DNA from: Phycisphaerae bacterium
Lineage (GTDB): Bacteria; Planctomycetota; Phycisphaerae; JAAYCJ01
Length of the DNA: 64,000 nucleotides
NCBI GenBank assembly: GCA_041658725.1
Contig: JBAZZQ010000004.1
Span: forward strand, 3,437-67,436
Direction: 5' to 3'
In this document: positions 1 through 64,000 of the stretch, in pieces
Layout of the letters: every line of letters begins with the position of its first letter
How positions within the stretch are numbered: position 1 is the first letter of the stretch
Translations under genes and position numbers: made by a program
Notes under the pieces: model-generated
Database searches by the model: none
Seen by the model: the letters and a program-made list of their open reading frames with translations, nothing else
What the model was told of the DNA's origin: nothing

Positions 1-1
1 G

Positions 2-826
2 GTCAATAAGCTGCGGGGTATTTTGAATATTTGCGCCATCAAAGCCCCTGGATTCGGCGACCGACGAAAAGCCATGCTGGGCGATATCGCGGTGCTGACC
101 GGCGGTGAATTGATCAGCGAAGACCTGGGTCTGAAGCTTGAGAACGTCGAAGTCTCACAACTCGGCCGGGCTCGCCGCGTGGTGATCGATAAGGATAATA
201 CCACGATCATCGAAGGCGTTGGCAAGAAATCCGACATTGCCGCACGGGTCGATCAGATACGTTACCAGATGGAAAAGACTACTAGCGATTATGATCGCGA
301 GAAACTTCAGGAACGGCTGGCGAAATTGACGGGCGGCGTGGCCGTCATCAACGTCGGCGCGACGACGGAAACGGAAATGAAAGAGAAGAAGGACCTCGTG
401 GAAGACGCAGTTCATGCAACACGGGCAGCCGTCGAAGAAGGAATTGTTCCAGGCGGCGGAGTGGTCTTTATCCGTGCTCTCGAAGCGGTCAAAAAGCTTC
501 GTGATAAGCTGGCGGGCGATGAGAAGATCGGGTGCGACATCCTCTCCAAGGCGTTGGAAGCCCCGGCCAAACAGATCGCGGAAAACAGCGGTGTGGACGG
601 CGCGGTGATTGTGGAAGACATCAAGGAAAAGACCGGCAAGATGGGTTATAATGCCGCCACCGGTGAATACGTGGACATGGTCAAGGCCGGGATCATCGAT
701 CCGGCCAAAGTTTCACGAACCGCCCTGCAAAACGCAGCCTCGGTCGCCGGACTGCTCCTGACCACTAACGTAACCATCACCGAGCTAAAAGAAGACAAAA
801 AACCCGTGGTCGGAAGCGTGAGTTAA
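2..826 (+). CDS. groEL: Chaperonin GroEL, C-terminal part (5' end outside window)
   Basis: The frame is open from nt 2. The translation [26 protein letters not shown]...VPGGGVVF...[27 protein letters not shown] matches the conserved GroEL sequence. Confidence 0.95.
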
Positions 827-842
827 ATAAAAATCTAAAATA

Positions 843-880
843 GACAGGGAAGGACAAAGACCTTCCCTGTCTTTTCTTTT
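843..880 (+). terminator. Rho-independent terminator after groEL
   Basis: An 11-bp perfect stem gacagggaagg/ccttccctgtc with a 7-nt loop is followed by ttttctttt. Confidence 0.65.
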
Positions 881-1105
881 GGAATTATATTTGGACATCG
901 AATACAAATATAGAGACGCATATAACAACAATAAAGGAACTCTTCCCTGTGAGTCTTTCGATCCCTTTATTCTTCCATTACCGAGAAACCAGAGATAGAA
1001 TTCAAAAAAGATTGCATTACTTTTCGTTATCCCAATGAAGAATGCGAGATTGAATTCCCCGTCAACTATCTTGAAGCGATTGAAAAATATTTGAAAAATG
1101 TCCCC

Positions 1106-1336
1106 CTACGGTAAGGCAAAGACATCCATCTCGATCTTTTTTTCGGGTTTTGTTTGGTCATGTAACATAATACGAATTTTTTCCGCGGTTTCCCGAGAAA
1201 ACGTGGCGTCGCCACACCGTTCGCAAACGGTGGCAGGAATATGTTCCACCAGTACACGTTTATTATTCACCTGGAACATCTCGCTGACATGATCTGAACG
1301 CGATTCGGTATTTCCGCAAATATGACATTTAAACAT
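1106..1336 (-). CDS. YgiT-type (MqsA-like) zinc-finger protein, putative antitoxin
   Basis: MFKCHICG...CERCG forms a CxxC...CxxC zinc ribbon. A strong GGAGGA RBS lies upstream of the ATG at 1336. The gene sits 2 nt downstream of the DUF4258 gene. Confidence 0.6.
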   Translation of the reverse strand: MFKCHICGNTESRSDHVSEMFQVNNKRVLVEHIPATVCERCGDATFSRETAEKIRIMLHDQTKPEKKIEMDVFALP

Positions 1337-1338
1337 GA

Positions 1339-1671
1339 TCACTTCCTCCTCGAATAATCGATCCATTCATCGGGACTTGGTTCGTAGGTCGTAATGATTT
1401 TTGTCATTTCCGTATCAAGCAATGAGACCTGCAAATGCAATGGTCTTCCGGTTTCGGAAAATCCCAACAACAAGCAACTTGGAGAATATTTATCATCGGG
1501 ATAATCTTCAATTAAAATCACATCGCCACCCGCTTGCCTGATTTCCATTTCACTGATGTTTCGCTCTACGACCCGTTTCAGCGCATGGCGAGTAAATTCA
1601 AATTTCCCATCCACCAATTGTTGTCGAATCTCTTCCAGCGATTTCATCGTATTCTCCGCCATATATTCCAA
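1339..1671 (-). CDS. DUF4258-like protein, putative toxin of a type II TA pair
   Basis: The FEFTRHALKRVVERNIS...GRPLHLQV pattern is typical of DUF4258. It is paired with a YgiT zinc-finger gene. Confidence 0.5.
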   Translation of the reverse strand: MEYMAENTMKSLEEIRQQLVDGKFEFTRHALKRVVERNISEMEIRQAGGDVILIEDYPDDKYSPSCLLLGFSETGRPLHLQVSLLDTEMTKIITTYEPSPDEWIDYSRRK

Positions 1672-1839
1672 CCGTTGCCTTTAATTCTATACATGCGGGC
1701 ATAATTATAAAAGTGATTTAAATGTTGGAATTACTTTTGCTGCATTTTTGCCGATAGATGCCTTGCTCAAAAGGTCAGGTTATCATACAATACATCGTTT
1801 AGCTGATTGCGTAACCATGTAAGTTCGGATAAGAAAGAA

Positions 1840-2991
1840 ATGACAGTGACGAGCAAAAAAGACTTTTATGAGATATTGGGTGTTGGGCGGGATTCGACGC
1901 CGGAGCAGATTAAAAAGGCATGGCGGGAGGCGGCGTTGAAACACCATCCGGACCGTGCCAAGGATAACAAGAAGGCGGCGGAGACGAAATTCAAAGAGGC
2001 CGCCGAGGCGTATGAAGTGCTTTCCGACCCGGAGAAGAGACAGTTATACGACACATACGGACCGGAGGGGCTGCGAGGTCATGGGGTTAATACGCATGAC
2101 TTCCGGCATATGGACCTGCGGGAAATTTTCGATATGTTCGGATTGGGGGATATGTTTGGCGGCGGATTCGGGCGGGAGCGTGAAACCGGCCAGGACCTGC
2201 AGACGGAAATTACTATTGCGATGGAAGATGCGGCGACGGGAGTGGAAAAAGAAATCTCCTTCAATCGTGAGGAGATTTGCGAAAAATGTGAAGGTTCGGG
2301 AGCTGAACACGGGACCCCGAAGCATCAGTGCCGGACCTGCGGCGGGTATGGGCAGGTTGAACAGACGACCGGTTTTGGATTTTTTGTCAGCAGGGTGGTG
2401 ACTGCCTGCCCGAAATGCAACGGGAAAGGAGTCATCATTACCACTCCGTGCAAGGACTGCCGTGGCAAGGGCAGGGTCATGCGGAAGAATCAGGTAACCG
2501 TGACCATTCCCGAAGGGATACATGACGGGCAGGTTCTGCGGCTTCGGGGCGAAGGCGAGCCGGGGATGCGGGGGCATCGGGGCGACCTGCATTGCCTGAT
2601 CCACATCAAAACTCACCCGTTTTTGTTCCGGCAGGGGAATGACTTGATTATGGATTTGCCGATCAGTTTTACTCAGGCGGCGTTGGGAGATAAAATTGAA
2701 ATACCGACCCTTTTGAAAAAAGGCGTTCCGCTGGAGATGCATCCCGGCGTTCAGCCGGGGGAAACCATCCGATTGAAAGGAATGGGAATGCCGGATTTGC
2801 GGAGCAAGCGGTCGGGAGATTTGATTGTGCGGCTGATTGTGGAAATCCCCAAGAAATTGTCGGACGAGCAGGCACATCTGCTGCGGGAATTCGCGAAAAT
2901 GGAAAAACAAAGCGACGATATGATGCCGCATACCAGCGGTTTTTGGGAAAAGATCAAACAATATTTCAGTACCCAGGGAAGCGACAAATAA
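1840..2991 (+). CDS. dnaJ: Molecular chaperone DnaJ
   Basis: It has a J domain (DFYEILGV...HHPDR), a G/F-rich linker, and four CxxCxGxG zinc motifs ([32 protein letters not shown]). Confidence 0.92.
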
Positions 2992-3014
2992 ACGTAATCT
3001 GGGGGAAATAGAAA

Positions 3015-3629
3015 ATGGATATGAAAGAAAAAGAAAAAAAGACGCAAGATGCCGCCAATCCGGAAGAAACCGAAATCAGCGAAACCTCGGAAACTCTGGA
3101 TATGAAGGTTAAGGCGATTCAAGAGGAACGGGACCAGATTTTCGCCCGGCTGCAGCGGTCGGTTGCGGATATGCAAAACTACCAGAAGCGCGCGGTTAAG
3201 GATCGCCAGGAGGCGGTGCAGCGAGCGGAACTCGGCACGATCGAACGGTTCCTGTTTCCCCTGATCGATGATCTGGACCGCGCTTTAAAGGCGGCGAGCG
3301 ATCATGGGTATAAAAAGGACGATCCGCTGTTCCACGGAGTGAACCTGGTTCTGCAGCATGCGTTTGGGCAACTTCGGCAAATAAACATCGAACCGATTGA
3401 GGCGGAAGGAAAATTGTTCGATCCTCTGGTACATGAAGCGGTCATGGAATTGCCGGAAGAAAAGCTTCCCGAAAATACCATCATCCAAATCGTCACCCGC
3501 GGTTACCGGCAGGAGGGAAAAACCATTCGCCCGGCTCGCGTGGTGATCGCCAAACCGCCTAAAGAAACAAAAACAGAAACTCAAAGCCGTCCGCGAGATG
3601 GTGAAGTTTCAGATAAAGACAAGGAGTAG
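3015..3629 (+). CDS. grpE: Nucleotide exchange factor GrpE
   Basis: The LQRSVADMQNYQKR...FLFPLIDDLDRAL...FDPLVHEAV...GYRQEGKTIRPARVVI pattern is GrpE-like. Confidence 0.9.
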   Translation: MDMKEKEKKTQDAANPEETEISETSETLDMKVKAIQEERDQIFARLQRSVADMQNYQKRAVKDRQEAVQRAELGTIERFLFPLIDDLDRALKAASDHGYKKDDPLFHGVNLVLQHAFGQLRQINIEPIEAEGKLFDPLVHEAVMELPEEKLPENTIIQIVTRGYRQEGKTIRPARVVIAKPPKETKTETQSRPRDGEVSDKDKE

Positions 3630-3638
3630 GAAGAAATC

Positions 3639-3965
3639 ATGCCGACTTATGATTACGAGTGCCAGGCTTGCAGCCATAAATTCGAATCCTTTCAGTCTAT
3701 TAAAGCCGCTCCCATTAAAATTTGCCCGGTTTGCGGAAAATCCAAAGTCCGCCGATTGATCGGAAGCGGCGGCGGATTGATTTTTAAAGGATCGGGATTT
3801 TACTGCACCGACTACCGCGACAGCGGGTATAAGACTTCGTGCGATAAGGAAAAAAGCTCATCGACTACGGAAACAAAATCCACCGAGACAAAATCTACTG
3901 AGACAAAATCTACCACCACCGAAAGTAAAACGGAAACCAAGAGTAGTGAGGCGAAGAAAGATTAA
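3639..3965 (+). CDS. FmdB-family CxxC zinc-ribbon protein with a repetitive TETKS tail
   Basis: MPTYDYECQACSHKFE...CPVCG is the FmdB signature. The C-terminus carries tandem TETKS repeats. Confidence 0.7.
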   Translation: MPTYDYECQACSHKFESFQSIKAAPIKICPVCGKSKVRRLIGSGGGLIFKGSGFYCTDYRDSGYKTSCDKEKSSSTTETKSTETKSTETKSTTTESKTETKSSEAKKD

Positions 3966-4060
3966 GAATCTATGGTGCTTCGATTTCTTACATTATGAGG
4001 TTTACAAGATTCACTTTATTTACCTATAATATAAAGAGGTAAGATAACGAGGAGTGTATT

Positions 4061-4264
4061 ATGGCTGTCCAAGTTGAAAATTATGTGGTCAACAAAAAAG
4101 GCAAACCTGTGGCCGTTTTAGTTCCGATGCGACGGTACCGTAAGTTCCTGGAAGCCATGGAAGAACTCCAGGATGTTCAGGCCTATGATCGTGCCAAAGA
4201 TCGAAAAGATGATTTGCTCCCCCTTAATGAAGCTTTTAAATTGATCGAGCAACGTCGAAAATGA
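4061..4264 (+). CDS. Phd/YefM-family antitoxin
   Basis: The protein is small (67 aa) with KGKPVAVLVPMRRY...ELQD. It overlaps the downstream toxin gene by 4 bp. Confidence 0.7.
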   Translation: MAVQVENYVVNKKGKPVAVLVPMRRYRKFLEAMEELQDVQAYDRAKDRKDDLLPLNEAFKLIEQRRK

Positions 4265-4515
4265 ACTATACGATTTTCATAACCCGAACTGCCACCAAGA
4301 ATCTGAATAATTTCAACCAGCGGGATTACCTGCGAATCAAACGTACCTTGCTTGCCTTGAGCGATAATCCAAGATCAACGGGAAGTAAAAAATTAATCAA
4401 TAGACCGGGGTGGAGAATACGCGTCGGAAAATTCAGAATTATTTACGAAATAGACGATTCCCAAAAAGAGATTGTTATCCTCGATATCGATCACCGAAAA
4501 GATATTTATCGATAA
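4261..4515 (+). CDS. RelE/ParE-family toxin
   Basis: The 84-aa protein has GWRIRVGKFRIIYEIDD...IVILDIDHRKDIY, typical of RelE/ParE. It forms an ATGA overlap with the antitoxin gene. Confidence 0.75.
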   Translation: MNYTIFITRTATKNLNNFNQRDYLRIKRTLLALSDNPRSTGSKKLINRPGWRIRVGKFRIIYEIDDSQKEIVILDIDHRKDIYR

Positions 4516-4629
4516 CCCACCGGTACGGGGCCCAACGGCCCAACCTTTTCGAACATTTTATCTTGACATCTCATAGAAGCACCAAGATCATTGCCACGCG
4601 AGAATGTAATATCTTTGGGATCATGAACT

Positions 4630-5589
4630 ATGAAATCCAGACTTCACAATAGAACCGCCATTATATTCTGCCTCCTGCTGTTTTTCGGAGGCTGCACAGC
4701 AGTATCTCGAAGTGATTCCCAAAAGCTGGTTAAGCTCCAGCGAAATATCGAACAGTTTTCTTGTAGGGCCGAAGGGCGCGTAGGTGTTGCGATCTGCTTA
4801 CTCGAGACTTACGAGACTATCGACATTGCCGGGGATGAGCGGTTTCCCATGCAGAGCGTCTATAAGATGCCCATCGCTATGGCCGTCCTTCACAATGTTG
4901 ACGTTGGTTGTCTGCACCTGGACGAGTGTATTGAGGTTGGCCGGGAGGAACTCGCTGCCGGCTCCCTCTACAGCCCAATCCGCGATAAGTTCCCCTCTGG
5001 AACGAAGCTCACGGTCCGGCAATTAATCCACTACGCCGTCTCAGAGAGCGACAACGTCGCTTGCGACATTTTGCTTCATCTCGCCGGCGGCCCGCAGTGC
5101 GTAACCGACTACCTTAGAGGCCTTGGACTGGATGAAGTCATGGTAGCCACCACTGAGAGAGAAATGACGGCTAATAATGCCCTGCAATATCGCAACTGGG
5201 CAACTCCTCGCGGGGCGTTGAAGATGCTGGCGGTTTTTCACGCAGGTGCCGGGCTGTCACCGCAGAGTCACGCGGTTCTGAATGAAGCATTGGCGGGAGT
5301 AGTTACGGGGCCTCGTCGCATCAAAGGATTACTACCGCCGGGCACTACCGTAGTTCACAAGACGGGTACATCGGGAACCATGGCTGGCCGTACTGCAGCC
5401 ACGAACGATATCGGTATTATCACGCTCCCTAATGGCAAACATCTCGCGATCGCCGTATTCATTAACGATTCTGCTGCCGATATAGAAAGTCGTGAATCAA
5501 CAATCGCCCGAATTGCCCGCGCCGCTTATGATTTTTTTACTCAAAGGCTTAAGTTCACGACGTTGCAGGCTACCCATAAAGGTCGTTGA
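4630..5589 (+). CDS. Class A beta-lactamase-like serine hydrolase (lipoprotein-like signal)
   Basis: It carries SxxK (QSVYK), SDN (SESDN) and KTG (HKTGTS) motifs in the correct order. The N-terminus is hydrophobic and ends in GGC. Confidence 0.75.
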   Translation: MKSRLHNRTAIIFCLLLFFGGCTAVSRSDSQKLVKLQRNIEQFSCRAEGRVGVAICLLETYETIDIAGDERFPMQSVYKMPIAMAVLHNVDVGCLHLDECIEVGREELAAGSLYSPIRDKFPSGTKLTVRQLIHYAVSESDNVACDILLHLAGGPQCVTDYLRGLGLDEVMVATTEREMTANNALQYRNWATPRGALKMLAVFHAGAGLSPQSHAVLNEALAGVVTGPRRIKGLLPPGTTVVHKTGTSGTMAGRTAATNDIGIITLPNGKHLAIAVFINDSAADIESRESTIARIARAAYDFFTQRLKFTTLQATHKGR

Positions 5590-5724
5590 TGTTCCTCAAA
5601 TCGGATGGTATGCTGATAGGCGGAAAATCAACATGGGAGGAAGGAGGATTAAGAGACTCTTCGTGGAATCTTTTAAATTGATTGAGCGGCGTCAAAAGGG
5701 AAATTAACGTTCCGCGCTGGCTGT

Positions 5725-5840
5725 GGCGATTCTTATTGCCCGTATCTTTTCTTTCTGTCATGTTGAGCACAGCGAAACATCTGGCAACTACACCATGAGG
5801 CTAGATCCTTCGCTGCGCTCAGGATGACAGAGTAGAGACG
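5725..5840. repeat. Left copy of a ~116-bp internally palindromic repeat flanking the 5869-6996 gene
   Basis: Its reverse complement matches 7152-7267 with about 10 mismatches by eye. It has internal arms tgtcatgttgagcacagcgaaacatc / gatccttcgctgcgctcaggatgaca. Confidence 0.8.
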
Positions 5841-5868
5841 CATTGCATGCCACCAACCTACTCTACAG

Positions 5869-6996
5869 CTAAGTTGTTTTTGCTGTTCGTAATTTGGATG
5901 TCAATTTCCAAAAAAGTCGAGCGCCGTGGGTACATTGCCGAATGATCCACAATAAACAAAAGAACAAAAAGATATATCGCAGACAAAAGAGAATATTCGG
6001 ATAGGGTGTATTTGAAATCAAAATGGTGTTGTGAGGAATATGTTTAAGCATCTTACTCTCGTTGAGCCAAGATTCTTCAATCCCCATTGGATCTTTTTTG
6101 TAAATTGATTTCCATGTCTTATTGCTATTCTTAAAAAAAGAAAGTTCATTTATGTAGATTCTAAGTTTATCCTTTCCATACTTGCTGATTAAAAAAGCTG
6201 TAAAACTCCGGGCATGCGCATATTGCAGAGCCGCCGATCTTGGATTCAAACCTACGATTGACCATCGCCCAATAGAGACCAATGAAGTTACCATCACAAC
6301 CCTTGGCTCCGGCAACGCTTCCAGATACGGCATTAACTTATTCTCAGATGCCCAAGTGGTATCTCCCAGATATGTGGCAATTCCTTCATCCAGCCATGTG
6401 GGGACGAGAAAGGACGAAAAGTAGCCTTTGGTTCGGCGTAGATACACGTGACTCATTTCATGCGCAATCACGGCGGCGAGGTTGAGATCGCCTATGCCCT
6501 TCGGATTTAGAAGAATGTTCTCTACCATTTCACAGGAATTGCCTCCAGCACCTAAAGACAATTGCTTGTAGCGACTGCGAGAATTACACAAGTAAATGCT
6601 GACGTTTTCTTCTCTGTCAGGTAATTTGCCCCAGAAAGTTTGCGATTTCAATTGAGCCTCATTTGCATACGCCGATATTTTATTGATGAGATCATTCGGT
6701 GTACCATCGTCGTAACAAACCCGGATATTATTTTGTTGTACAGAATGGAAACCCAGATTGGCGGGAAGGATAAGAACCCTTCCGGGTCCCCAGATAAGAA
6801 TCCACGCTAAACTAACTATGCCCAATAAATCAATGACTCGTATAGACCATCTTTGAAATCGCGAATCGTTTTTCGTTGGGGGGGCGGCAGTTACCCACCG
6901 ATACAAGGAATAAAACCCTTTGATGGCAATAATTCTGCACCAATCAAGTATGTCTTTTCTACGCTTATTAGTTTCTAGCATTGTTGCCTCCACCAA
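5869..6996 (-). CDS. Membrane-associated HExxH (gluzincin-like) metallopeptidase, family unassigned
   Basis: AHEMSHV is followed 21 residues later by WLDEG. There are hydrophobic segments near both termini. The gene is visibly AT-richer than its flanks. Confidence 0.45.
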   Translation of the reverse strand: MVEATMLETNKRRKDILDWCRIIAIKGFYSLYRWVTAAPPTKNDSRFQRWSIRVIDLLGIVSLAWILIWGPGRVLILPANLGFHSVQQNNIRVCYDDGTPNDLINKISAYANEAQLKSQTFWGKLPDREENVSIYLCNSRSRYKQLSLGAGGNSCEMVENILLNPKGIGDLNLAAVIAHEMSHVYLRRTKGYFSSFLVPTWLDEGIATYLGDTTWASENKLMPYLEALPEPRVVMVTSLVSIGRWSIVGLNPRSAALQYAHARSFTAFLISKYGKDKLRIYINELSFFKNSNKTWKSIYKKDPMGIEESWLNESKMLKHIPHNTILISNTPYPNILFCLRYIFLFFCLLWIIRQCTHGARLFWKLTSKLRTAKTT

Positions 6997-7151
6997 ATTG
7001 ACTGACCGATATATCCCAAATAATCCTACCCGTCTACACTATCAGGCGATAATTCCATTATTATATAATACAACGTCGCCCTCCATTACGTTCCCATTTT
7101 TTTGTTTTTTCCGAGTTTTGTAGAAAGTTCATATTGTCAGAGGTAGCCCCA

Positions 7152-7267
7152 CGTCTCTACTCTGTCATCCTAAGCGCAGCGAAGGAACTAGCCACATGGT
7201 GTAGTTGCCGGATGTTTCGCTGCGCTCAACCTGACAGAAAGAAAAGACACGGGCAATAAGAATTGCC
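7152..7267. repeat. Right copy (inverted) of the ~116-bp palindromic repeat
   Basis: This is the reverse complement of 5725-5840. Confidence 0.8.
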
Positions 7268-7385
7268 CATGCCACCCAACGCCGTGAACTTGACGGTTAT
7301 GTATTATATAAAGGTCGTTGATGTACATAGAATCGGCGGGTATGCTTTACTGGTAGTATGAAAGATAATGTAGGAGAAGGTTGTC

Positions 7386-9101
7386 ATGAAAAATCACGAG
7401 ATTGCCAATATTTTCAACCAGATGGCCGACCTGCTGGAGCTTTCGGGAGAAAACGTTTTTCGGGTTAATTCATATCGGAACGCGGCGAGAATTATCGACG
7501 AATTGCCGCAGGACGTGGCCGAGTTGGACAAGGGCGGGAAACTGGCGGAGATTTCCGGGATCGGGGAACGGTCGGTGCAGAAGATCGAGGAATATATTCG
7601 CACTGGGAAAATCGGGGCGTATGAAGAACTCATAAAAAAAATCCCGCCGAAATTGCCGGAGCTTTTGAAGATTCCCGGTATGGGGCCCAAGACGGTGGCG
7701 CTGGCGTGGAAAGAGTTGGGGGTGGAAGATATTGAGAGTTTGCGGAAGGCTATTACCGGCGGCCACCTTGCGAAACTTTCGGGGATGGGAGCCAGGAAAA
7801 TTGAAAATATTCAAAAAGGGCTGGACTTTCTTGCCAAAAACGCCGGCAGGAATACGCTGGGAATAGCACTGCCGAGGACATGTGAACTGGTGGATGCACT
7901 GAAAACGATTTCCGGAATAACACGAGTAGAAGTGGCGGGTTCCCTTCGGCGTTGGGCGGAGACAGTCGGGGATTTGGATATTCTGGTCGAGTCGTCGGAT
8001 GGTGAGAAGGCGTTGAAAAAGTTTTCAGAATTCGAACAGGTCAGGGAAGTGCTGGCGTTGGGAGATACCAAGGCCTCGGTGCGAATCGTCGATGAAATCC
8101 AGGTGGATGTTCGGGTAGTGCCGAAGGAAAGCTTCGGGGCGGCGTGGATGTATTTTACGGGGAGTAAATCGCATAATATTCGTCTTCGCGAAGTGGCGAT
8201 TAAAAATAAATGGAAACTCAATGAATATGGATTGTTTTCGGGCGATAAGTCCATCGGCGGGGAGACGGAAGAATCGATTTATAAAAAACTAGGTCTGCCG
8301 TGGATTCCGCCGGAGTTGCGGGAGGACCGTGGGGAAATCGAACATGCCCACGATCTGCCGAAATTGCTGGAACTAAGCGATATCAAAGGCGATCTGCATA
8401 TACACACGATGGCCAGCGACGGTCGAAGCACGATTGAGGAAATGGTCGAGGCGTGCATTGCCCGCGGGTATAAATACATTTGCATCACGGATCATTCGCC
8501 CAGCGAAAGAATCGCCAACGGGTTGGACGAAAAACGTTTGCTGGAGCATATCAAACAGGTGCGTAAAACGAGAGAAAAATCTAAAAAGGATATCATCGTT
8601 TTGGCTGGGTCGGAGGTGGATATCCTGGCGGATGGCTCGCTGGATTACAAGGATGAGATTTTAAAGGAGCTGGATTTTGTGATCGGGTCGGTCCATTCGG
8701 GTCTGGGGAATCCTGAAGAAAAAATGACGAGCCGGATTTTAAAGGCGATGGACAATCCGCACGTGCGGATGATCGGACATCTGACGGGCCGGCTGATCGG
8801 TGAGCGTGAACCATCGAACGTGGACGTGAGCAAAGTAATCAAACATGCCGCCGAGACTAATACGTGGCTGGAACTTAACGCTTCCTGGCGGCGACTCGAT
8901 TTGAAGGACGTTCATTGCCGGGAGGCGAAAGAGCAGGGGGTGAAAATTGTCATCTGTACCGACTCGCATGATATTTCCCAGCTTGACCAAATGCGGTTCG
9001 GCGTGTACACTGCCAGACGCGGATGGATCGAAGCTAAAGACGTGGTCAATACCCTGGCGGCGGAGAAATTTGTTTCGCTGTTGGAAAAAGGGAAGAAATA
9101 A
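7386..9101 (+). CDS. polX: DNA polymerase/3'-5' exonuclease PolX (Pol-beta-like plus PHP domain)
   Basis: It has N-terminal HhH motifs, the nucleotidyltransferase motif GSLRRWAETVGDLDILV, and the C-terminal PHP motif GDLHIHTMASDG...ICITDHS. Confidence 0.9.
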   Translation: MKNHEIANIFNQMADLLELSGENVFRVNSYRNAARIIDELPQDVAELDKGGKLAEISGIGERSVQKIEEYIRTGKIGAYEELIKKIPPKLPELLKIPGMGPKTVALAWKELGVEDIESLRKAITGGHLAKLSGMGARKIENIQKGLDFLAKNAGRNTLGIALPRTCELVDALKTISGITRVEVAGSLRRWAETVGDLDILVESSDGEKALKKFSEFEQVREVLALGDTKASVRIVDEIQVDVRVVPKESFGAAWMYFTGSKSHNIRLREVAIKNKWKLNEYGLFSGDKSIGGETEESIYKKLGLPWIPPELREDRGEIEHAHDLPKLLELSDIKGDLHIHTMASDGRSTIEEMVEACIARGYKYICITDHSPSERIANGLDEKRLLEHIKQVRKTREKSKKDIIVLAGSEVDILADGSLDYKDEILKELDFVIGSVHSGLGNPEEKMTSRILKAMDNPHVRMIGHLTGRLIGEREPSNVDVSKVIKHAAETNTWLELNASWRRLDLKDVHCREAKEQGVKIVICTDSHDISQLDQMRFGVYTARRGWIEAKDVVNTLAAEKFVSLLEKGKK

Positions 9102-9134
9102 TTTAATGGCGAGTGAATGCAGAAGAATAAGAAA

Positions 9135-9161
9135 GAACCCCCGATTACCATCGGGGGCTAG
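9135..9161. repeat. Dispersed hairpin repeat gaacccccgattaccatcgggggctag (copy 1 of 4)
   Basis: The stem is cccccgat/atcggggg. Identical or near-identical copies lie at 39303, 43021 and 63742, all intergenic and 3' of genes. Confidence 0.85.
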
Positions 9162-9182
9162 TTTTGAGGGTAGAGTTAAAAG

Positions 9183-10334
9183 ATGAATACAGGACAACTT
9201 TTTGGTCAGACATCGTTTATTCCCCGCGACGGGTTGCGGGTGGTGGTTACCGGACAGGTTGGAATCGACAAACAGCCGTTTTTGGAAGAGGTAATTCAAC
9301 TGGCGGCCCAGAATGGGATTAAGGCGAAACTGTTTAACGTCGGTGAAATGATGTACAAGGAATCGCCGGATGTGGCGGCGGGGCGGATTCTGGATTTGCC
9401 GATTTCACGGCTGAGCGCCATTCGCCGGGCGGTGTTTCGCGATATCCTCACCGAGGCGGAGCGTACGGACAATATCATCGTCAATACGCACGCGACATTC
9501 CGCTGGCGGCATGGACTTTTTCCAGCCTTCGATCATGACCTGATCCTGCGATTTGCCCCGAATATGTTTATCACGCTGGTGGATAACGTGGATTCGGTGC
9601 ACCTGCGGTTGATTCAGGATCACAATTCCGATCATTCGCTCAAGGACCTGCTGGTGTGGCGGGAAGAGGAAATTCTGGCCACCGAGGTGCTGGCGACGGT
9701 AACGCGGGGATTCGGCTGTTTTTATATGGCAGCCCGCGGCCAGACGTTCCGCAACGTCGAATCGTTTTACCGGCTTATTTTCGCGCCGAAGTTCAAAAAG
9801 GTGTATACGAGCTTTCCGATGACCCACCTTCACGATCATCCCAATCTGCAGGACGAGATAGATCGTTTCCGGCGGGTGATGTCGGACCATTTCATCTCTT
9901 TCGATCCGGGCGATCTCGAGGAAAAGCAGTTGCAGGATTACGGCGTCAAGGCGGCGGAGGAAAACCGCCGATACGTGAACATCAACGTTTTGGGTCAGGA
10001 CGTACAATTCGAGGTGGCCCAGCTTTTGGAGGCGGCGGGTGACATCAACGGCCAGATTTACGCCAGGGATTTTAAATTCATCGAGCAGTCGGACATGATC
10101 GTCAGCTACATTCCGACAAACGACGCGGGCAAGCCGCTGATCTCCAGCGGTGTCGAACGCGAACTCCAACATGCCCACGAAAGCGCGAAAGAAGCTTACG
10201 TAATCTGGACCTCCAAAACCCCGCCCAGCCCGTTCATCACTGAAACCGCAACCCGTGTCTTTGCCAACCTCGACCAGGCCATGGCGCATTTTCAATCCAA
10301 AAGATACATCAAGTCTTATCAGAGGCAAATATAA
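9183..10334 (+). CDS. Two-domain hypothetical protein: kinase-like N-terminus with degenerate P-loop plus nucleoside 2-deoxyribosyltransferase-like C-terminus
   Basis: VVVTGQVGIDKQ sits where a GxxGxGK[ST] loop would be. The C-terminus DFKFIEQSDMIVSYIP...SSGVERELQHAHESAKEAYVIW resembles the NDT-like fold pattern. The assignment is by eye only. Confidence 0.3.
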   Translation: MNTGQLFGQTSFIPRDGLRVVVTGQVGIDKQPFLEEVIQLAAQNGIKAKLFNVGEMMYKESPDVAAGRILDLPISRLSAIRRAVFRDILTEAERTDNIIVNTHATFRWRHGLFPAFDHDLILRFAPNMFITLVDNVDSVHLRLIQDHNSDHSLKDLLVWREEEILATEVLATVTRGFGCFYMAARGQTFRNVESFYRLIFAPKFKKVYTSFPMTHLHDHPNLQDEIDRFRRVMSDHFISFDPGDLEEKQLQDYGVKAAEENRRYVNINVLGQDVQFEVAQLLEAAGDINGQIYARDFKFIEQSDMIVSYIPTNDAGKPLISSGVERELQHAHESAKEAYVIWTSKTPPSPFITETATRVFANLDQAMAHFQSKRYIKSYQRQI

Positions 10335-10338
10335 GATT

Positions 10339-10385
10339 TTTTAGCCACGAATTACCCGAATGGGTACGAAGATAAAACATAAAGA
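10339..10385. repeat. Short dispersed repeat ttttagccacgaattac-cg-atgg (copy 1 of 2)
   Basis: It matches 27817-27860. Both copies begin at or next to a stop codon. Confidence 0.6.
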
Positions 10386-10413
10386 GCAGAGATCGGACGG
10401 TTACATTCGGTTG

Positions 10414-11058
10414 TTATACGGTAGGGGCATCGGTCTCGGTCACCCATTCCATATAGTCTCCTGATGCTTCCATCGGACCGTAGCCATCATCTGGATATGG
10501 AAGTTGATGGTTAATGCGTCGCAGAAACTTCAAATAGTTTCGAATATCTGTGAGCAAATCCATGTGGTTGCCGATGTCACGTTTTTTGAATGCGTGTATC
10601 GCATTGCGGCGATACTGGATTCTTTCTATCCAAGGGTCCCAATTATCTGACGCAACGGTACACCAAATTCGTTTCTTGAAGAAACACCGTAACTTTTCAA
10701 ATTTTAAGTTATCTGGATTTTGAATTGGGCCTTCACACTGAATTGCGTCAACATCGCCTTTATAATCGTTGTACCAAACAGAAAGAAAAAGCTTAAGGGA
10801 GCCTTCGACCATAGCGCCAAGATTTGCGTATCCGAGGATTTGCCACGCTGGTGCATCTTCGGATGTTGGTGATTGTACCCAAATGCGAAGCGAGTGTGAA
10901 AGAGACACCTGCCAGTTGAGTTGCGCCTTAGAAAGAATCGCGTCTACATTGTTGGGTGCCCAGCCACAACTATTGGACCAGAATTTTTCAAGTCCGTCGT
11001 TCAGATGGATAATCCGATTAATTATGTCCTCAATTGGTAAATTGTCTGTAAACATCAT
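10414..11058 (-). CDS. Hypothetical protein with a HEPN-like Rx4H motif
   Basis: RRNAIH lies in a predicted helical C-terminal half. The gene is AT-rich and sits 28 nt downstream of the protease-TPR gene. Confidence 0.35.
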   Translation of the reverse strand: MMFTDNLPIEDIINRIIHLNDGLEKFWSNSCGWAPNNVDAILSKAQLNWQVSLSHSLRIWVQSPTSEDAPAWQILGYANLGAMVEGSLKLFLSVWYNDYKGDVDAIQCEGPIQNPDNLKFEKLRCFFKKRIWCTVASDNWDPWIERIQYRRNAIHAFKKRDIGNHMDLLTDIRNYLKFLRRINHQLPYPDDGYGPMEASGDYMEWVTETDAPTV

Positions 11059-11086
11059 ATCTGCAATCTACAACAACCAAGACAAC

Positions 11087-12709
11087 TCAGGGAGCCGTTG
11101 ATTGCCTTAAAAAAATGCGACACTGTTCAATACTTTCCCTTGCCCATTCCTTGGGTCCACCAACCTTTATTACTTCTTCATATTCACTGATTGCTTTTGC
11201 ATACATCCCTCCTTTTTTATAGGCATCCGCAAGGCCCCAATGATAAATGAAACTTTTGGGAGCTAGTTTGATCGCAGCCTGAAAAGCTCCGATTGCGTTT
11301 TCTATATCTTTTAATTGGATATACGTATATCCAAATTGTTTATAAATATCAGGATTTCTTGGCTGCAAATCCAAAGCCGTCTGGAAATCCTTAATGGCTG
11401 CCTTTCGACGACCTAAGTAACCATAAGCTTCTCCTCGAACCATATAAGCCTGTGAACATCGAGGTACAAGGCGAGCCAATAATTCTGCTGAGACGAGGGC
11501 TTCCGGATACTGTTCATAGTCCATATAGCATTTACTTAATTGATACAAGGCTGGCGAAAAGTCCGGTTTCAATTCGCTTGACTTTTTAAATGCATCGATT
11601 GCCTCTTCAAGATTCGATTTATCATGATACAATTCAAAACACATGCAATGAATCTTGCCCAAAAGAAAATGAACCCCATATTCAAAATCAGTAGAATCTG
11701 CCTTTAACGCCGCGTTCATAAGTCTAATTGCCGAATCGTAATCATTGATAGTTGTATTAGCGTCCAACTTTACAGATTCATAAGCCTTTTTGCCTTTAAA
11801 ATATAACCCCAGTTGCTCATCATCTTTAGGGCCTCTTTTGTGATTGATCCAGTATTTTGTAATTGCCTGAGATTCAGCGTCTGAATCTTCCTCTTCAATG
11901 CTGGAGCCTTTCCATAACGGTTTAGGATTTCTGGGGTTCTCAAGCAATCGTTTAATCTCGCATGAGGGAATGGCAAAATTTAAATTCTGACCGTCTGCAA
12001 GATAAGACGTGATTACACCGACTACTGCTCCGTCAGCAGTAAGAAGTGGTCCCCCACTTGATCCATGACTGATGGGCGCGGTAAATTGTAACCATCTGCG
12101 TTTTCCATTTTCATCTCGACGTCCACTGACCAATCCCTCGCTAAGACTATTGGTTAGTCCCTCGGGACTTCCGACTGTATAAATTTTCGTGCCGATGGGA
12201 AGCATGTAATTGGTATTTACTGTAAGAACTTTGGGAGGATAGATTGAGGATGATTTACTTTTTATGGTTTCTTTATTCAAAATAGATGAAATTTCGGGAC
12301 TCAAAACATCGATTACCGCTAAATCCTGAGATTCATCTGATGAGATAAGATCGTCAACCAAAAGTCGAGTCCCGTCCGCCATAATAATATCCGCATTAAC
12401 GGCAGGTCGTATCACATGATAATTGGTAATGACAACAGATCGTAAAAATACTCGACCTTTGATTTTTTCATCAAGCGCAACAAAGAACCCTGATCCTGTC
12501 AGTATCTGATGTTTGTTATCGTCTTTTACGACAATCTTCACAACGGATGGAGAGACTTTTGCAAAAAGTTCTTCTGGGGTTAGCACAGACTTGGCTATTG
12601 ACGTTTGGCTTTTGTTTTCGTGTTCGGTTTTCTTTTGTGTTTGTGATATAGCGGTTCCATACGCAGTAATAAGAAAAAAGAAAATCAATACGAAGTTGTT
12701 TTTAGTCAT
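11087..12709 (-). CDS. Secreted trypsin-like (S1C) serine protease fused to TPR repeats
   Basis: The signal-like N-terminus is MTKNNFVLIFFFLITAYGTA. It has TNYHV, DLAVI and HGSSGGPLL catalytic-triad contexts, and C-terminal TPR-like repeats (AIxxFxxALxLxP). Confidence 0.75.
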   Translation of the reverse strand: MTKNNFVLIFFFLITAYGTAISQTQKKTEHENKSQTSIAKSVLTPEELFAKVSPSVVKIVVKDDNKHQILTGSGFFVALDEKIKGRVFLRSVVITNYHVIRPAVNADIIMADGTRLLVDDLISSDESQDLAVIDVLSPEISSILNKETIKSKSSSIYPPKVLTVNTNYMLPIGTKIYTVGSPEGLTNSLSEGLVSGRRDENGKRRWLQFTAPISHGSSGGPLLTADGAVVGVITSYLADGQNLNFAIPSCEIKRLLENPRNPKPLWKGSSIEEEDSDAESQAITKYWINHKRGPKDDEQLGLYFKGKKAYESVKLDANTTINDYDSAIRLMNAALKADSTDFEYGVHFLLGKIHCMCFELYHDKSNLEEAIDAFKKSSELKPDFSPALYQLSKCYMDYEQYPEALVSAELLARLVPRCSQAYMVRGEAYGYLGRRKAAIKDFQTALDLQPRNPDIYKQFGYTYIQLKDIENAIGAFQAAIKLAPKSFIYHWGLADAYKKGGMYAKAISEYEEVIKVGGPKEWARESIEQCRIFLRQSTAP

Positions 12710-12947
12710 AATTTCATCCCATCTTGCTGGTTCAATTGAACTTAAAGTGTTGTTCAATAACATATTAATCAATTAAAGTTCCCTTGTGAAGCAAGAAACT
12801 ACCATTTTAAGTATCCGTGCTGAATATCCAGTGTCGAAGAGAGAAAGGATGCTGGCTACTTGCTACTTCTTCGGGTGTCGGATAAGATGACATTTCATTG
12901 CAAAAGGCAAATTGCAAATATTAAATTGCAAAAGGAGTTTTACTACA

Positions 12948-13475
12948 ATGGTTTTTTCTGACCCGGCGGCGATTGAATTGCTGGTGCTGGACGTGGACGG
13001 AGTGCTCACGGCGGGCGAGGTGATTATTCAGGATACCGGGAGCCTCGTTTATCATTTTAATGTTCAGGACGGATCGGCGATTAAATATTGGCAGCGGAGC
13101 GGCGGGAAGATCGCGATTATCACCGGACGATCGTCGAACGCTGTTACTGTTCGGGCGAAAGAGCTTGGGATTGAGTTGGTTTATCAAGGCGCACTTCGTA
13201 AAATAGAATCGTACCGGAAATGTCTGGCCGAGGCCCGCGTGGAGCCGAAACACGTTTGCTGCGTGGGCGACGATCTGCCGGATTTGCCTTTGCTTTTGAA
13301 CTGCGGATATCCGGCGGCGGTGGCCAATGCCGTCAAAGAAGTCAAGGACCGGGCGGCGTATGTGACTGCGCGGACCGGCGGGTCCGGTGCGGTGCGTGAG
13401 GTGATTGAATTATTACTTACGGCCAAAGGTCAATGGTCGGCGATTGTGGAAGGATACCTCGAGCAAAAAGTATAG
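12948..13475 (+). CDS. kdsC: 3-deoxy-D-manno-octulosonate 8-phosphate phosphatase (HAD family)
   Basis: It has HAD motif I (LVLDVDGVLT), IITGR and CCVGDDLPDL. An AAAGGAG RBS precedes the ATG at 12948. Confidence 0.8.
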   Translation: MVFSDPAAIELLVLDVDGVLTAGEVIIQDTGSLVYHFNVQDGSAIKYWQRSGGKIAIITGRSSNAVTVRAKELGIELVYQGALRKIESYRKCLAEARVEPKHVCCVGDDLPDLPLLLNCGYPAAVANAVKEVKDRAAYVTARTGGSGAVREVIELLLTAKGQWSAIVEGYLEQKV

Positions 13476-13558
13476 GCGCTAGCAAATAGAAGCAGTGGTC
13501 GTGCCGACCACTGCTAAACTGCCTCGGGCGAAAGTTTATAGGTACGGAGTAAACGAGA

Positions 13559-16500
13559 ATGATACGACGAATACTACTGGCGGTTATCTCGCTGGTGATT
13601 ATTTTGGCCTGCTATATGCTTTATACGACGCTGTTCGCGCCGCCGGTGGTGGATGAACAGGTTCAGCCGGAGGAACATATCAAGATACCGGCAAGGGCTA
13701 GGACGACAGTGCCGGTCAAACCGATGAATCTCAGTTCACCGGAAGACGTGATGATGGGTGGGGCGGGGGAGAAACCGAAATTCGAGCGATATTCCCGGAA
13801 TCGTTTGCTGTACCAGTTTCAATCGGATCACTGGAAACCGGTCGGATCGGGCACGGGACGATTCTCTCTGGATAAACCTGAGCTGAGATTGTTTTTGCGA
13901 GGGGGACAACTTTTACATGTTTCCGCCGCGGAAGGGGAGATTGAAACAGAGCAAAGCAAGACTGCGAAAATGGATCCACGACGGGGAGAGCTTCGCGGGA
14001 AGGTTCATATTTTTATCGACCGTGGGACGGATCCGAACCGGTCAGCGCCGGAACTTCGACCGGCGGATGTTCTTCATATCTGGCTTGATAAGGTCAAATT
14101 CGACCTGGTCCAGAACATTATTGAAAGCGATAGTCCGATCAAAGTGGAGTCGGACGAGGTGGAACTTGTCGGCCAGGCCCTGACCATCACCTGGGACGCG
14201 TTGACCAACCAGATCGAGGAGATTACGATCAAGCGGGGCGAAAAATTGGTTTTACGGCAGGGGTTCGACATGATCAGCCCAGACATGCCGTTTTCGCAAG
14301 GGAAGAAAAAGGAAGGAAAAGGGAACAACTTTTTCGGAGTTGGCGGGACCGCTGCCAGTCGGGATTTGGGGAGCAGGATGCTGCTTAGCCGCGGAACCGT
14401 GGCCAAGTCTGACATTATATTCCCCCGGAAAAAACAGCAAGAGCCAACGACCGCTTCGACCGCTCCTTCAGTAACGAAACATAAAAAATCAACCACACAA
14501 TCGACCCAGCCTCGGATCAGCAAATCCTACGATCTTGTTTTTACCAGCGATGTAAAGATTTTCCAGTACGACGGCAGGCAGTTGACGGGAAAGATGAACT
14601 GCGATAGTCTGCACGTCCTTTTTGATCTTCCCCACGGGTCAGAAGATAATGGTCTGACGACCCGGCCCGCGAAGAAAAATCGCGAAACGGTCAAGGACGA
14701 TAATAAACGGCTTGAAATTTTCTGGGAAGGTCCGCTTCAGATGCTGCCCGCCAATCTGCCCTATTCAGCGGTCCGGCGCTTTCATATCGTGGCGCTGGGT
14801 CAGCCCATTCAGATCGATCAGGCCCAGCAGGGAACAGTGCGATGTAAGAAGATGACGTATTTCCAGGAATCCAAACAGCTCTGGCTGGACGGGACGACGG
14901 ACGAACCGGTAAACGTTTCGCAGGGCGCGGATCGGACGATTGTCGCCGCACATTTGCTCTATGATCGCAAGCTGGGTATCGTTTCGGGCAAAGGTCCGGG
15001 ATTCATGCAACAGCAGCAATCGAGTTCTACCAAGCCTGCTTCCGAACCGCAGGGAGATATGCTTTCACTGGGCGACCTGCAATCCGGCCGACAGAAGATG
15101 ATGGTGTTGTGGAAAGAAGGGTTCAAGTTAAATTTCGGTGAATTTGAAAAAGTCGACGCCACCACCGGTCAAAAGAGCGTCAAGCAATATATCAAACGTG
15201 CGGAATTCAAAGGTTCAGCCCGGATGCAAAGGCCTGGTGAGATTATGGCAGGCGACGAGGTGGTTCTGAATTTCCTTACGCCAGGCACGAACGATACTTC
15301 AAATGAAAAGATCAGCACATTTCACGCCGAACGGAACGTAACGTTGCAATCGGACTCCCAGCAGATCAACTGCGATTGGCTGGACGTGGAGTTCGGGGAT
15401 GGCACTTTTGGGTGGATACCGAAATTGGCTAAGGCGAAGGGTCACGTGATGGCGAAGGAAAATCGGCGAGTGATCGAGGCCGATGTTCTGGTGGCGATCA
15501 TGGAAGACAAAAAGGTTCTACCCACGACGATGGCAAAGAGGCACGACCGTGAGGGAGTGAATATTTCCAAATCCAAGACGCGAATCGTTCTGCGTGAAGT
15601 GGACGCCAGCGGGAACGTAACCATTCGCGATCCGGATCAGCCGATGAGCGTCGATAGTCAAAAGATGCATGCTATTCTCGATCCCGACGGCGCGATTCGC
15701 TGGTGCTACCTGGAAGGAACGGACCGGAATTGGGCCAAGGCGGTCTTGAAGGATTATGCCCTCTCCGGGGAAAAAGTTACGATGGACATGATGACCGAGC
15801 AGATCGACGTTCCAGGCCCGGGCGAGTTGCAGTTTGTCAATCGCCAGGATATCGAAGGGAGCAAAACTTCCAAACCGGTTCCCATAGCGATCAGTTGGGC
15901 GGATTCGATGAAGATGACGGGCGGGACTAAGAATCAGGGCACATTTCTGGGCGATACGAAAGTGCGAAGCAATCAGACAACGCTATACTGCGCCCGAATG
16001 CTGGTGGATTTTGCGAACACTGATTTGCCGGAAAATCCGTCGGCCAAGCCCGCCGGCAATACGAGTACAGACCGCTTCTGGATATTCTCGCGTCTTCTCG
16101 GCAAATCCACGGGTGAGATCAAACCGAGTGTGCAATTACCGATAGCCCGCAAACGTCCGACGTATATTCAGGCGTTTGCCGACACGGGAAAACAGATCAT
16201 CATTCAATACCTGGTTAAAGAAGCCGCTAAGCCTCTAAGCCGAACGACGCTTTGGGGAAACGAATTGACGTTGGACCTGGCGGCCAATCGGATGAATATT
16301 CCCGGACCGGGCAAATTCTTTATCGAAGATTACCGTTTGCCTGGACACGGGTCGCCCAAACCCGATAAAAAGGCTTCCGGTGGAGCGAATGTTCCGGAGT
16401 TGAAAGACCCATTCGGAGGGGATATTCAATCGGCGGGTCCGTCGCAAACGGCCTTTACTTGGCAGACGGGTCTGACTTATCTGTTGGATACACGAACCGC

Positions 16501-16900
16501 TATTTTTGACGGGTCAGTGCGAATGCTGCACGTGGCGGGAGCGAAAACGGCGAATCGTCAGAGCACGCTAACATGCGAGAATCTAAAAGCGGAATTTTTG
16601 CGAGGCGGATTCGGTTTTACCGACCAGGCCTCCGGCGCGTCTGAACTTAAGAGCGTGGTGGCCACCGGAGCGGTCAATTTGCAGGACAAACCACGGTCGG
16701 TGATCGCCCAACGGTTGATGTATAATCGCGCGGATAATATGATCGCGGTGTACGGCAGCGAGAAGGAACCTGCCTATCTATACGAGGAAAACGACCAAAC
16801 CGGTCAATACAGCATGTGGACCGGCCCATGGATCATGTGGGACCGAAGCACCAATGAAATCCGATGTCCCAACGCTAAAGTGATAACCACGTTAAAATAA
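13559..16900 (+). CDS. Large (1113 aa) membrane-anchored protein, possibly with LptC/LptA (OstA-like) beta-jellyroll modules
   Basis: It has a single N-terminal TM helix and sits immediately after kdsC. N- and C-terminal segments follow the alternating pattern seen in LptC/LptA. This is an inference, not a search result. Confidence 0.4.
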   Translation: MIRRILLAVISLVIILACYMLYTTLFAPPVVDEQVQPEEHIKIPARARTTVPVKPMNLSSPEDVMMGGAGEKPKFERYSRNRLLYQFQSDHWKPVGSGTGRFSLDKPELRLFLRGGQLLHVSAAEGEIETEQSKTAKMDPRRGELRGKVHIFIDRGTDPNRSAPELRPADVLHIWLDKVKFDLVQNIIESDSPIKVESDEVELVGQALTITWDALTNQIEEITIKRGEKLVLRQGFDMISPDMPFSQGKKKEGKGNNFFGVGGTAASRDLGSRMLLSRGTVAKSDIIFPRKKQQEPTTASTAPSVTKHKKSTTQSTQPRISKSYDLVFTSDVKIFQYDGRQLTGKMNCDSLHVLFDLPHGSEDNGLTTRPAKKNRETVKDDNKRLEIFWEGPLQMLPANLPYSAVRRFHIVALGQPIQIDQAQQGTVRCKKMTYFQESKQLWLDGTTDEPVNVSQGADRTIVAAHLLYDRKLGIVSGKGPGFMQQQQSSSTKPASEPQGDMLSLGDLQSGRQKMMVLWKEGFKLNFGEFEKVDATTGQKSVKQYIKRAEFKGSARMQRPGEIMAGDEVVLNFLTPGTNDTSNEKISTFHAERNVTLQSDSQQINCDWLDVEFGDGTFGWIPKLAKAKGHVMAKENRRVIEADVLVAIMEDKKVLPTTMAKRHDREGVNISKSKTRIVLREVDASGNVTIRDPDQPMSVDSQKMHAILDPDGAIRWCYLEGTDRNWAKAVLKDYALSGEKVTMDMMTEQIDVPGPGELQFVNRQDIEGSKTSKPVPIAISWADSMKMTGGTKNQGTFLGDTKVRSNQTTLYCARMLVDFANTDLPENPSAKPAGNTSTDRFWIFSRLLGKSTGEIKPSVQLPIARKRPTYIQAFADTGKQIIIQYLVKEAAKPLSRTTLWGNELTLDLAANRMNIPGPGKFFIEDYRLPGHGSPKPDKKASGGANVPELKDPFGGDIQSAGPSQTAFTWQTGLTYLLDTRTAIFDGSVRMLHVAGAKTANRQSTLTCENLKAEFLRGGFGFTDQASGASELKSVVATGAVNLQDKPRSVIAQRLMYNRADNMIAVYGSEKEPAYLYEENDQTGQYSMWTGPWIMWDRSTNEIRCPNAKVITTLK

Positions 16901-17043
16901 TCGTTTCACGGTGACTCTCCAAAAATCGACAACCGTTCAGGAAGGGCATGGTCAAATTAAATGGATCGGCGCCAGGATACCTTTTCACTCCATTCAACCG
17001 GTCTGGGAATAGCAATCTCATCCATCTCCGTATGGGACCATCG

Positions 17044-17072
17044 GGCGGCTGGGAAAGGCCGCCTTTTTTTTT
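17044..17072 (+). terminator. Rho-independent terminator
   Basis: The stem ggcggc/gccgcc is followed by a run of 9 T. Confidence 0.7.
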
Positions 17073-17250
17073 GTACGCCCTCCGAAAATTCTTTTGAAGT
17101 TCTTTTTCCATTATTCTTTTTGTGGCAAAGGCTGATAAACCCTTTGAGATTTCAGGATTTTTTTACTTGGTAATGATCCTTTGTTATGGTTATACTGCCG
17201 GCTTTTATGAGTTAATACGCTTAAACGAGCAAAGAAAAAGGAACACAAAG

Positions 17251-17895
17251 ATGAAATCCGCATTATTCGTCTGGGGGGGCTGGCTTGGCCACGAGCCCCA
17301 GCAAACCGTCGAGCGCATGGCTGGCATCTTGAAACAGGAAGGTTTCCGCATCGAGCTATCAGACAACCTGGATGCTTTTACGGACGAGGCTCGACTTAAG
17401 GAACTTCACCTGATCGTCCCCTGTTGGACGATGGGGCAGATAACGAAAGAACAAAGCACGGGCTTGCTGGGTGCCGTTAAGAGCGGAGTGGGTCTGGCTG
17501 GCTGGCATGGTGGAATGTGCGACGCCTTCCGCGACAACGCCAGCTATCAGTTCATGACTGGCGGACAGTGGGTCGAGCACCCCGGTGGGATCATTGACTA
17601 TACCGTCAATATCGTCAACCATGATGACCCCATCACCCTGGGGATCAAAGACTTCCGGATGCGTTCCGAGCAATATTACCTGCTGGTCGATCCTTCAAAT
17701 GAAGTCTTGGCCACCACAAGGTTCTCCGGTGAGCCTTATGCGTGGATTAACGGTTGTGTTATGCCACAAGTCTGGAAGCGCCACTATGGGCAGGGGAAAG
17801 TCTTTTTCAGTGCCCTGGGACACGTGGTCAAAGATTTTGACGTCTATGAAGTCTCCGAGATCATGAAGCGGGGAATGCTCTGGGCTTGTCGATAA
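17251..17895 (+). CDS. ThuA-domain protein
   Basis: [16 protein letters not shown]...GWHGG...GQWVEHPG follows the ThuA-like pattern. It is adjacent to a Gfo/Idh/MocA oxidoreductase, a common pairing. Confidence 0.7.
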
Positions 17896-17915
17896 CTAGA
17901 AAAAGGAACAAAGTG

Positions 17916-19025
17916 ATGATGAAAACAAAAACTAAAATCGGAGTCGTCGGCTGCGGCAACATCTGTGCCGCGTATTTTTCCATGGCGAGAAACTTTGAGA
18001 TTCTCGAATTAGCCGCCTGCGCGGACCTCGATCCGGACCGGGCCAAGGCCAAAGCCTCGGAATTTAACATTCCCAGGGTGTGTAGTGTCAAGGACCTGAT
18101 GGCGGACCCGGACATCGAAATCATCTTGAACCTGACGATCCCCAAAGCCCATGCCGAGATTGCCTTTCAGGCCATCGAGGCCGGCAAGAGTGTTTACAAC
18201 GAAAAACCTCTGTCCGTCACGCGTGACGAGGGTCTAAAGATACTTCAGTTGGCGAAAGCCAAGGGTGTTCGCGTCGGGGCCGCCCCGGATACTTTTCTTG
18301 GCGCTGGTCTGCAAACATGCCGCAAACTGATCGATGATGGATGGATCGGACGACCGGTGGCCGCTACTGCCTTCATGATGTGTCATGGTCATGAACGTTG
18401 GCACCCGGCCCCCGACTTCTATTATCAGGTCGGAGGCGGACCGATGTTTGATATGGGTCCATACTACCTGACCGCGCTGATTAACCTGTTGGGTCCGGTC
18501 CGGCGGGTGACCGGCTCGGCCCAAATTACGTTTCCCGAGCGCACCATCACCAGTCAGCCCAATGCCGGCACAAAGATTAAGGTCGAAACCCCCACGCATT
18601 TGGTAGGGGTCCTGGACTTTGCCTCCGGGGCCGTTGTTACGCTTACTACTAGTTTCGACGTTTGGGAACATGATTTACCCTGTATCGAGATATTCGGGAC
18701 GGAGGGGTCGCTTAAGGTTCCCGATCCCAACACCTTCGGCGGCCCGGTTCTTATCCGCCGTCCGGGCGACAAAGAATGGGTCCAAATCCCTCTGACGCAT
18801 AAGTACGAAAAAAATTATCGGTCGATCGGCTTGGCCGACCTGGCCTGTGCCCAACGCGCCGGCCGACCGCACCGCGCCAACGGCGATATGGCTTACCATG
18901 TCCTGGACATCATGCACGCCGTCCTCGAGACGTCCCGTGAGGGCAGACACATTGATCTGGCCAGCACCTGTGATCGTCCCGCCCCGTTGCCCATGCACTT
19001 GCCGGAAGGGGTGCTGGATGGATAA
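17916..19025 (+). CDS. Gfo/Idh/MocA-family oxidoreductase
   Basis: It has an N-terminal Rossmann motif (IGVVGCGNI) and an EKPL motif. Confidence 0.85.
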
Positions 19026-19152
19026 GACAGCAAGAGAGAAATGAGTTTCAGAAAACCGACCCTGCAGGACTCATAATCGAACGGCTTGCCGAAGAGCGGG
19101 AGCGCTGGAATGTGGCTGATCGGATTTATTTTTCAGCTACTATTCCGTCATC

Positions 19153-20220
19153 TTAAAATATTTTTATGTATCTCAATAATGTTTTGATCATTTCCGGTCC
19201 GGTTACGCGGATTATTCGCTTTCCTTTGATATAAATGAAACCGCAATCCCTGCCGGCGACCAGTGCTATGTCGGCGTCGGCGGCTTCGCCGGGACCATTG
19301 ACGATACAACCCATTAACGCGACTTTGACCGGTTTGTGGATTTTGCGAAGTTGTTTTTCCACCTGGACCGCGAGTTTAGGCAAGTCGATCTGACAGCGTC
19401 CGCAGGTCGGACAGCAAATGAGTTCCGGCGAGGAGAATTTTCGCAGGCCGAAATCAGCGAGAATTTGTTTGGCGATATAAATTTCCTCCACCGGATCGCC
19501 GCTGAGGGAAACGCGGATCGTATCGCCGATCCCCTGAAAAAGAAGCACTCCCAACGCGTCCGCCGATCGGACCGAACCTGTCAGCACCGTTCCCGCATGC
19601 GTCAGACCCAAATGCAACGGATAATCGTAACGTTTGGCAATCGCCTGGCACAAGGCAATCGTCATCGGGACATCGGAACTTTTGGCGGAAAGGACCAGTT
19701 TTTCAAAGCGCTGAGCCTGGAAAAATCGAATATACGAGTCAAGCTCCTCGATCATGAGTTTGGTCATGTGTCGCGGATCGACTTTAGTCTCAAGTTGATC
19801 GCTGGTCCGAATGGACCCGGAATTAACCCCGATGCGGATAGGAATGTTCGCATCTTTGGCCGCCCCGATCACACGGGCGACTTTGTCGCGGTCCCGGATA
19901 TTTCCCGGATTGAGACGGATTTTATGGACCCCGGCGGAAATCGCTTCCAGAGCGCGATCGAAATGAAAATGGACATCGGCCACGATGGGGACGCGGACCT
20001 GTGCCAGAATTTCTTTTAAAGCGGCGGTATCCTTTTGCGTCGGAACCGCCACCCGCACGATATCGGCGCCCGCGTCGGTGAGACGATTAATCTGCCGAAC
20101 CGTGGCATCGACATCCTGGGTTAAAGTATTGGTCATCGACTGAATGCTGATCGGAGCATTACCGCCGATAGTAAGATTACCAACTTGAACGGAACGTGTT
20201 TTGTGACGTTTGATTTGCAT
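19153..20220 (-). CDS. ispG: 4-hydroxy-3-methylbut-2-en-1-yl diphosphate synthase
   Basis: It has VRVAVP, RINPGNI, and the 4Fe-4S ligand contexts CPTCGRC and GCIVNGPGE. Confidence 0.92.
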   Translation of the reverse strand: MQIKRHKTRSVQVGNLTIGGNAPISIQSMTNTLTQDVDATVRQINRLTDAGADIVRVAVPTQKDTAALKEILAQVRVPIVADVHFHFDRALEAISAGVHKIRLNPGNIRDRDKVARVIGAAKDANIPIRIGVNSGSIRTSDQLETKVDPRHMTKLMIEELDSYIRFFQAQRFEKLVLSAKSSDVPMTIALCQAIAKRYDYPLHLGLTHAGTVLTGSVRSADALGVLLFQGIGDTIRVSLSGDPVEEIYIAKQILADFGLRKFSSPELICCPTCGRCQIDLPKLAVQVEKQLRKIHKPVKVALMGCIVNGPGEAADADIALVAGRDCGFIYIKGKRIIRVTGPEMIKTLLRYIKIF

Positions 20221-20227
20221 ATTTTCC

Positions 20228-20761
20228 TTATTCTACACGCTTGATCTGCGGATCGATAAAAATATCCAGTTCATCCCTCGACCGCGTGGAAAATTCCGAG
20301 ACAATCGCCCCCTGCTGACCGGCTTGGAACCAATGCCATGTATCCGGCTGTAGGGTATATTGATCGCCTGGGTTTAAAACTATCTGGCGCCAAACGGTAA
20401 AATAATTTTTCCGCTCCAAAGGAACATATCCCTTTGGATTTTTCACCGCTTCGCCCGGTACGTACAGATAAATCTCGCCCCACCGGCAGCGGAAGGTTTC
20501 TTCTTTGCCCGGACTTTGATCGTAGGGAGGGTGCCGATGCTGCGGGCAAATTTGCCCGGGAAACATGACCAATTCCTTGGCGCAGCACCGGCTGGTATTG
20601 ACATAAACCACGATCTCCAGACCGATTTTGTCCAACTGGCCCAATCCAAAATCCGCGACCTCGATATTTTCCTTTTCGTCTTCTCGCAGAACGATGTTAG
20701 CGCGATCCAGAAATTCAACCGTTCTCCGACGGACGTTGCCGATTTCAACTCGACTTATCAT
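20228..20761 (-). CDS. D-lyxose/D-mannose-family sugar isomerase (cupin)
   Basis: CAKELVMFPGQICPQHRHPP...ETFRCRWG is typical of this cupin family. The internal ATG start was chosen. Confidence 0.65.
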   Translation of the reverse strand: MISRVEIGNVRRRTVEFLDRANIVLREDEKENIEVADFGLGQLDKIGLEIVVYVNTSRCCAKELVMFPGQICPQHRHPPYDQSPGKEETFRCRWGEIYLYVPGEAVKNPKGYVPLERKNYFTVWRQIVLNPGDQYTLQPDTWHWFQAGQQGAIVSEFSTRSRDELDIFIDPQIKRVE

Positions 20762-20947
20762 TGAGATAACCTCCGAAAATAATTTTGCTATCATTGTGAT
20801 GAAGCCGAATAAAGCAAGTCAAGAAGAAAGCACTTTTTATTCAAAATCGGTGTTGACATCTTATGATTTTTTTTTACAATCAGCCAACTGAGAGTTTGAA
20901 AAAATTATAGTAAGGATGGTCGCCTTTTACAAGGAAAGGAAATATTT

Positions 20948-22288
20948 ATGGCCGGGATGCTTGAATCTTTTATGAACAATGTGATTTCGAAGAATCCGGG
21001 GGAAAAGGAATTTCACAACGCGGTTCAGGAGGTGGCCAAGTCGGTCATGCCGGTCATCGATCAAAACCCCAAATATAGAAAGACCAAAATTCTTGAGCGG
21101 ATGGTCGAGCCGGAGCGAGTGATCATTTTTCGGGTTCCCTGGATGGACGACACGGGAGAAATTAACATCCAGCGTGGATTCCGGATACAGATGAACAGCG
21201 CCATCGGTCCTTATAAGGGAGGGTTTCGGTTTCATCCGTCGGTGAACCTGAGTATTTTGAAATTCCTCGCCTTTGAACAGGTCTTCAAAAATGCCCTGAC
21301 CACCCTCCCGATGGGCGGAGCCAAGGGCGGATCGGATTTTGACCCTAAGGGAAAAAGCGACAATGAAGTCATGCGCTTCTGCCAATCGTTCATGAGCGAA
21401 CTTTTCCGGCACATCAGCGCCGATACTGATGTTCCGGCAGGAGATATCGGGGTTGGTGGCCGGGAAATCGGATTCTTGTTTGGCCAGTACAAGAAGCTAA
21501 AAAACGAATTTACGGGCGTACTCACGGGCAAGGGTCTGGCTTGGGGTGGATCGCTCATTCGTCCGGAAGCGACGGGATACGGGACGGTCTTTTTCGCCCA
21601 GGAAATGTTGGCCACCCGCGGTGACAGCCTCAAGGGCAAGATCTGCACGGTCTCCGGGTCCGGCAATGTGTCTCAGTACACCGTGGAAAAGTTACTTCAG
21701 TTCGGGGCCAAGCCTGTGACGCTTTCGGATTCCAATGGAACTATCTACGATAAAAGCGGGATTAACGAAGAAAAGCTGGCGTGGGTGATTGACCTGAAGG
21801 AAGTTCGCCGCGGCAGAATCAAGGAATATGTCGATAAATTCGGCGGGGAGTATTATCCCAACCAGCGGCCCTGGATGATCCCCTGCGACTGTGCGTTTCC
21901 TTCCGCGACGCAAAATGAAATCAGCGGGGAAGATGCCAAATGTCTTCTTAAAAACGGTTGTTGCCTCGTTAGCGAGGGCGCCAATATGCCGACCGACCCG
22001 GACGGCGTGGAATTGTTTGTCGAGAAAAAAATCATGTTCGGTCCCGGAAAGGCTGCCAATGCGGGCGGTGTGGCTACCTCCGGTTTGGAGATGTCTCAGA
22101 ACTCCATGCGTATGAACTGGCCCAAGGAGGAAGTCGAGCAACGACTGCAACAGATCATGAAGGCCATTCATAAGAACGTCCACGAGACCGCTACCGCGTA
22201 TGGTCAACCGACGAATTATGTGCTTGGAGCCAACATCGCCGGATTTACTAAGGTCGCCAATGCCATGCTCGATCATGGGTTGGTATAA
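20948..22288 (+). CDS. gdhA: NADP-specific glutamate dehydrogenase
   Basis: The protein contains KGGFRFHP...LPMGGAKGGSDFDPKGKS and the GSGNV Rossmann motif. Confidence 0.95.
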   Translation: MAGMLESFMNNVISKNPGEKEFHNAVQEVAKSVMPVIDQNPKYRKTKILERMVEPERVIIFRVPWMDDTGEINIQRGFRIQMNSAIGPYKGGFRFHPSVNLSILKFLAFEQVFKNALTTLPMGGAKGGSDFDPKGKSDNEVMRFCQSFMSELFRHISADTDVPAGDIGVGGREIGFLFGQYKKLKNEFTGVLTGKGLAWGGSLIRPEATGYGTVFFAQEMLATRGDSLKGKICTVSGSGNVSQYTVEKLLQFGAKPVTLSDSNGTIYDKSGINEEKLAWVIDLKEVRRGRIKEYVDKFGGEYYPNQRPWMIPCDCAFPSATQNEISGEDAKCLLKNGCCLVSEGANMPTDPDGVELFVEKKIMFGPGKAANAGGVATSGLEMSQNSMRMNWPKEEVEQRLQQIMKAIHKNVHETATAYGQPTNYVLGANIAGFTKVANAMLDHGLV

Positions 22289-22346
22289 AAACGTAATATC
22301 CATTTTCATCTTTTGTAGGGGCACGGCATGCCGTGTCCCTACGAGA

Positions 22347-24989
22347 TCATTTCGGGTTTTCCTGGTAACAGGCGGCTCGCTGTTTCATGGAATCGACGTT
22401 CAAATAAATGCGTTTCTCCCGGGGAATATCGACCGCGTCGATCACTCGGATCACCTCGGTCCATGCGGAAGTATCCGCAAGCAGATCGGTCAGCCGGTTG
22501 TGCATCTGCCGGAAAAATTGATCATTGACCATGTTGCCTTCTCTCTCGGGAAAAACCGCCAGGTAAAGAATATCCATCTCCACCAGGTCATTAAAAAAAT
22601 GCGTGCCCAGCGAAACATCGGGAACGAGATTCTCGTGCATGCAGGCGATTTCGCACAAGACGGAAACCTTATTGATTTCGGCAAAAGACACCGGCACTCC
22701 CAATGAAGGCATGGACGTCCCCCACCGGCCCGGTCCGACGAGGATGATGGTTTTGGGGTTATCGTTGGTTTCCAGCCGCGTGAGACGCCCGACAATGCGC
22801 GCGACGGAATAACGTTCGCTTATGGTCATTTTCCCATAAACGGATGGAACGACGTAAATAATTCGATCCACAATCGTGGCCAAGCTTTGTCCGATGATGG
22901 GACCGCGGGTTTCAAGAATCAGATTTTCCGGTGGGATTATTTCGGGAAGGTTAAGCTTTACCCCTTCCCGTTTGATTTTCACCTGGAATGGCCGGCATTG
23001 AACCAGGTTGATCCGGTATTGATCATCCTGGAGAAAATTCGTGGTAAATTCGACATCCACCGGATAACTATAAGCCGTGGAAAGAACCGTCAGCATCTCG
23101 CGCATATCCTGAATGAAAAGGGTTTCCGAAAAGAGTCGATCAAACGTAAGCAGCCACGGGAATATTTCCTTCCTCTTTTTATCCTTTGACAATTCCAGCA
23201 ATTCCTGGTCGATCGACGCGACGGTTTCCAAGACGTTTTCGGGAAGACTCTTGGCCACCTCTTCAAATTTCCGGCTGAGGAGTTTGTTCTCGGTTAAATC
23301 GAGGACATCGACGTTTTTTTGGGCGTATTGCCTCAATTCGTCCACATTCGCCTCCGGCCGTTTCTGCGGCACGTTCAAGGCCACCACTCGCGTGTAGTCA
23401 TCGTCCGTGCGCTCCACGGCGCGGGTTCCCAGGCCGAAAACCAGACGAAGCATTCCCGCCTGAGGATCGATCTGTTCGTTCCATACATACGGATTAAAAG
23501 AAAAACCCACCCCGGCGATCTGCGGAAAATACAACGGACCGTACATCTCTCCGGAGACCCGCTGAACCAGGATCGCCATCTGCTCGTCCCGATCCAGCAG
23601 GCCATGATGAAGGCGATACGACAGGGCTTCCTGGCTCATGGTGCTGGCATACACGGTCCGCATGGCATTGATAAAGGCATCGAGCCGCTCCTGGGGAGTG
23701 CCCTGGTTGGCGCAGTACACGCTCTCGTATTTTCCGGAAAAGGCATTTCCGTAATTGTCCTCCAGAAGACTGCTGGAGCGAACGATGATGGGCGATTGCC
23801 CGAAATAATCGAGCATTTCCGCAAATTGATTCTGGATGTACTCGGGAAAAACACCCGTCAAAAGCTTTTCCGCAGCCTCCGCAGCCTGGTGCAAAAGGAC
23901 ATCGAAATCCTTGTGCTTCAGTCGAAGCCACCAGCATCCGTTTTGAACGAGAAACGTATAAAAAACATCGGATCCGATAAAAAACGAATCATGGGCCTCG
24001 AGCCTTTGAGCACAGGCGGCCCGGTTCTTTTTGAGAATCGCCCGGGCCAAAAGCATTCCCAGGGTTTTACCTCCGATCAAACCTGTTCCGATCATGCGCT
24101 TGAGAATCTCCATCAGATCGGAGAGATCGAAATATTGCTTGGCCAGCTTTGAAAATCGTTCATCGCGGGTAACGGCCATTTTCAGCAGACGATTGAAGTA
24201 ATATTCCTCCTCCCGCGGTAATTTCTTTCCGCTCTTGATCGCATCCAGCGTTTCCTGGGCTTGCAGGTAGGTTTGCGCCCAGACCCCACGCCGTTGAATG
24301 GTAAATTCCAGCCAGGGTTTGGGTGTGCCGGCCAAAACTTGAGAAATGACGGCACTTCCGGTTACGGGACGAAATTCCTCTCCTTCCCATTTGTGCAGCA
24401 TATACATGGTCGGGGAAAATCTTCCCGCCGCTTTCAGCGGATGAAGGTAAAGCTGTCCCTTCTCCCGGTAAATATCCAGAATAACCTGGGCTGTGTTATT
24501 GATCCCATCCGTGGCATGGAAGGAGTGATGGTTCTTTAAAAGGGCAAAATACGCCACCGTCTCGAACTCGTAGAGAAACGGGCAGGCGATCATAAAAAAA
24601 TTGCCCAGCATGCGGTCGGAATACCAATCTCCTGCCAGGTCCGACAAACAGTCGAACACATAATACGCACCCTTGCCGGCCTTTTCGATGACATTCAGAA
24701 TTTCGATCAGGAATTTTTCAAAGCCCGCTTCCGGATCAAGCCGGACCATCGTCACATCGTCGCTGGCCGGAAAAAGCTGCCCATGCCTGGCGAAACTAAA
24801 GTAAATCAGCTTCTTTCCCTGCCGAAGAATTTCCGCCAGGTAGGGTTGCACGAACGGAATGTAATCGTCAATCGAATCCACCTGCCAGACCACATTATCA
24901 CCCGGCATCACACCTTTGAGCAACCGGTCCAATCCGGGCAGGCCTGTGCTCATGGCAGAAGCGTTATTTTCCAACCGATCATTTTCCAT
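22347..24989 (-). CDS. PEP/pyruvate-binding (PPDK_N ATP-grasp-like) domain protein with an N-terminal KaiC/RecA-like module lacking a Walker A
   Basis: The N-terminus GLPGLDRLLKGVMPGDNVVWQVDS resembles KaiC-type domains but has no GxxxxGK[ST]. The central GGKTLGML... region resembles the PEP synthase/PPDK nucleotide-binding domain. Confidence 0.55.
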   Translation of the reverse strand: MENDRLENNASAMSTGLPGLDRLLKGVMPGDNVVWQVDSIDDYIPFVQPYLAEILRQGKKLIYFSFARHGQLFPASDDVTMVRLDPEAGFEKFLIEILNVIEKAGKGAYYVFDCLSDLAGDWYSDRMLGNFFMIACPFLYEFETVAYFALLKNHHSFHATDGINNTAQVILDIYREKGQLYLHPLKAAGRFSPTMYMLHKWEGEEFRPVTGSAVISQVLAGTPKPWLEFTIQRRGVWAQTYLQAQETLDAIKSGKKLPREEEYYFNRLLKMAVTRDERFSKLAKQYFDLSDLMEILKRMIGTGLIGGKTLGMLLARAILKKNRAACAQRLEAHDSFFIGSDVFYTFLVQNGCWWLRLKHKDFDVLLHQAAEAAEKLLTGVFPEYIQNQFAEMLDYFGQSPIIVRSSSLLEDNYGNAFSGKYESVYCANQGTPQERLDAFINAMRTVYASTMSQEALSYRLHHGLLDRDEQMAILVQRVSGEMYGPLYFPQIAGVGFSFNPYVWNEQIDPQAGMLRLVFGLGTRAVERTDDDYTRVVALNVPQKRPEANVDELRQYAQKNVDVLDLTENKLLSRKFEEVAKSLPENVLETVASIDQELLELSKDKKRKEIFPWLLTFDRLFSETLFIQDMREMLTVLSTAYSYPVDVEFTTNFLQDDQYRINLVQCRPFQVKIKREGVKLNLPEIIPPENLILETRGPIIGQSLATIVDRIIYVVPSVYGKMTISERYSVARIVGRLTRLETNDNPKTIILVGPGRWGTSMPSLGVPVSFAEINKVSVLCEIACMHENLVPDVSLGTHFFNDLVEMDILYLAVFPEREGNMVNDQFFRQMHNRLTDLLADTSAWTEVIRVIDAVDIPREKRIYLNVDSMKQRAACYQENPK

Positions 24990-25135
24990 AGAAATTCATA
25001 CCTGTTATAAATCGAAATGATTGCCTCTACATTTTATACCAGAACGATTACACGTTTCCAACAACCCGTTAAGATTCTAAAAGATTGCTATTCTGAGGGA
25101 TATCCTTTAGAATCTCTTTGAAGAAAGGGTTTTAT

Positions 25136-26056
25136 ATGAATATCTGCGTCATCGGCGGAACCGGTCATATCGGAACATTCCTTGTCCCCCTGCTAGTTCA
25201 AAACGGACACCAGGTCACCGTTCTCACGTCGGGACGTACTCCCGTGCCAACGGGTTCCGAGTGGCAAAAAGTAAACGTGAAGCAAGGGCGATATTCCCCC
25301 GATAAAACGTGGCTGGATTTGGTGGCCGGCGCGGGGGCCGAGGTGTTGATCGACATTTTAGGCGTCGACGTTCCCGGCGTTTATGGCGTGGTCAAAAAGA
25401 CCTGCCGCCACATGATCGTCTGCGGGTCCACGTGGATGTGGGGTTCGCCGCGGATCGTTCCGACTCCGCCGGCCGTCCAGGGTCCTTGCGAATTTGAAGG
25501 CTATGCCCGCAGGATCAAGGAAATGCTGGCGACCAAGGACGCGGCGAAACGCGATGGAATCGCCTTTACCGGCGTCATGCCCCCGAATATTTGCGGACCC
25601 GGCAAAATCCCTCTCGATACCGCGGGCGGACGCGATATTAAAGTACATCAGGCGATAAAGAACGGAACGCCGGTCGTTTTGCCCGAGGGATGCAATACGC
25701 TGATCGGACCCTGCGACGCCTCGGATATCGCGGCGATTTTCGCCCTGGCCGTCGAACACCGCGACGCGGCGGCCGATGAAATTTTCAACGCGGGGTCCGA
25801 CCTCGCCTTGACCGCTTCCGAGTTCGTGGAGACCTATGCCCAAATTTATAAAACGAAGATTCCCACGCCCCGGGTGAGCTGGAAAAGATTCCTACGGGAA
25901 ACCATGCCCGATCCCGGCGCCAATTACCACTACCGCGAACACATGTGCCCGGATATTTCCAAAACCAGGATCAAATTGGGATATTCACCGAAATTTACCC
26001 CGCAGGCTACTATGGAACGCGCCGTGGAATGGATGTACCGGGAAAAATTACTTTAA
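25136..26056 (+). CDS. NAD-dependent epimerase/dehydratase-family protein
   Basis: The N-terminal Rossmann motif is MNICVIGGTGHIG. Confidence 0.7.
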   Translation: MNICVIGGTGHIGTFLVPLLVQNGHQVTVLTSGRTPVPTGSEWQKVNVKQGRYSPDKTWLDLVAGAGAEVLIDILGVDVPGVYGVVKKTCRHMIVCGSTWMWGSPRIVPTPPAVQGPCEFEGYARRIKEMLATKDAAKRDGIAFTGVMPPNICGPGKIPLDTAGGRDIKVHQAIKNGTPVVLPEGCNTLIGPCDASDIAAIFALAVEHRDAAADEIFNAGSDLALTASEFVETYAQIYKTKIPTPRVSWKRFLRETMPDPGANYHYREHMCPDISKTRIKLGYSPKFTPQATMERAVEWMYREKLL

Positions 26057-26070
26057 CCAGGGACCGGTCT

Positions 26071-26985
26071 ATGTTCCGAGCATGCAGGGCATATTTGTAT
26101 CTTCTACCCGCCGCGGGGATACTTATGTTGTTTCACCTGCTGCCGTTTCTGGCGGTGGTCTGGATCAGCCTGTATAAAAATTGGGGCACGCAGGACGCCT
26201 TTCGAACCGGTTTTGCCAATTATGGAGAAATCTTAAAGAGTGGGGAATTTTTTTATTCGCTGGGTATAACCCTCTGGTACGCGGTGGGCACAATGCCTAT
26301 TACCATCGTTTTGTCTCTGGTTTTCGCGGTTATACTGCGGCGAAAAATGCGCGGCGGCACGTTTTATCGGGTGGTGTATTTTTTGCCTTATATCACTTCG
26401 ACGGTGGCGGCGGCTGCCGTTTGGAAATGGATTTTTCATGTAGACCAGCGCGGACTGGCGAACTCACTTCTGATGAGTATCGGCTGGGGACCGTTTCGTT
26501 TCACCGAAGAATCACGGGGTATTTTTGAGCTGATGTTCGGACATTCGCTGCCCCTGCTGGGATCAGGTCCGAGTTTGGCCCTGGTCTCGGTGATGATTTT
26601 TTCTGTCTGGCAGACGTTCGGGTTTTATGTGATCATTTTTTCCGCCGGTCTGGGTCAAATTACAAAGGAAGTCTATGAAGCGGCGGCCCTGGACGGCGCG
26701 GGACCATGCCGAATCTTTTTTTCCATCACCGTCCCTTTGATGCGCCCGATCGTTGGGTTTCTACTGGTCATTTCCTCCATCAGCGCGTTTCAGACTTTTA
26801 ACCAGATTTACATTATGGCCCCCGGCGAACGGCTTCGGTCCGCTCGCAATCTGACCATGTACATCGTAACCCAGTTTTGGGAATTTGGTCGAATTGATCG
26901 TGCCTCTGCGGCGGCGGTGCTCCTATTTATTATCCTGGCGGTGCTGACGGCGGTCCAATTAGGCTTTTATCGGAAGAAGGATTAA
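26071..26985 (+). CDS. Carbohydrate ABC transporter permease (MalF-like)
   Basis: It is multi-TM with the EAA loop YEAAALDGAGPCRIFFSITVPLMRP. The ATG at 26071 avoids overlap with the upstream gene. Confidence 0.85.
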   Translation: MFRACRAYLYLLPAAGILMLFHLLPFLAVVWISLYKNWGTQDAFRTGFANYGEILKSGEFFYSLGITLWYAVGTMPITIVLSLVFAVILRRKMRGGTFYRVVYFLPYITSTVAAAAVWKWIFHVDQRGLANSLLMSIGWGPFRFTEESRGIFELMFGHSLPLLGSGPSLALVSVMIFSVWQTFGFYVIIFSAGLGQITKEVYEAAALDGAGPCRIFFSITVPLMRPIVGFLLVISSISAFQTFNQIYIMAPGERLRSARNLTMYIVTQFWEFGRIDRASAAAVLLFIILAVLTAVQLGFYRKKD

Positions 26986-26988
26986 ACG

Positions 26989-27822
26989 ATGAAAATTCGC
27001 AAAGGAATGTTTAACCTTTTCCTGCATCTGGTGCTCCTGGCCGGCGCCGTCTTTTGCGCCCTGCCGTTTTTCTGGATGATTTCAACCTCATTAAAAACCT
27101 CCCCGGAGGTCAATCTTACCGTTCCGCAATTTTTACCGCAAAAAGCACAGTGGTCGAATTACCCCCAAGCCATCTTCCGCGCGGCGACCATTGGTGTGCC
27201 GTTTATTCGTTGTTTTGCCAATAGCGCCTTGGTGGCCCTGGCAGTAACGCTCGGAGTGCTCCTGACGTCCGTCCTGACCGCTTATGCCTTTGGCATGATG
27301 AAATTCCCAGCCAAAAATATTCTCTTCCTGCTATTTCTGACCCCGATGATGATTCCCTTCGAGGTTACGTTGATCCCGAATTTTATCATCATCCAAAAAT
27401 TGGGGTGGTACGATTCGTACCTGGCCCTGGTCATCCCGTGGACGGCGAATGTCTTTTCCATTTATTTTCTCCGCCGTATTTTCGAGCGAATGGACCGTGA
27501 ACTCTATGACGCTGCCCGCGTGGACGGGTGCGGCGATTTTCGATTTCTCTGGTCCGTTGCCGTCCCGATGGCGAAACCGGCGTTGGTGACCATCGGTCTG
27601 TACACGTTCCTCGGCAGTTGGAACGCCTTCCTCTGGCCGCTGATGGTGACCAAATCACCTCAACTATCCGTGATTCAAAAAGGACTAGCCAGTTTCATCC
27701 AGGAAGCGGGAACCGATTATCAACTGCTAATGGCCGCCGCCACCCTGACCATTCTTCCCGTTGTCCTCATTTACCTCGCCGCCCAGCGATGGTTTCAAGA
27801 AGGCGCGGAGAAGATGTTTTAG
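26989..27822 (+). CDS. Carbohydrate ABC transporter permease (MalG-like)
   Basis: It is multi-TM with the EAA loop YDAARVDGCGDFRFLWSVAVPMAKP. Confidence 0.85.
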   Translation: MKIRKGMFNLFLHLVLLAGAVFCALPFFWMISTSLKTSPEVNLTVPQFLPQKAQWSNYPQAIFRAATIGVPFIRCFANSALVALAVTLGVLLTSVLTAYAFGMMKFPAKNILFLLFLTPMMIPFEVTLIPNFIIIQKLGWYDSYLALVIPWTANVFSIYFLRRIFERMDRELYDAARVDGCGDFRFLWSVAVPMAKPALVTIGLYTFLGSWNAFLWPLMVTKSPQLSVIQKGLASFIQEAGTDYQLLMAAATLTILPVVLIYLAAQRWFQEGAEKMF

Positions 27823-27860
27823 CCACGAATTACACGTATGGACATAAATAAGATATGAAG
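27817..27860. repeat. Short dispersed repeat ttttagccacgaattac-cg-atgg (copy 2 of 2)
   Basis: It matches 10339-10385. The TAG stop of the permease gene lies inside the repeat. Confidence 0.6.
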
Positions 27861-28033
27861 ATGGTGTGTGCAGCCGCACCCTATAGGACTTTGCATTTTG
27901 CAATTAAAGAAGGAGCGGAAGAAGTAGCCGGTATCGAGCAAAAGGTAGACGAGTAGTCGAGTAGAAAAATTGTGAAGTGTGAAAAAAGGGTTGTCAACCC
28001 CCGCGAATCGCGAGAATCCCTCCGTTGGCGGAT

Positions 28034-29806
28034 TTATCGGTTCGGCAAATGAATGGAAAAATCGCTGCCCTGTCCCGGGGCGCTATCGACAAAAATGGTT
28101 CCGCCGTGAGCGAGGGTGATGTGCTTGACGATGGCGAGGCCCAGTCCCGTGCCGCCGAGTTTGCGGCTTCGGGCTTTATCGACGCGGTAAAATCGCTCAA
28201 AAATGCGTGGCAGATGTTCTTTTTCGATTCCGCATCCCATATCGCGGATGCAAATAATCACTTCATCGGCTGTTTGGCGGCCTTTGACCGTTACCTGCTT
28301 TCCGGTATCGCTGTATTTGACGGCGTTATCGATCAGATTGACAATGGCCTGTTCGAGAAGGGGGGCATTCATGCGAACCATAATCGCTTCGTCGCACGTT
28401 AGATCGAGATGAATTTCTTTGGCGAGGGCTTGAAGCTCGCAAAGCTGGATGGCTGACCGCAAAACTTCCCGCAGGGGGGCTTTTTCCAATTGGATTCGGT
28501 TTTTCTCGGTTTGGTCTTCGATTCGCGACAGGCTTAGGATATCTTCGATGATGGCGTTTAAGCGATCCGTCTGGCGGGCGATAATCTGCAGAAATCTCGA
28601 CAATTCCTCTGGATTGTTCATCGCTCCGTCGAGGAGGGTTTCGACGAATCCTTTGATCGAGGTGATGGGCGTTTTAAGCTCGTGGGATACATTGGCGACA
28701 AAATCGCGGCGAATGGTTTCCAGCCGATGCAGGCGGGTAACGTCGTTAAGGACAATAACCGCGCCGATTCCATTTTTTTGGCCGTCATGCAAAATCGTCC
28801 CGTGAGCCTGGAGAAATCGCCCTCCGTTATCGTGCAGGGTAATATCACCTTCGACGGGCTGGCGGCTGGTCAGGGCTTTTACGACAAATTCCTGCAAGTC
28901 GGTATTTCGGACGACCTCCTGGATGCTTCGTCCGTGAACGTCGTCGGGATTTACATGCAGGAGTTTCGCCCCGGCCTGATTGATGCTGATAATTCGTTCC
29001 TCCGCGTCAATGGCGAGGACACCTTCGACCATGCTGGATAACACCGCCTCCTGCTCATTTCGCTGCTGGACCAGAGTTCGGATTCGGTCGTCCAGTTGGG
29101 CGGCCATCGAATTTAGGCTTTCCGCAAGTATCGCAATTTCCCGCGTGTCGGGAATCGGCAATCGCCACATCAGTTCGCCGCCGGCAAATAGATCGGCTGC
29201 GTGTCTCATTTCTTCCAAAGGCCGGCTGATCCGGCGGGAAACGCCCAGACTGACCATCGCGGCGACGGCTGCGACAACCAGACCCGCCAGGATTATTTTC
29301 AGATAGAGTGAATTCACAGCCGCCGCGATCGTCGTTACCGGAACGGATAATCGCAAAACGGCCAGAATGTTTTTTCCTTCAAGAAGAGGCGTGGCGATAT
29401 ACATCATATTTTTTTGAAGGGTATAGCTGTATCGCTGGGATTTCCCGATTGATCCGCTTAGAACCGCGACAACTTCCGGGCGGTCGCTGTGATCATCCAT
29501 CGTCTCGGGGTCGTGATCGGAATCGGCAACCACCTTGCCGGAGGGCAAAATGACCGTGATCCGGGCGGAAGCGTCTTGGCCGTGTTCGCGGCACCAGACG
29601 TTCAGCGCCGAATAATTTTTTGAAACGAGATTTTCTTTAATTTGTCCGCCCAGCAGGTGGCTCCGGGTCTGAAGGTCTTCGGCGATTTGTTGAAGGTAAA
29701 ATCGATGGATCGAATTGACCGCGTATAAGGTGACCGCCAGCAAGGCGACCAGCGTAATCAGCAGATAGGACGGAAAGAGCCGCCAGAGCAGCCTTTTTCT
29801 TTGCAT
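28034..29806 (-). CDS. Sensor histidine kinase (PhoR-like; TM-HAMP-PAS-HisKA-HATPase)
   Basis: It has the H-box SHELKTPITSIKG, the N-box NLIDNAVKY, and DMGCGI and GGTGLGLAIVK motifs. Confidence 0.9.
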   Translation of the reverse strand: MQRKRLLWRLFPSYLLITLVALLAVTLYAVNSIHRFYLQQIAEDLQTRSHLLGGQIKENLVSKNYSALNVWCREHGQDASARITVILPSGKVVADSDHDPETMDDHSDRPEVVAVLSGSIGKSQRYSYTLQKNMMYIATPLLEGKNILAVLRLSVPVTTIAAAVNSLYLKIILAGLVVAAVAAMVSLGVSRRISRPLEEMRHAADLFAGGELMWRLPIPDTREIAILAESLNSMAAQLDDRIRTLVQQRNEQEAVLSSMVEGVLAIDAEERIISINQAGAKLLHVNPDDVHGRSIQEVVRNTDLQEFVVKALTSRQPVEGDITLHDNGGRFLQAHGTILHDGQKNGIGAVIVLNDVTRLHRLETIRRDFVANVSHELKTPITSIKGFVETLLDGAMNNPEELSRFLQIIARQTDRLNAIIEDILSLSRIEDQTEKNRIQLEKAPLREVLRSAIQLCELQALAKEIHLDLTCDEAIMVRMNAPLLEQAIVNLIDNAVKYSDTGKQVTVKGRQTADEVIICIRDMGCGIEKEHLPRIFERFYRVDKARSRKLGGTGLGLAIVKHITLAHGGTIFVDSAPGQGSDFSIHLPNR

Positions 29807-29809
29807 CAG

Positions 29810-30496
29810 TTAATCCTTAAATCGATATCCAACCGCACGAACGGTTTCAATATATTTTCCGCAGGCTCCGAGTTTTTTTCGCAGCGACACAATCTGAACA
29901 TCGACCGACCGATCCGTCACGGGATAATCCTCCCCGCGTACGGCATCGACGATCTGATAACGAGTGAACACCCATCCCGGGCGTTTGGCCAGGGTGTATA
30001 GAATGCGAAATTCCGTAAAAGTAAGTTCCACGGGCTTACCTTTGGCTAAGACCTCATGACGTCCGGGATTGATGACCAGATCGTGGATTTTAATTGTGGC
30101 TGTGTCATTCGCCGGTTCTTTGGTTTTTCGTCGAAGCACGGTTTTTATGCGTGCGAGCAGTACCCTGGGGCTGAATGGTTTGGTGATATAATCATCGGCA
30201 CCGAGTTCCAGACCGGTGACAATGTCGGTTTCTTCTCCTTTGGCTGTGAGCATGACGATGGGGATCTGATTTGTTTTAGGATCATTTTTGATTTGCCGGC
30301 AAACCTCCAGTCCGTCTACTCCGGGGAGCATCAGGTCAAGGATCACCAGATCGGGCAATTTGGATCGTGCCGATTTTAATCCCTCCTCACCGCTGGTCGC
30401 GCATGAAACATGATAACCTTCGCGGCTGAGATTATAGTTGATCAACTCGAGAATATCGTCCTCGTCATCTACTACGAGTATGTTTTTTCTGGTCAC
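29810..30496 (-). CDS. OmpR/PhoB-family response regulator
   Basis: The receiver domain has ILVVDDEDD...DLVILDLMLPGVDG and the winged-helix domain has LTFTEFRILYTL. The GTG at 30496 is preferred because an AAGGAG lies 6 nt upstream. Confidence 0.9.
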   Translation of the reverse strand: MTRKNILVVDDEDDILELINYNLSREGYHVSCATSGEEGLKSARSKLPDLVILDLMLPGVDGLEVCRQIKNDPKTNQIPIVMLTAKGEETDIVTGLELGADDYITKPFSPRVLLARIKTVLRRKTKEPANDTATIKIHDLVINPGRHEVLAKGKPVELTFTEFRILYTLAKRPGWVFTRYQIVDAVRGEDYPVTDRSVDVQIVSLRKKLGACGKYIETVRAVGYRFKD

Positions 30497-30720
30497 TGCC
30501 TGCTCCTTTTTGAAATGCAATTCATATTTTTAAAATATCATCGCATATCATTGTTAGGACCAAGTTAATTTGATGTTAAAATATTATACAGGCTTGGTCT
30601 TTTGATTTCAGCAACCAAGCATTAAATTTAAATTTCATTGACCCTCGGTGATGAAAACGAGTATAAAAGTAAAGACGAACAGAAAAAGGTGCGCCGAAAA
30701 ATAGCGGCAAGTCTCTCATC

Positions 30721-30782
30721 TGTCATCATTCGGCTTGACCGGATGATCCAAAAGCTGGATTCCCGCCTGCGCGGGAATGACA
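30721..30782. repeat. tgtcat...atgaca-bounded intergenic element (copy 1 of 3)
   Basis: tgtcatcattcggcttgaccggatgatccaa...tcccgcctgcgcgggaatgaca is related to 39373-39403 and 54170-54267. Confidence 0.6.
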
Positions 30783-30838
30783 AAAAGCGTTTTGCCGCAA
30801 AATTTCGGTACACCCACAGAAAATGAGGCTGTGTTTCT

Positions 30839-33085
30839 ATGATTTTTAGGGATGGTAGAATGTGTCCAATTATAACAATTCGAGGAAGAAAGACCTTTCT
30901 GGAATTACGCGCCGGATTCTTATGGGTCACTCTGTTTGTGCTGGTTCCGACGGTTGTTCTGCCGGCAGGGACAACCAGCTCCGTTTCCACGATGGATGTG
31001 ACCAAGCTAATTCAGAAACCTCTAAAAATTTTAAAATCATCGGCCAATCCGTTAGACACGCGAAAAACCGCGGCGGGTCTGCTGATGGATCTGGGCGTTT
31101 CCGGAGCCAGGGAACCGCTTTTGAAAATTTTATCCGATCCCTCGGATAGACAGGCCAGACTTGCGGTGGTCGAGGCTATCGCTGATCAGGACGAGCCAAG
31201 TTCGGAATTCATGCAACCCCTGATTGAAATTCTTTTGACAGGCGAAGCGGAACTTCAGACTGCGGCTTCCAATGCGTTGGGCCGGTATCGGGATGAAACA
31301 TTGACGGACAGGCTTATAGGATTAGCCGCCGATGCCAAGCGACCGGTAGGGCAACGATTAGCCACGATTGAAACGCTGGGAAAAATTCGATCCAAAACCA
31401 CGATTTCCGCTCTGATTAAATTGATGGAGGCCAACATCAGCGGTCAGAGCAAGCGAAATGAAATCGAAACCGCCTGTGAAAAAAGCCTCAAGGAGTTGAC
31501 GCGCGTCGATCTGGGAACGAATATTAAAGCATGGAAGAATTGGTGGGAGAAAAACAAGAATAAAAGCGTGGTCCAATGGCTGGAAAGCCAGTTGGACGTT
31601 GTGACGAATGAAAACCGTGATTTAAGGAAACGCATGGAGCAGACCGATCAGGCCCTTATCCAGACCGCCGCCAAACTTTTTCGGTTAAGCTCACCCAATG
31701 AAGCGGACCGGGTGAAGGTTATTCAGGAATATCTTGCCGGCCCGCTGCCCGCCCAGAGGCGCGCCGGACTGGAGCTTTTAACGGCCTTCATTTCCCCCAA
31801 GCAGAAGATTCCCGATGCCCTTCATCCGGCAATTCGCGATTTGATCGACGATCCCGATCCGGAGGTTCGACGGGCCTGTGCCAAGGTCCTGGGTGACAGC
31901 AACGACACTCAGGCCATTGGGCAAATCCTCCGGCAACTGGACGCCGAGACCGATCCTGCCGTCAAACAGGCCCTCCTGGTCGCGATCGGACAACTGGGTG
32001 ACAAGGACATTTTGAACAATCTTATCGGGTATCTAAATTCTCCCATCGACCAGGTCAGTGTCGGAGCGGTCCGGGCCATCGCGAAAATCTTTCAAAACCA
32101 GAAAAGTGGAGTAAGCTCCCAACGTGACCATATCGCTCAGGCGCTCTTGAAACGCTACAAGCAATCCGGCGACGATCAAATTCAGTTGAAACAGGAGATA
32201 CTGATCACGATGGGGATGATCTCGGATTATCGATTCCGGCAGTTATTCGAGCAGGAGTTGGGCAATGCGAATGCCGATATTCGCCTCTATGCCGCCCGAG
32301 GAATGGCTCGGCTGGGGGATGAAAAAATAGCCGACCTGCTCATCGAGCAATTGAAAGATTCCGAGCCCGCGGTTCGGGCCGAACTCGCCAGCGGGATCGC
32401 CTCGCTGACTTCGGACCCCCACGCCGTGGAAATTCTGCTGACCAGAACGAATCCGAATTTTGAAAAGGATAACCAGGTCCGGCAGAGCAACTGGATCGCC
32501 GTGCTGACGATGATCAAACATTGGTCGGTCGAGGAGCAGTTGCGATGGGCGAATAAGTTGACCCTGCAAAGCGACATGCTCAGCCAGGAGCAGATGACGG
32601 CCCTGGTGGAAACACTTGGCGCACAGATCATGGAGCAGTCCAACGCCTGGCCTCCCGATCAAAGATTCGGCATCATGATCAACTTTGGAAAATTCCTGCT
32701 CAAAACAGGTCAACCCGAGGATTCAGTAAAATATTTCCGACAGGCCATCACAGCCGCCAAACAGCTTTCCTTGGCAAAACCTCTGGAAAGCGCCGATCAG
32801 TTACTCAGCGAACTTTTCCAGACTCCGGCCTCGGACACTGTGATTTCCCAATACCTGAGCAGCCTGGTGGGACTCCTGGAGCAGGACCAGTTGGAAACCA
32901 TTGTCGTACATTTTATTCACTGGGCGGAACACCCCGCCAACACCCGCACAGCGGCGAAAATTTGCAAGCGGTTGAGTAAAGATTTTCTAAATGGTGTCTC
33001 CGAAAATTCCAAAGATAAACTTGTGTCTTTTTCCAGGACCAACGTTTCGGAACCGACAACGAAACGTGCATTAAGCAGTAAGTAG
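30839..33085 (+). CDS. HEAT-repeat protein with N-terminal membrane anchor
   Basis: It has recurring motifs DPEVRRACAKVLGD, DPAVKQALLVAIGQLGD, ADIRLYAARGMARLGD and EPAVRAELASGIA. The N-terminal hydrophobic segment is FLWVTLFVLVPTVVL. Confidence 0.6.
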   Translation: MIFRDGRMCPIITIRGRKTFLELRAGFLWVTLFVLVPTVVLPAGTTSSVSTMDVTKLIQKPLKILKSSANPLDTRKTAAGLLMDLGVSGAREPLLKILSDPSDRQARLAVVEAIADQDEPSSEFMQPLIEILLTGEAELQTAASNALGRYRDETLTDRLIGLAADAKRPVGQRLATIETLGKIRSKTTISALIKLMEANISGQSKRNEIETACEKSLKELTRVDLGTNIKAWKNWWEKNKNKSVVQWLESQLDVVTNENRDLRKRMEQTDQALIQTAAKLFRLSSPNEADRVKVIQEYLAGPLPAQRRAGLELLTAFISPKQKIPDALHPAIRDLIDDPDPEVRRACAKVLGDSNDTQAIGQILRQLDAETDPAVKQALLVAIGQLGDKDILNNLIGYLNSPIDQVSVGAVRAIAKIFQNQKSGVSSQRDHIAQALLKRYKQSGDDQIQLKQEILITMGMISDYRFRQLFEQELGNANADIRLYAARGMARLGDEKIADLLIEQLKDSEPAVRAELASGIASLTSDPHAVEILLTRTNPNFEKDNQVRQSNWIAVLTMIKHWSVEEQLRWANKLTLQSDMLSQEQMTALVETLGAQIMEQSNAWPPDQRFGIMINFGKFLLKTGQPEDSVKYFRQAITAAKQLSLAKPLESADQLLSELFQTPASDTVISQYLSSLVGLLEQDQLETIVVHFIHWAEHPANTRTAAKICKRLSKDFLNGVSENSKDKLVSFSRTNVSEPTTKRALSSK

Positions 33086-33098
33086 CGGAGAAGAACGT

Positions 33099-34079
33099 AT
33101 GGCGTTAAGATATTATCTGGGTATCGACCTTGGCGGAACGAATATCAAAACGGGGGTGGTGGACGAAAACTCGAAAGTTCATAGCAAGGTGAGCATACCG
33201 ACCGGAGTGGTGGGCGGACCGGACGAGGTGATTCCACGAATATTCGAGGCTGGCAGGCAGGCGATTGTCCAGGCGGGCCTGACGATCGGGGATATTTGCG
33301 CCATCGGGATCGGAGCGCCCGGGCCACTTCATCATAAAAAAGGGATAATCATTGCCCTGCCGAATCTCTCCGGCTGGGAGAATTTCCCCATTCGCGAAAA
33401 AATCAGCAGTCATTTTCATATCCCGGCCACACTGGAAAACGACGCTAATGTGGCGGCCTGGGGTGAATACTGGGCCGGGGCCGGAAAAGGAAAACACTCA
33501 CTCGTTATGTTTACCCTGGGAACTGGCATCGGAGGTGGAATCGTTTATCATGGCCGATTTATTCGCGGCTTTTACGATACCGCCGCCGAACTGGGACACA
33601 TTACCGTCGAACCCAACGGTCGAAAATGTAATTGCGGCCAGCGGGGATGCGTCGAGGCTTATGCCTCAGCCGCCAACACCGCCAAAATCGCCGTAGAAGG
33701 CTTACAAGCCGGGGCGAAAAGTTCCATGAAGGCGATTTACGATCGCGGTGAACCGATTAACACGGAAATCATTCTCGATCACATGCTCAAAGGAGACCAA
33801 TACGCCCGCGATCTATGGCATCAGACGTGCCGATACCTCGCCATCGCTTGTGAAGATATGAATCATGTCATAAACCCGGAACTGATCGTCTTAGCCGGCG
33901 GAATGGTCGGCGCGGGTGATCATTTGCTTCTACCGGTACAAAAATATTACGAAGAATTGCAGGGATATGTATTCCACGGAAATTCCTCACAAATCGTCCT
34001 GGCCAAATTAGGCGGCGACGCCGGACTCGTGGGTGCCGCAGGCGCCGCCAAATTAAATGAGGAGCTAGGCGAATTATAA
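33099..34079 (+). CDS. ROK-family glucokinase
   Basis: The protein has LGIDLGGTNIK and the ROK zinc motif CNCGQRGCVEAY. Confidence 0.8.
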   Translation: MALRYYLGIDLGGTNIKTGVVDENSKVHSKVSIPTGVVGGPDEVIPRIFEAGRQAIVQAGLTIGDICAIGIGAPGPLHHKKGIIIALPNLSGWENFPIREKISSHFHIPATLENDANVAAWGEYWAGAGKGKHSLVMFTLGTGIGGGIVYHGRFIRGFYDTAAELGHITVEPNGRKCNCGQRGCVEAYASAANTAKIAVEGLQAGAKSSMKAIYDRGEPINTEIILDHMLKGDQYARDLWHQTCRYLAIACEDMNHVINPELIVLAGGMVGAGDHLLLPVQKYYEELQGYVFHGNSSQIVLAKLGGDAGLVGAAGAAKLNEELGEL

Positions 34080-34096
34080 TTCGCTTTCACGACCGC

Positions 34097-36358
34097 CTAC
34101 TTCTTACTCTTTTTCGCCTGGTCCAACGCCGACGAGAACCATCCGCCGGAAGGTTTTGACGAAAAGGCCGGTTTCGCCGCCTTGCTGATATTTGGCTTAC
34201 CCTCCGCCTTCTTCTGTGATTTTGGTTCCTCCGACTTTTCCGAATCATTCTTCATCGACAGCGCAATCCGTTTGCGGGCAAGATCAACCTCCGTAACCGT
34301 CACCAGAACCTTCTGATTCACCTTGACCACTTCCGACGGGTCTTTGACAAAATGGTCCGACAATTGGCTGATGTGGACCAAACCATCCTGATGCACTCCG
34401 ATGTCCACAAACGCCCCAAAAGCCGTAACGTTCGTCACAATCCCTGGCAGTTTCATCCCCGGCCTGACGTCCTCGATCTTTTCCACACCCTGGGCAAATT
34501 GAAATACTTCAAATTTGTCTCGCGGATCGCGTCCGGGTTTGGCCAATTCCGACAAGATATCCGTCAGCGTCGGCAAGCCCGCCTTTTCGGTCACATATTT
34601 TTTAAGATCGATCTTTTTGCGTAGTTCATCAACACGCATCAGGTCCTGAACCGAGCAACCGAGATCGGCCGACATCGTATCGACAATCGGATAACTTTCC
34701 GGGTGAACGGCGCTCGTATCGAGTGGATTAGCACCATCCCGAATGCGAAGAAATCCCGCCGCCTGCTCAAACGCCTTAGGACCAAGCCGCGAAACTTTTT
34801 TAAGCTCCTGGCGCGACTTGAACGGTCCATTTTCATTCCGGTACGAAATAATATTCCCCGCTAATTGCGGACCCAAACCGGACACATAAGTTAGCAGTTC
34901 TTTACTGGCGGTATTGACCTCTACCCCGACACTGTTTACGCAACTGGCAACGACGTCGTCCAGGCTTCGACGCAAGGCCGTCTGATCCACGTCATGCTGA
35001 TATTGTCCGACTCCGATGGACTTGGGATCGATTTTCACCAGTTCCGCCAACGGGTCCATCATCCGACGACCGATGGAAACCGACCCCCGAACCGTAAGGT
35101 CATAATCGGAAAATTCCTCCCTCGCCACCTCCGAAGCCGAATAAATCGACGCGCCGCTTTCATTGACCATGACCACCAGGATAGACGCCGGAAGACCGAT
35201 CAATTGGATAAACGTCTGTGTCTCTCGGCTGGCCGTACCGTTGCCGATGGCAATCGCCTCAATCTTGAATCGTTCACAAAGAGCCATGATCGTCAGTTTC
35301 GCATCCGATTGTGTGGGAAAAATCACGTCGTGGTGCAGCAATTTCCCCTGCCGGTCCAAACAGACCACCTTGCATCCGGTTCGAAACCCCGGGTCAATCG
35401 CCAGCACATTTTTCTGTCCCAGCGGCGGAGCCATCAGAAGTTCCCGCAGGTTCTCGGCAAATACTTTGATCGCCACTTCATCGGCACGCTTCTTAGCCTC
35501 CATGCGGATTTCCGTCTCCATCGACGAAAGCAGCAGCCGTTTGTAACTGTCTTGAACGGCCTCTTTCACCTGTTGCGAAACCGGACCATCGCCCTTGACG
35601 GCAAGCGATTCTAATATCGCAATCGCTTCCTCTTCCGGCGGTGCCACGCGCAGGGTCAGAACCCCTTCATTTTCACCCCGCATCATGGCCAGCACACGAT
35701 GCGAAGGCGCCGTCGCCACCGGTTCGCTCCAATCAAAGTAATCCTTGAATTTAATCCCTTCCTCTTTTTTCTCCTCGATCACGGTTGAGATGAACATGCC
35801 TTTTTGATTGAAAAAATCCCGCATCTTCGCCCGGGCGGCCTGATCTTCATTGACGCGTTCGGCGATAATGTCTCGTGCCCCGGCCAAAGCGTCTTGGGCC
35901 GTTTCCACTCCCTTTTCAGCATTCACAAACGTCTGTGCCTCAGCCACTGGATCAATCGGCCCCTGCGCCCAAAGAAGGTCGGCTAGCGGTTCCAACCCTT
36001 TTTCCTTCGCGATGGTGGCTCGCGTTCGCCGTTTCGGACGATAGGGCAGATAAATATCTTCCAGCACCGCCAACGTTTGGGCCTCTTGAATCTTTTCCTT
36101 CAACTCATCGGTCAGCAGATTCCGCTCATCGAGCGATTTTAAAATCGCTTCCCGGCGCGTATCCAGTTCCATCAATTGAATAAGCCTGTCCCGGATGGCC
36201 GTAATTTGAACCTCGTCAAGCGAACCGGTAGCTTCTTTCCGATACCGTGCGATAAAAGGAACGGTAGCATCTTCCTCAAGAAGAACACCTGTCGCCAGGA
36301 CCTGGGTGGGATTTAACTTCAGTTCCGCCGCGATCTTTAAAATATGCAGTTCGTTCAT
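34097..36358 (-). CDS. tex: Transcription accessory protein Tex (S1 RNA-binding)
   Basis: It has a YqgF-like segment (VLAIDPGFRTGCKV), an HhH region and a C-terminal S1 domain (GIVTNVTAFGAFVDIGVHQDGLVHISQLSD). Confidence 0.9.
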   Translation of the reverse strand: MNELHILKIAAELKLNPTQVLATGVLLEEDATVPFIARYRKEATGSLDEVQITAIRDRLIQLMELDTRREAILKSLDERNLLTDELKEKIQEAQTLAVLEDIYLPYRPKRRTRATIAKEKGLEPLADLLWAQGPIDPVAEAQTFVNAEKGVETAQDALAGARDIIAERVNEDQAARAKMRDFFNQKGMFISTVIEEKKEEGIKFKDYFDWSEPVATAPSHRVLAMMRGENEGVLTLRVAPPEEEAIAILESLAVKGDGPVSQQVKEAVQDSYKRLLLSSMETEIRMEAKKRADEVAIKVFAENLRELLMAPPLGQKNVLAIDPGFRTGCKVVCLDRQGKLLHHDVIFPTQSDAKLTIMALCERFKIEAIAIGNGTASRETQTFIQLIGLPASILVVMVNESGASIYSASEVAREEFSDYDLTVRGSVSIGRRMMDPLAELVKIDPKSIGVGQYQHDVDQTALRRSLDDVVASCVNSVGVEVNTASKELLTYVSGLGPQLAGNIISYRNENGPFKSRQELKKVSRLGPKAFEQAAGFLRIRDGANPLDTSAVHPESYPIVDTMSADLGCSVQDLMRVDELRKKIDLKKYVTEKAGLPTLTDILSELAKPGRDPRDKFEVFQFAQGVEKIEDVRPGMKLPGIVTNVTAFGAFVDIGVHQDGLVHISQLSDHFVKDPSEVVKVNQKVLVTVTEVDLARKRIALSMKNDSEKSEEPKSQKKAEGKPNISKAAKPAFSSKPSGGWFSSALDQAKKSKK

Positions 36359-36373
36359 CTAATCCTCAAAAGA

Positions 36374-36405
36374 AGAATGGGAAACAGCAGGCTGTTTCCC
36401 ATTCT
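36374..36405 (-). terminator. Hairpin terminator after the FKBP gene
   Basis: The 15-bp stem agaatgggaaacagc/gctgtttcccattct is followed by a T-rich tract on the minus strand. Confidence 0.55.
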
Positions 36406-36438
36406 TTAAATTACAGTTCGTGTAAAGTATTCAACAAT

Positions 36439-37284
36439 TTAGTTGGCTTTTGCCGGTGCCTTGGGTGCCATACGCATTCCAGGCGGCATTCGCATGGCCG
36501 GTCCGGTGGTCGGCGGGGTCTTTAAGATTTCCAGCAATTCCACTTCAAAGACGAGCGTGGAATTACCCTGAATATTGGTTCCGCCCGGTCGGCTGGGGGG
36601 AGCGCCACGTTCACCGTAACCCAGGTTGGCCGGAATGAACAGTTCATATTTGGACCCGACTTTCATCAACTGCAAAGCTTCGGACCAGCCGGGGATAACG
36701 CCTCGGACCGGAAACTCGGCCGGTTGACCCGGTTTGGAGCTATCGAATTCTTTTCCATCGACCAGCGTGCCGCGATAGTTGACCTTGACCATATCGGTGT
36801 CTTTGGGCATTACACCCGTTCCTTCTTTAATGATTTTGTATTGCAGACCGCTCTTGGTGGTCTTGACGCCATCTTTCTTGGCGTTTTCAGCGAGGTACTT
36901 CGTGCCCTTCTCCAGATTTTCCTTGGCGATCTTGGCCTGTCGTTCCATCATTCCCTTTTGAAGATTCATGAAAGTGCTCTGCACCTCTTCCTGGGTCATG
37001 TCCCGAGGTTTATCGTTGACCACGTCTTCGATAGCTTTGAAGAGGATCGGAAGATTGATTTGGATATCACCGGATTTAATCCCGTTATTGAGGCTTTGTC
37101 CGATGTTCATACCGATGGCATAACTGAGTTTGTCTGTGTCATTGTCAAAGGCGGACTTTTTCGGGGCGGGCACATCCTTTTTCACGGGTTCTGTGGGGGC
37201 TGCTTCCTTCGTGTCGGCCGTCACCACTGAAAACGTTGTCAGGAGGATGGCGGCAATCGTCGTCAAAATCAATGTCTTTTTCAT
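36439..37284 (-). CDS. FKBP-type peptidyl-prolyl isomerase (FkpA/Mip-like), secreted
   Basis: It has the signal peptide MKKTLILTTIAAILL and the C-terminal FKBP domain VNYRGTLVDGKEFDSS...GVIPGWSEALQLMKVGSKYELFIP. Confidence 0.85.
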   Translation of the reverse strand: MKKTLILTTIAAILLTTFSVVTADTKEAAPTEPVKKDVPAPKKSAFDNDTDKLSYAIGMNIGQSLNNGIKSGDIQINLPILFKAIEDVVNDKPRDMTQEEVQSTFMNLQKGMMERQAKIAKENLEKGTKYLAENAKKDGVKTTKSGLQYKIIKEGTGVMPKDTDMVKVNYRGTLVDGKEFDSSKPGQPAEFPVRGVIPGWSEALQLMKVGSKYELFIPANLGYGERGAPPSRPGGTNIQGNSTLVFEVELLEILKTPPTTGPAMRMPPGMRMAPKAPAKAN

Positions 37285-37445
37285 ATTCACTTCCTTTATT
37301 AAAAAATGGTTATTGAGTGTCATAGTCTCTCATGCCCCGATGGAAATAACAACGAAAATTTTATTTTTTTACCAAAAATTAGACTAAAATCCGCACCCGG
37401 ACCGTCATAATGGTGGATGAACGTTCAATCCTTCGTTGAGGGCAC

Positions 37446-37994
37446 TTGGATATGCTGGAAGACCGGCGTTTGCTGAAAAAACTGCACCAGGGCGATCAAA
37501 ACGCTTTACGGAGCATCTATGAAAAGCACAAGGACGATCTGATCACGGTCGCCCGGTGCCTGCTCGGGGATGTTGCCGCCGCCGAGGATTGCCTGCACGA
37601 TGTTTTCGTGTTTTTCGCCGCCAATCCTTCAGCCATTAACATCCGCAGCAGTTTGAAAGGATATCTGATTGCCAGTATCGCCAATCGTGCCCGCGACCAG
37701 CTTCGTAAACGATCCAGACAGCCGGTCTTGATCGCCGAAGTCCCCGATCCGGTCGGACGCGACGCGGAACCGGGCGTACAAATGATGGATTGCGAGGAAA
37801 CGAATCGTGCTGTGGCAGCCCTGGCCGAGTTGCCGTTTGAACAGCGCGAGGTAATTACCCTGCATCTTCAAGGCGAGATGACGTTCAAGGAAATTTCCGA
37901 ACTCCAGGATGTTTCGATCAATACTCTGCAAAGCCGGTACCGGTATGGACTCGATAAACTGCGTACGCTTCTAAATACAGGAGCACAAAAATGA
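37446..37994 (+). CDS. ECF-type RNA polymerase sigma-70 factor
   Basis: It has region 2 and the region 4 HTH LPFEQREVITLHLQGEMTFKEISELQDVSINTLQSRYRYGLDKLR. Confidence 0.85.
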   Translation: MDMLEDRRLLKKLHQGDQNALRSIYEKHKDDLITVARCLLGDVAAAEDCLHDVFVFFAANPSAINIRSSLKGYLIASIANRARDQLRKRSRQPVLIAEVPDPVGRDAEPGVQMMDCEETNRAVAALAELPFEQREVITLHLQGEMTFKEISELQDVSINTLQSRYRYGLDKLRTLLNTGAQK

Positions 37995-39226
37995 AACCTG
38001 CAGATAACATAGAACAATTAATTAAAGAATTTCGTGTAAGGACGACCGATGCGGCGGACCGGCGAATCTTAACCGCCGCCGCAAAGGCCCTGGAACAATC
38101 TGTAAAACCCCGTGTTGATAATAATCGATCAACCCATTTTATGAGGAGATTTATTATGAAAAATTCATGGACTAAATTTGCGACCGCCGCGGCGGCGCTG
38201 ATTATTGCGGCTGTGCTTTTTGTGACGTTTGTCGATAAAACAAGCACCCCGGCCTACGCCATCGAGCAGACGATTGCAGCCAGCCATAGTGTGCGGTACT
38301 TGCACATTAAGGCGCAGATAATTGCATCACCCAACCAGGGAAACGCCCAAGTTTGGCTTCACTTTGCTGAGACCGGCGAACTCTTTCGTTGCCGACTGGA
38401 AATGTCGAAAGGCTCGCCGAACGTGATTGTCTATCACGATAACGTGACGGATTTCTGGCATGAGAAAAAAAAGATGCTCATGACCTTTAAGAATCAAGCC
38501 TTTGCCGCGGATGCGGTAAAGGCTATGCAAGAGATGGATCCTAAACTATCCGTACAGAATCTGAAGAATTTGCAGAGTGAAGGGAAGGTTAAAATCGAGA
38601 TTCAGGAATTTTCAAATAAAAGTGATCCTGTGATTTTAACTGCGACCTATTTGCCGGGAAGTCCCACACCGGACAGACGGTTGGTTTTGTATATTGATCA
38701 GGAGACCAAGCTGGTAGCGAAGATGGACCGTTATACACTTATCAAAGACGAATATGTTCTCCAAAAACAGTTGGAATTCCTGGAATACAATAAGCCGATT
38801 GATGATAAGATGTTTGTGCTGGATGTTCCGCCCGATACCATCCGCTATGATCAAACCAAACCGGAGGTGGGATTGGCTCAGGGAACGCTAACCCAGGAAA
38901 AAATTGTGGTTAAAGTGGCACGTGAATTTTTTGAAGCTCTCATTGCCAAAGATTATGTTCGGGCCAGCAAAGTTTTTGCGGGTGCCCAGCCTGAATTTCT
39001 TGAAAAAATGCTCAATAGGGAAGGCCCCTTTCATTTAATGAGAATTATCTCGATTGGCAAACCTGTGGATTGTCCCAGCAAGGACAAGGAAGAAGGTAAA
39101 CTATTCCGCGTTCCGTGTGTGCTTGAAATTGAGAAGGATGGTGTGAAATCGAATTGGTCTTCCAGTCCCATTATCGGGCAAATTCATGAGCAACCGGATC
39201 GATGGACGATTACCGGCGGAATTTAA
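37991..39226 (+). CDS. Putative anti-sigma factor / single-pass membrane protein
   Basis: It overlaps the sigma gene with ATGA. The single TM segment is WTKFATAAAALIIAAVLFVTFV. Confidence 0.4.
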   Translation: MKPADNIEQLIKEFRVRTTDAADRRILTAAAKALEQSVKPRVDNNRSTHFMRRFIMKNSWTKFATAAAALIIAAVLFVTFVDKTSTPAYAIEQTIAASHSVRYLHIKAQIIASPNQGNAQVWLHFAETGELFRCRLEMSKGSPNVIVYHDNVTDFWHEKKKMLMTFKNQAFAADAVKAMQEMDPKLSVQNLKNLQSEGKVKIEIQEFSNKSDPVILTATYLPGSPTPDRRLVLYIDQETKLVAKMDRYTLIKDEYVLQKQLEFLEYNKPIDDKMFVLDVPPDTIRYDQTKPEVGLAQGTLTQEKIVVKVAREFFEALIAKDYVRASKVFAGAQPEFLEKMLNREGPFHLMRIISIGKPVDCPSKDKEEGKLFRVPCVLEIEKDGVKSNWSSSPIIGQIHEQPDRWTITGGI

Positions 39227-39254
39227 ATTGATACGGTAAAATATTAATCAAGCG

Positions 39255-39290
39255 TCATGGGCAAGACAAATCGTCTTGCCCATGATTTTT
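39255..39290 (+). terminator. Rho-independent terminator
   Basis: The stem tcatgggcaagac/gtcttgcccatga is followed by ttttt. Confidence 0.7.
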
Positions 39291-39302
39291 ATTCCTGGCA
39301 TA

Positions 39303-39329
39303 CTAGCCCCCGATGGTAATCGGGGGTTC
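39303..39329. repeat. Dispersed hairpin repeat ctagcccccgatggtaatcgggggttc (copy 2 of 4, inverted)
   Basis: This is the reverse complement of the 9135 copy. Confidence 0.85.
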
Positions 39330-39372
39330 CTTTCCGGAGGTTACGAAACGTGTCTGACAAGAACCCCTCCTG

Positions 39373-39403
39373 GGTCATCGTCCGGCTTGACCGGACGATC
39401 CAG
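39373..39403. repeat. tgtcat-family element fragment (copy 2 of 3)
   Basis: ggtcatcgtccggcttgaccggacgatccag matches the left part of 30721-30782. Confidence 0.5.
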
Positions 39404-39506
39404 TTTTTTCTTTATGTAATTTTTCCCACACATTTCATATGTCGGAAACCGTTGGCTTTCCGCTGGAGTTACCCCCGCGAAGGCGGGGGCGAGATGAACC
39501 GTATAC

Positions 39507-39569
39507 GAGCCGCGACCGTGAGGGAGCGGGCAATTAATTTTGTCACCCGCTCCCTCACGGTCGCGGCTC
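39507..39569. repeat. 24-bp perfect inverted repeat (gagccgcgaccgtgagggagcggg / cccgctccctcacggtcgcggctc)
   Basis: The arms are perfect with a 15-nt loop. Half-site copies lie at about 63487-63503, and in degenerate form at 43471-43486. Confidence 0.8.
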
Positions 39570-39685
39570 ATATATTGCGTGAAAAGCTTGTTACACACAA
39601 AAAAACCGAGGGTATATATATTGTTTGCTTTTTCCGTTAAAATTCACTAGAAGAATTTGATGTTGTTATTTACAGGATAGGAAAA

Positions 39686-40534
39686 ATGTATGGATTGACC
39701 GTTTTTGAATTTACCATGCTGATCGGGCTGGGGGGGGTGATCGCGGGGTTTTTAGGGTCTCTGACCGGCCTGGGCGGTGGGGTGGTGATCGTTCCCCTTT
39801 TATCGCTGGTCTTTGGTGTTGATATTCGCTATGCCATCGGGGCTTCGCTGGTATCGGTGATCGCCACTTCCTCGGGGTCCGCCGCCGCTTATGTCAAGGA
39901 AGGTTTGACCAATATCCGAATCGGTATGTTCCTCGAAATCGCCACCACACTGGGCGCCCTGGTCGGGGCTTTTCTGGCCGCGAAAATTTCCACCGGGTCC
40001 ATTGCCGTGGTATTCGGCATCATCTTGTTCGTTTCCGCCTGGTTATCAAGCCGGCATCGACCTGAATATCTGGAAAACCAAAAGCCTCATCCCCTGGCGG
40101 TTCGTTTGAAAATGAATGGCAGCTACCCAACCCCGGCCGGGCCTTGTTCCTATACCGTGCAGGGAGTTCCCGCCGGTTTCAGCATGATGTTTGTCGCGGG
40201 AATCATCTCCGGTCTTTTGGGGATCGGCTCCGGGGCCTTTAAAGTGCTGGCGATGGATCAGGTCATGCGGATTCCCTTTAAGGTCTCCACCACCACCAGC
40301 AACTTTATGATCGGAGTAACAGCGGCCGCCAGTGCGGGAGTTTATCTCAACCTGGGATATATCGACCCGGGACTGGTCATGCCGGTGATGCTGGGCGTGC
40401 TGGCCGGTTCCCTGATCGGGACTCGCGTACTGGTTTTAGCTCATACCAGGATACTTCGAATTATCTTCAGCGGGGTCATTTTTGTTTTAGCCCTTGAAAT
40501 GATTTATAACGGTCTCGCCGGAGGGTTGAAATGA
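39686..40534 (+). CDS. TauE/SafE-family sulfite/anion exporter
   Basis: It is a Gly-rich polytopic membrane protein followed by a DUF1634-like gene, which is the usual pairing. Confidence 0.8.
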   Translation: MYGLTVFEFTMLIGLGGVIAGFLGSLTGLGGGVVIVPLLSLVFGVDIRYAIGASLVSVIATSSGSAAAYVKEGLTNIRIGMFLEIATTLGALVGAFLAAKISTGSIAVVFGIILFVSAWLSSRHRPEYLENQKPHPLAVRLKMNGSYPTPAGPCSYTVQGVPAGFSMMFVAGIISGLLGIGSGAFKVLAMDQVMRIPFKVSTTTSNFMIGVTAAASAGVYLNLGYIDPGLVMPVMLGVLAGSLIGTRVLVLAHTRILRIIFSGVIFVLALEMIYNGLAGGLK

Positions 40535-40926
40535 ACCCCCACAAGAATAAATCATCCTGGAACGATTTTACTGTTGAGCAAATTATCGGGAACCTTTTAA
40601 GAATCGGGGTCCTGACCGCTGCCGGTATCGTCATCATCGGTGGAATTATTTATCTGATTCGTTTTGGACATTCACGAACCAACCTGGAAATTTTTCATGG
40701 CGAACCTGCGGATTTACGAACCGTCGGGGGAATCGTAAAAAGGGCTTTCACCCTGAGCGGCAGGGGATTAATCCAACTGGGGTTGCTTGTCTTGATCGCA
40801 ACCCCAGTAGCCCGAGTCGCCTTTTCCCTCGTGGCCTTTATCCTGGAAAGGGATAGAAATTACATTATCATAACTCTGGTCGTGCTTTCGATTCTCCTTT
40901 TCAGTTTGATGGGTGGCAGGCTGTAA
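40531..40926 (+). CDS. DUF1634-like membrane protein
   Basis: It is a small multi-TM protein with a 4-bp overlap with the TauE gene. Confidence 0.65.
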   Translation: MNPHKNKSSWNDFTVEQIIGNLLRIGVLTAAGIVIIGGIIYLIRFGHSRTNLEIFHGEPADLRTVGGIVKRAFTLSGRGLIQLGLLVLIATPVARVAFSLVAFILERDRNYIIITLVVLSILLFSLMGGRL

Positions 40927-40993
40927 CTCTTCTTGCAAAATATGTTTTAAACATTAAAATATTACGCTTTGCTGTAATTTCTGAAAGATCATC

Positions 40994-42997
40994 ATGGCGA
41001 TGGAAGAAAAACAAGCTTGGGTGGCGCGCATTAAGGAGTTGGTCATCGGCGGTGCGCGAAACCCTTTCGAGCAGGGAGTATTTCATAAAATCTCCTTGAT
41101 TGCGTTTTTCGCCTGGGTTGGTCTGGGGGCCGATGGTCTATCCTCCTCCTGTTACGGTCCGTCGGAAGCGTTTATGAATTTAAAGGGACACAATTTCCTT
41201 GCCATTTTCGTCGGATTGGGAACCGTGCTGACGATCTTCGTCGTCAGCTCCAGTTACTCGCAGATCATCGAATTGTTTCCTACAGGCGGCGGAGGGTATC
41301 TGGTCGCCAGTAAACTCCTCTCGCCCACCGTCGGAATGATCTCCGGCTGCGCTTTATTAATTGATTATGTGTTGACGATTACGATTTCCATCGCCAGCGG
41401 GGCCGATGCCATCTTCAGCTTCCTGCCGGCGTCCGTCTTCAGATTCAAAATAGAATTCGCGATTCTCGGATTAATCCTGCTGACCATATTAAACATGCGC
41501 GGAGTTAGAGAATCAGTCCTGGCACTGGTGCCTATTTTTTTGATTTTCGTTATTTCCCATGTCTTTGTCATCCTGTACGCCATGATCGCCCATGCCATGG
41601 ATTTTCCAGCCGTCGTGCAGGGAGCCGCGACTGATATTCAACGAACTCGATCGGAGCTTGGACTGTTCGGAATGATCTTCATCATTCTTCGCGCCTATAG
41701 TATGGGGGCGGGAACCTACACCGGTATCGAGGCCGTCAGTAACGGTCTGCCAATCCTACGTGAGCCGAAAGTGCAAACCGGAAAACGCACGATGCACTAC
41801 ATGGCCATCTCTCTTTCGTTCATGGTCATGGGTCTGATGCTGGCCTACCTGCTTTACAACGTGCATGGTGATCCTGAAAGCAAAAAAACTTTGAATGCGG
41901 TTCTTTTTGAAAGTGTTACCGCGCATTGGCCCAAGTCCTGGAGTCTTTCATTTATCTTCATCACTCTCGTCTCCGAAGCCGCCATCCTTTTCGTGGCCGC
42001 CCAGGCGGGTTTTCTCGACGGCCCCCGCGTTCTGGCCAATATGGCGCTGGATAGATGGATGCCCACCCGTTTCGCCATCTTGAGCGACCGGCTGGTGACC
42101 CAGAACGGAATCCTCCTGATGGGGGTTGCCTCTTTGATCATGATGGCGATGACCAAGGGAAGGGTGGACCTTCTGATCGTGCTTTACAGTATCAACGTCT
42201 TTATTACCTTTAGCCTCTCGCAACTGGGCATGGTCCGTCATTGGTGGCTGGAACGCTTGACCGGTCAATCCTGGAAAAGAAAGTTTGGCATCAATGGAAT
42301 CGGTTTGGTCCTGACACTCTTTATTCTTTTCTCCGTCACCATCATCAAGTTTAATGAAGGCGGATGGATCACCCTCGTTGTTACCGGTAGCCTGGTCGGA
42401 CTGGTTGCCCTGATCAAAAAACATTACGACAATACCGGCCAATTGATGCGGAGGCTCGATGGATTGGTTTACACCGCCACGTCGAACGGAGAAAACTTAC
42501 TCGGCGATAAAATTGAAAAACCGATTCGTTCCCTCGATCCAGATGCCAAAACCGCCGTTTTGCTGGTAAACGGATTTAACGGCCTGGGCCTGCACACGCT
42601 CTTCAGCATCATCCGCCTCTTCGGCGATTTTTATAAAAACTTCATTTTCGTTCAGGTCGGCGTGATCGATGCCGGAAATTTCAAAGGCTCCGAAGAAGTG
42701 GAAAAACTCCAGGAGCATATCCGGAAAGAAGTGAATCGGTATGTCGAGTTTATGGGAAAGCACGGATATTATGCCGAAGGAATTACCTCGGTCGGTATTG
42801 ATATTGTCGATCAGGTTACGCAGGTCGCCCCGAAGCTTCAACAGCGATTCCCCCAAGCCGTATTCTTCGGCGGGCAACTTGTTTTTCCCAAAGACACCGT
42901 CTTGTCCCGCTGGCTTCACAACTATATCGCCTTTTCCGTCCAGAGACGATTTTACCGCATGGGAATCCCCTTTGTGGTATTACCGATCCGCGTTTAG
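40994..42997 (+). CDS. APC-family amino acid/polyamine permease with C-terminal cytoplasmic domain
   Basis: About 12 hydrophobic segments are followed by a soluble C-terminal extension of about 200 aa. Confidence 0.75.
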   Translation: MAMEEKQAWVARIKELVIGGARNPFEQGVFHKISLIAFFAWVGLGADGLSSSCYGPSEAFMNLKGHNFLAIFVGLGTVLTIFVVSSSYSQIIELFPTGGGGYLVASKLLSPTVGMISGCALLIDYVLTITISIASGADAIFSFLPASVFRFKIEFAILGLILLTILNMRGVRESVLALVPIFLIFVISHVFVILYAMIAHAMDFPAVVQGAATDIQRTRSELGLFGMIFIILRAYSMGAGTYTGIEAVSNGLPILREPKVQTGKRTMHYMAISLSFMVMGLMLAYLLYNVHGDPESKKTLNAVLFESVTAHWPKSWSLSFIFITLVSEAAILFVAAQAGFLDGPRVLANMALDRWMPTRFAILSDRLVTQNGILLMGVASLIMMAMTKGRVDLLIVLYSINVFITFSLSQLGMVRHWWLERLTGQSWKRKFGINGIGLVLTLFILFSVTIIKFNEGGWITLVVTGSLVGLVALIKKHYDNTGQLMRRLDGLVYTATSNGENLLGDKIEKPIRSLDPDAKTAVLLVNGFNGLGLHTLFSIIRLFGDFYKNFIFVQVGVIDAGNFKGSEEVEKLQEHIRKEVNRYVEFMGKHGYYAEGITSVGIDIVDQVTQVAPKLQQRFPQAVFFGGQLVFPKDTVLSRWLHNYIAFSVQRRFYRMGIPFVVLPIRV

Positions 42998-43020
42998 AAT
43001 TCACAAGGAATAGAATTTAA

Positions 43021-43047
43021 CTAGCCCCCGATGGCAATCGGGGGTTC
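43021..43047. repeat. Dispersed hairpin repeat (copy 3 of 4)
   Basis: The sequence is ctagcccccgatggcaatcgggggttc, with one loop difference. Confidence 0.85.
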
Positions 43048-43195
43048 TTTTCTCGAAATATTCCGTCGGGCGTTGAGTAAAAAACCAAAAATAAATATTT
43101 TCTATCCATCCTTGGTTTTGAAAGTACGCGTATAACCAACCACCAATAAGACACTTACGGCCTATTTGCTCGGAAATATTTTTTTATTGTGACGC

Positions 43196-43223
43196 TTGAC
43201 TTTCTTTTTTTTTCTGGTATGCT
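43196..43223 (+). promoter_or_regulatory. Candidate rrn promoter P1
   Basis: TTGACT, a 16-nt spacer and TATGCT lie in an AT-rich upstream region. Confidence 0.35.
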
Positions 43224-43310
43224 TGCTATGCTGAAGCTAGCAGTTAGATGCTAGCGACGAGATGTGTTTTTAAAAGAATTAAATTTATTTTAAAAATTTT
43301 AAAAAAGGAC

Positions 43311-43338
43311 TTGACGTCTCGCGAAAAAAGAATAATAT
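43311..43338 (+). promoter_or_regulatory. Candidate rrn promoter P2
   Basis: TTGACG, a 16-nt spacer and TAATAT are preceded by a long A/T-rich UP-like tract. Confidence 0.4.
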
Positions 43339-43500
43339 TATCAACCTTCGATAAGGTGTGATAAAGCGGAAAAATTAGCGACGGGCTTGCGGTTAGTCGG
43401 CCCTCAAAAGCTTGACCTAACTGACTAAGTCGGTCGCCAAATTTTTCGGTGGAAAAAATTAAAAGAGGCACGACCGTAAGGGAGTGTTTCTCTTAAAAAA

Positions 43501-43514
43501 AAGCTCTTTGAAAA
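43501..43514 (+). promoter_or_regulatory. boxA-like antitermination element in the 16S leader
   Basis: aagctctttgaaaa resembles the boxA consensus tgctctttaacaa. Confidence 0.4.
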
Positions 43515-43710
43515 CTAAACAGTTCGATGCCGCAAGATTGTGAGATGCACCTGAATGTGAATGTCATTTAAAGGCCTTCACAATTCCAATGAACCTGTAC
43601 CAGCCAGGGCAGGTTTATTTAACCGCCGTGCTTGCACGGCGGTCCAATCAAATCCAAAAGATTTTTCCCAGGCATTTCTCTTCGGAGAAACGCATGGGTT
43701 TATCGATTAA

Positions 43711-45283
<1,573 letters not shown>

Positions 45284-45418
45284 AAAGGATTATTTAGAAC
45301 CGAAAAAAGGGAAACCAATTTTCGGAATGGATGGTCAGCACTTTTTTGGACTGGTTCGAAAGGATCAGTTTCGGGTACTCGCATCGGTACCCTTCGGACA
45401 TCGAACTGTAAGTTTATT

Positions 45419-45460
45419 CACCGGCCGTGGTAGGCAACTATCGCGGCCGGTACTTTTTTT
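45419..45460 (+). terminator. Rho-independent terminator ending the 16S transcription unit
   Basis: The stem ccggccg/cggccgg (45421-45450) is followed by a run of 7 T. Confidence 0.7.
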
Positions 45461-45514
45461 ACTTGGAAATGAAACCTTATCAACGTAAAATTCATCGTAT
45501 ATTTCAAGATTAAG

Positions 45515-46825
45515 ATGGGTTTAAGAAAACCCACTACGAAAATAAATAATATGAACACAGATAGAAATATAGAGAAAAAGACGCATACGATCATTGCACC
45601 AATTCCGAGACTCACCATACCAGAGGCGTCTTACAAACAGACTTTTTTGTTTCCACCTTATATAACCATTTCTCAAATGAATCCTCAACTCAGAACTTGT
45701 CTCTTGGAAGCAAGCCTGAAAGACAACCAAAGAAGAGATGATGAAAAGGAAAAGATACGAGAAATAATTTTGCAGAGTGACATTGTTTTTTTTGTTGAAT
45801 TGGATTTACACACCTTTGAAAAACAAGATTTTTTTCTGCAAATAACTTTCCCACCTATCGCATATATTATTTTAAAACGAATTTGTGATTTGATGCGTTT
45901 ATTTGCAGACATCCCCGGAATCACAGACGAGATATATTGGTTTCACAATACGGATAAAACAGATACGATTAATCAAAATACCCTCTCGTCTAAATTATGT
46001 CTTGATGTAAATCCTTTGAGGGAACATATTTATCTGGAAAATCAAAATGATAATATTGATATCCAATTTGTACTTGCACTATTTTCATTGGAAAAATTTT
46101 GGAACAAATTAAAATCCTTTTCTCAAGTTGAATCACTTCTAGGCTTTTTGACCGATAAAGAAACCGTCAGCAAGCTGATTACAAGAGGAAATGATGAAGC
46201 AAAGTGTAAAACCGAACATTTTGTATTGGATGTTTATGATGAACGACGATCGGTTTCACCTCATGAGGAGGATGATTCTACCGTCTCTTTAAATTTATCG
46301 AAACAGCAAATACGATGGTTTGCTATGGGCATGGGTGCAGCTTATTGGGACGAACTCATAAATTTTGAAGAAATTCAAAACAGAAAACCCCAAAAACAAA
46401 GGCTATTTCGTGCTTTTCAAATCTTCACAAATTGTTTCCGTCTTAAGAATCCTTTGAGATTTGCCTCATTCATTACCTGTTTAGAGGCGCTCTTCAGCAC
46501 AGATTCCAGTGAACTGTCTTATCAATTATCTTCCCGTATTGCATGGCTTTTGAAACCGGATGATTTTATAGGAAGGAGGGAAATCTTCGATCAAGTTAAG
46601 AAACTTTACGGTTTTCGGTCAAAAATCGTTCATGGTGACGTGTATAAATATGAAGAAATGGCCGAAAATGACGAGAAGGCCTTATCTATTGTCAGACAAT
46701 GTTTTTGGAAGATTTTGTCCGACGATGAAATATATAAACTTTTTTGTGAGGATACAAAAAAGCAGTGTGATGAATTCCTTAAACACTTATTTCTTGGCAG
46801 GCCCAGCGAAATACCGGATAAATAA
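45515..46825 (+). CDS. Hypothetical protein with C-terminal HEPN-like domain (Rx4H)
   Basis: The C-terminus has ...CLEALFS...SYQLSSRIAWLL...YGFRSKIVHGD, with R368 and H373 counted from the 45515 start. The gene is AT-rich. The start codon is uncertain. Confidence 0.5.
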   Translation: MGLRKPTTKINNMNTDRNIEKKTHTIIAPIPRLTIPEASYKQTFLFPPYITISQMNPQLRTCLLEASLKDNQRRDDEKEKIREIILQSDIVFFVELDLHTFEKQDFFLQITFPPIAYIILKRICDLMRLFADIPGITDEIYWFHNTDKTDTINQNTLSSKLCLDVNPLREHIYLENQNDNIDIQFVLALFSLEKFWNKLKSFSQVESLLGFLTDKETVSKLITRGNDEAKCKTEHFVLDVYDERRSVSPHEEDDSTVSLNLSKQQIRWFAMGMGAAYWDELINFEEIQNRKPQKQRLFRAFQIFTNCFRLKNPLRFASFITCLEALFSTDSSELSYQLSSRIAWLLKPDDFIGRREIFDQVKKLYGFRSKIVHGDVYKYEEMAENDEKALSIVRQCFWKILSDDEIYKLFCEDTKKQCDEFLKHLFLGRPSEIPDK

Positions 46826-46826
46826 A

Positions 46827-47378
46827 ATGGAACATCATGTGGAAAAGTTGATTGAAAACGATCTAAGACAGACGTTTGAACAGATGCTAGCCTCACGAGT
46901 AAAACGGCGGTTGGATGTCAAGCCGCATCCCCTTACGCCAAACCATCATTTTGCACCCGTCTCATCCGAATGTTATGATTTATTTCGCGATGGATACTTT
47001 TATGGATGCGTTTCTCTTGTTCAATCTGTGGCTGAGGGCTTGGTAAAATTTTTATGCCTGAGAAATTGTTGGAAGCCAGACAAAGTCTTTGAAAAAAACG
47101 TGGATAAATTATTCGAAAGATATTGCATATCAAACGAATTGAAGGAGCATTTACTCCAAATTTGGAAAGAGCGAGATAACTACCACCACATGAATCAAAA
47201 CATAGAAAAGAATCATAAAAACCTTGAAGACCAAGCAAGAGAGAAACTGGAACTCCTCAACAAAATCGAAAGTGATATTTTTTTCTTTGCCGTCAAAGAC
47301 GGGAAAATCGTCCCCAGTAATCCTAAATATTGGGATAGTAAAAACGGTAAAGCACCAGTATTTTTACGGTGTATGTAA
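46827..47378 (+). CDS. Hypothetical protein, possible second HEPN-like partner
   Basis: The ATG lies 1 nt after the upstream stop codon. The protein is helical and contains WKERDNYHH (an R-x4-H spacing is possible). Confidence 0.35.
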   Translation: MEHHVEKLIENDLRQTFEQMLASRVKRRLDVKPHPLTPNHHFAPVSSECYDLFRDGYFYGCVSLVQSVAEGLVKFLCLRNCWKPDKVFEKNVDKLFERYCISNELKEHLLQIWKERDNYHHMNQNIEKNHKNLEDQAREKLELLNKIESDIFFFAVKDGKIVPSNPKYWDSKNGKAPVFLRCM

Positions 47379-47431
47379 AGGTTTGTATCGAATATAGGCA
47401 GGTATCAAATAATTGAATAGGAAATACACTT

Positions 47432-47767
47432 ATGGTTGTAAAGATCAAAACCCCAAAAGAGAAAATTAAAACTTCGAGCCGCGAGTCTGTTATTCAGCTT
47501 TTGAAGAAAAATCGATCCCGGATAAAAAAATTCGGTGTCCAGCGGTTGGGAATTTTTGGTTCGATCTCGCGAAACGAAGCTGGCGTCCGAAGCGACGTGG
47601 ATATCCTTGTGGATTTTAACGAGACCACTTATCGGAAATATATTGACCTGAAATCGCTTCTGGAAAAAATTCTGGGCCGAAGGGTGGATTTGCTTACTCC
47701 GCCTGCCTTGGAGAACCGGCTTAAAGATAATGTTTTAAAGGATTTGATTGATGTCCAGGTCAGCTAA
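47432..47767 (+). CDS. mntA: MNT-type nucleotidyltransferase antitoxin
   Basis: It carries the GIFGSISRNEAGVRSDVDILVDF minimal nucleotidyltransferase motif. Confidence 0.8.
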   Translation: MVVKIKTPKEKIKTSSRESVIQLLKKNRSRIKKFGVQRLGIFGSISRNEAGVRSDVDILVDFNETTYRKYIDLKSLLEKILGRRVDLLTPPALENRLKDNVLKDLIDVQVS

Positions 47768-48092
47768 AGAGCGATTGTTGGATATTCTCGACGCTATCGC
47801 CGCGATTGACGGCTATGTGGAAGGGATGAAATATGCCGATTTTCTTGCCGACCGCAAAACGCGGGATGCGGTCGTGCGAAATATCGAAGTGATTGGTGAG
47901 GCCGCCCGGTCTTTGCCAGCACGGTTCAAAGAAAAATATTCTGATGTTCCCTGGACAGAGATCGTCGGCATGCGAAACGTTGTCGTTCATCACTACTTTG
48001 GAATTTTATCCGACGTGGTTTGGAATATCGTCAAACAGGAACTGCCCGAACTTGAATCTCACGTAAAAAAAATCCTTGTAAAAACTCAATAG
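47751..48092 (+). CDS. hepT: HepT (DUF86) HEPN toxin
   Basis: It has the Rx4HxY motif (MRNVVVHHYFGI) and overlaps the MNT gene. Confidence 0.8.
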   Translation: MSRSAKERLLDILDAIAAIDGYVEGMKYADFLADRKTRDAVVRNIEVIGEAARSLPARFKEKYSDVPWTEIVGMRNVVVHHYFGILSDVVWNIVKQELPELESHVKKILVKTQ

Positions 48093-48095
48093 GTT

Positions 48096-48254
48096 ATGAA
48101 ACAGAAAACAAAAAAATCCAAACCCCTCTCTGTCCAAAATATCGATATGCAAATGCTCAGGGATAATCTCAAGCGAAGTTACGCCGAGCGAATTCGTCGC
48201 CATCAGATTGCCCTTGAGACCATGGAAAAACTTCAAAGGGCTAAATTCCTATGA
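48096..48254 (+). CDS. Small basic protein (52 aa, not in the ORF track), possible partner of the downstream nucleotidyltransferase-fold protein
   Basis: My translation is MKQKTKKSKPLSVQNIDMQMLRDNLKRSYAERIRRHQIALETMEKLQRAKFL. It overlaps the next gene with ATGA. Confidence 0.4.
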   Translation: MKQKTKKSKPLSVQNIDMQMLRDNLKRSYAERIRRHQIALETMEKLQRAKFL

Positions 48255-48742
48255 GCAAATCATTTTTAACACTTTTGGAATTGCTGGCCAAAAACGAAGT
48301 TGAATTCGTTATTATAGGCGGTTTTGCCGGCGTGGTTCACGGCTGTATTTATGTTACGCAGGATGTCGATATTTGCTGTGATTTTTCAGTTCCAAACCTT
48401 TTACTACTTGCTAAAGCTCTTAAAATTGTACACCCCGTCCACAGAATGACGCCCGCCCGTTTGAAATTGGAACTGAACAAAAAAAATGCCGCACAGTTTA
48501 AAAATTTGTACTTGGATACCGATATCGGTCAGCTTGATTGCCTAAGCTTCGTTCAAGGCGTGGGCGATTTTCACAAGGTCAGGGAAAGCAGCCAGCTCAT
48601 TGAAGTTGAAGGCGTTAAAATGAGGGTACTTAATATTGAAGCTTTGATAGAATCTAAAAAGGCAATGGGGCGTCCTAAGGACCGCTTGATGATCGAACAG
48701 TCAAAAAGAATCAAGAAAGATCGAGGTAAATCTAAAAAATAA
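48251..48742 (+). CDS. Nucleotidyltransferase-fold protein (DUF2204/AbiEii-like pattern)
   Basis: It has IIGGFAGVVHGCIYVTQDVDI (G-G-x-n-D-x-D) and the C-terminus LNIEALIESKKAMGRPKDRLMIEQ. Confidence 0.5.
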   Translation: MSKSFLTLLELLAKNEVEFVIIGGFAGVVHGCIYVTQDVDICCDFSVPNLLLLAKALKIVHPVHRMTPARLKLELNKKNAAQFKNLYLDTDIGQLDCLSFVQGVGDFHKVRESSQLIEVEGVKMRVLNIEALIESKKAMGRPKDRLMIEQSKRIKKDRGKSKK

Positions 48743-49780
48743 TCAGACGCTCTGGCATTCTTGAAGATGAGCGGCTCGGGATTTTGCGGCTGATCTAAAA
48801 TCGCGGATCAAACTGTATTGTGCTTGATTGGTGATCTGGAAGCCTGCGTATTTGATAATTAGACGTTCCAAAAGGGCGGCTGGAGCGGATTTGATTTGCT
48901 CGATATCGTTGCAGATTGAAGCGATTTGATCCAGGTCCGCCGGTTTTATGGGCATGGACAAACTGTCGGTGAGTTTTACGATGTCCTGATATCGGCCTTC
49001 CTGCCATCGTTGAGAAACAAGATTCATCCAGCCGTTGACCGGCCAGGCTGATTTTGGGGCGGGGGCTTCCATATCGTGCCACTGGATATTATGGCCGCGG
49101 ATGATACGTTTTGTCTCGCCTTGATCGTGCTCGATAAATGTTAATTGGATATGGCGCGCGAGTGAAAATTTTAGGCCGATGGTAACCGACACGCACTCTC
49201 TGATGGAAGCAGGGATGGCCATCAGCAGCCATTGGAACGTTTCAAAAGGGGAGGGAGCATCGACGACAATCGATAAATTATTGCTTAACGCCGATTCTAT
49301 AATCTGACAAACATGGTCCATTTGAAAGGGCGGCTGCAAGTTTTGTTCGGGAATGACCAGTTCCAGCGGATCGAGGCGGGTTACGGGGTTAAGGATTCTT
49401 GAATTTCCAATCGCCTGGCCTATGGCGGCATGGACGAGGACGGGATCGAATTTGAATTGCTCAAAGGCCTCGCGATCGAGGATTGCTATGTGTGTATAAA
49501 CTCGATTTCCGCCTCGGCAGGTCTGTTCGGTCCCGGCGTAACAGGAATAGCCAATGCAATATCGGCCCGTGGTTAAACGGTAACTGGATAAACCAATCGC
49601 GGAATCGGACTCGTTGCATAACCCGTCATGCGAAACAGATCGCTGGGTGATTTCCGTTCGTTCGCTATTGCTTACGCCCGGACTGGCGGCGATGAGGCGA
49701 TATCCTTCGCCCATCGGCGAACGTATGGACGTAAAGACGGATTGATCGGCGGGGAGTTTCATAGTTGATTGATTACCCAT
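48743..49780 (-). CDS. Hypothetical protein, possible GTPase-associated (GAP1-like) partner
   Basis: It is translationally coupled to the upstream GTPase gene; an ATGA junction results if the start is M7 at 49762. The N-terminal FTSIRSPMGEGYRLIAASPGV recalls, from memory only, GAP1-type N-terminal domains. Confidence 0.3.
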   Translation of the reverse strand: MGNQSTMKLPADQSVFTSIRSPMGEGYRLIAASPGVSNSERTEITQRSVSHDGLCNESDSAIGLSSYRLTTGRYCIGYSCYAGTEQTCRGGNRVYTHIAILDREAFEQFKFDPVLVHAAIGQAIGNSRILNPVTRLDPLELVIPEQNLQPPFQMDHVCQIIESALSNNLSIVVDAPSPFETFQWLLMAIPASIRECVSVTIGLKFSLARHIQLTFIEHDQGETKRIIRGHNIQWHDMEAPAPKSAWPVNGWMNLVSQRWQEGRYQDIVKLTDSLSMPIKPADLDQIASICNDIEQIKSAPAALLERLIIKYAGFQITNQAQYSLIRDFRSAAKSRAAHLQECQSV

Positions 49781-50643
49781 TCAAATGGCTCCAAAATACC
49801 CTGAAGGGCGGTATGCAGGGGAATGGGCACAACGCATTCGTCATTTTCGCCCGCCGCAAAACCAAGCGACCCCACCGCGCTGCAGGCGAAAAACTCCACG
49901 TTTTCGAATCGGCTTTCGCACATATTCCAAAGACGATATAAATTAGCCCGGACAAACTGGCGGGGGTTGTCGAAACATTCCGGGCAGTAATCGGATTTGC
50001 ATAAAACCACGGCAGTCGGAGTTTTAATCCGCTGATTGCGTTTTCCGGCCAAGGCGGAATCGATATAGCTCATCATCTTCAATGCGAAGAAATCCGGGCG
50101 CGAGGAACCATTGGCCGCCAACGCGGCATCGACGAGTAAAAGGGTTCCCGCGGATTTTGTGACCAGATTGCGAATCACGCGAAAGGTCTGCGGGGTGGCG
50201 ACCTCGGCGGCCAGAGATTCCCCGGCCATATCCGGCATGATCAGGTCGATCCAGTTGGATTTATTCTTTCGTTTGCATATCTGGTAATAGGCCCAATACC
50301 ATTGATTGGTCTCCATCGGTGTTTTCGGTGGAAACACTCGGCTGGCCATGTGGCTGATGACTGTTTGTTGAAGATCGATGGAATAAGGCCCCTTGGGAAT
50401 GGCTTCAAAATCCCCCGCCCGCTGCGAGAGCATATCGAGCAGGAAACCCAGATAAACGGTTTTTCCGACGTTGCTTTCCCCGACGATGCTGACAATCTGA
50501 GGCTCCCGCTGCTGGGCCGCCGAATCGTGAACAAGGGCGAGCGGCGCGGAGCACTCCCGGCAGAGAACGGCCTCAGTCGGGTTATCTGTTCCGCAGATCA
50601 GGCAAGACGTTCCAATTACAGTTTCAGCGTATCCGGCCATCAT
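49759..50643 (-). CDS. Zinc-ribbon-fused small P-loop GTPase
   Basis: It has a zinc ribbon (C14xxC17...C28xxC31), G1 GESNVGKT (K61), G3 DMAGE, a G4-like CKSD and a G5-like CSAV. Confidence 0.7.
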   Translation of the reverse strand: MMAGYAETVIGTSCLICGTDNPTEAVLCRECSAPLALVHDSAAQQREPQIVSIVGESNVGKTVYLGFLLDMLSQRAGDFEAIPKGPYSIDLQQTVISHMASRVFPPKTPMETNQWYWAYYQICKRKNKSNWIDLIMPDMAGESLAAEVATPQTFRVIRNLVTKSAGTLLLVDAALAANGSSRPDFFALKMMSYIDSALAGKRNQRIKTPTAVVLCKSDYCPECFDNPRQFVRANLYRLWNMCESRFENVEFFACSAVGSLGFAAGENDECVVPIPLHTALQGILEPFEWVINQL

Positions 50644-50703
50644 TTTACTCCTTGTACGTGGCGGGCAAGCCCGCCTGCTAAATTAAGACATTGTACGGGT
50701 GTA

Positions 50704-51717
50704 CTAATTGTTGTTATCGCTATCCTGTTTGTCGACATCAAGCGCGCAGCGAAAACCGACATTATGAACACGAAAGAGCACGCCCAATCCTGTTCGGAAT
50801 AAACTCGTGGCTTGCGAGGGAAAATAAGTGTCAAACGCGCCGCCGCGAATCGATTTCATGAGCATGTCTCCGACCACGGGCCGACCGGCGCTATCGACAA
50901 CGGAGAAATCCGCATCCGTCCATTCCCAGACGTTTCCCACCAACTGCATGACACCGTTGGGTGCGGCTCCGGCGGGATATTCATTTACGGAAACAGTTCT
51001 TCCGATATTGGAAGCCCAGATATTGCAGCGTTTGATGTCCAGGGCATCGCCCCACGGATATCGCCGTAAAACATGCGCGATGCTGCGAATCCGCCAACTG
51101 GCTGCCATTTGCCATTGGGCCTCGGTCGGTAATCGAACCCCTGCCCATTGGGCGTAGGCGGCGGCTTCGAAATAACAGACCCCGACGACCGGATGATCGA
51201 TCAATCCTTTTTCATGACGACCATGCTCCCAGAATCTTGGACCGGGATGTTCGGTGCGGTCTTTAAAATCGATCAGGTGAGGCCAGATATCTTTAGGCCA
51301 CAGATCAAGATTCGCGTATCCATCGGCATCGACGAATTTCTGGAACTGAGCATTGGTGACCGCGCACCTGGCAAGAAGAAACGGCTCGGTTTGGATGTCC
51401 GTTTCCGGACAACCGGGATAATCGTTCACGGTTTGCGCCAGCGCCGCGTATCCTTCGGGAACGAGCGCAAATTGTTCGTCGAGCTTTTGACTCGCCGATT
51501 GACGAATGGTGGAAAGCTGCGGATGATCCTGCCACTGGTCGCAATCGGCCAGAATCCTGGCGTAGCGCTCCAGTTGCAGACACTGTTTCAAGGGATCGCT
51601 ATCCAGCGCCAGGATGTCGGCGGGAACATAGGGTTCCTGGTGGCGGGCCTTGGGAGGTGGAGACGCCTTTTCCTTGTTCCGACCATTTTGTCTTCGAGAA
51701 AAAAGATTCAGAGCCAT
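50704..51717 (-). CDS. FGE-sulfatase (SUMF1/EgtB/PvdO) fold protein lacking the catalytic Cys pair
   Basis: It has HPVVGVCYFEAAAYAQWAGVRLPTEAQWQMAAS, RYPWGD, GNVWEWTDADF, IRGGAF and VGFRCAL. No cysteines follow the RGG motif. Confidence 0.8.
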   Translation of the reverse strand: MALNLFSRRQNGRNKEKASPPPKARHQEPYVPADILALDSDPLKQCLQLERYARILADCDQWQDHPQLSTIRQSASQKLDEQFALVPEGYAALAQTVNDYPGCPETDIQTEPFLLARCAVTNAQFQKFVDADGYANLDLWPKDIWPHLIDFKDRTEHPGPRFWEHGRHEKGLIDHPVVGVCYFEAAAYAQWAGVRLPTEAQWQMAASWRIRSIAHVLRRYPWGDALDIKRCNIWASNIGRTVSVNEYPAGAAPNGVMQLVGNVWEWTDADFSVVDSAGRPVVGDMLMKSIRGGAFDTYFPSQATSLFRTGLGVLFRVHNVGFRCALDVDKQDSDNNN

Positions 51718-51719
51718 GA

Positions 51720-52421
51720 TTATTTACCCTCCGCGCCGATAGCCCGACGTTTGGCGTCACGACAAAGTTTCTGGAACCGTTCAACGGAAGTCTTTACCTG
51801 ACTGTTTTGCATTAAACCACTATCGACCACCAGATCGGTTTTCTCATTGGCGACTTTGTTCAATTCCTGGTTCAATTCCGACTGCAATCCGGAAAGACTA
51901 TTACGCGTTGCGCTGAGTTCTTGCGCTTTGGTTTCCCATTCCTTCTTAAACACGGCGACGCGCGTTTCCTGTTGATCTAACTCTTCACGCCGCCGCTCGA
52001 GCGTGGTAGCCATATTGGAAAGGTCCGATTCTCGCTTTTGGATGTATTCTTCCTCTTTCACGATTTCCTGCCGCTGGGAAGCCAGTGCTTCCTGCTCGCG
52101 ACCGAATGTATTTTGTTCCTGTTTAAGTTGTTTTTCCCGCTCGGCCAACGCGGCTTCTCGTTCAGTGATCTCTTTCTGAGCGGTCTCTAATTTCCGGCAG
52201 TGGTTTTCGCGTTCGTCGAGTTGACTTTTTTGCTGTTCAAATTGTTCTTCCATCGCTTGTCGGCAGGCCCCCAGCGAACTTGATCTTGCATCCAGCAATT
52301 CTCGAAGAGCTTGAACGGACGTTAAAACGTCCTTTCCCATTTCTTCGATATGTCCCACATCGACTACATCCACAACCGCGGTGGTTTCCAGTTTATGACT
52401 CATTTCAATTATCTCCTCCAA
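51720..52421 (-). CDS. Coiled-coil protein
   Basis: A long E/K/Q/R-rich heptad-like region (EREAALAEREKQLKQEQ...) is present, and no enzymatic motif was seen. Confidence 0.6.
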   Translation of the reverse strand: MEEIIEMSHKLETTAVVDVVDVGHIEEMGKDVLTSVQALRELLDARSSSLGACRQAMEEQFEQQKSQLDERENHCRKLETAQKEITEREAALAEREKQLKQEQNTFGREQEALASQRQEIVKEEEYIQKRESDLSNMATTLERRREELDQQETRVAVFKKEWETKAQELSATRNSLSGLQSELNQELNKVANEKTDLVVDSGLMQNSQVKTSVERFQKLCRDAKRRAIGAEGK

Positions 52422-52879
52422 AAGTTTTTTTTGTTCGAGGGCGTAGCGGGGGGTGTTGAAGCAGTCACACTATGTTTTTCCAGCAATTCCCGAACGCTTT
52501 TTGTATTACCACTGAGCCGGCGAAGCACTTGTATTTTTCGGGCCGTTTCCGGGTCCAGCGAAGCCAGAAGAGCCTCATCCTCATTCGGCGAGGGCAAAGC
52601 TTTCTCTTTGACCGGTTCCGCTATTTTTGGGGGATTGGGCGGACTCGCGGCAGAAGGATTCCTAGTTTGAGCGATAACCCGTTCCCTGGAAACAGCGGGT
52701 TTTGTTTGTTGGGTGTTTTGTTGCGTTATTAAACTTTTTAGCGATGTCTGCGCATGGGTGATGGCACCGGACCAGGCCTCCAGTTTGGCATCGAGGTCCG
52801 CCAAGGCCTTGGCCATGGTTCCGTCGTCGGCGGGTAATGCTCCCGTCTTTGAAATTTCATCATTTAGTGTTACGACCAT
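52409..52879 (-). CDS. Small hypothetical protein with Pro/Ser-rich linker (first gene of the operon)
   Basis: It overlaps the coiled-coil gene by 13 nt and contains no recognisable motif. Confidence 0.45.
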   Translation of the reverse strand: MVVTLNDEISKTGALPADDGTMAKALADLDAKLEAWSGAITHAQTSLKSLITQQNTQQTKPAVSRERVIAQTRNPSAASPPNPPKIAEPVKEKALPSPNEDEALLASLDPETARKIQVLRRLSGNTKSVRELLEKHSVTASTPPATPSNKKNFWRR

Positions 52880-53046
52880 AAATCACCTTTGCGTCTTTAC
52901 AGCAGTTGTGCGGACTAAATAGCCCCCTTTTTAACGCGCCTGTTAAAATGGAGAAGACATCACTCTAATATAATTATACAATACGGGGAAAAACCACGGT
53001 GAAAACAAAAGCAAGCCGAACGAAGGTCCTATAAAAAATAATGGCC

Positions 53047-53083
53047 AAATCCTAATGACTAATGTCTAATCAATGACTAATCC
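53047..53083. repeat. Stop-codon-rich repeat aatcctaatgactaa(t)gtctaa (locus 1 of 3)
   Basis: aaatcctaatgactaatgtctaatcaatgactaatcc overlaps the 3' end of the 53077-54012 gene. Confidence 0.7.
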
Positions 53084-54012
53084 TTATGGTCAATTGTCCC
53101 GGTGGAATATTTTTTATGGAGTCCGAACCAAAGTGTTACATGGAACGTGCTGCCCGGCCCTCCAGGACCTTCGGTATTTACATTGGAAGGGCTTTCAACC
53201 CAGATCGCGCCATCCATCATGCGAATCAAATGACACGTGAACGACAAACCCGGGCCATTTTCGCGGTTCAAGAAGGTATCGCCCAGTGAAAAAGCGTTCA
53301 AAAGTGTTTCGCGGTTTTCCGGAGGAATACCCGGCCCGGTATCGCTGATGGCGAAATGCAGATAGATTTTGTCTTCGTGAACGGATTGAACTTGAAGGTG
53401 AAGTCCGACCTCGCCTTTTTCGGTGACTTTGATGGCGTTGGAGAGAAGATTAATAACAACCTGCCTCAGCTGGTCCGCGTCGCCGACCAGGGCATCGGGC
53501 ACATTATCGTCAACACGCAGGATCATTTTCAATCCATTCTCCTCGGCGGTCCTTGCCAGCGTGTCTAAGGCGGAGTCCAAACTGCTGCGTAAACCAAAGT
53601 CGATGGATTTTCTTTCTCCTTCATCCATTTCGTTCCTGGAAAAGTCGTCAACCTTATTGATCAAATCCTGCAGCGAATTAGCCGTTTTCTTCACCGTCCA
53701 TAAATAGTCTTCCTGCGCCTGGGTCAGATTGGGCTCTAAATTTCCCTTTGTCCAACGGTTGACTTCATTTAATTCTCCCGCTTTCAATTTATAGTCCGAG
53801 ATATTTCTTTTTAGGTCATCAATCGTTTTTTCCTGGTCCTGACTTCGAAGAAGTAGAGTAATCAAAAGCAACAGCAGTATTAACCCTCCAAAGATCATCA
53901 AAGAGTTGACGGGATCGATACCCGTCCTCGTCGCCGCATCGGCAAGATAAGGAATCGGTAAAATAATTTCGCAGCAGATCACAAGCAAAAGTAAATTTAT
54001 GTATCTTTTCAT
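53077..54012 (-). CDS. Membrane-anchored histidine-kinase-like ATPase without a phospho-acceptor histidine
   Basis: It has the N-box LLSNAIKVT, G1 DTGPGI and a degenerate G2 GPGLSF. The DHp-equivalent region NEVNRWTKGNL...QEDYLWTVKKTANSLQDLINKVDDFSR contains no His. Confidence 0.6.
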   Translation of the reverse strand: MKRYINLLLLVICCEIILPIPYLADAATRTGIDPVNSLMIFGGLILLLLLITLLLRSQDQEKTIDDLKRNISDYKLKAGELNEVNRWTKGNLEPNLTQAQEDYLWTVKKTANSLQDLINKVDDFSRNEMDEGERKSIDFGLRSSLDSALDTLARTAEENGLKMILRVDDNVPDALVGDADQLRQVVINLLSNAIKVTEKGEVGLHLQVQSVHEDKIYLHFAISDTGPGIPPENRETLLNAFSLGDTFLNRENGPGLSFTCHLIRMMDGAIWVESPSNVNTEGPGGPGSTFHVTLWFGLHKKYSTGTIDHKD

Positions 54013-54169
54013 GTTCTATATCCCTGCCAAATAGACATGGATCTCACTCATCAGTTTTTTCGGCTAATTCGAGGTGGTAGTGAAGAAGTAAATTAGGAAT
54101 CAAGGATCGATTGATGCTAATGGTGATAAAATTTCGTTGGAAAATAATTATCGGAACTACCAACCCCAT

Positions 54170-54267
54170 TGTCATCCTCCGGCTTGCCCGGATGATCCAG
54201 GGGGGGGGCTTCCTCCGTGCATGAAAAAATAGGACTGGATTGTGCCCGGTCAAGCCGGGCAATGACA
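54170..54267. repeat. tgtcat...atgaca-bounded intergenic element (copy 3 of 3) containing a G9 tract
   Basis: The sequence is tgtcatcctccggcttgcccggatgatccag-G9-...gcccggtcaagccgggcaatgaca. Confidence 0.6.
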
Positions 54268-54428
54268 GGGACTTAGGCCTTGTCAGAAAATTTAGGCCGA
54301 CCCATTAAAAAATCCCTGGACGATTTTCTTAGCGTAACGGATAGGATGCAATTATAATAAATTAAAACCTTGTCGTAGTATTTTAGGTCTTATATGAATC
54401 GCTGAAAGTTTTTTGAAGGGATTCAGGC

Positions 54429-55661
54429 ATGATCGATAAAAAGTGGATTTTTGTTTTGCCAATATTTATTCTTAGTAGCGTTCTGTCTGGTCAGACATCT
54501 CCGGCTACTCAGAAGATATCGCCGGTGGAACCTCAGTTCGATCCCAGAGCGGCGCAAATCTTGAAGCAAACTCTGGAAAAATATCAAAAGTGCGGCACCT
54601 ACCATGACCAATCTCAACTTACCATTTATTCCAAAAGCGGCGACCGACAAAATAAAAAAAGTTTTAATTCGGAATTGATTTTCCAGCGTCCGAATAAAAT
54701 TCTCTTTACGTGGCCTCTCATTTCTTTGACGTGTAACGGCAAGCAATACCAAGCCGATTATCCCGATGTTCGGCAATATACCGTCCAAAAAGCCCCTTCC
54801 GCTATTGATCAGGCTTTTTGGAGCGAGGTTACCCTGGGGGATTTTATGCCGCTGGCTCTTACCGGCCTGATCAGCGAAAACCCTTACAAAACAGCCGTGA
54901 GCGCAATGGACAATCTGAAATATGGTGGATTGATCGAAAAAGAGGGAAAATCATATCATCAAATTAATTACACCGCGGGCCCCGATCAGGTGACGGTTTT
55001 GATTAACCCCAAAACAATGCTGATTAGCCAAATCGCAGTATTGCCCCAAAAGGCAAAATCCGCCGGATGGCAACTCCAGATGACTTATCAGAAAGTGATA
55101 GTAAATGAACCCATTGCCGACTCCGTATTCAAGATTACTCCTCCGGCCGAAGCCAGAAAAGTTGATCGGATTTCATTTACCCGGCAGTACGATTATCCAA
55201 AGCTGGGCCAGATGTTTCCGCCGACTTCTCTGGATATATTGGGCACCACTCAAAAATCATCCGTCGATAAACTGCTGGGTTCACGATTAACCTTTGTGGT
55301 GTTCTGGGCCACATGGTGCCCTGCCTGCCGGGAACAAATACCCGAACTCCAAAAGCTGTATCTCCAATACAAGTCAAAAGGATTTCAGGTTGTCGGCATC
55401 AATCTCGATCAGGAAGACGCGACCGAGGAGGTTAAAAGCTTTATTAAGGAAGGGAATCTTACCTTTCCCAATCTTTTTGGTCGCGACGCAAAACTGGCAG
55501 AGGATATGGAGATTACAAGCGAACCATCGGTGTTGATTCTGGACGGCAGGGGGGTAATAACCCAGATGCATGTCGGTTTCAGCCAGGATACGGTCAATGA
55601 GTTTCGATGGACGATTGAAAAAAAGATCAGCGGGGATGCAGCGACCAAACCAGTGGAATAA
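54429..55661 (+). CDS. Secreted TlpA-like thiol-disulfide oxidoreductase with N-terminal LolA-like/unknown domain
   Basis: It has a signal peptide and the C-terminal thioredoxin motif FVVFWATWCPACREQIPEL. Confidence 0.75.
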   Translation: MIDKKWIFVLPIFILSSVLSGQTSPATQKISPVEPQFDPRAAQILKQTLEKYQKCGTYHDQSQLTIYSKSGDRQNKKSFNSELIFQRPNKILFTWPLISLTCNGKQYQADYPDVRQYTVQKAPSAIDQAFWSEVTLGDFMPLALTGLISENPYKTAVSAMDNLKYGGLIEKEGKSYHQINYTAGPDQVTVLINPKTMLISQIAVLPQKAKSAGWQLQMTYQKVIVNEPIADSVFKITPPAEARKVDRISFTRQYDYPKLGQMFPPTSLDILGTTQKSSVDKLLGSRLTFVVFWATWCPACREQIPELQKLYLQYKSKGFQVVGINLDQEDATEEVKSFIKEGNLTFPNLFGRDAKLAEDMEITSEPSVLILDGRGVITQMHVGFSQDTVNEFRWTIEKKISGDAATKPVE

Positions 55662-55796
55662 ATCGGCCCCATTGTGCCACGGTCGGCTGGTCCGACCGTG
55701 CTCTTAAGACACGGCTGGACAAGCCAGCCGTGGCACAATGCACAATGACGGAGGACTGGAACGGTTACGGATTTTTAAACGCGAAGGATACAAAAT

Positions 55797-56336
55797 ATGG
55801 TAAGCGGCGATCAAATGGAAATGGAAGCAAAAATAGCGGTGGACGACCTGGTGGCCGTCGAAACAAGGCTTAAGCAGGCAGGGGGGCAGAAAAAGGGCGA
55901 GTATAGTGAAACCGATACTTTTTTCGATTACGAAAATCATCAATTAAAGGAATCCGATTCCGCGCTTCGCCTGCGCAATCGTGAAAATTTACAAACCCAT
56001 AAAAGTAATTTTCGGTTGACCTTTAAAGGACCACGCCAGCCAGGCCCTTTTAAACATCGGCGGGAAATTGAATTCGTGGTCGATCCTGGCGAAAATGTCA
56101 GGCTTTTATTGGAATGTTTGGGTTTGAAACCCTTCGCCGTCTACACCAAAAAACGCAATGCCTGGTTGTTAAACAATTGCGCCGTTGAAGTGGATTTCAT
56201 TGAAGGGATTGGCAAATTTATTGAAGTTGAGGGACCGAATGAAGATAGCATCCGAAAGTCCCTGGCCGCCTTAAATCTAGCGGATAAACCGGTCATTCAC
56301 GAGAGCTACCTGGCGATGGTCCTGAATAAAAAATGA
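55797..56336 (+). CDS. CYTH-domain protein (class IV adenylate cyclase / triphosphatase-like)
   Basis: It has the ExExK signature (MEMEAKI), LRLR and EIEF motifs. An AAGGA RBS lies 8 nt upstream. Confidence 0.7.
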   Translation: MVSGDQMEMEAKIAVDDLVAVETRLKQAGGQKKGEYSETDTFFDYENHQLKESDSALRLRNRENLQTHKSNFRLTFKGPRQPGPFKHRREIEFVVDPGENVRLLLECLGLKPFAVYTKKRNAWLLNNCAVEVDFIEGIGKFIEVEGPNEDSIRKSLAALNLADKPVIHESYLAMVLNKK

Positions 56337-56411
56337 CTAAATCCTAAATCCTAATGTCTAAAAAGATGTGTAAGCCGGATTCTTCGTTAAGACATTAGGA
56401 TTTAGACATTT
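56333..56411. repeat. Stop-codon-rich repeat forming a hairpin (locus 2 of 3)
   Basis: aaatcctaatgtcta ... tagacattaggattt are inverted copies around a loop of about 25 nt. Confidence 0.7.
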
Positions 56412-56497
56412 CTTTTCTTGACATCTACGTTAGTCGCTGCTAAAACAATAGATGAATTTTATAAATTATGTGCTTTTCCTTGATAAGGAGTTTCAGC

Positions 56498-56635
56498 ATG
56501 GTAAATGAAATAATTTTGAGTGCCGGCAAGATTTTAAACATCTTTCCGAAAACGTTATGGTACGCAATTCTCATTATTCTGTGCATCGTGCTGATTGTGA
56601 TGTATATCAAATACCGCAAGCAAATGAATCCATAA
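56498..56635 (+). CDS. Small (45 aa) single-TM protein upstream of the MFS gene (not in the ORF track)
   Basis: An AAGGAG RBS lies 7 nt upstream of the ATG. My translation is MVNEIILSAGKILNIFPKTLWYAILIILCIVLIVMYIKYRKQMNP. Confidence 0.45.
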   Translation: MVNEIILSAGKILNIFPKTLWYAILIILCIVLIVMYIKYRKQMNP

Positions 56636-56641
56636 TTTTCG

Positions 56642-57910
56642 ATGCCCGATCCCGGTTCTGAAAAGAAATTTCGCCTTCCGCGAAACGTCATTGCTCTTGG
56701 TTTGGTAAGCCTTTTTACCGACATATCGAGCGAAATGCTTTATCCGATAATTCCCTTTTTTCTCCGAGGGACACTGGGCGCCCCTTTATGGGCCATCGGA
56801 GTGGTGGAAGGGGCCGCCGACGGCATGTCATCACTGCTCAGGGGCTTAAGCGGTTACCTTTCCGATAAATTTCGCCGACGGAAAATATTTGTCTTCCTCG
56901 GTTATACCGCTAGTGCCCTGGCCAAACCCATTACCGTTCTGGCTCAATCCTGGGGGTTTGTTCTCGGAACCAGATTGTTAGATCGGTTCGGAAAATCCAT
57001 ACGCACCGCCCCACGTGACGCCCTGATTTCCGACCAGGTCTCTTCCGAAAATCGCGGATACGCTTTCGGGTTTCACCGAGCTATGGATACCGTCGGAGCT
57101 GTCCTCGGGCCTGTCCTCACCCTGGTTCTCGTCTGGCACTTCGGATTTGCTTATCGCCGAATATTCCTTCTTGCCTGCATACCCGCCGCCATCGGCGTTG
57201 TAATCGTGATCGTTGCCGTGCGGGAAAGTCGAAAATCCGATTCCGGGCAAAAATCCTCCACGCCTCACGCCCATATCCCCGCCGGCAAATGGATTAGTCC
57301 ATCGCTTGTTAAATTTTTTATCGTCACCGCCTTATTCGCCCTGGCCAACAGTTCCAATACCTTCATCATTTTGCGGGCACAGGATATTTTCAAAACCTAT
57401 CTTCATGCTCCGGTGGTCGATGGTACGCGGCATACCAACGCTGATGCCCTCGCCATCATCGGTTATGTTCTTTTCAATCTTTCCTTTGCCCTGCTGGCCA
57501 CCCCCATGGGAATCCTGTCTGATCGCCTGGGCCGAAAAAAAATCATTGTCGTCGGATACCTTGTATATGCCCTTGTTTACGGCGCCCTAGCCTTTTGGGC
57601 CAATTTCTACACCATTTGGGCTATCTTCCTGGTTTACGGTATTTTTGAAGCCATGACACACGGAGTAACCAAGGCTCTGGTCGCCGATCTCGCTCCCGCC
57701 GAATATCGCGGCACCGCGCTAGGCGTTTCCAACACCATTGAAGGGGTCGGCACTTTCACCGCCGGGATAGCGATGGGTTTTTTATGGCAGTGGTTTGGCC
57801 CGGAATTGGCGTTTTCCGTCGGTGCCGTTTTAGCTCTGTCGGCCGCCATTCTTTTCCTGGCTTTTCGTTTAACACCACAGACCATTAAATCCGATAATAC
57901 TAAAGAGTAA
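56642..57910 (+). CDS. MFS transporter
   Basis: It has about 12 TM segments and the MFS loop motif GYLSDKFRRRK. Confidence 0.85.
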   Translation: MPDPGSEKKFRLPRNVIALGLVSLFTDISSEMLYPIIPFFLRGTLGAPLWAIGVVEGAADGMSSLLRGLSGYLSDKFRRRKIFVFLGYTASALAKPITVLAQSWGFVLGTRLLDRFGKSIRTAPRDALISDQVSSENRGYAFGFHRAMDTVGAVLGPVLTLVLVWHFGFAYRRIFLLACIPAAIGVVIVIVAVRESRKSDSGQKSSTPHAHIPAGKWISPSLVKFFIVTALFALANSSNTFIILRAQDIFKTYLHAPVVDGTRHTNADALAIIGYVLFNLSFALLATPMGILSDRLGRKKIIVVGYLVYALVYGALAFWANFYTIWAIFLVYGIFEAMTHGVTKALVADLAPAEYRGTALGVSNTIEGVGTFTAGIAMGFLWQWFGPELAFSVGAVLALSAAILFLAFRLTPQTIKSDNTKE

Positions 57911-58050
57911 TGACTAAATCCTAATGACTAAATCCTAATGACTAATGTCCAAATGTCTAAATAAAGAATTTGGCATACACATTTATTAGACATTCGTCAT
58001 TTACGAATTAGTCATTGATTAGACATTAGTCATTAGGATTTAGTCATTTG
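57910..58050. repeat. Stop-codon-rich repeat cluster forming a long imperfect palindrome (locus 3 of 3)
   Basis: tgactaaatcctaatgactaaatcctaatgactaatgtc ... gacattagtcattaggatttagtca. Confidence 0.75.
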
Positions 58051-58063
58051 GATAGGACTATAT

Positions 58064-59293
58064 ATGAATCGTGTAATAATATTTGAAGACCCGGGATTCA
58101 AAAATCTTCTTCCGCTCGTTTATTGGCGGGCGGTTTTCCAGCTTCGCTGCGGAAGAACCGATTTGCTCACCAAAATTCTGGACCAGTTGCGGATTTCAAA
58201 TCCCATTCTGTTCGTGCGTCCGGAATTGGCCGAGGTCGTTGCCGAACAAGTTCCGCATGTCGTTAATCCAATTTTGAAAAATGACGGCAATGATGTTTTG
58301 CTGGTTAATGGTCGATGGCTTGCCAATTGTCCATTGCCGGAACTTCCGGTAAATTCGCATTTGCTCCAGGGTAATACAGTCGTCGCCGCCAGAATACCAT
58401 CCGATAAGGTTCCAACCCTCTCACCGAACAGCCTCGTTCAATCGGACATGGTATTGACCGGAAGTCAACCGATCTCCGCCAAAGACAATATCGTCCTGAT
58501 AAATTATCCCTGGGACCTCGTTGGGCAAAATAAAGGCGAAATTATCCGTGAATTCAACGACGATTCAAAAACCGGCAGAATCTATTCCGGAGTACATTTG
58601 CTGGATGAGCGAAATATTCACATCGGCCAGGGAACCACGATCAAGCCGGGAACGGTACTGGACGCTGAAGACGGCCCCATTTGGATCGACCAGAACGTTT
58701 GCATTCTTCCCAACGTAGTCATTCAGGGACCGGTTTTTATCGGACCTGGCAGCCTGATCCAGTCCAGTGCCCATATTCGCGAGGGAACCTCGATTGGTCC
58801 GGTCTGCAAGGTCGGCGGGGAGGTCGAAGATTCCATTCTACAGGGTTACAGCAACAAGCAGCACTATGGTTTTCTCGGCCATTCCTATCTGGGCCAATGG
58901 ATCAACTGCGGAGCCGGTATGACCAACTCCGACCTGAAAAACACGTACGGCCTTATCAAGGTAAGTCTTGATGGCCAAACCACAATCAATACGGGTCTGA
59001 TTTTCGTCGGCCTGACGGTCGGGGATCACACCAAAATCGGAATTGACGTTTGCTTCCCCTGCGGTGCCGTCGTCGGTACCGCCAGCAGTGTCAGCACCAG
59101 CCGTTACGCACCAAAATTTGTCCCATCCTTTTGCTGGCTGACCGACGAAGAAAAAAAGGATTACAACCCCGACGAAGCGATAAAAGTAGCTCGACGTTCC
59201 ATGACCCGCCGAAAACTCGACCTCACCGATGCTCAAAAACGATTATTTATGGCCCTACCCGAAATTACGCGAAAGTACGAAAATAGCCGGTAA
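58064..59293 (+). CDS. Left-handed beta-helix (hexapeptide repeat) sugar nucleotidyltransferase-like protein
   Basis: Imperfect hexapeptide repeats run through aa ~190-340 (IGQGTTIKPGTVLD..., IGPGSLIQSSAHIREGTSIGPVCKVGGEV). Confidence 0.6.
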   Translation: MNRVIIFEDPGFKNLLPLVYWRAVFQLRCGRTDLLTKILDQLRISNPILFVRPELAEVVAEQVPHVVNPILKNDGNDVLLVNGRWLANCPLPELPVNSHLLQGNTVVAARIPSDKVPTLSPNSLVQSDMVLTGSQPISAKDNIVLINYPWDLVGQNKGEIIREFNDDSKTGRIYSGVHLLDERNIHIGQGTTIKPGTVLDAEDGPIWIDQNVCILPNVVIQGPVFIGPGSLIQSSAHIREGTSIGPVCKVGGEVEDSILQGYSNKQHYGFLGHSYLGQWINCGAGMTNSDLKNTYGLIKVSLDGQTTINTGLIFVGLTVGDHTKIGIDVCFPCGAVVGTASSVSTSRYAPKFVPSFCWLTDEEKKDYNPDEAIKVARRSMTRRKLDLTDAQKRLFMALPEITRKYENSR

Positions 59294-59336
59294 GAGGACT
59301 TGTTTTAAATGCGATTAAAAGGGTATATTATAGAGT

Positions 59337-59657
59337 ATGAGTGATAAAGTGCGGGAAATCCTGAAGGAACTGCGTCATCGCTTGGAGGTCCTCTATGGAT
59401 CGCGACTTGTTCAGCTTGTCCTCTACGGTTCTCAGGCTCGCGGCGACGACGAAGCGGGTTCTGACATCGACGTCTTGGTGGTCCTGAAGGGACCGGTTTC
59501 GCCCTGTGAAGAGATTAACCGTGTCAGTGAACTTAAGGCAAAACTTTGCTTGGATTACGAAGAGGTCATAAGCTGTATCTTCATGGACGAAGAATTTTTT
59601 ACTAACCGACAAGGTCCGCTTCTTCGAAATATCCGTAGAGAAGGAATACCTGTATGA
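59337..59657 (+). CDS. Nucleotidyltransferase-domain antitoxin (MNT-like)
   Basis: It carries the LYGSQARGDDEAGSDIDVLVV motif. Confidence 0.8.
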   Translation: MSDKVREILKELRHRLEVLYGSRLVQLVLYGSQARGDDEAGSDIDVLVVLKGPVSPCEEINRVSELKAKLCLDYEEVISCIFMDEEFFTNRQGPLLRNIRREGIPV

Positions 59658-60077
59658 CCAACGACCAGGAAGATCTTCTTTTGGAAGCCCGAGATAGTTT
59701 GTCGGCGGCAAAAGTGCTTTTGGAGAATGGGTATCCGGGATATTCGGCATCCCGTGCCTATTATTGTATGTTTTATATCGCGGAGGCTTTTTTGGAAGGC
59801 GAAGGTCTTGCCTATTCCAAACATTCCGCGGTAATATCCAGCCTTTGGCAATACTTTTGCTCGCCCCGGCAGAGTTCCGACCGAATTTCATCAATTTTTA
59901 TCGAAAGCCCAAGATTTACGCCATGCGGGGGATTACGGTAGCCGCGGCGCGGTCAATTATGAGCATGCTCGTGAACAGATTCGCCGGGCGGAAGAATTTT
60001 TAAAACTTAGCGAGCGGTTGATCGGTCCTTTGCCGAAAGATGAGCATGAAAACAACACCGGAAATACAACGGAATAA
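59654..60077 (+). pseudogene. HEPN-domain toxin gene interrupted by a +1 frameshift near 59835-59843
   Basis: Frame A reads MTNDQEDLLLEARDSL...AYSKHSAVIS. The HEPN consensus then continues in the next frame as AFGNTFARPGRVPTEFHQFLSKAQDLRHAGDYG...EQIRRAEEFL, ending at TAA 60075-60077. Confidence 0.7.
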
Positions 60078-60107
60078 CGTTCGATGTCGCTTCTACCGGC
60101 TACGTCT

Positions 60108-61139
60108 TCAGAATTGCTGCAAAAACCGCATATCGTTTTCGGTAAACAAACGGATATCCTTGATTTGATGTTTTCCCATCGTCATTCGCTCGATGCCGAA
60201 CCCGAACGCAAATCCGCTGTAGATTTCCGTATCATAACCGACTGCCTGCAGCACGTTCGGATCGACCATTCCGCACCCACCGATTTCCTTCCATCCGCTG
60301 TTGCCGCAACTATTACAGCCGCGTCCTCCGCAAATCATGCACGTGATATCGATCTCGGCGGAGGGTTCCGTAAACGGAAAATAACTCGGACGTAATCGCG
60401 TCTTGACATCCCGGCCGAAATAGGCTTTGGTGAATTGATCGATGGTGCTCTTGAGGTCGATCATCGAAACCCCGCGGTCCACATACAAACACTCGATCTG
60501 ATGAAACATCATGTGATGCGTGGCGTCGATGGTGTCCGGCCGGTACACTCTGCCGCAAGTTACGATTCGCACGGGCGGCTGGCGTTTTTCCATAATCCTG
60601 ATCTGGGCCGTCGATGTTTGCGAACGCAGAAGCATATTTTGGCCGACACCGCTGATATAAAAATTATCCAGGGGATCGCGGGCGGGATGTTCCAGCGGGA
60701 TATTCAATGCCTCGAAATTATGCCATTCGTCTTCGACTTCAGGGGCGTCAATGACTTCAAAACCCATCCGTCCGAAAATGTCTTCAAGCTCCCAGATCGT
60801 TTGCGTAAGCACATGAGGCCGTCCGGTCCGGGGGGCTGTACCCGGCAGCGTTACGTCAAACAGGGGACCGGAAGGGATGGCCTCGGTTCCCAGGACCGCC
60901 TGTTTTTCTTTCATCGCGGTTTCGATGGTGGCTGAGACGTGATTGATGATCTTGCCTATCGCCGCACGTTCCTGCGGGTCGGCTTTTCCGATCAAGGATT
61001 TTGTCTGAGTAACAAGCCCCTTTTTGCCGAAGTATTTTACCCGGTACTCTTCCAGGGCTTTTACATCGGAAATCGTTTCAAGTTCCGCAAGGGCCTGACT
61101 GGTCAGATTGTCCAACTCGACTTGATTGATCATGGGCAT
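60108..61139 (-). CDS. pheS: Phenylalanine--tRNA ligase alpha subunit
   Basis: The protein has HPARD, FPFTEPSAEIDI and GFAFGFGIERMTM. Confidence 0.93.
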   Translation of the reverse strand: MPMINQVELDNLTSQALAELETISDVKALEEYRVKYFGKKGLVTQTKSLIGKADPQERAAIGKIINHVSATIETAMKEKQAVLGTEAIPSGPLFDVTLPGTAPRTGRPHVLTQTIWELEDIFGRMGFEVIDAPEVEDEWHNFEALNIPLEHPARDPLDNFYISGVGQNMLLRSQTSTAQIRIMEKRQPPVRIVTCGRVYRPDTIDATHHMMFHQIECLYVDRGVSMIDLKSTIDQFTKAYFGRDVKTRLRPSYFPFTEPSAEIDITCMICGGRGCNSCGNSGWKEIGGCGMVDPNVLQAVGYDTEIYSGFAFGFGIERMTMGKHQIKDIRLFTENDMRFLQQF

Positions 61140-61146
61140 ATAGATT

Positions 61147-61509
61147 TTATGCGGGCACTAATTGCGCTTTCGCCTGCTCGACGATGGCGGAAAACGCTAC
61201 CGGGTCATGAAGAGCTATTTCCGAAAGCATTTTGCGGTTCAACTTGATCTCGGCCAGCCGAAGACCATGTATCAACCGGCTATAAGCGATCCCTTCGCTC
61301 AGGCACGCTCCGGATAATCGCGTGATCCACAGGGAACGATATTCGTTTTTCCTGGCTCGGCGATCCGCGCGGGCATAATTTCCGGCTCGGATGAGCGTTT
61401 CATTGGCGGAATGAAACGTCTTCGACCGTGTCATAAACGCTCCACGAGCCGCTTTTAACGTCCGTTTGATCCGTTTGTGCCGTGGAACCGCACTTGTTGT
61501 TCTTGGCAT
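61147..61509 (-). CDS. rplT: 50S ribosomal protein L20
   Basis: MPRTTSAVPRHKRIKRTLKAARG...LNRKMLSEIA is L20-like. It lies between rpmI and pheS. Confidence 0.92.
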   Translation of the reverse strand: MPRTTSAVPRHKRIKRTLKAARGAFMTRSKTFHSANETLIRAGNYARADRRARKNEYRSLWITRLSGACLSEGIAYSRLIHGLRLAEIKLNRKMLSEIALHDPVAFSAIVEQAKAQLVPA

Positions 61510-61557
61510 ATTCTTTTCCTTTCTTTAGCTGTCTGCTGTAAGCTGCTTGCTGTCAGC

Positions 61558-61761
61558 TTATTTTATCAATTGCATCTTGATCCGCTTGGTCAAATGATCC
61601 GGAACGGTGGCGCTGCGGCGTAATCGGCGAAGCCGTTTTCCAGATTTGTTCGAAAGAAGATGGCTTTTTCCACCTTTTTTACGAATAACCTTTCCTGTTC
61701 CCGTAACCTTTAGTCGCTTGGCGATCCCTTTGTGTGTCTTTCCTGAACAATGTGTTGGCAT
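61558..61761 (-). CDS. rpmI: 50S ribosomal protein L35
   Basis: It is a 67-aa basic protein with KTHKGIAKRLKVTGTGKV, immediately upstream of rplT. Confidence 0.85.
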   Translation of the reverse strand: MPTHCSGKTHKGIAKRLKVTGTGKVIRKKGGKSHLLSNKSGKRLRRLRRSATVPDHLTKRIKMQLIK

Positions 61762-61984
61762 ATCTGCGTCCTATTTTCGTATTCTATATGTACCTTCCCG
61801 TTTTTCAAACAGGGAACAAACCTCTAAATTTAACCGAAAACGGCTAATAATTTCAAGACATTATTTAGGATTTTATGTCTTTAATTGCAATAATATTCTT
61901 TTCGTGAATTAATCTGCAACGTTGTTCCTTATCGGATAAAGCATTATAATAGTCATAGGAGGTTGTTCAAACAACAAAAATAAT

Positions 61985-63457
61985 ATGCGGCTAGATACAT
62001 TTCAACAATTAAAGTTGGAACAAAAGCTCAAGCTGGCGCCGCGGATGATCCAGTCGATGGAAATTCTGCAGTTGCCTTTGGCCGCCCTTGAAGAGCGCCT
62101 GGCCCAGGAATTGGAAAAAAACCCCACGCTCGAAATGGCCGAGCCAGGTCAGACCCCCGAAGAATTGGGCGAGACTAAAACCACCGAGGACTCCGATACC
62201 GACCGCGATTTGGTCATTGATGCCGCCCATGACAATAAGGAAGATTTTAATCGCCTGGACAACATCGAGGACGCGATAGCCCCCGATGATTATTATGATC
62301 GACCGCGAATTTCCCGATCCAGCGGAGACGACGAAGACCCCAAGATGCAGGCCATCGCAAATACCGCCGCCCGGGATATTTCTCTCCATGAATTCTTAAC
62401 GTATCAGTGGGATATGGTCGAAATCGCACCCGCCATCCGCCAGGCCGGGGAAGCCATCATTAATCACATCGAACCCGACGGATATCTTAAAACACCTTTC
62501 GATCAACTCGCTGTCCTAAGCGATCTGCCTGGCGATCCTCCGCTCTGGGAAAGTGCCCTGCTGGAAGTTCAGCAGTTAGAACCCGCGGGTGTCGGGGCAC
62601 GGGACGCCCGTGAATGTTTGCTCCTTCAACTCGATGCCCTCGCCGAAGATCGGCCCATTGAGCGGAACATCATCACCAACTATTTTACCGAAGTGCAAAA
62701 TCAGCACTTTCAAAAAGTCATTAAACAGACCGGCTACTCTATCGAACAAATCAAGTCGGCGGTGGAATTTATCAAAACGCGATTGGTCCTTCATCCGGGC
62801 TTATCCATTGGTTCGGCCCCAGTCGCCCACATCGTGCCCGACGTTATTTTGGAATACGATGAAGACGGCACGACGTTCAAAGTGATCGTTCCCGACCACG
62901 GTTTGCCTCGATTATACGTTTCCGGTCATTATCGAAAAATGCTCATGGACCCCGGCGTGGACGTCAACACCCGCCGGTTTATCAAAAACAACATCCAAGC
63001 CGCCCACTGGATCATCGACGCCGTCGAACAGCGGCGGGAAACCCTACGCAAGGTCGCGCAGGTCATTGTCGATGCCCAGCGGGAATTTCTCGAAAACGGT
63101 CCCAAATTCTTGAAACCCCTGCCCATGGCCCAGGTTGCCGATAAGGTCGGAATCCACGTCGCGACCGTTTCCCGCGCCGTTTCAGAAAAATACATTTTGA
63201 CTCCGCGCGGCATGTATCCGCTTCGGTCCTTCTTCATCGGCGGAACCGAAACCGATTCCGGCGAATCCGTTAGTTGGGATACTGTGCGGGTCAAAATCCA
63301 GGAATTGATCAACGCCGAGGAAAAGACCAACCCTCTTGCCGACGACGAGATCATCAAGCGATTAAAAAACGAAGGAATCACCCTCGCCCGCCGCACCGTC
63401 GCAAAATACCGTAAAACCCTCGGCATTCCCTCCTCCCACAAACGCCGTGAAAAATAA
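61985..63457 (+). CDS. rpoN: RNA polymerase sigma-54 factor
   Basis: The N-terminus is LKLEQKLKLAPRMIQSMEILQLPLAALEERL. The C-terminus has the HTH and RpoN box ARRTVAKYR. Confidence 0.93.
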   Translation: MRLDTFQQLKLEQKLKLAPRMIQSMEILQLPLAALEERLAQELEKNPTLEMAEPGQTPEELGETKTTEDSDTDRDLVIDAAHDNKEDFNRLDNIEDAIAPDDYYDRPRISRSSGDDEDPKMQAIANTAARDISLHEFLTYQWDMVEIAPAIRQAGEAIINHIEPDGYLKTPFDQLAVLSDLPGDPPLWESALLEVQQLEPAGVGARDARECLLLQLDALAEDRPIERNIITNYFTEVQNQHFQKVIKQTGYSIEQIKSAVEFIKTRLVLHPGLSIGSAPVAHIVPDVILEYDEDGTTFKVIVPDHGLPRLYVSGHYRKMLMDPGVDVNTRRFIKNNIQAAHWIIDAVEQRRETLRKVAQVIVDAQREFLENGPKFLKPLPMAQVADKVGIHVATVSRAVSEKYILTPRGMYPLRSFFIGGTETDSGESVSWDTVRVKIQELINAEEKTNPLADDEIIKRLKNEGITLARRTVAKYRKTLGIPSSHKRREK

Positions 63458-63741
63458 GACATTCCGGATGAATTGTATTACGAGACGCGACCGTGAGGGA
63501 GCGAGCATTTGAAATCACGCATTGCAGGAATGAAACGAATGAGAAGATTCTTAAACCGCCAAGATGCCAAGTTCGCCAAGAGAAGAAGCAACGTTCGATT
63601 CTCAATATCCGATTTCCAAGTAAAGAAGGAAAGACCTGCTGCCTGGTTCCTTACTTGAGCATTGAAATTTGAGTACTGAACATTGATCATTCCGCATGGC
63701 GACCTTGTGTGGCTGCCCGTTGAATATTTTCATCGTGAAAA

Positions 63742-63768
63742 GAACCCCCGATTACCATCGGGGGCTAG
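63742..63768. repeat. Dispersed hairpin repeat (copy 4 of 4)
   Basis: gaacccccgattaccatcgggggctag is identical to the 9135 copy. Confidence 0.85.
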
Positions 63769-63776
63769 TTAGTATT

Positions 63777-63992
63777 TTATTCGCTATTCACATTTCCCGC
63801 CGGCTGCAGGCTTCGCAGATAATTCGTAAATCGAGCCAGTCGCAGCAGTGTATCTTGTCCACGCGGACTATGATCCAGCGACAGGAATTGCAATCCGTAT
63901 CGATATTGATTCGTATCTGAAATCGCCTGAACTCTCCTAGCCTGGGCCTGAACCAGAACCGGCTGTTCCGGTTGGGGCAGATCGATCTCCAT
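63777..63992 (-). CDS. C-terminal part of a possible PilZ-domain protein (may extend beyond the window edge)
   Basis: ...ARRVQAISDTNQYRYGLQFLSLD resembles the C-terminal strand pattern of PilZ domains. The frame stays open up to nt 64000. Confidence 0.3.
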   Translation of the reverse strand: MEIDLPQPEQPVLVQAQARRVQAISDTNQYRYGLQFLSLDHSPRGQDTLLRLARFTNYLRSLQPAGNVNSE

Positions 63993-64000
63993 AAGGTAAC

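Follow-up and report, generated by a model that had tools for sequence, protein, structure and literature searches.

What is the function of a compact set of five genes that occupies positions 48743-52879, on the minus strand, of the 64,000-nucleotide stretch of Phycisphaerae DNA analysed here (the window)? A preliminary description had drawn attention to this operon as a candidate conflict or sensing system built around a zinc-ribbon GTPase. An ORF check of the window recovers all five tightly packed genes exactly where they had been placed, and gene calling done independently on the source contig (ENA ERZ27247322, k141_374809, 100,417 bp) agrees, with products of 156, 227, 337, 293 and 339 aa. 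The operon junctions vary with the start codons chosen. The genes are packed as closely as had been described, but the 13-nt and 22-nt overlaps proposed at the time arise only from the most upstream starts; with the starts selected by the gene caller (ATG 52403, ATG 50640 and ATG 49762) the first three junctions become gaps of 5, 2 and 63 nt and the last a 4-nt ATGA overlap. The sequence GGAGGAG precedes ATG 52403, and the 5-nt spacing between the first two genes recurs in locus L001, as judged by ORF coordinates, and in the P0190 contig.

The 197-nt intergenic region upstream of the operon (52880-53076, read on the minus strand) is probably its promoter region, although the evidence is suggestive only: it contains a perfect TATAAT at 52978-52973 (minus strand), immediately preceded by TG and about 94 nt upstream of the first start codon, ATG 52879, and AAAGGTGA lies just upstream of that codon, while a consensus scan of the region found no full -35/-10 pair. 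Within the operon, the spacer between the third and fourth genes harbours a GC-rich hairpin (GGCGGGC-TT-GCCCGCC, 50660-50675, minus strand), followed by AAGGAG and then by the GTPase start codon. The hairpin was noticed on reading the sequence and is absent from the output of the scan that sought promoter pairs; no T-run follows it, and it was rejected as a canonical intrinsic terminator. The GC content of the operon (0.51-0.54) is similar to that of the remaining window. A low-GC stretch (0.39-0.42) lies immediately downstream of the last gene, at approximately 45-48.7 kb, so that the operon does not lie inside an AT-richer island as had been thought: the AT-rich patch, which encodes MntA/HepT toxin-antitoxin modules, adjoins the cassette and is only a neighbour.

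Do the five genes act together? The order and strand of the last three, FGE-fold gene, GTPase gene and GAP1 gene, are identical in essentially all of 80 related loci from different species, a co-occurrence far beyond chance and a strong confirmation of the synteny that the preliminary description had proposed to look for. Of the 80 loci, 75 include the FGE-fold gene; of the five that do not, four start within the GTPase gene or shortly before it, and the fifth, L018, is N-masked upstream. The gene after the GTPase gene is GAP1 in 79 loci, the exception being the same N-masked L018. That these genes might be chance neighbours or gene-calling artefacts without any joint action is effectively refuted by this synteny. 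Junctions that overlap or nearly touch, the recovery of the same five genes by an independent gene caller and the high-confidence structure models of both the GTPase and GAP1 also argue against such a reading, whose probability we regard as negligible.

The identity of the cassette follows from its domains. Pfam identifies an FGE-sulfatase domain, DO-GTPase1/2 domains and a GAP1-N2 domain, all above gathering scores, and the domain calls made earlier by eye proved correct, as did the motifs on which they were based. DO-GTPase plus GAP1 systems have been predicted computationally, and some planctomycete GAP1-N2 systems carry FGS, that is FGE-fold, components (Kaur et al. 2020, PMC7159879). Since that study had already predicted it, the combination as a kind cannot count as new, and the earlier statement that it is unrecognised has to be withdrawn. 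We found no experimental follow-up of DO-GTPase/GAP1 systems in the literature, and no PADLOC model matches any of the five proteins; the view that the operon corresponds to no named, experimentally characterised defence system is thus borne out. The locus as a whole is best explained as a Planctomycetota GAP1-N2-type DO-GTPase system in a variant that includes an FGE-fold (FGS) protein, and we hold this explanation, taken together with the switch mechanism and cellular role proposed below, to be reasonably probable.

At the centre of the cassette is the fourth gene (49759-50643, minus strand; 293 or 294 aa), which encodes a TRAFAC GTPase of the DO-GTPase family that carries a fused zinc ribbon (CxxC...CxxC) at its N-terminus (PF19975, E=2.1e-13; PF19993, E=7.1e-11). 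The GESNVGKT, DMAGE and CKSD motifs and the SAVG region are all present. Across 47 homologues the four cysteines of the ribbon (C14, C17, C28 and C31) and the nucleotide-binding motifs G1 (G55-x4-G60-K61-T62), G3 (D138-x-x-G141 followed by E142) and G4 (K216-x-D218) are invariant or nearly so; D172 and a candidate switch-I residue, T108, are also conserved. Identity is 55-84% in most loci and 35-38% in four outliers. The AF2 model (pLDDT 92.6) retrieves generic TRAFAC GTPases with Foldseek (Der, EF-Tu, Arl2/6/13B and YcjX, E~1e-5), with no preference for Arf, Rag or Rab, and the protein has no sequence relative in the PDB. The intact G motifs are the observed part of our proposal that it works as a guanine-specific molecular switch.

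What might regulate such a switch? The start codon of the last gene (48743-49762, minus strand; 339 aa, or 345 aa from ATG 49780) overlaps the GTPase stop codon. The product had been likened to GAP1-type proteins, correctly: it matches PF20013 (E=5e-11), as do 35 of 35 homologues. It had also been described as having no enzymatic motif; its AF2 model (pLDDT 89.9, pTM 0.89) indicates that it is not featureless. Three domains are predicted, an N-terminal longin-like domain (N, 1-120; topology b-b-a-b-b-b-a-a), an alpha/beta domain (M, 130-232) and an all-alpha domain (C, 240-339), a layout that the modelled protein appears to have in common with eukaryotic DENN/folliculin-type regulators. Foldseek matches in the PDB include FLCN (1e-5), DENND10 (9e-5), FNIP2 (2e-4), a chain of the C9orf72:SMCR8:WDR41-ARF1 complex (2e-4) and TagF (9e-4); the top seven are all longin/DENN-type or TagF, six with E<1e-3 and the seventh with E=2.3e-3. 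Global TM-scores against these folds are low (0.20-0.37), probably as a result of differing domain orientations, and the DENN-like assignment comes from the fold search, no link having been found at sequence level.

In GAP1 conservation peaks in the N-domain, on two of its loops (beta1-beta2 and RGG), and the invariant residues are F10, T11, S12, G20, Y21, R22, E34, E37, R67, G77, E79, R83, G84, G85, T90, R188 and R203. Identity across loci is 29-58%, and median identity to the window protein falls from 54% in the N-domain to 30% in M and 27% in C; evolution of M and C at this pace (27-30% identity) would also suit an arms race. A divergent clade encodes a 666-aa GAP1 (hhalign probability 99.9%) beside a 41%-identical GTPase, and this protein keeps the RGG motif but not R22. 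Longin GAPs employ a beta1-beta2 loop motif together with an arginine finger (PMC12290439). By analogy, we favour a GTPase-activating role for GAP1 that would use Arg83, invariant in the RGG loop, with the conserved beta1-beta2 loop next to it; nucleotide exchange is the alternative. In either case GAP1 would be the cognate regulator of the GTPase, on which its longin-like domain would dock.

The third gene (50704-51717, minus strand; 337 aa) encodes a helical N-terminal extension of approximately 100 aa followed by a C-type-lectin-like fold with all the FGE-fold signatures (PF03781, E=6.9e-37, residues 103-325). Among solved structures the nearest are the EgtB C-domain (2.8e-25) and FGE (6.5e-20). 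Alignment to the Streptomyces coelicolor FGE structures reveals that both catalytic cysteines are missing, which rules out a formylglycine-generating enzyme, as had been anticipated, and the lack of a DinB-type domain rules out EgtB. Could the protein instead be an enzyme of new specificity, for example oxidase- or sulfoxide-synthase-like, with the GTPase and GAP1 as maturation or delivery factors in the manner of GTPase metallochaperones? The fold family does contain several enzymes (FGE, EgtB, OvoA and SenA), the nearest solved relatives are enzymes, and strong conservation suits a conserved substrate. However, the protein lacks both the copper-binding cysteine pair of FGE and the DinB domain with which EgtB and OvoA bind iron, the GTPase is of the TRAFAC class and not the G3E metallochaperone class, and a maturation pathway is not expected to have coiled-coil partners, all of which makes this possibility very improbable. 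We predict instead a non-FGE binding module, which would recognize a conserved ligand without catalysis.

The first two genes encode coiled-coil proteins. The low-complexity linker and the coiled coil noted earlier are real; what had been missed is that both products belong to families of variable length with conserved C-terminal motifs. The 156-aa protein (52409-52879, minus strand) consists of an N-terminal helix, the linker and a C-terminal motif, LDPETxxKxxxLRRL...ELL, after which a basic tail ends in F/W (NKKNFWRR). It has no Pfam or PADLOC family and no transmembrane segment. Its C-terminal ~60 aa were found by tblastn in 31 loci, and in a Phycisphaerales subclade the motif ends coiled-coil proteins of 800-1600 aa, encoded immediately upstream of the cassette and in divergent orientation; one of them appears to carry N-terminal FHA-like domains. 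The 156-aa protein is a minimal member of this coiled-coil family, whose largest proteins have ~1600 aa. The second gene (51720-52403, minus strand; 227 aa from ATG 52403 or 233 aa from TTG 52421) has homologues directly upstream of the FGE-fold gene in 51 loci (tblastn). Among 36 aligned homologues of 233-442 aa conservation is limited to the C-terminal motif ERFQKLxRDAKRRA, and searches of Pfam, PADLOC and NCBIfam gave only coiled-coil-type cross-matches far below cut-offs. Both proteins carry short conserved motifs at the C-terminus, to which one of them adds a basic-aromatic tail, and they could serve as scaffolds or tethers.

Does the cassette defend the cell? The authors who defined the DO-GTPase/GAP1 family read it as a conflict system (PMC7159879). 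Applied here, their framework, in which planctomycete FGS variants are mentioned, would describe an NTP-dependent, immune or abortive-infection-like system where GAP1 coordinates invader sensing, the GTPase sets a threshold or switch and the FGS effector binds an invader molecule with no enzymatic attack. Divergence is much faster in the M and C domains of GAP1 than in the GTPase, the size and orientation of the coiled-coil partner differ greatly, flanks are unlike between most genomes and, in this window, the cassette abuts a toxin-antitoxin patch, all of which would fit. However, every locus carries the same protein as supposed effector, 50-76% identical in most, and its C-terminal region, RGGAFDTYFxxQATSxFRTG, is nearly invariant among 54 homologues and therefore not diversified; there is neither effector swapping nor hypervariability, no diversity-generating repeat near its gene, and no recognisable nuclease, protease or pore-forming domain in the five proteins.

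Genomic context points the same way. Cassette flanks in ~70 genomes are mostly metabolic, with stray single PADLOC cross-matches only, and among 114 flanking ORFs the commonest families are FTCD, cyclase and peptidase M20; three further contexts also show ordinary neighbour genes, and no relatives were found in viral contigs. Flanks vary outside the Phycisphaerales subclade, within which the cassette keeps a fixed chromosomal position beside the same FTCD gene. In 13 species of this subclade the median identity of the GTPase (75%) is close to that of the adjacent housekeeping FTCD (72%). A correlation of distances with those of the neighbouring FTCD was uninformative (Spearman 0.0). The defence-island setting proposed earlier does not hold elsewhere, and the conserved non-island context comes close to the housekeeping neighbourhood that the preliminary description had itself set against its proposal. 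We consider a conflict system unlikely and a defence role unsupported; the earlier interpretation is, overall, partly supported.

What this study adds to the predicted family is the synteny, the conservation and context, the absence of the FGE cysteines, the GAP1 model and the coiled-coil family data. A switch mechanism is plausible, in which assembly or disassembly of a complex of these proteins would depend on the GTPase's nucleotide state. In a pattern-limited genome scan the cassette appears once per genome and, given that the scan found it in only 83 species, it may be patchy rather than core. Because it is strongly conserved, present once per scanned genome and mostly flanked by ordinary genes, with no viral-contig relatives, we consider a conserved cellular role specific to the lineage more probable than an anti-phage function under rapid evolution. 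The role might lie in regulation of a scaffold, membrane or cytoskeleton type.

The combination of a DO-GTPase, a GAP1 protein and an FGE-fold (FGS) protein encoded at 48743-52879 is already predicted as a kind. The preliminary description did not recognise it, yet it had been described computationally by Kaur, Burroughs, Iyer and Aravind (eLife 2020; PMC7159879), who defined 'GTPase-centric systems' composed of a new TRAFAC family, the DO-GTPases, and GAP1. According to these authors, zinc ribbons are frequent in DO-GTPases, the Walker B motif contains a glutamate, and GAP1, made of N, M and C domains, is encoded downstream; in the N2 type the GTPase usually has two zinc ribbons, and a paralogous GTPase pair occurs in 38% of systems and so is not obligatory (PMC7159879). 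An FNIII-repeat protein is the type-specific third component, in place of which some planctomycete systems have FGS components, and the FGS domains of other ternary systems have been tied to diversity-generating retroelements (PMC7159879). The cassette resembles the GAP1-N2 systems in its TRAFAC GTPase, whose Walker B/G3 glycine is followed by glutamate and whose N-terminus bears a zinc ribbon, in the GAP1-N2 gene directly downstream, in the three GAP1 domains, and in its planctomycete host and FGS/FGE-fold partner, both of which appear in Kaur et al. It differs in having one GTPase rather than a pair (a single GTPase gene is present in the window and in the gene-called relatives), one zinc ribbon instead of the usual two, no transmembrane, tubulin, HSP70 or kinase partners, an FGE-fold partner that is constant and highly conserved rather than variable, and a mostly non-defence context. 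No FN3 match, and hence no FNIII-repeat protein, was found in the five proteins or their neighbours. The coiled-coil partners and the longin/DENN-like GAP1 fold are absent from the 2020 paper. What goes beyond the published description is the longin/DENN-like GAP1 model, the coiled-coil partner families and the non-island, highly conserved planctomycete variant.

The operon itself consists of five co-directional minus-strand ORFs, in transcription order gene 1 (52409-52879), gene 2 (51720-52421), gene 3 (50704-51717), gene 4 (49759-50643) and gene 5 (48743-49780). The claim of five packed genes is borne out by both the six-frame ORF listing of the window and an independent gene call on the source contig (ENA assembly ERZ27247322, k141_374809, 100,417 bp), which gives products of 156, 227, 337, 293 and 339 aa. 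The junctions vary with the start codon used: the gene-caller starts leave successive gaps of 5, 2 and 63 nt and then an ATGA overlap of 4 nt. The close packing reported earlier stands, and the 13-nt and 22-nt overlaps are a product of choosing the most upstream starts. A GGAGGAG sequence precedes the ATG at 52403, the start of gene 2, and the 5-nt spacing between genes 1 and 2 recurs in locus L001 of our species scan and in the P0190 contig, which carries the cassette of a relative. None of the five proteins contains a transmembrane segment (Kyte-Doolittle 19-residue maximum <=1.53). A GC-rich hairpin, GGCGGGC-TT-GCCCGCC, lies at 50660-50675 (minus strand) in the 60-nt spacer between the FGE-fold and GTPase genes; it is followed not by a T-run but by AAGGAG and the GTPase start codon, and could serve differential expression or mRNA stability inside the operon.

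The operon had been placed inside an AT-rich island; its GC content (0.51-0.54) is instead that of the remainder of the window, and a low-GC patch (0.39-0.42) at about 45-48.7 kb adjoins it directly downstream without surrounding it. This patch contains a MntA/HepT toxin-antitoxin pair (47432-48092), a DUF6036-type nucleotidyltransferase (48251-48742) and two proteins that match no Pfam family (45515-46825 and 46632-47378). Both of the latter have Rx4H-like motifs (RSKIVH, RDNYHH) reminiscent of HEPN. Other genomes lack the patch (about 45500-48742) beside their cassettes, which makes an insertion probable. On the other side, a 311-aa membrane-anchored histidine-kinase-like protein is encoded at 53077-54012 (minus strand), with a good HATPase_c match, a partial and sub-threshold HisKA match and no receiver domain; it is most similar to the core regions of hybrid kinases, BarA and TorS among them. 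We considered this gene as a cassette member and rejected it, as other loci do not conserve it at this position. A short AT-rich motif (TAATGACTAAATCCTAATGAC-like) is repeated in several intergenic spacers in both orientations, with copies at 53032-53070, 56324-56362 and 57901-57953 and inverted copies at 56390-56431 and 57980-58000. One copy sits in the upstream spacer of the operon. The motif resembles a small REP/MITE-like repeat dispersed among intergenic regions, or else a regulatory site that they share.

Gene 4 encodes a DO-GTPase, matching DO-GTPase1 (PF19975, E=2.1e-13) and DO-GTPase2 (PF19993, E=7.1e-11) with scores that exceed the gathering threshold of 27 bits in each case. Across 47 homologues its single CxxC...CxxC zinc ribbon (C14, C17, C28, C31) is invariant, and G1 (G55-x4-G60-K61-T62), G3 (D138-x-x-G141 followed by E142; D138-M-A-G141-E142 in the window), G4 (K216-x-D218) and D172 are conserved, while T108, a candidate switch-I residue, is nearly invariant. 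The G4 motif indicates guanine specificity. The position of E142, next to the G3 glycine, is a glutamate in the main clade and variable among distant homologues, a pattern that would be compatible with assistance to catalysis in trans. The AF2 model of the GTPase is confident (pLDDT 92.6), and no PDB entry is related to the protein by sequence. Foldseek matches many TRAFAC GTPases equally well (Der, EF-Tu, Arl2/6/13B, Rnd1, YcjX and atlastin; E about 1e-5); with E-values so similar for Der, EF-Tu, Arl, Rho, YcjX and atlastin, the fold gave no subfamily assignment.

Gene 5 belongs to GAP1-N2 (PF20013, E=5.3e-11, above the gathering score), in agreement with the earlier suggestion that this protein, then given as 345 aa, resembles GAP1-type GTPase-associated proteins. 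Its AF2 model, built with 35 homologues, is confident (pLDDT 89.9, pTM 0.89) and comprises three domains: an N domain (residues 1-120) with the longin order beta-beta-alpha-beta-beta-beta-alpha-alpha, an M domain (130-232) of alternating beta and alpha elements and an all-alpha C domain (240-339). Pfam recognises only GAP1-N2 and, weakly, GAP1-N1, leaving M and C without a sequence-level assignment. When the PDB was searched with Foldseek, the top eukaryotic matches were all longin/DENN-type small-GTPase regulators: folliculin (6nzd_H, E=1e-5), DENND10 (8p0v_M, E=9e-5), FNIP2 (6ulg_L, E=2e-4) and chains of the C9orf72:SMCR8:WDR41-ARF1 complex (7mge_C, E=2e-4), the active FLCN GAP complex (8dhb_J, E=4e-4) and the C9orf72-SMCR8 complex (7o2w_A, E=2e-3). 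Entries of the GATOR1 complex come next (E about 2e-2), and unrelated folds, all of low probability, do not set in before about 8e-3. The global TM-scores of 0.20-0.37 are low, which is expected if domain orientations differ. At the sequence level, none of the 35 GAP1 homologues matches the DENN, uDENN, Folliculin, FNIP or C9orf72 Pfam families even at E<=5, and a GAP1 profile search of PDB sequences revealed no link to DENN, longin or TagF. The topology of the model is compatible with a tripartite longin, DENN and dDENN fold, and we consider the longin/DENN-like fold assignment, drawn from the model, likely but not proven.

The predicted GAP1 architecture invites comparison with the eukaryotic longin-DENN regulators (folliculin-FNIP, C9orf72-SMCR8, DENND and GATOR1 Nprl2/3). 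These are the best Foldseek matches of GAP1, they too are paired with small GTPases, and the predicted three-part layout of a longin-like N, an alpha/beta middle and a helical C domain is alike. The differences are the lack of detectable sequence similarity, the low global TM-scores, a cassette GTPase that is not recognisably Arf, Rag or Rab, and the single GAP1 encoded here, where eukaryotic GAPs act as longin heterodimers. Among bacteria, a parallel is offered by the Myxococcus polarity switch MglA-MglB, in which MglB is a Roadblock/longin-related GAP. There too a small GTPase gene lies beside the gene for its cognate longin/Roadblock-type regulator (PMC3521125 and established knowledge), but MglB is a single Roadblock domain and GAP1 has three domains, MglA is Ras/Arf-like and lacks the zinc ribbon of the cassette GTPase, and an FGE-fold protein is absent. 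Of the bacterial proteins matched to the GAP1 model, TagF, a post-translational regulator of type VI secretion, reaches the highest TM-score (9t0n, E=9e-4, TMq 0.37). TagF is not known to have a GTPase partner; it has no sequence similarity to GAP1, no T6SS genes lie near the cassette, and a literature search for TagF or bacterial DENN links returned nothing relevant. Zhang et al. stated in 2012 that DENN and dDENN had until then been seen only together, within the DENN module, and described GTPase GEFs and GAPs as mostly unique to eukaryotes (PMC3521125).

Conservation within GAP1 is concentrated in the N domain, with median identities of 54% for N, 30% for M and 27% for C. Invariant positions are F10-T11-S12, G20-Y21-R22 at the beta1-beta2 loop, E34 and E37, together with G77, E79 and R83-G84-G85 in the beta4-beta5 loop. 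Eukaryotic longin GAPs have a conserved beta1-beta2-loop motif beside an arginine finger (PMC12290439). A divergent 666-aa GAP1 keeps RGG and has Q at position 22. Because of the N-domain conservation, the parallel with the loop and arginine finger of longin GAPs, and the retention of RGG rather than R22 in the divergent protein, we propose R83 as a candidate catalytic arginine.

The third constant component is the FGE-fold protein, gene 3, which matches Pfam FGE-sulfatase above the gathering score (E=6.9e-37). Among solved structures it comes nearest to EgtB, in the FGE-like C-domain (2.8e-25), to OvsA and to bacterial FGEs (about 1e-19). It shares the FGE-sulfatase fold of FGE/SUMF1 and of the sulfoxide synthases EgtB/OvoA (E 7e-37 in Pfam, down to 1e-19 for PDB sequence matches). 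Two features set it apart from these enzymes. First, it lacks both catalytic cysteines of FGE: in the alignment with S. coelicolor FGE (6muj, 2q17), 'RGGSYLCHDSYC' is placed against 'RGGAF---DTYF' and 'LCHDSYC' against 'F---DTYF', and no conserved cysteine pair occurs among 54 gene 3 homologues. Second, Pfam finds no DinB iron domain of the kind that EgtB/OvoA carry at the N-terminus; the EgtB profile covers only the C-terminal FGE-like part (positions 196-353 of 413; 106.7 bits, below the cut-off of 360). It also has an N-terminal extension of its own, of about 100 aa, and the invariant DTYF motif, contained in RGGAFDTYFxxQATSxFRTG, which is nearly invariant among the 54 homologues. We infer that gene 3 encodes a non-catalytic binding module with a conserved ligand. 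A peptide is one possibility, given that a peptide motif is what FGE binds. Gene 3 shares its broad fold with DGR-diversified FGS and C-type-lectin variable proteins such as TvpA, and the possibility that it is a diversified FGS domain was rejected, because no template/variable repeat (matching direct repeat) was found at 44-58 kb and its C-terminal region is nearly invariant across species. At locus L020 of the scan a second, different FGE-fold ORF (11038-12015, plus strand; 325 aa, RGGAAWHF...) lies just 3' of GAP1.

Genes 1 and 2 gave only sub-threshold, coiled-coil-type matches in Pfam, PADLOC and NCBIfam. The 156-aa product of gene 1 ends in LDPETARKIQVLRRL...ELL...NKKNFWRR, and the same end motif terminates coiled coils of 800-1600 aa whose genes lie divergently oriented just upstream of the cassette in a Phycisphaerales subclade. 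On the strength of this common C-terminal sequence motif, gene 1 is taken as a minimal member of a size-variable coiled-coil family. Giant coiled coils that have the C-terminal LDPET...LRRL...K/R-rich-WF motif in common with gene 1 were noted at L030 (2416-6273, minus strand), L031, L037, L048, L059, L080 and other loci; judging by sequence, the L030 protein seems to begin with a pair of FHA-like domains. The basic-aromatic tail of gene 1 might, speculatively, bind the membrane peripherally. The coiled coils of the gene 2 family range from 233 to 442 aa, and conservation is limited to their C-terminal ERFQKLxRDAKRRA motif. Variable rods that end in short conserved motifs suggest scaffold proteins equipped with docking peptides.

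How widespread and how stable is this arrangement? All GAP1 homologues retrieved from a collection of 5.8 billion proteins contain PF20013 and, where source names are given, come from Planctomycetota; GTPase homologues form 766 clusters at 90% identity, with all given source names Phycisphaerae or Planctomycetes. The family is narrow, an exhaustive phmmer search of 1.84 billion cluster representatives returning only 250 at E<1e-3. A pattern-limited synteny scan (one genome per species, 8-sequence alignment) found 83 species; 83 loci were confirmed and 80, nearly all from Planctomycetota MAGs, were kept and searched by tblastn with the window proteins. GAP1, the scan query, is present in 80/80 (29-58% identity to the window). 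The GTPase gene, which in the window overlaps GAP1 by the 4-nt ATGA, lies immediately 5' of it in 79/80 loci, at 55-84% identity and 35-38% in four outliers. The sole locus without a GTPase match, L018, resembles a GAP1-only exception but is not one: its upstream DNA is N-masked and the final GTPase residues can still be seen. The FGE-fold gene lies immediately 5' of the GTPase in 75/80 loci (mostly 50-76% identity, 41-46% in two); four of the other five start inside or just before the GTPase gene and the fifth is L018, so the partner is found in all 75 loci that hold upstream sequence. Even a divergent clade keeps the trio, with a 451-aa FGE-fold protein, a 41%-identical GTPase and a 666-aa protein identified as GAP1 by profile comparison (probability 99.9%, E=1e-31). 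Homologues of gene 2 were detected at 51 loci (24-49% identity) and of gene 1 at 31 (25-70%, partial matches). Two loci labelled with other phyla, L008 (Candidatus Binatota) and L028 (Alphaproteobacteria), hold a full cassette with typical Phycisphaerae-level identity; mis-binned contigs are the likeliest explanation, rather than transfer.

The published interpretation of these systems is biological conflict, and several features of the cassette are in keeping with it: the M and C domains of GAP1 evolve fast, the coiled-coil partner is variable, the flanks differ in most genomes, and the distribution may be patchy, with only 83 species in the pattern-limited scan. Effectors that vary between related organisms are the hallmark of conflict systems. 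Against a role in conflict, the supposed effector is constant, the same FGE-fold partner with its nearly unchanging C-terminal motif recurring throughout the loci, and the cassette encodes no toxic domain. A known anti-phage defence system was rejected after a negative PADLOC search: as the preliminary description expected, PADLOC-DB v2 has no family for genes 1, 3, 4 and 5, and gene 2 gave weak coiled-coil matches to JetC and LmuB. The neighbours are mostly ordinary genes. Among 114 ORFs immediately beside the cassette in about 70 genomes, surveyed with Pfam and PADLOC, the commonest families are FTCD (formiminotransferase-cyclodeaminase; 9), cyclase (8) and peptidase M20 (4), and the PADLOC matches are all single (SspA, DndA, BrxL, a CARF-fusion model, JetC-type models) and are probable cross-matches to ordinary paralogues. 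The same five-gene cassette sits among ordinary genes in the gene calls of a close relative and of a 5.6-Mb genome, with glycosidases, regulators, radical-SAM and fatty-acid genes, peptidases, PilZ and HflX among the neighbours. The flanks are not conserved overall, yet in a Phycisphaerales subclade the position is stable: FTCD follows the cassette in 17 loci, and close to it are also found a cyclase-family gene, in 11 loci, and an ArgE-like peptidase, in 5. Across 13 species of this subclade the median pairwise identity is 75% for the GTPase, 72% for FTCD, 66% for the FGE protein and 41.5% for GAP1. A distance correlation with FTCD, meant to probe vertical inheritance, was uninformative (Spearman 0.0; Pearson 0.63, the latter presumably owing to a few close pairs). 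The cassette was found once per genome (80 loci from 80 different assemblies). An IMG/VR scan with one peptide pattern detected no relative in viral contigs, which speaks against both a viral origin and a part in conflict. A mobile defence island has a different pattern, and we lean towards, without regarding as established, a conserved lineage-specific cellular function.

What could that function be? In the cassette the GTPase is intact, a GAP1 is obligatory beside it, the cysteine-less FGE-fold partner is constant and coiled-coil partners are present, all in strong synteny. We propose that GAP1 would set the nucleotide state of the GTPase, favouring a GAP role through R83 with a GEF role as the alternative, and that this state would in turn gate the assembly of the FGE-fold adaptor and the coiled-coil scaffolds. 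A more ambitious proposal is that GAP1 is a genuine bacterial counterpart of the longin-DENN proteins (folliculin/C9orf72/DENND) and acts within a vertically inherited, non-immune cellular machine of Phycisphaerae and other Planctomycetota, made up of GAP1, the zinc-ribbon GTPase, the FGE-fold adaptor and coiled coils of up to about 1600 aa, with candidate roles in membrane, polarity, cytoskeleton or division-related regulation. Taken as a whole we judge this proposal rather improbable. The lineage is known for its eukaryote-like cell biology and, to our knowledge, lacks FtsZ.

The DO-GTPase/GAP1 systems form a large class that is purely predicted, and our full-text literature searches found no later experimental work on either protein. 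The planctomycete variant is compact, with five soluble proteins and no membrane components, and its high conservation makes for confident structure models. If GAP1 is a longin/DENN-type regulator, the whole class would gain a testable mechanism, a GAP or GEF acting on its cognate GTPase, and bacteria would be seen to possess a fold that is regarded as typical of membrane-traffic regulation in eukaryotes. The conservation pattern questions a blanket immunity reading and points to a possible Planctomycetota-specific cell-biology module.
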